A DNA stretch of 32,000 bases from Trichodesmium erythraeum IMS101. GTDB lineage: Bacteria; Cyanobacteriota; Cyanobacteriia; Cyanobacteriales; Microcoleaceae. Where the stretch lies: assembly GCF_000014265.1 (NCBI RefSeq), contig NC_008312.1, forward strand, positions 30,001 to 62,000, written 5' to 3'. The stretch's first letter is position 1, and the number at the start of each line of letters is the position of its first letter. A program made the translations under genes and the position numbers. This document shows, piece after piece, positions 1-32,000 of this stretch. Under the pieces are notes generated by a model. That model did not search any database, had not been told where the DNA came from, and saw only the letters and a list, made by a program, of their open reading frames with translations.

Positions 1-639
1 GGAGAGCAATTAACAAATATACCTTCTGAACCACCTTCTAATCAAGACGTGATTCGCCCTTGGAATAATCCTATGTATGCTCAAGGACACTTGGCTATTT
101 TAAAAGGAAATTTGGCGACAGAGGGAGCAGTTGCTAAAATTACAGGAGTGAAGAACCCAGAAATAACAGGACTAGCAAGAGTATTTGATTCGGAAGAAGC
201 TTGTTTAGAAGCAATATTAGCAGGGAAAATTCAAGCAGGGAATATTATTGTAGTTCGCTATGAAGGTCCAAAAGGTGGACCAGGTATGCGAGAAATGTTA
301 GCACCAACTTCGGCTATTATTGGTGCTGGTTTGGGGGATAAAGTGGGATTAATTACTGATGGTAGGTTTTCTGGTGGTACTTATGGTATGGTGGTTGGTC
401 ATGTAGCTCCAGAAGCTGCAGTAGGTGGCACGATCGCTCTAGTTAAGGAAGGAGATATGATTACTATTGATGCTCATAAGCGTTTACTACAGTTAAATAT
501 TTCTGATGAGGAATTAGAAAAGCGTCGTCAAGTATGGAAACCACGAAAACCCCAATATACTAGAGGTGTATTAGCTAAATATGCTAAGTTAGTTTCTTCT
601 AGCAGTGTTGGAGCAGTAACTGACGCTGGATTAGGTTGA
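1..639 (+). CDS. ilvD: Dihydroxy-acid dehydratase, C-terminal part (5' end lies outside the window)
   Basis: Frame 1 is open from base 1. The translation contains IlvD/Edd-family C-terminal motifs ([33 protein letters not shown]). Stop TGA at 637-639. Confidence 0.95.
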
Positions 640-644
640 AATTT

Positions 645-665
645 AGTTAATAATTATTAACTTTT
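645..665 (+). terminator. Possible intrinsic terminator after ilvD
   Basis: Perfect 18-nt palindrome AGTTAATAATTATTAACT (645-662) six nt after the ilvD stop, running into TTTT. The stem is all A/T, so it is weak. Confidence 0.3.
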
Positions 666-1423
666 GGTTTGATCGTAATACCATATAGTTAAATACCATA
701 GAATCCATTTTGTATCTTTATTTAAGCGAAAATTAGCTTTTGAAGTGGCTAGTATATTTAATAATTTTGGATGCTTATAATATCCAATTTTGAACTATTA
801 ATGTCAAAAATAACTAAACTAAAAAACTTGAAAAGCTTATAACTAGACAAGGAGATATCAAATGGATTCTATACAGTTGAGATAGTTAGATAATGAGATA
901 ATTAACTAAAAAAAAAAGGAAAAACTATGGTTACTTAATTAATTTTCTTCTTAAGAAACCGTATATAATCAGTGAATCTAGGCAACCCTTCTATAATCAG
1001 GTTCTAATTTTAGGGTTGGTTACCTCTAAACAATATAAATACCATTTTTACTAGTCAATGTTTAGAGTATTACTGAAAATGCAAATGTGGAACTTAATAG
1101 TACAAAATTTATAAGTTAACCCCGAAAATTAATTTTGCAATTAACAATACACTAATTATTTTATCTATATAATTTTAAGTAGGAAATAGAGTTCTTACAA
1201 ATCATATTTTTATTGCACAATTTTTGATTGATATAGATTGAAAAAAGATACTAACAAAATACGACTTTCAGTGGAAATTTTGTCTCAGCTTAAGAAGTTC
1301 CTGTACTAAAAAATTGCTTTGTTGTAAAGTTTAATAGCGAGAATAATAAGACTTGGGAAAATAACAAATTTGATAATTAATCAACCAGCACTAAGTAAAT
1401 CGGGTAAAATATATAATTGGATA

Positions 1424-2540
1424 TATAGCAATCCTAAGTAGGTTGCGGCAAAATTTCATACTGAAAAAGTTTTGGGAAATTGAATATTTGACCATCCGCA
1501 AAAAACTTAAATAGCCACTTAACTACTTTAAAAGAACTGCAAAGATGATAAAAAGTAATACTGAAATTTTTGGTTTGTAACCAAATATCTTCAACAGGAT
1601 TTTGCTCCGGAGCATTGGGAGCAAATCTTGTACAATTTATCAACAATTCTTCTTCTGATAAGTATTGATTAATTGTCATTAAATATTCTCGAAATTCTTG
1701 AGAGTTATGGTAAGTTGCCCCATCCCAAAATATTGCCAATTTGTTGCCCGGTCTTTGCTTCTGCAAATATTTAATAAATTCAATAGTATTTTTAGTATTT
1801 CCACTCTCATATTCTTGCACAAGAAATTCCTTGGTTTTATAGTCTAAAGCTCCATAATAAGTCTGTCTTTCTTTTTCATTTTTAATTGCAATTTCTATTC
1901 TTTCATCTGTTTTTCCCCAAGCATAACCTAATATGTCTCCCCATAGAAGATGACATTCATCAATCATAAACACTGTAAGCTTTCCAGTTTCTATTTCTGG
2001 TTGCCATTTAGCTAAAAATTCCTCTATTTCTTTTCTTTTAACTTCTACTAATTCATCATTTTTAGCAGGATTCTTTTTTTGAGTTTTTTTCCAACTTATG
2101 CCCGCTTCTTTAAACAAGTTATAGTAACTTTGATTAGACTCAAAAACCACATCATATTGCTCCTGTAAGTAGTTTTTTAAATCTGATAACCTAAGATAAT
2201 CTTGTGCTCTCAACCACTCAATTGTTTTCTCTTTTTCGACCGTTTTTAAGTAACCTTGTCTCCCTTGATACTGAAGCCTTAAACTTTCTACACCATGAAA
2301 TAATGCTTGGTTTTTCCATTCACTAATAAAACTGTGAGAAACATTTAATAATTCTTTGACTTCATGGTAGGATTTTCCTGACAAGGTCATTTTTACGGCC
2401 AAGGCCCTTTTAATTTCTTTAGACTCTTTTGTTTGATTAATAAAATTATTTAGTTTATCTATAATATTCATTTTTTGTCTTTTTCTTAGATCTGTTATTC
2501 TTACTATTATATCTGTTGCGACCAATATGGGATTGCTATA
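1424..2540 (-). mobile_element. IS630-family insertion sequence, intact copy (element A)
   Basis: Terminal inverted repeats TATAGCAATCC (1424-1434) and GGATTGCTATA (2530-2540) bracket a single 363-aa transposase ORF. The outer TA matches IS630/Tc1 TA targeting. Confidence 0.9.
1434..2525 (-). CDS. IS630-family DDE transposase (N-terminal HTH plus DDE_3-type catalytic domain)
   Basis: 363-aa uninterrupted ORF. Candidate DDE triad motifs: FMIDECHLLWGD, AIFWDGATYHNS, APEQNPVEDIWLQ. Confidence 0.9.
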   Translation of the reverse strand: MVATDIIVRITDLRKRQKMNIIDKLNNFINQTKESKEIKRALAVKMTLSGKSYHEVKELLNVSHSFISEWKNQALFHGVESLRLQYQGRQGYLKTVEKEKTIEWLRAQDYLRLSDLKNYLQEQYDVVFESNQSYYNLFKEAGISWKKTQKKNPAKNDELVEVKRKEIEEFLAKWQPEIETGKLTVFMIDECHLLWGDILGYAWGKTDERIEIAIKNEKERQTYYGALDYKTKEFLVQEYESGNTKNTIEFIKYLQKQRPGNKLAIFWDGATYHNSQEFREYLMTINQYLSEEELLINCTRFAPNAPEQNPVEDIWLQTKNFSITFYHLCSSFKVVKWLFKFFADGQIFNFPKLFQYEILPQPT

Positions 2541-2844
2541 ACATAATTTCGGCGAGTGTCTGAGGAAATATATTGGTAAAAACGGTTATCGAAGAAACTA
2601 AACAAAACTAGATTTGTGTCCAATCTATTTGTCAGTTTGTTAAAGTATATGATAAGCTGGACATACTTAAATTTATGAAATCTCTGTGACTTAAATATGT
2701 AGCTTAATAGCTAGAATATAGATATTTTAAGAAAACATTAATTTTAGATAAAAAAAATCCTGTATAAGATTTTAACCTTATTTTTAGCCTATTTTTTCTT
2801 CAATTCCTGCTAGTAGGTAAGATTGACATCAAGAAATGGAGTAT

Positions 2845-2952
2845 GGAGAGTTATAAGACAATAAGGTTTATATAAGACCAAAACTCATAAAGAATGAAGG
2901 AGAGTTATAAGACAATAAGGTTTATATAAGACCAAAACTCATAAAGAATGAA
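2845..2952. repeat. Perfect 2 x 54 bp tandem duplication upstream of the PBP gene
   Basis: GGAGAGTTATAAGACAATAAGGTTTATATAAGACCAAAACTCATAAAGAATGAA occurs at 2845-2898 and again at 2899-2952 with no mismatch seen. Confidence 0.9.
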
Positions 2953-3064
2953 ATTTTAAGATGAGTTTTTTAGATTACAGAACTGTCGAAAAAAATCCTT
3001 AACTGAAATGTATTTAGTTATGGAACGAAGGTAGATTTTTCTCTATTATCTATTGCTTATAGTT

Positions 3065-5353
3065 ATGAATTATTCTCAGCCTCTTCGTAATTCTCAAACT
3101 ATTTTGGGTAATATTACCCAGATGATAAAAACTATTCATGCTAGTGTCAACTTTTCTAGACTAGCAATTAGACCTAATGCTAGAGTACCTGAACTATGGA
3201 TAGAGGAAGGAAAAGCTACTCCAACTAAAAAATATCCTCTTTTGGGTGATCGTTATTTGCTCGGACGCTCCTCCCAAGCTTGTGACATTGTTATTCGTAA
3301 TCACCTAATTAGTAAGATTCATTTATCTATCTCACGAAACTCAAATAAGGCTGACGCCCCTTATATAATAAAAGATGAAAACTCTCGTAATGGTCTCTAC
3401 AATGGCAAAAAAAAGATTTATAGTCTGATTTTACGTCATGGTGATATATTAACTCTAGGACCACCTGCATTAGCTGATACTGTTAAAGTTCGGTATATTT
3501 ATCCTCCTGCGTGGTATACTCAAGCCTTTCGTTATAGTTTACTTGGTATTTCTGGATTCACTGCTTTAGTGAGTTTAATTATTCTACTTGAATGGACAAA
3601 ATTTCAGGTATACCCTCTACCTAATCCAATTACAGGCCCAGTAGTTATCTATGCTCGTGATGGACAAACACCTCTACGTCCAGTTTATACAAACTCCCAT
3701 TATGAATTGGGGCGGATATCTAAATTTTCTAAATATTTACCAGACGCAGTCATTGCTTCTGAGGATAGTCGCTTTTATTGGCATATCGGTATAGACCCTA
3801 TTGGAGTTGTCAGGGCAATATTGACAAATTTACGTTCAGATGGTAGACGCGAAGGAGGTAGTACAGTTACTCAGCAGCTAGCAAGAAGTATATTTCGAGA
3901 TTATGTAGGCACCGAAGACTCTGCCAGCAGGAAAATACGAGAAGCGATAGCGGCATTAAAATTAGAAACTTTTTATAGTAAAGATGATTTATTATTAGCT
4001 TATCTAAATAAAGTCTATTTAGGATTAGATTTATACGGATTTGAAGATGCTGCAAGATTTTATTTTGGTAAAAGCGCTCAAAACCTAACTTTATCAGAAG
4101 CAGCAACATTAGTAGGAATATTACCAGCACCTAATATTTTTAATCCAGTACAAAATTATCAAATAGCTATAGAAAAAAGAGATGGGGTTCTTTATCGAAT
4201 GCTTAGTTTAGGTATGATAGACCAACAGGAAGCAGATAGAGCTAGGCGATCACTCATAGAAATTAATCCGAAAGCTATAGAAATTATCCAAAGTACAATA
4301 GCACCTTATTATTATAGTCATGTCTTTAGTGAACTAGAAAATTTACTAGGAGAAGACCTAGCTAAAGAAGGAAATTTTATTGTTCAAACGGCTTTAAACC
4401 CTGAAATTCAAAGCTATGCAGAAAGAACTTTGCAAGATACAATTAATCAAGTTGGTTCTTATGCTAGCTTTTCTCAAGGAGCTATAGTTACAATAGATTC
4501 AAGAAATGGAGAAGTCATAACTCTGATTGGAGGTGTAGACTACAAAAAAAGTCAGTTTAATCGAGCTACTCAAGCACAACGTCAACCAGGTTCTACTTTT
4601 AAAGTCTTTGCTTATGCCGCTGCTATAGAAAAGGGTATACCACCAAAAAAATTATATTCTTGTAGTTCCTTTGGGTGGATGGGTCAAACTTATGAAGGTT
4701 GTCAACGGAGTAGTGGTAATAGAAATATGTATGATGGCTTGGCACTTTCTGAGAATGTGGTAGCTTTGCGGGTCGCTCAACAGGTAGGTTTGGATAGAGT
4801 GGTAAAAATGGCAAAGGGTTTAGGAATTAAGTCTCAGTTAAGTGCTGTACCTGGATTGATTTTGGGTCAAAGTGAAGTTAATGTTTTGGAAATGACTGGT
4901 GCTTATGGGGTATTTGCTAATGGTGGAGTGGCCAATAAACCCCATACTATTAGAAAGATTATAGATAGTAGTGATTGTCGCGATCGCAATAATATTTACA
5001 CTTGTCGCTGTATTTATTCATACATACCAGACACAAATTGTGAAAACCCCAAAGGAGATATTCAAGCAAACCAATCTATTATACAACCATATATAGCAAG
5101 TATTATGACTCAAATGCTCCAAGATGTTATAAGGCATGGTACAGGTCGTAGTGCTAATTTGGGATGGGGAGAAGCAGGTAAAACTGGTACAACTAACCAA
5201 GGAATAGATATATGGTTTATTGGATATATTCCTAACGAAAGTATGGTTACAGGGATTTGGCTAGGAAATGATGATAACTCTCCTACTTATGGTAGTAGTG
5301 AACAAGCCGCACAGTTATGGGGAAATTATATGAAAAAGGTTGTGAATAAGTAA
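3065..5353 (+). CDS. Class A (bifunctional transglycosylase/transpeptidase) penicillin-binding protein with an N-terminal FHA domain
   Basis: FHA-like segment (YLLGRSSQACDIVIRNHLISKIHLSI...DENSRNGLY...GDILTLG), then a TM helix. GT51 motifs follow (ASEDSRFYWHIGID, GGSTVTQQLAR), then transpeptidase motifs STFK, SEN and KTGT. The ATG at 3065 is preferred over the TTG at 3053 used by the ORF track. Confidence 0.9.
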   Translation: MNYSQPLRNSQTILGNITQMIKTIHASVNFSRLAIRPNARVPELWIEEGKATPTKKYPLLGDRYLLGRSSQACDIVIRNHLISKIHLSISRNSNKADAPYIIKDENSRNGLYNGKKKIYSLILRHGDILTLGPPALADTVKVRYIYPPAWYTQAFRYSLLGISGFTALVSLIILLEWTKFQVYPLPNPITGPVVIYARDGQTPLRPVYTNSHYELGRISKFSKYLPDAVIASEDSRFYWHIGIDPIGVVRAILTNLRSDGRREGGSTVTQQLARSIFRDYVGTEDSASRKIREAIAALKLETFYSKDDLLLAYLNKVYLGLDLYGFEDAARFYFGKSAQNLTLSEAATLVGILPAPNIFNPVQNYQIAIEKRDGVLYRMLSLGMIDQQEADRARRSLIEINPKAIEIIQSTIAPYYYSHVFSELENLLGEDLAKEGNFIVQTALNPEIQSYAERTLQDTINQVGSYASFSQGAIVTIDSRNGEVITLIGGVDYKKSQFNRATQAQRQPGSTFKVFAYAAAIEKGIPPKKLYSCSSFGWMGQTYEGCQRSSGNRNMYDGLALSENVVALRVAQQVGLDRVVKMAKGLGIKSQLSAVPGLILGQSEVNVLEMTGAYGVFANGGVANKPHTIRKIIDSSDCRDRNNIYTCRCIYSYIPDTNCENPKGDIQANQSIIQPYIASIMTQMLQDVIRHGTGRSANLGWGEAGKTGTTNQGIDIWFIGYIPNESMVTGIWLGNDDNSPTYGSSEQAAQLWGNYMKKVVNK

Positions 5354-6399
5354 GTAGATAGGCGTAAAAAAAATTTGGCTATATTAAGATTTGTATACTG
5401 ACTTCAAGCTCCTCTACATAGTTGATTTGAGTTAAATTTTAATTGTTTTATATAGGGACAAATTTCAACACAGACATACTTTATGAAAAATCATATATTC
5501 AATATTTACTTGAGTACTTATCTACAGACAGTTATAAACCGTATCTGCCATTTTAAACTATTAAGACTTTACCATCCATCAATGGGTTAATTGTCATTAA
5601 TACTATGACTTTTGTGAAGCTAGTTGCTGTAATAATTGTAATTTTTAGGCCACGATAAAATTGTGAATAATTTAATACTCTAGTACCAGAGCCTATTGGT
5701 GTAGAATTCTGTCGCCTTATTTACTTCTAATAAAATACTAATTTAATGTACTGTTAATACTAAGTTTTTAGGCTCTATCTTTTTCATTTTTTCCCAATAT
5801 TCAAACCTCAAAATTTATACTTTTTCATTAGCTGACGAGGTTCTATATATAGTTTTTTCTGGTAAGATTGTATTTTTTTTAGGAGTTCCCGAAAAATCTC
5901 ATACTGTTTCTAAAAAAAATTCTACATTTTATTTATTAGGAAAGCAGGGAATTAGGGTAGTAGAGAAGAAGTAAACATAATAATAATTTACATGAATTTA
6001 GGGAAAGATAAGTAAGTTAGTGTTGAAATTAGTACTATATAAAAAATGCAAATTTACCTCAAATTAACTCTATAGAGCAGGGTAAGCTCATCTTAATTTA
6101 TATAAAATGTACTTGACAAAAAAGTAAAATATACAGGTGAGGAATAAAGAGACTAAGAATGAAAAAAACCAAGTAGAATGAAGGTTCTCACACATTAAAT
6201 AATTAGCTCATGCCCCAGAGCTTTGCCTCTCTTTGACCTGCTGAAAAAAAAATATAGGTTCCAACAAAAAACAAAAGGAAAATTTACCATATCTTGATAA
6301 AATTCAAAACAATTTATTAGGCTATATTCTTGAAATTGAATATTCTAGAGTACAAACAACTCAAAAACACATATTCTAAGATATATTGTAGTTTTATTG

Positions 6400-6960
6400 A
6401 AGATATTCTTTTTCTTCATCCTAGAACTAAAAAGTAATTTTTGGGATTACCAAATAAATATTAAACAGGTGGTCTTCAACATTTGATGGCTAAACATATT
6501 AAATTAGAAGTACCCTCAGATACATTCAATAATTATTTTAAATTTACTGTTATTAGAAACCCTTGGGATAAAGTAGCCTCACAGTTTTGTTACACTCAAA
6601 AAACAAGACCTGATTTACTCAAATTACTTAATCTATCTAAAAATTATTTTGTTCAGGAATATCTCCACAAAATTTCAAAAAAAACCATGCTCAGTGGGAG
6701 GAAAAATATAAATTTATAGAGGATAATTTTGGGTAAATATTAGTAGATTATACCTATATATTTGATAAATTAAAGTTAGATTTTTAGAAAGTTATATGAA
6801 ATCTTGATCTAAATCCTTGGCTATTTGAATTGCCTCATACTAATCAAACTGAAAGAAAGTACTATTCCCATTATTCTGATGATCAAATTAGGCAAATAGT
6901 GGTAGAAAAATATAAAACTTGTCTAGAAAAGTTTGGGTATTTATTTGAATTAGAAATTAA
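6400..6960 (+). pseudogene. Decayed sulfotransferase gene (Sulfotransfer_2/3-like), several stops and frame changes
   Basis: Fragments in order: ILFLHPRTKK* (compare hIPKTGGTS), FKFTVIRNPWDKVASQF (ORF 6483-6719), VDYTYIFDKLKLDF*, and LPHTNQTERKYYSHYSDDQIRQIVVEKYKTCLEKFGY (typical C-terminus). The last piece reads in frame into the next gene. Confidence 0.5.
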
Positions 6961-7018
6961 ATATAAATTTGATAAAAATTATCAGATAAAAATATCTATT
7001 CCCATTTATAAAAAGTTT

Positions 7019-8158
7019 ATGGTTCCAGTGATTAATAATTTCATTTCAAAAGCTAATAAATTAAAAAAAGAGGAGAAGCTAGATGAAGCGATCGCTCTTT
7101 ACAAACAAGCTATAGAATTAAATCCCGGTTTTCCTTGGTATTACTATGAACTAGGAGAAACTTTAACAGAAAAAGGAGATTTAGATGAAGCAATAGCTCA
7201 GTTTTTTCAAGCTACTAAAATTAATCCTAACTCTGCCTGGTTTTGTTATGAACTGGCAAAAGCTTTACAAAAAAAAGGTGAGTTAAATCAGGCAATTAAT
7301 TATTATAGACAAGCTATTGAAAGTAACCCAGACTTTTATGGATTTTACAATAGTCTAGGTTGTTGCTTTTTCCAGAATAAAAATTATCATCAAGCTATAA
7401 TTAATTTTTTAATCGCACTGGAATTAAACTCCAGTTCAGTAATTAGCTACGAATATTTATATCAAGTATACTTACAACTTGGTTTGACTAAAAAATGTAT
7501 TGATAATTTGTTTGGTAGATTTAAACAACCTAGTCAAAAACCTACTTTAACTATTCGCATAAAAGAAAAATCTGTCAATTCAAAACAGGAATTATCGAAA
7601 ACAAAAATATTTGGAATTGGTTTAGGAAAAACAGGTACCACAACTTTGGGAGCTTGCTTAAATAATCTTGGATATAAACACTATGGTTGGTATACTTTGA
7701 CTAATCACAAACTGCTTTACCAAATTAAATTAGATAATTTTGATGATGTTCATAGAGTAGTCAATCAATATGATTGTTTTGAAGATTATCCGTGGCCTTT
7801 GATTTACAAATGGCTCGATCAAAAATACCCTAATAGTAAATTTATATTAACCATAAGGAAATGTTCTCAAACTTGGTTTAAAAGTTGTTTAAATCATTAT
7901 TTTCGACTACAAGATAGAGCAGCTTATCTCTATGATTTAATCTATGGTTTAGGTCATCCACAGAATTGTTCAGATGAGTATATAAATTTTTACGAAAGTC
8001 ATAATCAACAAGTTATTGATTACTTTCAAAGTAAACCGGATAAATTACTGATAATTTGTTGGGAAAAAGGAGATAGTTGGGATAAATTATGTGGTTTTCT
8101 CGGAAAAACAGTTCCTGAAATTCTTTTGCCTCATTTGATGAAAAGTCAAACTAATTAA
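7019..8158 (+). CDS. TPR-repeat protein with C-terminal P-loop-type sulfotransferase domain
   Basis: Four to five TPR units (KLDEAIALYKQAIELNP..., DLDEAIAQFFQATKINP..., ELNQAINYYRQAIESNP...) are followed by GIGLGKTGTTTLGACLNNLGY and DYPWP motifs of the Sulfotransfer_4-like family. The ORF is open from 6830 (TTG), but that N-terminus belongs to the upstream pseudogene, so the start is placed at ATG 7019. Confidence 0.7.
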   Translation: MVPVINNFISKANKLKKEEKLDEAIALYKQAIELNPGFPWYYYELGETLTEKGDLDEAIAQFFQATKINPNSAWFCYELAKALQKKGELNQAINYYRQAIESNPDFYGFYNSLGCCFFQNKNYHQAIINFLIALELNSSSVISYEYLYQVYLQLGLTKKCIDNLFGRFKQPSQKPTLTIRIKEKSVNSKQELSKTKIFGIGLGKTGTTTLGACLNNLGYKHYGWYTLTNHKLLYQIKLDNFDDVHRVVNQYDCFEDYPWPLIYKWLDQKYPNSKFILTIRKCSQTWFKSCLNHYFRLQDRAAYLYDLIYGLGHPQNCSDEYINFYESHNQQVIDYFQSKPDKLLIICWEKGDSWDKLCGFLGKTVPEILLPHLMKSQTN

Positions 8159-8240
8159 TCAAGGATATATTTTTAATAAAATTGCTACAGGAGATTTAAT
8201 GATGCAGGGAGATTAACTCAAATATGAGGGAAAGTTAGAT
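8039..8240. repeat. Left copy of a ~200 bp duplication of the sulfotransferase-3'end / next-gene-5'end junction
   Basis: 8039-8240 aligns base for base (roughly 85-90% by eye) with 9768-9966. The 3' half (8166-8240) is a decayed copy of the start of the 9907 gene. Confidence 0.8.
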
Positions 8241-8393
8241 TCGCGTTTCGCTGCGCGACATGAAATGCGGGGCATGGTATTAGCTATATCCCTCTCTATA
8301 TAGAACCACTAAACTTATTTTTTACATTGATTTTCCTTTCTGCAGCATTCCTAATCCCTGAGAAACTATACTATTTTAGTTGAATAAAAAGTC

Positions 8394-8555
8394 ATGCGTA
8401 TAGGCGAACTTAGCCTTATAGTCTTTATAATATCACAATTTTTGTGGGAATGCAGCGGAAAATCTTTTGGCGCGCGATTTTTTGGAGCTTCAGAGAATGA
8501 ATATATTGATGGCTTTCCACTGAGGAGGGAGGGATGGAAATATTTTAGTGGGTAA
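8394..8555 (+). CDS. Candidate small ORF of repeat unit 1 (53 aa, MRIGELSLIVFIISQFLWECSGKSFGARFF + tail)
   Basis: ATG at unit offset 16. The first 30 codons are conserved in all five units. Too short for the ORF track. No clear SD. Confidence 0.25.
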   Translation: MRIGELSLIVFIISQFLWECSGKSFGARFFGASENEYIDGFPLRREGWKYFSG

Positions 8556-8672
8556 AATCCAGCATATTTATGGGTGCTTCACAACATGAAAATATTTCTG
8601 GTGTTGCTCCTTGAGAAAATTCTTCAATGTTCTGTTATCTCTGAGAGTGAAAATTTAGTTGAATAAAAAGTC

Positions 8673-8804
8673 ATGCGTATAGGCAAACTTACCCTTATAG
8701 TCTTTATAATATCACAATTTTTGTGGGAATGCAGCGGAAAATCCTTCGGCGCGCGATTTTTTTTGGAGCTTCAGAGAATGAAAACGTTGATGACTTTCCA
8801 CTGA
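8673..8804 (+). CDS. Candidate small ORF of repeat unit 2 (43 aa)
   Basis: Same N-terminal 30 codons. The T8 tract shifts the tail to LELQRMKTLMTFH*. Confidence 0.25.
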   Translation: MRIGKLTLIVFIISQFLWECSGKSFGARFFLELQRMKTLMTFH

Positions 8805-8960
8805 GGAGGGATGGAAATATTTTAGTGGGTAAAATCCAGCATATTGGGTGCTTCACAACATGAAAATATTTATGCTGTTGCTCCTTGAGAAAATTCTTCA
8901 ATGTTCTGTTATCTCTGAGTGTGAAAATTTAAGTGTGAAAAGTTAGTTGAATAAAAAGTC

Positions 8961-9068
8961 ATGCGTATAGGCAAACTTACCCTTATAGTCTTTATAATAT
9001 CACAATTTTTGTGGGAATGCAGCGGAAAATCCTTCGGCGCGCGATTTTTTTGGAGCTTCAGAGAATGA
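8961..9068 (+). CDS. Candidate small ORF of repeat unit 3 (35 aa)
   Basis: Same N-terminal 30 codons. The T7 tract gives the tail WSFRE*. Confidence 0.25.
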   Translation: MRIGKLTLIVFIISQFLWECSGKSFGARFFWSFRE

Positions 9069-9233
9069 AAACGTTGATGACTTTCCACTGAGGAGGGATG
9101 GAAATATTTTAGTGGGTAAAATCCAGCATATTGGGTGCTTCACAACATGAAAATATTTATGCTGTTGCTCCTTGAGAAAATTCTTCAATGTTCTGTTATC
9201 TCTGAGAGTGAAAATTTAGTTGAATAAAAAGTC

Positions 9234-9365
9234 ATGCGTATAGGCGAACAACCCCTTATAGTTTTTATAATATCACAATTTTTGTGGGAATGCAGCGGAA
9301 AATCTTTTGGCGCGCGATTTTTTTTGGAGCTTCAGAGAATGAAAATGTTGATGACTTTCCACTGA
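9234..9365 (+). CDS. Candidate small ORF of repeat unit 4 (43 aa)
   Basis: Same N-terminal 30 codons (variant EQPL at codons 5-8). T8 tract, tail LELQRMKMLMTFH*. Confidence 0.25.
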   Translation: MRIGEQPLIVFIISQFLWECSGKSFGARFFLELQRMKMLMTFH

Positions 9366-9524
9366 GGAGGGATGGAAATATTTTAGTGGGTAAAATCCAG
9401 CATATTCATGGGTGCTTCACAACATGAAAATATTTCTGGTGTTGCTCCTTGAGAAAATTCTTCAATGTTCTGTTATCTCTGAGTGTGAAAATTTAAGTGT
9501 GAAAATTTAGTTGAATAAAAAGTC

Positions 9525-9632
9525 ATGCGTATAGGCGAACTTACCATTATAGTCTTTATAATATCACAATTTTTGTGGGAATGCAGCGGAAAATCTTTTG
9601 GGGCGCGATTTTTTTGGAGCTTCAGAGAATGA
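9525..9632 (+). CDS. Candidate small ORF of repeat unit 5 (35 aa)
   Basis: Same N-terminal 30 codons. T7 tract, tail WSFRE*. Confidence 0.25.
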   Translation: MRIGELTIIVFIISQFLWECSGKSFGARFFWSFRE

Positions 9633-9767
9633 AAACGTTGATGACTTTCCACTGAGGAGGGAGGGATGGAAATATTTTAGTGGGTAAAATCCAGTATATT
9701 TATGGGTGCTTCACAACATGAAAATATTTCTGGTGTTACTCCTCGAGAAAATTCTTTAATGTTCAAT

Positions 9768-9966
9768 GATAAATTACTGATAAGTTGAGAGGAAAGAGAT
9801 TGTTGGGATAAATTATGTAGTTTTCTCGGAAAAACAGTTCCTGAAATTCCTTTGCCTCATCTGATGAAAAGTCAAACTAATTAATCAAGGAAATATTTTT
9901 AATAAAATGACTACAGGAAATTTAATCATACAAGGAAATAAACTGAAACGTGAGGGAAAGTTAGAT
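9768..9966. repeat. Right copy of the ~200 bp junction duplication
   Basis: 9768-9883 is a decayed copy of the last ~40 codons of the 7019-8158 gene (DKLLIS*EERDCWDKLCSFLGKTVPEIPLPHLMKSQTN*). It is followed by the authentic start of the 9907 gene. Confidence 0.8.
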
Positions 9967-11900
9967 GAAGCGATCGCTCTCTATACACAAGCTATAAATT
10001 TAAAGCCAGACTTTGCTTTTACTTATTATGAATTAGGGGATGCTCTGGAAAAACAAGGTAATTTTGCTCAAGCCATTATTGAATATGAAAAAGCTATTGA
10101 ACTGAATCCTAATATAGATTTTTTTCATCAGAGTCTGGAAACAATTAAAAGTAGGAAACTTGAGCAAAATATTGATTTGACTTCCAATCAAATTAACTCA
10201 GATTTTTTGGTTGTGGGAATTTCCATGATTAAAAACGAGGAAGACGTTTTAGAAACTTTTATTCGTCATAATTTGAACTATCTTGACTTTTTAGTATTAG
10301 CCGATAATGGTTCTACAGATAATAGTAGAAAAATCATTAACAAACTTATTCAAGAAGGTTTCAACCTTTGTGTAATTGATGACTATAAAATGGCTCATAA
10401 TCAAAATAATAAAATGACAAATTTCTACAGAAGAGTAGCTACATCATTATTTCCAGAATTTATTGTTCCAATGATGCAGATGAATTAATTCAGTCACCAT
10501 CAAAAGAATCATTTATTAATTCACTTTCAGTCATTCCTAAAAATGGGATAGGTATTTATCCTTGGAAAACCTATATTCCTGAACCTACTAATACAAGTCA
10601 TTTACTATCAAATTTTAAACACAGAAGAACAAAAGAAAATCCACAGTATTTTAAAATTATCCTCAAAACTAGCCGTAGTATTAATTATCAACTTAAAATC
10701 GATCAAGGTAGTCATGGAGTAACAAGCAAAAATGGCGATATACCCAGTGTTGAATTATCAGATATTTGTCTAGCTCACTTTCCTATCAGAAGTGTTAATC
10801 AACTTTTCAAAAAAATTTTACTAGGATGGTTAGGTGTGCTAGAAAGATTTAAAAGTAGAGATACTAAAGGAGAATGTTATCAATGGTATGACCTATATAT
10901 AAAAATTATGCGAGGAGAAAAGTTTTCTAACTCAGACCTAACATATATAGCTCTTAACTACGCACAAAAAGTTGAGGTAAAAGAAGATTGTTTAAACCAT
11001 GTTGAATTAGAACCTCCTACCATCAAATCATCGCAACTTTCTTATTCCGATTTAATAGCTAAAAATGATTACCGGACCAATGTCATTACAACTATTATTA
11101 AATCTTGGGAAAATCAAATTATAAAAATCCCTCCTTTAATTTCCAGAGAAGACTTAATTCCCTTCAGCGAATCACCTACTTCCCCATCAACAGATAATCA
11201 TCAACATGGCGTCTTTGAGCCAAATTTTCACTTAGAAAAATTATTTATTGATATTCCACCATTCGAGTATATTTATCAGAGATTTTTGCCAGAAAATATT
11301 CTTGATATTGGCTGTGGTGTAGGTCAATATCTGAAAATTTTCAATAAACGAGGAGTTACAGAAATTATCGGTGTAGATGGTTTTATCCCACAACAAAGTT
11401 TCTTAAATTAAAATCAATATATTTGCCATGATTTAACTCACCCATTAAATTTACAACGCAAATTTGATTTAGTTATGTGTTTAGAAGTAGCTGAACATTT
11501 ACCACCAGGCAAAGAACTTAACTTGATAGAAATATTAAATAATCATGCCTCCAATATTTTGATATTTTCAGCAGCAGAAATAGGTCAACCAGGAAACGGA
11601 CATATTAATTGTCAACCCTTTGAATATTGGGTTGACTTATTAAAACAAAACTGGTCGCCAATGTTAACTGAGACATTATTTTTCCGATGTATCTCTAGTT
11701 TTTCTTCGTTCAGGAGAAACCCTATCGTACTCCAGAAAAAAACAGAATTAACCTCAGAAAATAGTTCTTTAAAATCTTGGGATAAATTAATTGTCATATC
11801 TCAAATACCCTACAAATGGTACGGTCAAAAATCTCAAATTATTTCCGAGATTCTAGAAATAGATATACCTGATGATATATATTCTTATTCTACTAAATAG
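9907..11900 (+). pseudogene. TPR / family-2 glycosyltransferase / SAM-methyltransferase multidomain gene, disrupted by one frameshift and one in-frame stop
   Basis: ORFs 9907-10488, 10836-11411 (open back to ~10467 in frame 3) and 11475-11900 are collinear pieces. The frame 1 to 3 switch at ~10468-10472 falls just before the DxD-like motif (IVP-NDADELI). TAA at 11409-11411 splits a methyltransferase fold (ILDIGCGVGQYL ... FDLVMCLEVAEHLP) in the same frame. Confidence 0.75.
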
Positions 11901-14405
11901 CAACGGAAATACTAATTATCAATCATTTAAATATTGGGTTTTCTTGTGAAAACAAGACTATTTTCCAATGTTGACTGAGACATAATTTTTTCCATATATC
12001 TCTAGTTTTTTTTAGTATAAACCAGAGCATACTTCAGGAAAAAAAATAGCTTAACTTCAGAAAATAGTTATTTAAAATCTTCTAAAAAAAATTGATTTTT
12101 ATATCTCAAATACATCACAAAGAGCATACTTCAGAAAAAAATAGCTTAACTTCAGAAAATAGTTATTTAAAATCTTCTAAAGAAATTGATTTTTATATCT
12201 CAAATACATCACAAATTGTTTGCTCAACAATCTCAAACTATCTCCGATATTATAGAAAAATAAATGCCCGATAATGTATATCTTTCTTATACTTAATAGC
12301 AGCAGAAAGAAGTCAATCAAGAAATAGATATATTAATTGTCAATTCTTTGAATATTAGGATAAATTATTACAATCAGACTTGTTGCTCATATTAACTTAG
12401 AAATAATTTTTTCTATGTATCTCTAGTTTTTTTAGGTTGAGGAGAAACTAGAGCATAATTCAGCAAAAATCAGTCAACTTCAGAGAATATTTATTGAAAA
12501 TATTGAGAAAAATTTAATTTTTAGATCTCAAATTATCTCTGATGTTCTAGAAAAAGGAATACCTGATAATGTATATCTTTCTTATGTTTAAGAGCATCAG
12601 AAAGAGGTCAATTAGCAAATGGATATATTAATTTTAAATTCTGTGAATATTGGGTTAACTTACTACAATAAAACTAGTTTTCAATATTTAATTATAGATA
12701 ATTTTCCGATGTATCTCTAGTTTCTTTGTTCAGGATAAACCAGAGTATAATTCAGAAAAAAAACTAGTTAACTTCAGAAAAAAGTTATTTAAAATTTGTA
12801 AAAAAATTGATTTTTATATCTCAAATATCTCACAAATTATCTAGTGAAAAATATTAAATTATCTCTGATGTATTTTGTTTTTTATCAGTCCAGTAAAAAT
12901 CCTATTGTACTTCATAAAAAAAACTCGAGTTAACTTCATAAGATAGTTATTTAAAATCTTGGAAAAAATTGATTTTCATATCTCAAATACATCACAAATT
13001 GTTTGCTAAAAAATCTCAAATTATAGTCGTTTTAATCAAGATTGAGACAAAAATTGAGGATAAGAAAATCAAGTCAACTAGAAACTACTTTTAACTATGC
13101 CTTAGAGTTTAGACTTAAGACAAAAAGTAATAAATTTTGTAGAAAATAATGGTATGTTTACCGAAGCAGCTCATATATTTGGGATAGAAATAGCTTCGAT
13201 ATCTAGATAGTTATCTCGCCCAAAATTGGAAGCAACTAAGGCAAAATATTGCCTAATAAAATTAGATTTGAAAGAATTAAAAAAAGATATAAAACCCAAT
13301 AAATAATCGCTCCTTAGCAGACACAGATAAAAAAAATGGAGTTAATCCTAAAGCTATATTTTACGCTTTAAAAAGAATAAAATTTCCTTAAAAAAAACAA
13401 CTTCGTTATAGAAAAATAAATAGAGAAGAACGAATAAAATATTATCAGAAACTACGAAATTTCATCAAAAAATTTGGAAGTAAAAGCCTTGTATTTATTG
13501 ATTAATCAGGATTTTAAGATAATCAAGACTGTATTTATGCCTGGTTAAAAAAAGGGAAAAAAGTTGATGGTGAGCCAGAAGGAAAACGAGGAAAAAGAGA
13601 AAAGTTAGTAGCTGGGAGAAGAAAAAAGGAAAAAGATTTAATGGCACCAATTATATTTAAAGGAATCCTAAATGCCGTGAGATATGAACAATGGTTAAAT
13701 TAAGATTTATTACCATCATTAAAAATTTCCAGTGTACTAATTATGGATAATTAACCAATTCATAGAAAAAAGGTTATTAAACAATTAGTAGAAGCAAGGG
13801 TCATCAATTACTATTTTTGCCAAAATGCTCTCCTGATTTAAATGACTAAGAACATGATTTTAGTGCATTAAAAAGAGCTAGAATATATTCACCTATAAAC
13901 ACATCTCTCGATGAAATTATTCGTAATTATTGTGCCAAATAGCGTCTCATTCTTATTTCAAATGACTATATCTCCGATATTCTAGAAAAATAAATACTCA
14001 ATAATGCATATCTTTCTTATACTTAACAGCAGCAAAAAAAAGTCAATAAGGAAATGGATATATTAATTGTCAATTCTTTTAATATCGAGCTAACTTATTA
14101 CAACAAGACTGGTCACCCATGTTGAATTAGACATAATTTTCCCCATTTTTTTTTGAGTATAAACCATAGCATAATTCAGAAAAAAAGCAGTCAACTTCAG
14201 AAAATAATTATTGAAAATATTGAGAAAAAATTGATTTTTATATCTCAAATATTTTGCAAATAGTCTGGTAAAAAATCTCAAATTATCTCTGATGTATTTC
14301 GATTTTTTATCAGTTCAGGAAAAACCCTATTGTACTTTATCAAAAACTCAAGTCAACTTCAGAAAATAATTATTTAAAATATTAAGAAAAATTGATTCCT
14401 ATAAG
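11901..14405 (+). repeat. Degenerate head-to-tail copies (~300-330 bp each) of the last ~333 bp (11568-11900) of the preceding pseudogene
   Basis: Unit junctions lie at 11900/11901, 12299/12300 and 12594/12595. The landmark ATCTCTAG recurs at 11691, 11998, 12419 and 12713. An internal 97-bp duplication lies at 12024-12120 / 12121-12214. The array is interrupted by an IS at 13024-13968 and resumes at 13971 to ~14405. Confidence 0.8.
13024..13968 (+). mobile_element. Degenerate IS630-family element (element B, copy 1) inserted in the repeat array
   Basis: Termini TAGTCGTTTT...AAATGACTA are flanked by a TA/TA duplication (13022-13023, 13969-13970). The flanks rejoin to the repeat consensus CTCAAATTATCTCCGATATT. 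The transposase reading frame (MPYSLDLRQKVINFVENNG...YSPDLN...) has many stops. Confidence 0.8.
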
Positions 14406-14479
14406 GATAAGTTCAGATAACTATAATGAATCAGGAGATGTAAAAGTGACCATTAAATAATTTAAAAACTACACAGATA

Positions 14480-14800
14480 ATTATCCAGATTCGGTTCATG
14501 GAGACCCAATTTACAGAGTCGCGCGCGAAAATAGAAAATTTACTTCATCTGAGAGCTATTTTATGGGAGCTATCTGCCGGTTTGTTGAGCACCCAAAAAT
14601 ATTGATAAAAAACATATGAAACAAGCTAAATTAGATAAAAGATTACGTAATCATATTGAGGGTCAACTTGGGCAATACGAAAAAAATATTTAGTCTAGTC
14701 AAAGTAATAGCAAAACTTTCTGAAACTTCCACAATTATGTACGCAATTACTTTTTTACTAATCAACCTTTCTACCTTCTTGCAAGAAACTTTTTTTCTTT
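14480..14800 (+). pseudogene. C-terminal fragment of an IS5/IS1182-like (DDE_Tnp_1) transposase
   Basis: Across shifting frames: GDPIYR..RENRKF, then ...HIEGQLGQ..., then SLVKVIAKLSETSTIMYAITFLLINLSTFLQ. This resembles the conserved IS5-group C-terminus (IEGxFG...AKL..TSE....F.v.NL). No intact ORF remains. Confidence 0.4.
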
Positions 14801-15500
14801 TTTTACACTTTTTTTGTTTTGGTATTTTTTTTTAATTACTTAAAATTATATTTTCATTAAAGTCTAATAATCAATATTTATTATTTTTTTTGAATAAGAA
14901 ATAAAGCATTGTCTAATTTATTCAGCAAACCCTATTTAGCGCTAGCTGATTAATTCTAAAAGTATGACATATAAAGCCTTTAGGATTATTTGCTAAGCAA
15001 AAAGTACCAGCTTTTTAGTAGTTTAAGCTCATCCATGGATCGGATTTCGCACGAACCATTACAGAAAAATCAAAGGACAATTCTTGCTAATACCTCCTCG
15101 TGACCGTACCATTAATCCTAACTTGTGACTTACTATTCCCTACTTACCACTCCCTACTCTCTCCCTAAAAATTAAATCAGAAGGGTTAAAGATAAATTTT
15201 AAAAATCTACTTTTTATAACCTGTGGAGAAATTTCCCCATTCTTCTGTAGGGATGTTTTATGCAACGTCCCTAGCCACCTCTTCAGGGCGTTTTTATTCT
15301 CTATCTTACCCCTAATTAAGTGAGGAATCTAAAAATATTTTATAATAAGCGATCATGCTATTTTTTTCTCAAATGAGACATTGAGAGAGAAAAAAATATT
15401 AAACTGCCTTCAATTTTGGTAGTTATGCGATAGCTTTCTTTGAGAATAAAAATGCCCTGCCGACCCCCCTACTCCTTAAAAAGATCAAGAAGAACAAACC

Positions 15501-18125
15501 CTAGTTATTTTCGGCTTTTGACTTTGTGGATTTCCTACCACGAGCAGATTTTTTACTACTAGCCTTAGCATGCAAAAGCTCTAGAGCCTTTTCCCAAGTT
15601 ACATCCTCAACAGACATATCCTTAGGCAAAGAAGCATTAACCTTACCATGCTTCACATAAAGTCCATATCGACCATCATAAACACCTACTGTTTCTCCAT
15701 CTTCAGGATGTTTACCCAAATCTTTGAGGGGAAGTACAGCTTTAGCACTACCTCTCCTCGATCTTTTCGGTTGAGCTAATAACTCCAAAGCACGTTCCAA
15801 AGTAATAGTCAAAACATCATCCTTAACCTTTAAAGAACGATAGTCTTTACCATCCTCCTTTCCCTGGTCGTGAACGATATATGGGCCAAAACGTCCTAAA
15901 TTAGCTTGAATTTTGCAACCAGTTTCTGGATGAGTTCCCAAAGTACGAGGTAAAGATAATAACCCTACCGCTAGATCCAAAGTTACATCCTCCATATTGA
16001 CACCCTTTGGCAAAGAAGCTCGCTTTGGTTTCCTCTTACTACCCTCAGAATCATCACCCAACTGCACATAAGGACCGTAACGACCAGTCATTATATAGAT
16101 AGACTTATCTTCTTCTGGATGAATTCCCAACTCCTGCGGACCCTCTGTTTTTTGCTTCAACAGTTTCTCTATTTGTTCTGGGTCTAGGTCTGATGGAGTT
16201 AAATCTTCAGGAATAGAAGCTTTGACTATATTCTCACCATTTTCTGCCTCAATATAAGCACCAAACTTACCAATACATATACGATAAGTCATCTCTGAAT
16301 TAGCATCCAAATTATCTAACTCAATAGTTCGGGCCAACTTAGGGTCAATTTGATTTTCCTGTTCCTTGATTTGAGTATCAAGTCCACTTTCCCCAAAATA
16401 AAATTTTTTAAGGTAAGGTACCCACTGAGCTTCACCCATAGAAATGTCATCGAGGGTTTGTTCCATACGGGCAGTAAACTTGACATCTACAAACTCAGGA
16501 AAATGTTTTTCCAGTAAAGTTGTAACAGCAAAAGCAGTAAATGTTGGAACTAAAGCATTACTCTGGAGTTTGGCATAACCACGATCAACAATAGTACCAA
16601 TAACAGTAGCGTAGGTACTCGGACGGCCGATACCTTCACTTTCCAAAGTTTTTACCAAAGACGCTTCGGTAAACCTGGCAGGTGGCTGAGTTTCATGACC
16701 CACTACTTCTATTTCTGTGCAAGCAGGATGGTCTCCCTGTTTTATAGCAGGCAATGGTACTTCTTGGTTTTCCAAAGATACTTCGGGGTCATCAGACCCT
16801 TCAACATAAGCCCGGAGGAACCCAGGAAAGTCTATCCGTTTTCCATTAGAACGAAAACCAGCATCTTCTACTTGTAAATTAACTGTAATATGGGTTTGAC
16901 GAGAATCAGCCATTTGACAAGCTACTGTTCTTTTCCAAATTAAGTCATAGAGAGCAAATTCTTGATTTTTCAATCCTGTTTCCTGGGGAGTGCGAAAAGT
17001 TTTACCTGCAGGGCGAATAGCTTCGTGAGCTTCCTGAGCCCCCTTACTTTTAGTAGTGTATTGCCTAGGTTCAGAACTTAGATATTCCGGGCCATACATT
17101 TTCTCAACACAACTTCGGGCAGCAGCGATCGCCTCATCAGACAAATGTACTGAGTCTGTCCGCATATAAGTGATAAAGCCCTGTTCATATAAATTTTGGG
17201 CTGTCCGCATTGTTTGCCTAGCACCCATTCGTAGTTTGCGGTTAGCTTCCTGTTGTAAAGTAGAAGTAGTAAATGGTGGAGATGGTTTACGTCTAACAGC
17301 TCGTTCATCAAAACTATTAACAGTCCAAGGCTTATGTTGCAGTTGTTCTTTGAGAGCTTCTGCATGAGCTTCGTCCAATAAAATAACATTACGACCTTCA
17401 ACTATTTTGCCTGTATTTTCATCAAAGTCATTACCAGTAGCTATTTTTGTCCCCCCAAGGGTCACAAGTTTAGACTCAAATGGAGTTTTTTCTTGTTCTA
17501 AACTAGCCTTTAAATCCCAATAACCTCCTCGCTTAAAAGCCTGACGTTGGCGTTCTCGGTTAACCAAGAGTCGGACTGCTACTGACTGTACTCTACCTGC
17601 AGAAAGACCTCTGGCAATTTTTTTCCAAAGTACAGGTGAGAGAGTATAACCGTAGAGGCGGTCTAGAATACGACGAGTTTCTTGTGCCCTGACTAACTGC
17701 TCATCTATGTTACGACAATTATCAATTGCTCTACGGATAGCTTCTGGAGTAATTTCATGGAAGACCATCCGTTTAGTAGGAACTTTTGGTTTTAGTAGTT
17801 GCAATAAATGCCAACTTATACTTTCTCCTTCACGGTCTTCATCTGTGGCTAGAAGTAATTCATCAACTTCTTTCAGAGCATCTTTGAGTTCTTTGACAGT
17901 TTTCTTTTTGTCTTTGGGGACAACGTAGATTGGTTCAAAATCTGACTCTACATTTACCCCTAACTGTGCCCACTTTTCTCCTTTGAATTTTTCTGGTATT
18001 TCCTCGGCAGAAGGTGGTAGGTCACGCACATGACCCATAGATGCTTCCACGCGGTAGTCGGAGGGTAGATAGTTGCGAATGGTGCGGGCTTTAGTCGGAG
18101 ATTCTACAATAACAAGGGTTGACAT
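15501..18125 (-). CDS. topA: DNA topoisomerase I (type IA) with repeated C-terminal Toprim_C-type modules
   Basis: 874-aa ORF. TOPRIM start MSTLVIVESPTKARTI, DEDREGE, active-site region ITYMRTDS, and four G(R/K)(F/Y)G(P/A/L)Y(I/V) C-terminal repeats. Confidence 0.97.
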   Translation of the reverse strand: MSTLVIVESPTKARTIRNYLPSDYRVEASMGHVRDLPPSAEEIPEKFKGEKWAQLGVNVESDFEPIYVVPKDKKKTVKELKDALKEVDELLLATDEDREGESISWHLLQLLKPKVPTKRMVFHEITPEAIRRAIDNCRNIDEQLVRAQETRRILDRLYGYTLSPVLWKKIARGLSAGRVQSVAVRLLVNRERQRQAFKRGGYWDLKASLEQEKTPFESKLVTLGGTKIATGNDFDENTGKIVEGRNVILLDEAHAEALKEQLQHKPWTVNSFDERAVRRKPSPPFTTSTLQQEANRKLRMGARQTMRTAQNLYEQGFITYMRTDSVHLSDEAIAAARSCVEKMYGPEYLSSEPRQYTTKSKGAQEAHEAIRPAGKTFRTPQETGLKNQEFALYDLIWKRTVACQMADSRQTHITVNLQVEDAGFRSNGKRIDFPGFLRAYVEGSDDPEVSLENQEVPLPAIKQGDHPACTEIEVVGHETQPPARFTEASLVKTLESEGIGRPSTYATVIGTIVDRGYAKLQSNALVPTFTAFAVTTLLEKHFPEFVDVKFTARMEQTLDDISMGEAQWVPYLKKFYFGESGLDTQIKEQENQIDPKLARTIELDNLDANSEMTYRICIGKFGAYIEAENGENIVKASIPEDLTPSDLDPEQIEKLLKQKTEGPQELGIHPEEDKSIYIMTGRYGPYVQLGDDSEGSKRKPKRASLPKGVNMEDVTLDLAVGLLSLPRTLGTHPETGCKIQANLGRFGPYIVHDQGKEDGKDYRSLKVKDDVLTITLERALELLAQPKRSRRGSAKAVLPLKDLGKHPEDGETVGVYDGRYGLYVKHGKVNASLPKDMSVEDVTWEKALELLHAKASSKKSARGRKSTKSKAENN

Positions 18126-18917
18126 AAGACCTTATATTAGGTATTATAAGAGATTAATTTTTGTATGTTAGTATTAGATTGAATAGATAGTTATGTACCT
18201 GTCATAAATGTTTCGGGTGGTTGATTCTATAATTTTTGCTTTGATTTGGCTTTACAGCATAAAGCTTTTTTATTCCACCCAATCTTAATTTTTATTTCTG
18301 GCAAAACACGTATTTGATAAACATTAACTTTACAGCTATCCTTATTAATATCTGCTAGCATAATCAGTATTTAATGTCAATAGTATGGATATCTTGTTGC
18401 TCAAATTAAAATGAAAGCTTGCATAAAAGATTGCTGCTAGCTTCTCTCTGTATCAGTTTAAAATCCTAAAGTTTGGGGAATTATTGCTTGCTTAGAAGAC
18501 AAATATCCTTAATTCAATTATCGGACAAGAAGTGGATAAGCTAAAAAAATCATTAATACTTCTATAAACTATCAATAACTAAAGTGTATAGTATAATTAC
18601 TATCACGATAATGTCTTACTAAGAAGGCCTAAAGTAAATCTATAAAGGCCTAAGGTTAATACCTAAAGTTATTTAAGTGTTCTTAATTTATCTGTAGAGT
18701 TTATGTTATTGTAATAAATCTGTGTTATTCTTCTAGGAATTAAGTAATCGGCCCTATTTTGTAAAAAATTTGATTTGCCTGAAGTGAAGCTCCTAAAAAT
18801 TGATATGTCATCTAAATTATGAATAACAAAGTCCAATTAGAATATTATTTTTAACAATTTTTAACAACTACTTGAATTTACTAAAAGAAAATATTCAATA
18901 ACTCAGACGTTATAGTT

Positions 18918-19433
18918 ATGACTATCTCATTTGTAAGTACAACAAAAGCTGCTTTTTTACTGAATATATCTACAGGTAGATTAAGAACTCTACTAAATCA
19001 AGATCGTGTTCGAGGTGCTCGTAAAGCCAAAAGGCTTTGGCAAATTCCGCTTAACTATCGAGGAATGCCAGAAATTAAACCAGGTCGTCGTGGTCCTCAA
19101 GGAACTTGGAATAAATTTCAACGCCAAGCTAAGACTATCATCCATGTTCTGCGAAAGACTATAGACTATAACCGAGACAATGGAACCTCTTATCCAGCAG
19201 TAGCGGTGAAAGTAGGAAATAAAAAAGATTATTGCCACGCTTTAAAAATTGATGGTTCTTGCCAAATAATTTATCAGCCCCATCAACCCAATAAAAGTCA
19301 AGCCGGAGGTGCCCGTCTGTGGATTGAAGTGGAACCGGAAAATATAGTAGAACGAGTATACTTCAGTGATGGAGATTATGGTCCGCCACCAGAAGTTCTT
19401 CAGCAGCGAGCCAGAAGTAAAGAGAAAAAATAA
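18918..19433 (+). CDS. Hypothetical protein with N-terminal excisionase/MerR-like HTH
   Basis: 171-aa ORF with higher GC than its surroundings. N-terminus STTKAAFLLNISTGRLRTLLNQDRVRGARK is HTH-like. I recall similar conserved cyanobacterial proteins but cannot verify that here. Confidence 0.6.
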   Translation: MTISFVSTTKAAFLLNISTGRLRTLLNQDRVRGARKAKRLWQIPLNYRGMPEIKPGRRGPQGTWNKFQRQAKTIIHVLRKTIDYNRDNGTSYPAVAVKVGNKKDYCHALKIDGSCQIIYQPHQPNKSQAGGARLWIEVEPENIVERVYFSDGDYGPPPEVLQQRARSKEKK

Positions 19434-19445
19434 AACATGAAAGAT

Positions 19446-20529
19446 TATAGCAATTGAAGCAAAGGTTAAAACCTCAACTTAACAACATAATCAACTCTAT
19501 TTCTAAAATCTCCTATTGTTTCTTCTGACTTTCTGAAAAGGTTTTTAATGGAAAACCAATAATGTTCTATTTCATTTAAGTAAGGAGAATATGGTGATGA
19601 ATGTTCAATTTCACAATCCACTGACTCAATTAATTCTTGAATTTTTGGGGGCTTGTGAAAACTTGTATTGCCATAAAATATTCATAGTAGTCATGTTTTT
19701 ATTTATCGCAACAATTTTTATGTTAACCATTTTTCAAAAACTAAATGGTTATAAGAACTATCAAACGAATAAAGCAATTAATTTTCCCTGACACAAACCA
19801 CTTATAATACTTATCCTCAGACTTATTCTTCCTAATTGTCAATCGTAATATATTTTTCCAATTGAATTCCATCGATCAATCACCATAATCTTCTCACTTT
19901 ATCAATTTCAGGATTTATCTATATATACTAAATATTATAGCTTTTTTTCGCGGATTTTTGTCAGAAATTCAATTCTATTCTCTTCATCTGTTTCTCTGTA
20001 ACTGTAATTTTTTGTATGTGGCAAATTGTTTTTTTTAAGGCTTTACCTATAGTGTGTTTGTGCAGCAGAAGGTCGTTCTATCGCTAACTGATTCTAGCCA
20101 TAAAGGGTGACATTTTTTTTTGAGTTTTACTACCATTAATGTAGACCAATTCTTGCTCATTATTCTAAATCTGGTATTTTAGGATTATCTCCTTTTTTAT
20201 CATCTGTTTTTGCTCTTATATACCTAGTTTCTATTCTTCCAAGTAACTAAATATTAATGGTATTACAACTAATATTAAATATAAAACTTGTTTCAGTTTT
20301 ACTCATCCCATCATCAATTACATTAATAACTTTTTATCAATAGTCGTAGGTATAAGGAACATGCATAATCTTTTTCAGATAATTTTTCGAGCATTATTTC
20401 TATATCTTTACTTCGACTACTACTAAGATAAACAATTACCTATTTCCCTCACACATATTATAATCATAATTTTGAGTAGACAAGGAATGTTAAAAATCTT
20501 TGAATCAGGACTTGGGCAAAGATACTATA
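19446..20529 (-). mobile_element. Degenerate IS630-family element (element E)
   Basis: On the minus strand the 3' part reads MDN-like ...TSFHKPPKIQELIESVDCEIE-SPYSPYLNEIEHYWFSIKNLFRKSEETIGDFRNRVDYVVKLRF* (stop complement at 19466-19468). Ends are TATAGCAATTG (19446) and ...GGGCAAAGATACTATA (ending 20529), similar to the element D termini. Many stops. Confidence 0.5.
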
Positions 20530-21132
20530 TATATAGGGCATGACAATTTTGACCACCTGCACTATAGCTTTGTGTGATACGGATAACTCCACGGGAAGCG
20601 AACGCTTAAATATTTTATTTTATTCAAAAAAACCTTCATTGATTCAAGTTAAAATTTGCTTCATTATAATTAAAAGATATTTTCATTATGAGATAAGACC
20701 AATTCAATAATAATTAGTGGCTGTTCTTGAATGAATACTTTTTATTATTTAAAAAGCAAATATTTTTAATAATTTCTATACGCTTGATTGCACAAGCAAT
20801 ATATTTTTTTTAATTATTCGCAGGCGATATTGGCAAAATTATAAACTTGTTAATTACTTAATTCTGTGGTGATTTTTTTTAATGTTCTATTTAGTTTGAG
20901 TTAAAATTATAAATCATCAGCGTGATGATTTATTTAGATTCTTAGTGACAATATATTCTGCTGAAGTTGGCAGACACAGTATCCCAAAATATTTTTAATT
21001 TTTTGTCTTGTGGAAAACCTTTGATTTTCATTCTTTTTCCCAAGACTTTTTCAGTCTCATTCCAATTTAATTATTGAATCTTTTTGTATTTTTATACCCC
21101 GCCTGTATCATAAACTAAGCGATTACTTTTTA

Positions 21133-21179
21133 AATGACATTAATAGATATTTTTTTCTAAATTATCTATTAATGTCATT
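21133..21179. repeat. Perfect 17-bp-stem hairpin
   Basis: AATGACATTAATAGATA (21133-21149), a 13-nt loop, then TATCTATTAATGTCATT (21163-21179). Confidence 0.8.
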
Positions 21180-21287
21180 AATCTTTGTATTGTATACTTA
21201 CTATCTATTAATACAGTTTGAAATAGTACTTTTTTTTGTTTATAGCATTAAGTACTATTTTTTTTTACATTCATTATCTATATGATC

Positions 21288-22317
21288 TATAGCAATGCCC
21301 ATAGCTATGAGGTACAGTAACAAGAATTGTTAAACCAATTGCGAATATCTTGTTGACTAACTTTTAATATAGTTGAGGTAATGGCATCAATTAAATCTTT
21401 ATAATTTCTTACTTTAACTATTCTTAGAATAGCTTTCATATTTGACTAAAAGTTTTCAATTGAATAAAAATCAGGTGAATAAGAATGTAAAAATAACAGA
21501 CTAGCTCCAACTTATTCAATAACTTCTCTCACCATTTAGGAGAAATTAATTTTCCCATTTTCCATTACAACAGGATCTCCTTTTCACAGTCATGGAAATA
21601 CTTATTTAACAATAAAAGCCTCAAAAGTTACTCCATATAATGCTCCATCAATATTTATTTTTGCCAAAACTTTTTCTCAGGATATAGCTCCTATGATTGA
21701 GATATTTTTTCCTAGTTTTTGAGGTTTTATCCTCTGACTCTTTTCCCTTTTAAGGCTCTAGCATATAATCAAAGCATTGCCAAATTTACTCCTGATTCAT
21801 CTATAAAGACTAAATTATTGATCTTTATCCCTCTAACTATTTCCCAATACTCTACTCTCTTATATTGGAGTTAAACATTTTCTTTTTCAGGTACATACAA
21901 TGTTTTTTTTGAGACTGTAGTTTAACTTTTCAGTTATCCAATGATTGTACTTTTTCCTACTTTTACTCCTGTAGCTACTTCGATTAATTCTCATAATTTC
22001 TCATTAGTTGCATCATTATTTTTCCCCATTATTTCTACTAAGATTAATAATTCTTCACTATTGAGCTGAGAAGGAGGACTTCCTCCTTGAGGTAAAGGTT
22101 TAATATCTCCAGTTTATTGATATTTTTTGGTTAAGGTTTGAATAAAATTTTGGCTGACTCCAAACCTATGATCCAGCTTCCTTATAGACATTTTTTCGGT
22201 AGCTACAAATTTCTACAATTTTTTTTCTAAAGTCTATAGAATAAGGTTTCATCAGTTTCGCGATCGCTATAAAAATTAGCCCTACTAGTGTATCTTATGA
22301 CTATGGGAAATACTATA
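21288..22317 (-). mobile_element. Degenerate IS630-family element (element D)
   Basis: Ends are TATAGCAATGCCCATAG (21288) and CTATGGGAAATACTATA (ending 22317). The minus strand begins MKPYSIDFRKKIVE... (ATG complement near 22250) and then accumulates stops and frameshifts. Confidence 0.7.
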
Positions 22318-22849
22318 TTTTTGTTTTTTTGTTTTCTTGTCAGTATCTGGTTCATAAATCCTGTAATCTATAATTCATAACTGTTCAGTTTGAGAATTAA
22401 AATATATACAATTAACTATTCCTATACCACGAGCTTCGTAGCTGAGAGAAAGCAAATAACTGTATGTTCTTTACCACTTTATTTTTATCGCGTAAGTGCT
22501 TCTAAGAGAGGAGGTACGCCATCAATTTTTAACCCATACTTTTTATTAATTACTGTGTCATCAAAGATTAAATATACTGATATACCTGAAAAAAATTATT
22601 ATTTAATATTTCGTCATAAATATTGTGAATTTAAAGACTATTTTCTTAAATAATGGTTTATTTTATCATGTCTAATATTTTTACTTTGCTGTTCTCAAGT
22701 TTGTTTTTGTATAATTTGTGTGATATTGAAGTAAATATTAACTAATTACAACATAATTAAAATCCATGTTTTTTTGAAACTAATATAATTATGCCATTGC
22801 TGTCTAACTATAAAATTTTTTTAGCAATTCAATTTAACAATTTATAATC

Positions 22850-22989
22850 TATAGCAATCCTAAATCATTTATGAAAAATTACTAGTATTTTGAAAAATAG
22901 CTCTAATCACTGTTAATTATGGTTTCTCTCTTCAGCATAAGTATCTTATAGCTACCGATCTCTTTCACTTTTCAGATAGGATTACTATA
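22850..22989. mobile_element. Candidate 140-bp MITE with element-A-type termini
   Basis: TATAGCAATCCTAA (22850) and GGATTACTATA (ending 22989) form an inverted pair matching the IS630 element A ends. There is no coding capacity between them. Confidence 0.45.
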
Positions 22990-23040
22990 TTTGTTTAGAC
23001 ATATTCTTTTTTTCTTACTAGATAATATATATCAAAAGTA

Positions 23041-24074
23041 TAGTTTTTTAAATTAAGATTAAGACAAAAATTGAGTTGAATAAAATCAAGTCAACTAGCA
23101 ACTATTTTTAACTATGCCTTACAGTTTATACTTCAAAAAAAAGTAATAACTTTTGTAGAAGATGCTGGTATTATTACCAAATAAGCTGATATATTTGGGA
23201 TAGGAGGAGCTTCGATATATAGATGGTTATCTCACCCAAAATTGGAAGCAAGTAATGTGAAATTTTGTCCAATAAAATTAGGTTAGAAAGAATTAGAAAA
23301 GGTAAAATTTATTCAAATAAAATTAGATTGGAAAGAACTAGAAAAGGTAAAATTTATTCAAATAAAATTAGATTGTAAAGAACTAGAAAAAGATATAAAA
23401 CCAAATCAATAATTGCTCATTAGCAAACAGAGCAAAAAAAAATGGAGTTAATTCTATAGCTATATTTTATGCTTTGAAAACAATTAAGTTTCATTGAAAA
23501 AACAACTTTGTTATAGAGAAAGAAATAGAGAATAAAGAATAAAATATGATCATAAACTACGAAATATCATCAAAAAAAATTGGAAGTAAACGCTAATTAT
23601 TTATTTATGAATCAAGATTTGAAGATAATTAAGACTGTATTTATGCCTGGTCAAAAAAAGGGAAAAAAGTTGATGGTGAGCCAGAAGTAAAACGAGGAAA
23701 AAGATAAAATTTAGTAGCTGGGAGAAGAAAAAAGGAAAAAGATTTAATGGCACCAATTATATTTAAAGGAACCCTAAATGCCGTGGGATATGAACAATGG
23801 TTAAATGAAGATGTATTGCCATCATTAAAAATTTCCAGTGTACTAATTATGGAGAATTAACCAATTCATATAAAAAAGGTTATTAGACAATTAGTAGAAG
23901 CAAGGGTCATCAATTACTATTTTTGCCAAAATGCTCTCCTGATTTAAATGGCATAGAACATGATTTTAGTGCATTAAAAAGAGCTAGAATATATTCACTT
24001 ATCAACACATCTATTGATGAAATTATTCGTAATTACTGTGCCAAATAGTGTCTCATTCTTATTTAAAATGACTA
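23041..24074 (+). mobile_element. Degenerate IS630-family element B, copy 2
   Basis: Collinear with 13024-13968 and 28572-30669. Flanked by TA (23039-23040, 24075-24076). Carries an internal ~45-bp tandem triplication at ~23271-23400. The reading frame is broken. Confidence 0.8.
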
Positions 24075-24555
24075 TAATATCTATAAAGTATATCTATCCG
24101 AAAAAAACTAATTTAAGTAATTGACAATTCCCGAGTTGACAGTACGCTATATATAGCGTACCTGCGTAATTTCTGTGAATGTGACTACAGGGACTATCAT
24201 ATTTAATAGGCAAAGGAAAACAAACTGCAAGCCTTTAATCTGAACTAAGGTGACGATAGTTTTAATAGAATTAGTATTCACTAGATTTGGAGTAACAACT
24301 TTTGCCTCTTTGGCTAAAGAACTATAGCCAAAGCTGACATTTAAGGCCATGTACCGAGAGTAATTAACCCTACCTCAAATTACCTGACCTAGAAAGTTAT
24401 TCCCTAACCAAGAGGAGAGGAATTTAACCTCCAAGGAATTGGGAGTTATCATCTCATATCACCTCTAGTAATTATTAGAGATATCGGCTATGTTATACTA
24501 ATTTCATAAACTTAAGCTACACTTTTAGAAGTAACCTATTATAGAAAATGTCCCC

Positions 24556-25059
24556 ATGTCAGGAGTAGTAAAAATTGAGATAAATGAATCGGTAGAAACT
24601 CTCAAAAAACTTTTAAAAAGTGCGAGTACAGCTCAAGAAAAGGAAAGACTTCAAACTATTTACTGGTTGAAAACTCAAACAGTAGAAACAGTAAAAGAAA
24701 TTGCGATAATGTTAGGACGCAATCGAGTCACAGTACAAAAATGGTTAGGGAAATATCGTACAGGTGGACTGAATCTTTTACTAGAACCAAAGAAAAATCT
24801 AGGAGGGAGGCCAAGTTCAATTCCACCAAATGTAATCGAGAAATTAGAAGCAGAATTGCAAAACCCGGAAGGTTTCCAAAGCTATGGTGAAATTCAACAG
24901 TGGTTAACGACTTGTTTTGACATCGAGCTGTCTTATCGAACAGTTCATCAATTAGTCAGATATAAATTAAAAAGTAAATTAAAAGTTCCACGTCCAAATC
25001 ACATAAAACAAAATAAAGAAGCTCAAGAAAACTTTAAAAAAAACTCTCATCTCAACTAG
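24556..25059 (+). CDS. IS630-family transposase OrfA (HTH DNA-binding part)
   Basis: 167-aa ORF with HTH-like segments (VKEIAIMLGRNRVTVQKWL, SYRTVHQLVRY). It ends just after an A8 run. Confidence 0.85.
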   Translation: MSGVVKIEINESVETLKKLLKSASTAQEKERLQTIYWLKTQTVETVKEIAIMLGRNRVTVQKWLGKYRTGGLNLLLEPKKNLGGRPSSIPPNVIEKLEAELQNPEGFQSYGEIQQWLTTCFDIELSYRTVHQLVRYKLKSKLKVPRPNHIKQNKEAQENFKKNSHLN

Positions 25060-25523
25060 AAGAGAAAATTAAGTTAATTAATAAATATTCGGAAAATCAA
25101 CTGCCAATTCGCTATTGGTGTCAAGACGAGACTAGAATTGGATTAAAAACTATAACAGGTAAAGTCATTACTGCTTGCGGTGTTAAGCCCATTGGTTTAT
25201 ATCAATGGCTATTTAAATATCTATGGCTTTATGGTTTAGTAGAACCAAAAACAGGAGATTCCTTTTTTTATGAATTTAGTCATCTAGATACTCCTTGCTT
25301 TGAAAGATTTTTAGAGCTTTTTTCTCAAACATATCCTGAAGAGATTCATATTATTCAACTAGATAACGGGCGAGGGCATCTAGGGAATGATTTATCTATC
25401 CCTGATCACATCATTTTATTATTTCAACCTCCTTATTGTCCCGAAGTTAATCCCATTGAAAGACTGTGGAAAGAGGTGAAAAAATTCTTGAAAAATCGAG
25501 TTTTCGATTCCTTAGATTTCTGA
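25038..25523 (+). CDS. IS630-family transposase OrfB (DDE catalytic part), expressed as an OrfAB fusion by -1 slippage on A8
   Basis: Frame 3 from the A8 run (25036-25043) reads KKLSSQLEEKIKLINKYSENQLPIRYWCQDETRIG...IIQLDNGRGH...CPEVNPIERLWKEVK. It has no own start codon. It ends at TGA 25521-25523, and the same frame then stays open to TAG 25626-25628. Confidence 0.7.
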   Translation, partial: KKLSSQLEEKIKLINKYSENQLPIRYWCQDETRIGLKTITGKVITACGVKPIGLYQWLFKYLWLYGLVEPKTGDSFFYEFSHLDTPCFERFLELFSQTYPEEIHIIQLDNGRGHLGNDLSIPDHIILLFQPPYCPEVNPIERLWKEVKKFLKNRVFDSLDF

Positions 25524-25815
25524 CGCAGAATCCTGAGAAATATATTAACTGGATTTAGTCAAAAAGATATTGCTTCTTGTACAGGATATGATTTTATTCT
25601 TGAAGCATTATGTGTAGTCGGACTTTAGGAAATTGGTATTACTTATGGGGTTCTTTAGCCCAAGAAGTCGCACTCAGCAAATCCTAAATAAAGTGATAAA
25701 GTAGGTGAAAGTCTAGTAAAGTTTCTATATTTTTATAGACTATGGACTGTGGCAATGAGAAAGCTATCATTCCATAAAAAAATAAACGTTTTACGAAAAA
25801 CTGCAAATTATTCTG

Positions 25816-26544
25816 ATGGTAAAACTATTGAACAAAATACTAAATCTGGAGAAGCTCCCAACTTTAATAGTATCTCTACTATTACTAATTTTGGCAACTA
25901 TAATACCAGTATCCTCTGTATCTGCAACTGGAGTTTATCAAATGCCCAATTTAGACACAGGTAATCGTACATTTATTGTTGATGATGCAGATGTTCTCAG
26001 TCGAGTTACTAAGAATAAACTAAACAATACTTTAGAAAATTTGGCTAATTTGACTGGGAATGAAGTTAGATTCGTTACTATCCGTCGCCTAGATTATGGT
26101 GAGACTGCCGATAGTTTTACTGAAAAATTATTTGACAAATGGTTCCCTACTCTAGAAGCAAAAGCTAATCAAACCTTAGTAGTATTAGATACTCTCACCA
26201 ATAATGATGCAATTCGTATAGGTGATGCAGTTAAAATATTTATGTCTAATGATATTACTCAGAGTTTAGTTAATGAAACTATTCAAGTACCTATTAGAGA
26301 TGGTAATAAATATAATGAAGCTTTCTTGGCAGCTAGCGATCGCCTAACTGCTGTATTATCTGGAGAACCAGATCCAGGTCCTCCGGATATTAAAGATGAG
26401 CTTTCAGCACAAGTAGCAGCTACTTTTAAATCAGCAGAGGAAACTAATGATCAAAGTGCAACTGTTTTGGTTGTTGTATTGTTAGTTATTGCTACAGTTG
26501 TACCTATGGCTACTTATTTCTGGTATCAAAGCTTTTCTGGCTAG
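25816..26544 (+). CDS. psb32: TPM-domain thylakoid-lumen protein, Psb32 / TLP18.3-like photosystem II repair protein
   Basis: Signal-peptide-like N-terminus, TPM-domain motifs (FIVDDADVLSRVTKNKLNNTLENLANLTGNEVRFVTIRRL...FTEKLFDKWFP), and a C-terminal TM helix (VLVVVLLVIATVVPMATYFWY). Confidence 0.8.
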   Translation: MVKLLNKILNLEKLPTLIVSLLLLILATIIPVSSVSATGVYQMPNLDTGNRTFIVDDADVLSRVTKNKLNNTLENLANLTGNEVRFVTIRRLDYGETADSFTEKLFDKWFPTLEAKANQTLVVLDTLTNNDAIRIGDAVKIFMSNDITQSLVNETIQVPIRDGNKYNEAFLAASDRLTAVLSGEPDPGPPDIKDELSAQVAATFKSAEETNDQSATVLVVVLLVIATVVPMATYFWYQSFSG

Positions 26545-26598
26545 TAATTCAAGAAAATAGCAAAAGGTTTCATTTATACATAATTTCTGTAAATTGAG

Positions 26599-26982
26599 TT
26601 AATCTTGAATATATTCTTTACCACTTAATAAAGCAATTTCAGCACGGACAAATTCCCGCCCTAAATAAGCAGCATGATCTAACATTGTGATGTGACAAGG
26701 ACGGGTTTCTTCAAATATTTTGACACACATTTCTTTTGCGGTTTTTGCAGTAAATATTGCATTTTCCTGACGTTCTACTTTACCTTTAGCAGGAATAGGT
26801 TTTCCTGTTTCTGGATCGATAGCTAGACCTCGGCTGTCAATTATATTAGTAAAATGTTTTGCAAAAATAAGACCAGCTTTTTTGTCGATGAAGATAATAA
26901 AATAACCACCAGGGTCTAGATCTATGTGACGTTTTGAAAGCTTTTTATCAATTGTATTTAATTCTTCAAAGGTGATATTCAT
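26599..26982 (-). CDS. Conserved cyanobacterial hypothetical protein (DUF4346-like)
   Basis: 127-aa ORF with non-junk composition. The motifs LDPGGYFII and DHAAYLGREFVRAE match my recollection of the DUF4346 family. Function unknown. Confidence 0.7.
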   Translation of the reverse strand: MNITFEELNTIDKKLSKRHIDLDPGGYFIIFIDKKAGLIFAKHFTNIIDSRGLAIDPETGKPIPAKGKVERQENAIFTAKTAKEMCVKIFEETRPCHITMLDHAAYLGREFVRAEIALLSGKEYIQD

Positions 26983-27300
26983 AGTTCAAATTTAGAATTG
27001 CTTGTATTTTATTCTACATTTTTCTTGGTTGTTTAACTCAGTTATGGCATCTTAAAATTTATATAGCAATTCCCATAATTTTTTTTTCGGGCAATACAGT
27101 TGAGTTAAGATTTTTAAGGTTATATTCATAGTAAAAATGTAGAATTGCTTGTATTTTATTCTACATTTTTCTTAGTTGTCTAACTCAATTATAGCATTTT
27201 AAAATTTATATAACAATTTCCATACTGTTTTTTTTTCGAGCAATACAGTTGGGTTAAGATTTTTTTTTGCAATTTTGTAATCTGAACAGCTTATATCATA
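26977..27300. repeat. ~147-bp tandem duplication (2 full copies plus a partial one) of the 5' leader and start codon of the 26599-26982 gene
   Basis: ATTCATAG..AGAATTGCTTGTATTTTATTCTACATTTTTCTT.GTTGT.TAACTCA.TTAT.GCAT occurs at 26977 and again at 27124. A third ATCATAGTTCAATAA lies at ~27294. Confidence 0.75.
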
Positions 27301-29364
27301 GTTCAATAATATAATAGCAGTACCTTGATATTTTTGAAGTGCCAAAATGCTATTAATTGTTCTTTTGGAGTAAGGGAAATATAAAGCTCTTGCTAAGAAA
27401 AGCTTTAATAAAAGATAGATTACTATCCACAGTTTATCAAAAGTAAAGCCTATATTTTATAAAGCTTTGATAATATTTTTATTTATGTTTTACTCACCTC
27501 AGTTTTGCCTTGCTCTAAAACGTATTGTGTTTTAGGGAGTAGAAAATAGTAGTTGCACCACATTATTTTCTGGTACAAACTGACTTTTCCTAGGTCATAC
27601 TGCACAAATAAGATATTTTTCTGTCACAAAAATGTTTCGTATAAAAGATTAAAAAAATAATGTTACAAATAATCGGGGGTAAATTTATCGGAGAATTTAA
27701 TCAGATTTCCCTTTCTATAAAATAAGCTATAGCAATCCGTGGGTAGGTTGCGACAAAATTCTATACTGAAAAAGTTTTGGGAAATTGGATATTTTACCAT
27801 CTGCAAAAAACTTTAAATAACTTAACTACTTTAAAATAACTGCAAAGATAATAAAAATATCTAATAAATTTTTTGGCTTGTAACCAAATATCTTCAACAG
27901 GATTTTGCTCCGGAGCATTTGGAGCAAATGAGCGTACAGTTTATCAAGCATTCTTCTTCCGATAAGTCTTGATTAATTGTCATTAAATATTCTCTATATG
28001 CTTGAAAGTTATAATAAGTTACTCCATCCCAAAATATTGCCAATTTATTACCTGGTCTTTGCTTCTGCAAATATTTAATAAATTCCATAGTTTTTAGTAT
28101 TTCCACTTCTTTAATTCTTGCACAATAAATTATTTAGTTTGATAGTCTAAAACTCGATAATAAAGTCTGTTTTTCTTTTTCATTTTTCATCGTAATTTAT
28201 ATTCTTTCATATGTTTTTACCTAAGTATAACCTAATATATCTCCCCATAGAAGATGACATTCATAAATCATAAATACTGTAAGCTTTTCAGCTTCTATTG
28301 CTGGTTACTATTTATTTAGCTAACAATTCCTCTATTTTTTTCTTTCAGCTTGTACTAATTTATCATTTGTAGCAGTTTTTGAATTTTTTTTCAGCTTATT
28401 TATGCTTCTTTTAAGAATTTAAAATAACTTTAGATATACTCAAAAAAAATCTCATATTGATTCTGTAAATAGCTTTTTTGACCTGATAAAATTAGGTAAT
28501 ATTGTTCCCTAAAATACTGATTTTTTTTTCTTCCTTTGCGACAGCCTTTAAGTCACCTTTTTCCCAATATATAGTCGTTTTAATTAAGATTTAAATAAAA
28601 ATTGAGTATAATAAAATCAAGTCAAATATAAACTATTTTGAACTATGCCTTACAGTTTATAATTCAGACAAAAAGTAATAAGTTTTGTAGAAAATGGCGG
28701 TACGATTACCAAAGCAGCTCATACATTTGGGATAGCAAGATCTTCGATATATAGATGGTTATCTCGCCCAAAATTGTCAGCAACTAAGGTAAAAAGTCGT
28801 CAAAGAAAATTAGATTGGAAAGCATTAGAAAAAGATGTAAAACCAAATCCAGAGTCGCTCATTGTCAGACAGAGCTAAAAAATTTGGAGTTAATCAATCA
28901 GCTATATTTTATGCTTTAAAAATAATGGATTTTCCTTGAAAAAAAACAACTTCGTTATAGAGAAAAAAATAGAGAAGAAAGGATAAAATATTATCAGCTT
29001 TCCCTTGAAATTTTATCAAAAAATTTGGAAGTAAAAGCCTTGTATTTATTGATAAATCAGAATTTGAAGATAATCAAGACTGTATTTATGCCTGGTCAAA
29101 AAAAAGGGAAAAAAGTTTATGGTGAGCAAGAGGGAAAACGAGGTAAAAGAGGAAATTTAGTAGCCGGGAGAAGAAAAAAGGAAAAAGATTTAATAGCACC
29201 AATTATATTTAAAGGAACCCTAAATGCTGTGGGATTTGAACAATGGTTATACCAATTTCCTAAAGTCCGACTACACATAATGCTTCAAGAATAAAATCAT
29301 ATCCTGTACAAGAAGCAATATCTTTTTGACTAAATCCAGTTAATATATTTCTCAGGATTCTGCG

Positions 29365-29850
29365 TCAGAAATCTAAGGAATCGAAAACTCGATTTTTCAA
29401 GAATTTTTTCACCTCTTTCCACAGTCTTTCAATGGGATTAACTTCGGGACAATAAGGAGGTTGAAATAATAAAATGATGTGATCAGGGATAGATAAATCA
29501 TTCCCTAGATGCCCTCGCCCGTTATCTAGTTGAATAATATGAATCTCTTCAGGATATGTTTGAGAAAAAAGCTCTAAAAATCTTTCAAAGCAAGGAGTAT
29601 CTAGATGACTAAATTCATAAAAAAAGGAATCTCCTGTTTTTGGTTCTACTAAACCATAAAGCCATAGATATTTAAATAGCCATTGATATAAACCAATGGG
29701 CTTAACACCGCAAGCAGTAATGACTTTACCTGTTATAGTTTTTAATCCAATTCTAGTCTCGTCTTGACACCAATAGCGAATTGGCAGTTGATTTTCCGAA
29801 TATTTATTAATTAACTTAATTTTCTCTTCTAGTTGAGATGAGAGTTTTTT
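29365..29850 (-). CDS. IS630-family transposase OrfB (copy 2), frameshift-dependent
   Basis: Mirror of 25038-25523. Same A8 run and same in-frame TGA (complement at 29365-29367). Confidence 0.7.
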   Translation of the reverse strand, partial: KKLSSQLEEKIKLINKYSENQLPIRYWCQDETRIGLKTITGKVITACGVKPIGLYQWLFKYLWLYGLVEPKTGDSFFYEFSHLDTPCFERFLELFSQTYPEEIHIIQLDNGRGHLGNDLSIPDHIILLFQPPYCPEVNPIERLWKEVKKFLKNRVFDSLDF

Positions 29851-30332
29851 TTAAAGTTTTCTTGAGCTTCTTTATTTTGTTTTATGTGATTTGGACGTGG
29901 AACTTTTAATTTACTTTTTAATTTATATCTGACTAATTGATGAACTGTTCGATAAGACAGCTCGATGTCAAAACAAGTCGTTAACCACTGTTGAATTTCA
30001 CCATAGCTTTGGAAACCTTCCGGGTTTTGCAATTCTGCTTCTAATTTCTCGATTACATTTGGTGGAATTGAACTTGGCCTCCCTCCTAGATTTTTCTTTG
30101 GTTCTAGTAAAAGATTCAGTCCACCTGTACGATATTTCCCTAACCATTTTTGTACTGTGACTCGATTGCGTCCTAACATTATCGCAATTTCTTTTACTGT
30201 TTCTACTGTTTGAGTTTTCAACCAGTAAATAGTTTGAAGTCTTTCCTTTTCTTGAGCTGTACTCGCACTTTTTAAAAGTTTTTTGAGAGTTTCTACCGAT
30301 TCATTTATCTCAATTTTTACTACTCCTGACAT
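29829..30332 (-). CDS. IS630-family transposase OrfA (copy 2)
   Basis: Protein identical to that of 24556-25059. Confidence 0.85.
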   Translation of the reverse strand: MSGVVKIEINESVETLKKLLKSASTAQEKERLQTIYWLKTQTVETVKEIAIMLGRNRVTVQKWLGKYRTGGLNLLLEPKKNLGGRPSSIPPNVIEKLEAELQNPEGFQSYGEIQQWLTTCFDIELSYRTVHQLVRYKLKSKLKVPRPNHIKQNKEAQENFKKNSHLN

Positions 30333-31289
30333 GGGGACATTTTCTATAATAGGTTACTTCTAAAAGTGTAGCTTAAGTTTATGAAATTAGTATTAGATAA
30401 ACATTTATGACCATCATTAAAAATTCCCAGTGTACTGCTGCACGGATAATTCACCATTAATTACGAAAAAAAGTTATTATAGAATTAGTAGAAGCAGGGG
30501 GTCACCAATTACTATTTTTGCCAAAATACTCTCCTGATTTAAATGACTAAGAACATGATTTTAGTGCATTAAAAAGAGCTAGAATGTATTCACCTATCAA
30601 TACATCTCTTGATAAAATTATTCGTAATTATTGCGCCAGATAGTGTCTCATTCTTATTTAAAAGAACTATATCTGAAGCATTAAACTTTCTAAACCATGA
30701 AATAATACTTAGTTTTTCCATTCGCTTTCTAAACTGCTGAGTTACATTTAATAATTATTTGTTTTCATGGCATAATTTTTTATGAAAAGATCATTTTTAC
30801 TGCCAAGGCTATTTTAATTTCAAGGCTATTTTAATTTCTTTGAGCTCTTTTTTTTGATTAATAAAATCATCTAGTTCATCTATAATTTTCCTTTGTTTTC
30901 TTTTTCTTATACCTGTTATTTTTACTATTATATCTGTTGCAACCAATATGGGATTGCTATATTTTTATGGGACCAAAATGTCTTGCATAAAAGGTTAAAA
31001 AATAATGTTACAAATAATCAGGGGGATAAATCAAGAGGACTTAATCAGATTTCCCTTTCACTAAAAAAGGATATTCAAACCTTTATGATGATTTTTAATG
31101 CTAGGGGAGAAAAAATAATGCTTAACCTGGATGAAACTTCAATTATTAAGAATTAACACTCTACTAATAGCTTTTTTTAATAATTAGTATCCCAAAAGAA
31201 TGTTGATTTTATAAATATTGTACGGGTTACCCTTACTGAAGAAAATGTAACAAATATTGGCGTTGCTGAATTATGGAATGAATCTGATT

Positions 31290-31965
31290 GAAACGGAAAC
31301 ATCCTGAAAATGTAGCTAGTGAATCAACAACCAAATATCATACCCCTGCATGTCCAGAGATTTAAAATAATATAATGTTTTTCGGTACAATCAGGCCAAG
31401 TAGTGTCGCAAACGCATATTTTCCCCTTCCACTCTAGTCCTGTAGGTCTTGATCAAGATTTGGTCTCGATCAGGAATAAACTGAGGGTAGACTTTATAGC
31501 GATCTTTGAGATAGAACAAGCAAGGCCATTGTCCAACTCTTGACCATAGGGAAGGGTCGGTTCAGTCACTATAGCCACCCAGCACCCAATCCAAAATTCC
31601 AGCCTTAAAATGGTTTATAGCCATCCAAACCCAGACTTTTTTTTTGAGCCTACAAAAGTTTGTAGTTCATCGAGTTCTCCTAGCTCTGGAACTGTGCCTT
31701 GTTCATAAGCATCAGGTAACTGATTACCCATCTGCAGTACTCAGCCAATCACAGTAGTGTGATATACCTTTGTGATTTCCTAAATCCCTCGAAAGCTCAT
31801 GCCATTCACAGATATCTTCAGGCAAGTTCGACCAACTTCATCGCTTTAACTTTTGTGAAGCTTAGGGTTGCCTACAAACTGGCAAGAAAAACTGACACAG
31901 ATATGATTTTTGTTTACCTGGTCTAATGCCATTTGGTATTCTGGACTTTATTGTATAGGAGAATC
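31290..31965 (-). pseudogene. Degenerate IS1-family transposase (InsA-InsB type)
   Basis: Minus-strand fragments: CPEYQ...SCQFVGNP (InsA zinc-finger-like), ELDELQTFVGSKKK-VWVWMAINHFKAGILDWVLGG, and KTYRTRVEGENMRLRHYLA*LYRKTLYYFKS (IS1 InsB signature ...RLRHYLARL.RKTL.FSKS). Several stops and frame changes. Confidence 0.55.
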
Positions 31966-32000
31966 TTGAATCATTTACTCTTATATTTTGTGATTCATCC

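Follow-up and report, generated by a model that had tools for sequence, protein, structure and literature searches.

What is repeated five times over between Tery_0022 and Tery_0023 of Trichodesmium erythraeum IMS101; is it a gene for a small peptide, a source of non-coding RNA, a row of protein-binding sites, or a repeat that serves only itself? We approached this question through the window, i.e. the whole 32,000-nucleotide stretch that was analysed (NC_008312.1, positions 30,001 to 62,000; coordinates below count from its first letter), and through homologues of the repeat in other cyanobacteria. The evidence favours the reading that the original prediction had offered as its alternative, namely promoter-bearing non-coding units that would give rise to non-coding RNA. 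In our version of it the array is a clade-specific set of such units, and we put the probability of this reading at about one half. The small reading frame with which every unit opens probably arose, in our judgement, by chance within a conserved repeat family that is itself non-coding.

The five tandem units of ~285 bp described in the original prediction are present where they were placed, with sizes of 262-291 bp:

8375 to 9767, plus strand: five-unit tandem array (Tandem Repeats Finder, unit alignment, repeat search)
8375 to 8653, 8654 to 8941, 8942 to 9214, 9215 to 9505 and 9506 to 9767, plus strand: units 1 to 5, head-to-tail, of 279, 288, 273, 291 and 262 bp

Tandem Repeats Finder describes 8375-9764 as 4.9 copies of a period of 287 (91% matches, score 2187), mean column identity across the five aligned units is 92%, and 20- and 31-mers from the units occur five times in the window vs 0.00 expected. 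Every unit is composed of a ~80-nt head and a ~165-nt module, and each contains an internal sub-repeat, motif A (GGAGCTTCAGAGAATGAA) and motif B (GGTGCTTCACAACATGAAAAT), ~85-95 nt apart. A CRISPR-like leader followed by a repeat-spacer array was considered and rejected, as the units are homologous over their full length and carry no unique spacers. Many other repeats are found elsewhere in the window.

How might the array have arrived at this site? It lies inside a ~200-bp duplication of the Tery_0022/Tery_0023 junction, the two copies of which (84-89% identical) bracket the array together with a 134-nt leader:

8039 to 8240, plus strand: left junction copy, with an intact Tery_0022 3' end and a dead Tery_0023 start (ATG→TTG, then stops)
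8241 to 8374, plus strand: leader 5' of unit 1, ending in CTGAGAAACTATACTATTTTAG and conserved in Trichodesmium MAG_R01 and Microcoleaceae MAG L007
9768 to 9966, plus strand: right junction copy, with a dead Tery_0022 3' end (stop at codon 7) and a live Tery_0023 start (ATG at 9907)

The duplication itself is plain to see, and because the homologues of both genes abut in Okeania with no element between them, we read the origin of the array as an insertion, in which a rearrangement would have brought the array into the junction and duplicated ~200 bp of it. Sequence resembling the pre-box part of the leader also precedes the head in Okeania KiyG1. No terminal inverted repeats were found at the array ends by the repeat search, and a MITE or IS-type element was rejected on this ground and because the flanking duplication is ~200 bp rather than a short target-site duplication. 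A literature search for Tery_0022-0024 found no paper mentioning these genes.

Could the array instead serve the gene behind it? A cis-regulatory leader for Tery_0023, such as an attenuator built on the T-tract and on the module's Shine-Dalgarno/AUG-like motifs, would be in keeping with an array that is co-oriented with Tery_0023 and ends 140 nt 5' of its ATG, and with a core motif that resembles a translation-initiation region. However, the genes flanking the element differ between genomes (Tery_0023, uvrA, dnaB, cbiX), the downstream gene being a different one in each genus (uvrA; cbiX, which has its own cobalamin riboswitch) or lying on the opposite strand (dnaB); the Okeania homologues of Tery_0022 and Tery_0023 manage without the element; and Tery_0023-0025 are fragmented in IMS101. 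We regard a leader function as very improbable.

The case for a peptide begins with the reading frames themselves:

8394 to 8555, 8673 to 8804, 8961 to 9068, 9234 to 9365 and 9525 to 9632, plus strand: small ORFs of units 1 to 5, judged to be incidental open frames

These five ATG frames, of 53, 43, 35, 43 and 35 aa, have the sequences originally reported, and the four differences in codons 9-30 (alignment columns 49, 91, 94 and 97) are indeed third-position and synonymous, which had been taken as a sign of purifying selection on a peptide. Comparison across lineages does not bear this out. Our homologue set comprised 31 heads from at least ten genomes plus metagenome contigs (Trichodesmium, Okeania, Dapis and two further MAGs), and across them the frame that starts at the box 1 ATG is 0, 5, 10, 17, 19, 23, 28, 31 or 35-73 codons long, the ATG being replaced by ATA in 3/31. 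In most other lineages a stop falls within the first 30 codons or the ATG is missing, stops in that region being what the original prediction had named as grounds for its own refutation. Between Trichodesmium and the MAG, differences at codon positions 1/2/3 number 2/7/5, with 1-2 synonymous vs 10 non-synonymous codons; between Trichodesmium and Okeania the positions differ 10/10/10; and across lineages 1-2 synonymous codons stand against 10-16 non-synonymous ones, with the other two frames behaving alike. Further Trichodesmium copies add ATG→ATA, G22R and R28Q. In other words, lineage differences lack codon periodicity, and the four synonymous sites within the window are a small-sample effect.

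The downstream "conserved peptide" is likewise a matter of DNA. GASENEN corresponds to the DNA motif GGAGCTTCAGAGAATGAAAA, another frame of which gives ELHKMK equally often; in predicted ORFs the core motif is read ten times in frame 0 and ten times in frame 2, and in both within a single L014 ORF. The family's 35 ORF "proteins" (41-157 aa, in clusters of 1-5 members) are devoid of Pfam domains, and a Pfam search of the peptide and family proteins returned 0 families at E ≤ 1. The ATG of the small ORF has no Shine-Dalgarno site in front of it, and the gene callers used on IMS101 did not call it. Other candidate frames fared no better: Okeania SIO2D1 has a 73-aa ORF and SIO3B3 a called gene of 50 aa, which are intact only in those genomes and broken in SIO2B3, and the second small frames (MKTLMTFH at motif A, MKIFLVLLLEK… at motif B) are 3-46 codons long and, compared by eye, are shifted by 1-nt indels in KiyG1 and the MAG.

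What, then, of a hydrophobic peptide of ~30 aa per unit, its tail diversified by T-tract slippage, possibly acting as a type I toxin alongside an antisense RNA? Its support is that the frame is open in 15/16 Trichodesmium copies and in 2 MAG copies at the same locus, that the within-window differences of codons 9-30 are synonymous, and that a minus-strand extended −10 inside the ORF would yield RNA antisense to the ORF start. Against this, only 0-23 codons of the frame remain in Okeania and Dapis, and likewise in the tar-biofilm MAG and the third MAG copy, non-synonymous changes dominate, the downstream motif is read in two frames, and the hydrophobic stretch has neither the length nor the strength for a membrane helix: at most 9 aa follow one another before a charged or strongly polar residue intervenes, and Kyte-Doolittle hydropathy averaged over 19 aa is 1.45, compared with ~2.4-2.5 for IbsC and TisB. 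With a frame lacking coding constraint, such a short and weak hydrophobic stretch and no Pfam match, the resemblance to type I toxin-antitoxin repeats is not supported. We consider the peptide largely refuted and give it only a very slim chance. This outcome carries a caution for annotation, as at least 35 spurious "hypothetical protein" database entries stem from this family, and a search at the peptide level alone would have falsely confirmed a conserved small protein.

If the units are non-coding, what is it in them that is conserved? The module contributes a T-tract and two related motifs:

8458 to 8623, 8737 to 8897, 9025 to 9184, 9298 to 9461 and 9589 to 9755, plus strand: modules of units 1 to 5 (profile search)
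8478 to 8483, 8757 to 8764, 9045 to 9051, 9318 to 9325 and 9609 to 9615, plus strand: T-tracts of units 1 to 5 (6, 8, 7, 8 and 7 nt)
8484 to 8501, plus strand: core motif A (GGAGCTTCAGAGAATGAA) of unit 1; in units 2 to 5 it starts at 8765, 9052, 9326 and 9616
8572 to 8593, plus strand: core motif B (GGGTGCTTCACAACATGAAAAT) of unit 1; in units 2 to 5 it starts at 8846, 9133, 9410 and 9704

The ~165-nt module of unit 1 is homologous to the 167-bp repeats of Okeania KiyG1 and the 159-bp repeats of Dapis (nhmmer E = 1.5e-47; alignment). Each module starts with GGAAAATCYTTYGG, continues with the T-tract and then has two copies of a GGAGCTTCAGAGAATGAAAA-type motif, of which motif A resembles a Shine-Dalgarno site plus AUG (read as GASENE or ELQRMK in predicted ORFs) and motif B repeats motif A internally in diverged form. 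The length variation of the T-tract, 6/8/7/8/7 nt, is as first noted and extends to 6-10 nt among 16 Trichodesmium copies, lengths of 9 and 10 nt, and also TTTTTCTT, being found in copies other than the window's units. The tract lies ~45 nt 3' of the −10 element, outside any promoter spacer. We attribute its variable length not to a phase switch but to its being a homopolymer of 6-10 nt within non-coding DNA; the cause would be slippage at a position that tolerates 5-10 nt. A phase-variable locus was therefore rejected, since the tract length does vary but the surrounding frame is no conserved gene and the tract is not in a promoter spacer, and the proposal that slippage diversifies a C-terminus goes with it. 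Of the original prediction, the array, the TATAAT of every unit and the variation in T-tract length stand, and the peptide under selection does not.

That TATAAT belongs to the head, together with a second, more upstream element:

8380 to 8396, plus strand: box 1 (TTGAATAAAAAGTCATG) of unit 1; in units 2 to 5 it starts at 8659, 8947, 9220 and 9511
8426 to 8435, no strand assigned: promoter-like core of unit 1, with TATAAT on the plus strand (8426-8431) and an extended −10, TGATATTAT, on the minus strand (8435-8427)

Box 1 is an exact 17-mer in 24/31 heads, with 1-3 base differences in the remainder, and its last three bases are the ATG of the small ORF. Perfect TATAAT hexamers start at 8426, 8705, 8993, 9266 and 9557, as predicted, each followed by ATCACAA. 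Two positions of the −10 element, A2 and T6, and the ATCA after it do not vary among the 30 heads in which this anchor was found, and the distance from box 1 to ATCA(CAA) is 58-59 nt in 26/26 distinct heads, the intervening sequence being strongly diverged. Neutral identity between Trichodesmium and Okeania is ~0.70 at 4-fold sites of topA, and outside its conserved islands the element diverges approximately neutrally (0.67-0.78 vs 0.68-0.70 neutral identity). Which strand would such a promoter read? The minus-strand extended −10 (TGnTAnnnT) fits the invariant TATCA in 30/30 heads with the anchor, inside the small ORF in each of them, and the plus-strand hexamer matches TAnnnT in 25/30; we estimate the transcribed strand as plus (60%), minus (25%) or both (15%). 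We rejected a hairpin lying between box 1 and the −10 element: only in a sister subfamily (the KiyG1 and tar-biofilm MAG heads) does it reach significance, its z is near 0 in the window's units, and its register shifts between lineages.

The same islands might be binding sites in their own right, box 1 as an operator of TTGA-N8-TCA type or a DnaA-box-like TTTCCAC in each module, with the array acting at the DNA level as a titration or organising locus. In its favour, box 1 is an invariant 17-mer with a half-site-like TTGA…TCA, strictly spaced from the −10, and the (C/T)TTTCCAC of each module matches 7-8 of 9 positions of TTTTCCACA, which we take to be the cyanobacterial DnaA box consensus. The TTTCCAC element nevertheless varies (TTTTTCAC, TTTTCTAC) and is missing from single-copy Okeania elements, and this lack of conservation within the family led us to reject the DnaA-box idea; we know of no regulator with a TTGA-N8-TCA site, and a site spacing of 160-290 bp is unlike known origin or datA clusters. 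A role as DNA-level sites is, in our view, unlikely.

We return to the reading of the units as promoter-bearing and non-coding. Box 1 would be an upstream A/T-rich or activator site that serves the −10 element, which would thus make each head a compact promoter without a −35 element, and each head would drive transcription into its own module to give a non-coding RNA. Some support comes from the predicted fold of the module: the plus-strand consensus folds to −11.7 kcal/mol vs −5.6 ± 2.5 for column shuffles (2/200 as low), and the minus strand to −6.6 kcal/mol. In the plus-strand fold 98.5% of cells pair, with many G·U, and there is one compensatory pair (C-G to U-A); the structure tested was derived from the same sequences, and one compensatory event is minimal covariation. 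The predicted helices are U-tract·GGAGC with GCUCC·GAGAAAA, and UUUCCAC with GAUGGAAA. Consensus folds of whole units revealed no covariation on either strand. No intrinsic terminator is predicted in the array, and a terminator hairpin before the T-tract was rejected, its weak folds being no better than shuffles in seven lineages (z ~ +1). Rfam gave 0 matches at gathering score, and at E ≤ 10 only chance matches to eukaryotic families.

The distribution of the repeat bears both on this reading and on one in which the repeat has no cell function. The family is confined to the Trichodesmium-Okeania-Dapis group of filamentous cyanobacteria; a Hydrocoleum record also supplies one of its ORFs. IMS101 has five units of head plus module, MAG_R01 four and a related MAG two; in Okeania KiyG1 one head is followed by 6 × 167-bp modules, and in Dapis the third head by 4 × 159-bp modules. 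Trichodesmium would accordingly have amplified head and module jointly, and Okeania KiyG1 and Dapis the module only, behind one head; joint amplification, with more promoters per locus, would therefore raise dosage. An exact 20-mer scan of a genome collection gave 0 matches, the IMS101 region being apparently absent or masked there, and the same scan of metagenomes gave a single match, by chance. Box 1 had 0 matches in viral contigs, and three core-motif matches there were dismissed as belonging to a Rossmann-fold gene, whose ordinary ribosome-binding site and ATG they represent.

A satellite-like or selfish repeat would spread by unequal crossing-over or by a mobilising activity that needs the conserved islands (box 1, core motifs), and any transcription would be incidental. 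Such a repeat would account for several copies per genome at unrelated intergenic sites, copy numbers that differ among close relatives (5, 4, 2, 1), a bulk that diverges at the neutral rate, small insertions carried by the copies themselves, and the abundance of other repeats in the window. It is harder to reconcile with the absence of terminal inverted repeats, with a 200-bp flanking duplication unlike a short target-site duplication, with the lack of any transposase linked to the element in Trichodesmium, with a 58-59-nt box-to-−10 spacing that resembles promoter architecture more than a recombination site, and with the position of the element near the same gene cluster (Tery_0022-0023 and topA) in four lineages. 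We hold the selfish reading to be possible but doubtful. Shared as it is with Okeania and Dapis, the family offers a comparative handle on repeat function, with a defined promoter-like head, a module, and copy numbers that differ between close relatives.

How do the units, taken as non-coding and promoter-bearing, compare with known systems? Like the LDR (ldr/rdl) and SIB (ibs/sib) loci of E. coli, they are tandem repeats of ~300 bp with a tiny frame and a possible antisense promoter inside it; unlike in those loci, the frame is not conserved, has no coding constraint, is not membrane-helix-like and matches no family. A bolder proposal, which we consider improbable, is that they represent an undescribed class of modular regulatory RNA: a compact promoter with repeated modules, each bearing two ribosome-binding-site + AUG mimics, that would sequester ribosomes, or some abundant RNA-binding protein, as a sponge or decoy, the copy number determining its dosage. 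For this decoy reading only, there is an analogy with the CsrB/RsmZ sponge RNAs, in which a short motif is also repeated many times per locus; however, the motifs here are ~90 nt apart and not packed in hairpin loops, there is no homology, and the array would be a candidate decoy only.

Closer to home, the NsiR1 array of heterocystous cyanobacteria lies upstream of hetF, and every one of its direct repeats has a promoter and gives a ~60-nt sRNA. Both are cyanobacterial tandem direct repeats with a promoter-like element per unit and a strain-variable copy number, but neither sequence nor Rfam matches connect the two, the units here are modular and roughly fivefold longer, and NsiR1 units end in a terminator hairpin, whereas none is predicted here.

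The nearest parallel comes from the same strain. The Trichodesmium genome is ~40% non-coding, and much of the primary transcriptome consists of repeat-derived ncRNAs of unknown function (PMC4143802). Among these is a 7-repeat ncRNA array at 103-110 kb of the IMS101 genome, adjoining Tery_0080 (Pfreundt et al. 2014, PMC4143802), whose ~260-nt ncRNAs make up 44.7% of primary reads and which both dRNA-seq and northern blots showed to be transcribed; a portion of the neighbouring gene is contained in its repeats, and according to its authors the repeat unit has no similarity elsewhere in the genome or GenBank (PMC4143802). The five-unit array is absent from the 20 most abundant transcripts of that study (PMC4143802), which counts against the ncRNA reading. 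Both arrays are intergenic and head-to-tail, and in both cases a neighbouring gene is partly duplicated, inside the array or next to it. The 7-repeat array has its own transcription start per repeat and a non-coding product, for which we would propose the heads and modules as putative counterparts here. Its units are 736-973 bp vs ~285 bp here, and the present family, unlike the 7-repeat array, is common to Okeania and Dapis. By these descriptions the two arrays are set apart, and the five-unit array is a member of a second Trichodesmium repeat family, distinct in this sense from the published one.

We consider the array of five head-to-tail units between Tery_0022 and Tery_0023 to be best read as a set of non-coding units, each with its own putative promoter, an alternative raised in the original prediction and one to which we give a probability of about 0.5. 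The array itself is as first described: Tandem Repeats Finder returns a single array, 8375-9764 (period 287, 4.9 copies, 91% matches, score 2187), the ATG frames of 53, 43, 35, 43 and 35 aa are recovered by mechanical ORF listing, TATAAT starts at 8426, 8705, 8993, 9266 and 9557, the T-tracts of units 1-5 measure 6, 8, 7, 8 and 7 nt, and in the unit alignment codons 9-30 hold four differences, all third-position and synonymous. Mean column identity among the five aligned units is 92%, a ~20-nt motif occurs twice, in diverged form, in every unit, and a profile search of the window found no further family copies beyond the array. A ~200-bp flanking-gene junction is present twice, 84-89% identical, and its copies enclose the array together with a 134-nt leader:

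8039-8240, left junction copy: live 3' end of Tery_0022 and dead start of Tery_0023
9768-9966, right junction copy: dead 3' end of Tery_0022 and live start of Tery_0023

Exact protein look-ups assign the window to Trichodesmium erythraeum IMS101, with ABG49550.1 as its topoisomerase I and Tery_0022 (TPR plus sulfotransferase) as the gene upstream of the array; the small ORFs of the units are absent from the protein collection for IMS101. Downstream, Tery_0023, 0024 and 0025 (window 9907-11900) form a single 664-aa ORF in other Trichodesmium and Okeania, with TPR, glycosyltransferase and methyltransferase, and are probably a pseudogene in IMS101. A second, degenerate repeat field at 11500-14400 is made of copies of the Tery_0025 3' end (ORF 11475-11900), among them a tandem of two 95-bp units (12024-12215) and a 69-nt piece in 8 copies, in agreement with the published remark that IMS101 arrays hold duplicated gene ends (PMC4143802). 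Elsewhere, a perfect 1154-nt inverted repeat (24489-25642 and 29246-30399) has a 167-aa ORF in each arm, the arms probably being two copies of an insertion sequence, and the gene-poor half of the window is taken up by several dispersed repeat families, 62-93% identical (13014-13973, 23030-24079, 28562-30674; 1438-2540 vs 27743-30961).

Other sequences have relatives of the array at this locus. It recurs in Tara Oceans contigs, where T-tracts of 9 and 10 nt are seen. Of the four units in Trichodesmium sp. MAG_R01, one has ATG changed to ATA, one has G22R and one has TTTTTCTT; the contig break of ALOHA_ZT_67 falls inside the array; and the same junction duplication in a Microcoleaceae MAG (L007) encloses two units, ~80% identical to those of the window. 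In Okeania SIO3B3 and SIO2B3 the Tery_0022 and Tery_0023 homologues abut, with gaps of 115 and 45 nt and no element between, from which we infer that the array would be an insertion into this junction. Neither a unit 20-mer nor Tery_0022 had a match in species-representative genomes, where the region seems absent or masked, making that search uninformative on IMS101. The right array junction (window 9767/9768) reads …TTCAAT to the left and GATAAATTACTGATAAG to the right, within the duplicated Tery_0022 end, and in Okeania KiyG1 (L014 5462-5521) and Dapis (L015 2851-2871 and 4481-4500) the arrays are bordered by runs of the heptamer CTGATAA; these sequences may be microhomology used by rearrangement.

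Is the frame that opens each unit a gene? A small hydrophobic peptide under selection had been proposed, and comparison across the family speaks against it. Among 31 heads, the ~80-nt first parts of units, the frame runs for 0, 5, 10, 17, 19, 23, 28, 31 or 35-73 codons, and in the heads at the front of the long Okeania KiyG1 and Dapis arrays it is 5 codons long or lacks its ATG. Lineage differences are even over codon positions (2/7/5 and 10/10/10), and changed codons between lineages are 1-2 synonymous vs 10-16 non-synonymous, the other two frames being alike. The frame's hydrophobic stretch is short and weak, and Pfam has no match to the frame. Searches with phmmer, using the 53-aa frame as query, and then with a profile gave 35 short predicted proteins of 41-157 aa, in clusters of 1-5 members and none with a Pfam domain; their sources are Okeania (five genomes), Hydrocoleum CS-953, Trichodesmium sp. 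MO_231.B1, Dapis BLCC M229 and metagenomes. The DNA motif GCTTCA-N4-ATGA inside predicted ORFs is read as GAS(E/Q)(N/D)EN 10 times and as (E/V)L(H/Q)(K/R)MK 10 times, and one KiyG1 ORF reads it successively in frames 0, 2, 2, 0 and 0; conservation is thus at the nucleotide level. An apparent conserved peptide, F-x-GASENENVGDFPLRRDGWKD, was rejected on frame length, substitution pattern and this two-frame motif. Most family ORFs have 36-71% amino-acid identity to the window frame, as would result from ~75-80% nucleotide identity without peptide selection. Judged from these comparisons, the family frames are not coding, and the likeness to type I toxin-antitoxin systems fails on their defining features.

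The head is a series of short elements in fixed order: box 1 (TTGAATAAAAAGTCATG), the last three bases of which are the ATG, a variable stretch, a -10 element and ATCA(C/A/G)AA. Box 1 is an exact 17-mer in 24/31 heads and has 1-3 base differences in the others, all 30 heads with the ATCA anchor keep A2 and T6 of the -10 element, and box 1 lies 58-59 nt from ATCA in 26/26 distinct heads despite strong divergence between. With topA 4-fold degenerate sites as the neutral yardstick (0.68-0.70 identity, Trichodesmium vs Okeania), overall identity is 0.61-0.85 in the head and 0.72-0.78 in the module, so that constraint lies in islands and not in the entire unit. The main rival to the reading as promoter-bearing non-coding units is a functionless satellite-like repeat, which we consider less likely.

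The module (~165 nt) is alignable among Trichodesmium, the L007 MAG, KiyG1 and Dapis, and comprises GGAAAATCYTTYGR, a short variable GC-rich stretch, the T-tract, motif A, TTTCCAC…GATGGAAA, motif B and TTGCTCC…GAGAAAATTC. Head and module are repeated as one in Trichodesmium; KiyG1 has one head and then six 167-bp modules, and Dapis has three heads, of which the third leads four 159-bp modules. The core motif GGAGCTTCAGAGAATGAAAA resembles a ribosome-binding site with a 9-nt spacer and AUG AAA, and its matches among viral contigs are only the ribosome-binding site and start of an ordinary gene. The frames starting at these AUGs were rejected as genes, as they have 3 to 46 codons and are shifted by 1-nt indels in KiyG1 and the L007 MAG (by eye). 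One speculation is that a duplicated gene start gave rise to the motif, an idea prompted by the gene ends in other IMS101 arrays (PMC4143802; window 11.5-14.4 kb); the alternative, equally speculative, is that it serves as a ribosome-binding-site mimic in an RNA. T-tract length ranges over 6-10 nt in 16 copies from Trichodesmium; the KiyG1 tracts measure 5-7 nt and those of Dapis 4-9 nt (the last by eye). Shorter runs in the unit, among them A5 of box 1 and T5 after ATCACAA, are constant. Such variation of the T-tract, once read as a phase-variable tail, is expected of a long homopolymer of unconstrained length, and a phase-variation function is not needed. In the predicted module fold the T-tract pairs with an A/G-rich run, a pairing that would tolerate length changes.

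Which strand would be transcribed? Box 1 lies at about -58 to -42 from the putative start in ATCACAA, where UP elements or activator sites are found, and its fixed distance to the -10 element counts for the plus strand, as does the head-then-modules polarity of KiyG1 and Dapis. The module consensus fold has -11.7 kcal/mol on the plus strand vs -5.6 ± 2.5 for column shuffles (2/200 as low), and -6.6 on the minus; in the plus-strand fold paired cells amount to 98.5%, G·U being frequent among them, and the helix of U-tract-GGAGC with GCUCC-GAGAAAA has one compensatory pair (C-G to U-A). For the minus strand, however, counts the invariant TATCA, the reverse complement of TGnTA: the minus-strand extended -10 is present in 30/30 heads with the anchor (TGATATTAT in the window), whereas T1 of the plus hexamer is kept in only 25/30. 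No intrinsic terminator is predicted in the array, a hairpin before the T-tract is no better than in shuffles, and whole-unit consensus folds contain no covariation. On balance, the plus strand is somewhat the more probable.

A nucleotide profile extends the family to other loci. Okeania SIO3B3 and SIO2B3 each have one diverged copy ahead of cbiX (E = 3e-21 and 7e-26), and a tar-biofilm MAG holds two inverted units. L007 has a third copy, interrupted by a 128-nt MITE-like sequence (14569-14696, minus strand); this insert is bounded by terminal inverted repeats of 16 nt, and its target duplication of 10 bp is GGCGTGTTAG. At locus L009 an element copy is interrupted at about 1000-1120 by a ~120-nt insert flanked by AATAATTT, and at L010 the single-copy element is separated from cbiX by a cobalamin riboswitch (2654-2819; Rfam RF00174, 32.2 bits). 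KiyG1 has another three heads (1320, 1768 and 2249), belonging to a sister subfamily, whose strong GGGG…CCCC hairpin is stabler on the minus strand, and, after uvrA, an unrelated 150-bp × 12.5 array (8531-10408) containing a similar CAGAGATGAAAAT motif.

We found no earlier description of this repeat family in the literature. The nearest precedent comes from the same strain: the 7-repeat array of IMS101, whose repeats include part of a neighbouring gene, gives ~260-nt ncRNAs that account for 44.7% of primary reads (PMC4143802). Another is the NsiR1 array of heterocystous cyanobacteria. Although the present family differs in sequence, unit size and terminator, it would share with these precedents the kind of system, namely promoter-bearing tandem non-coding units.
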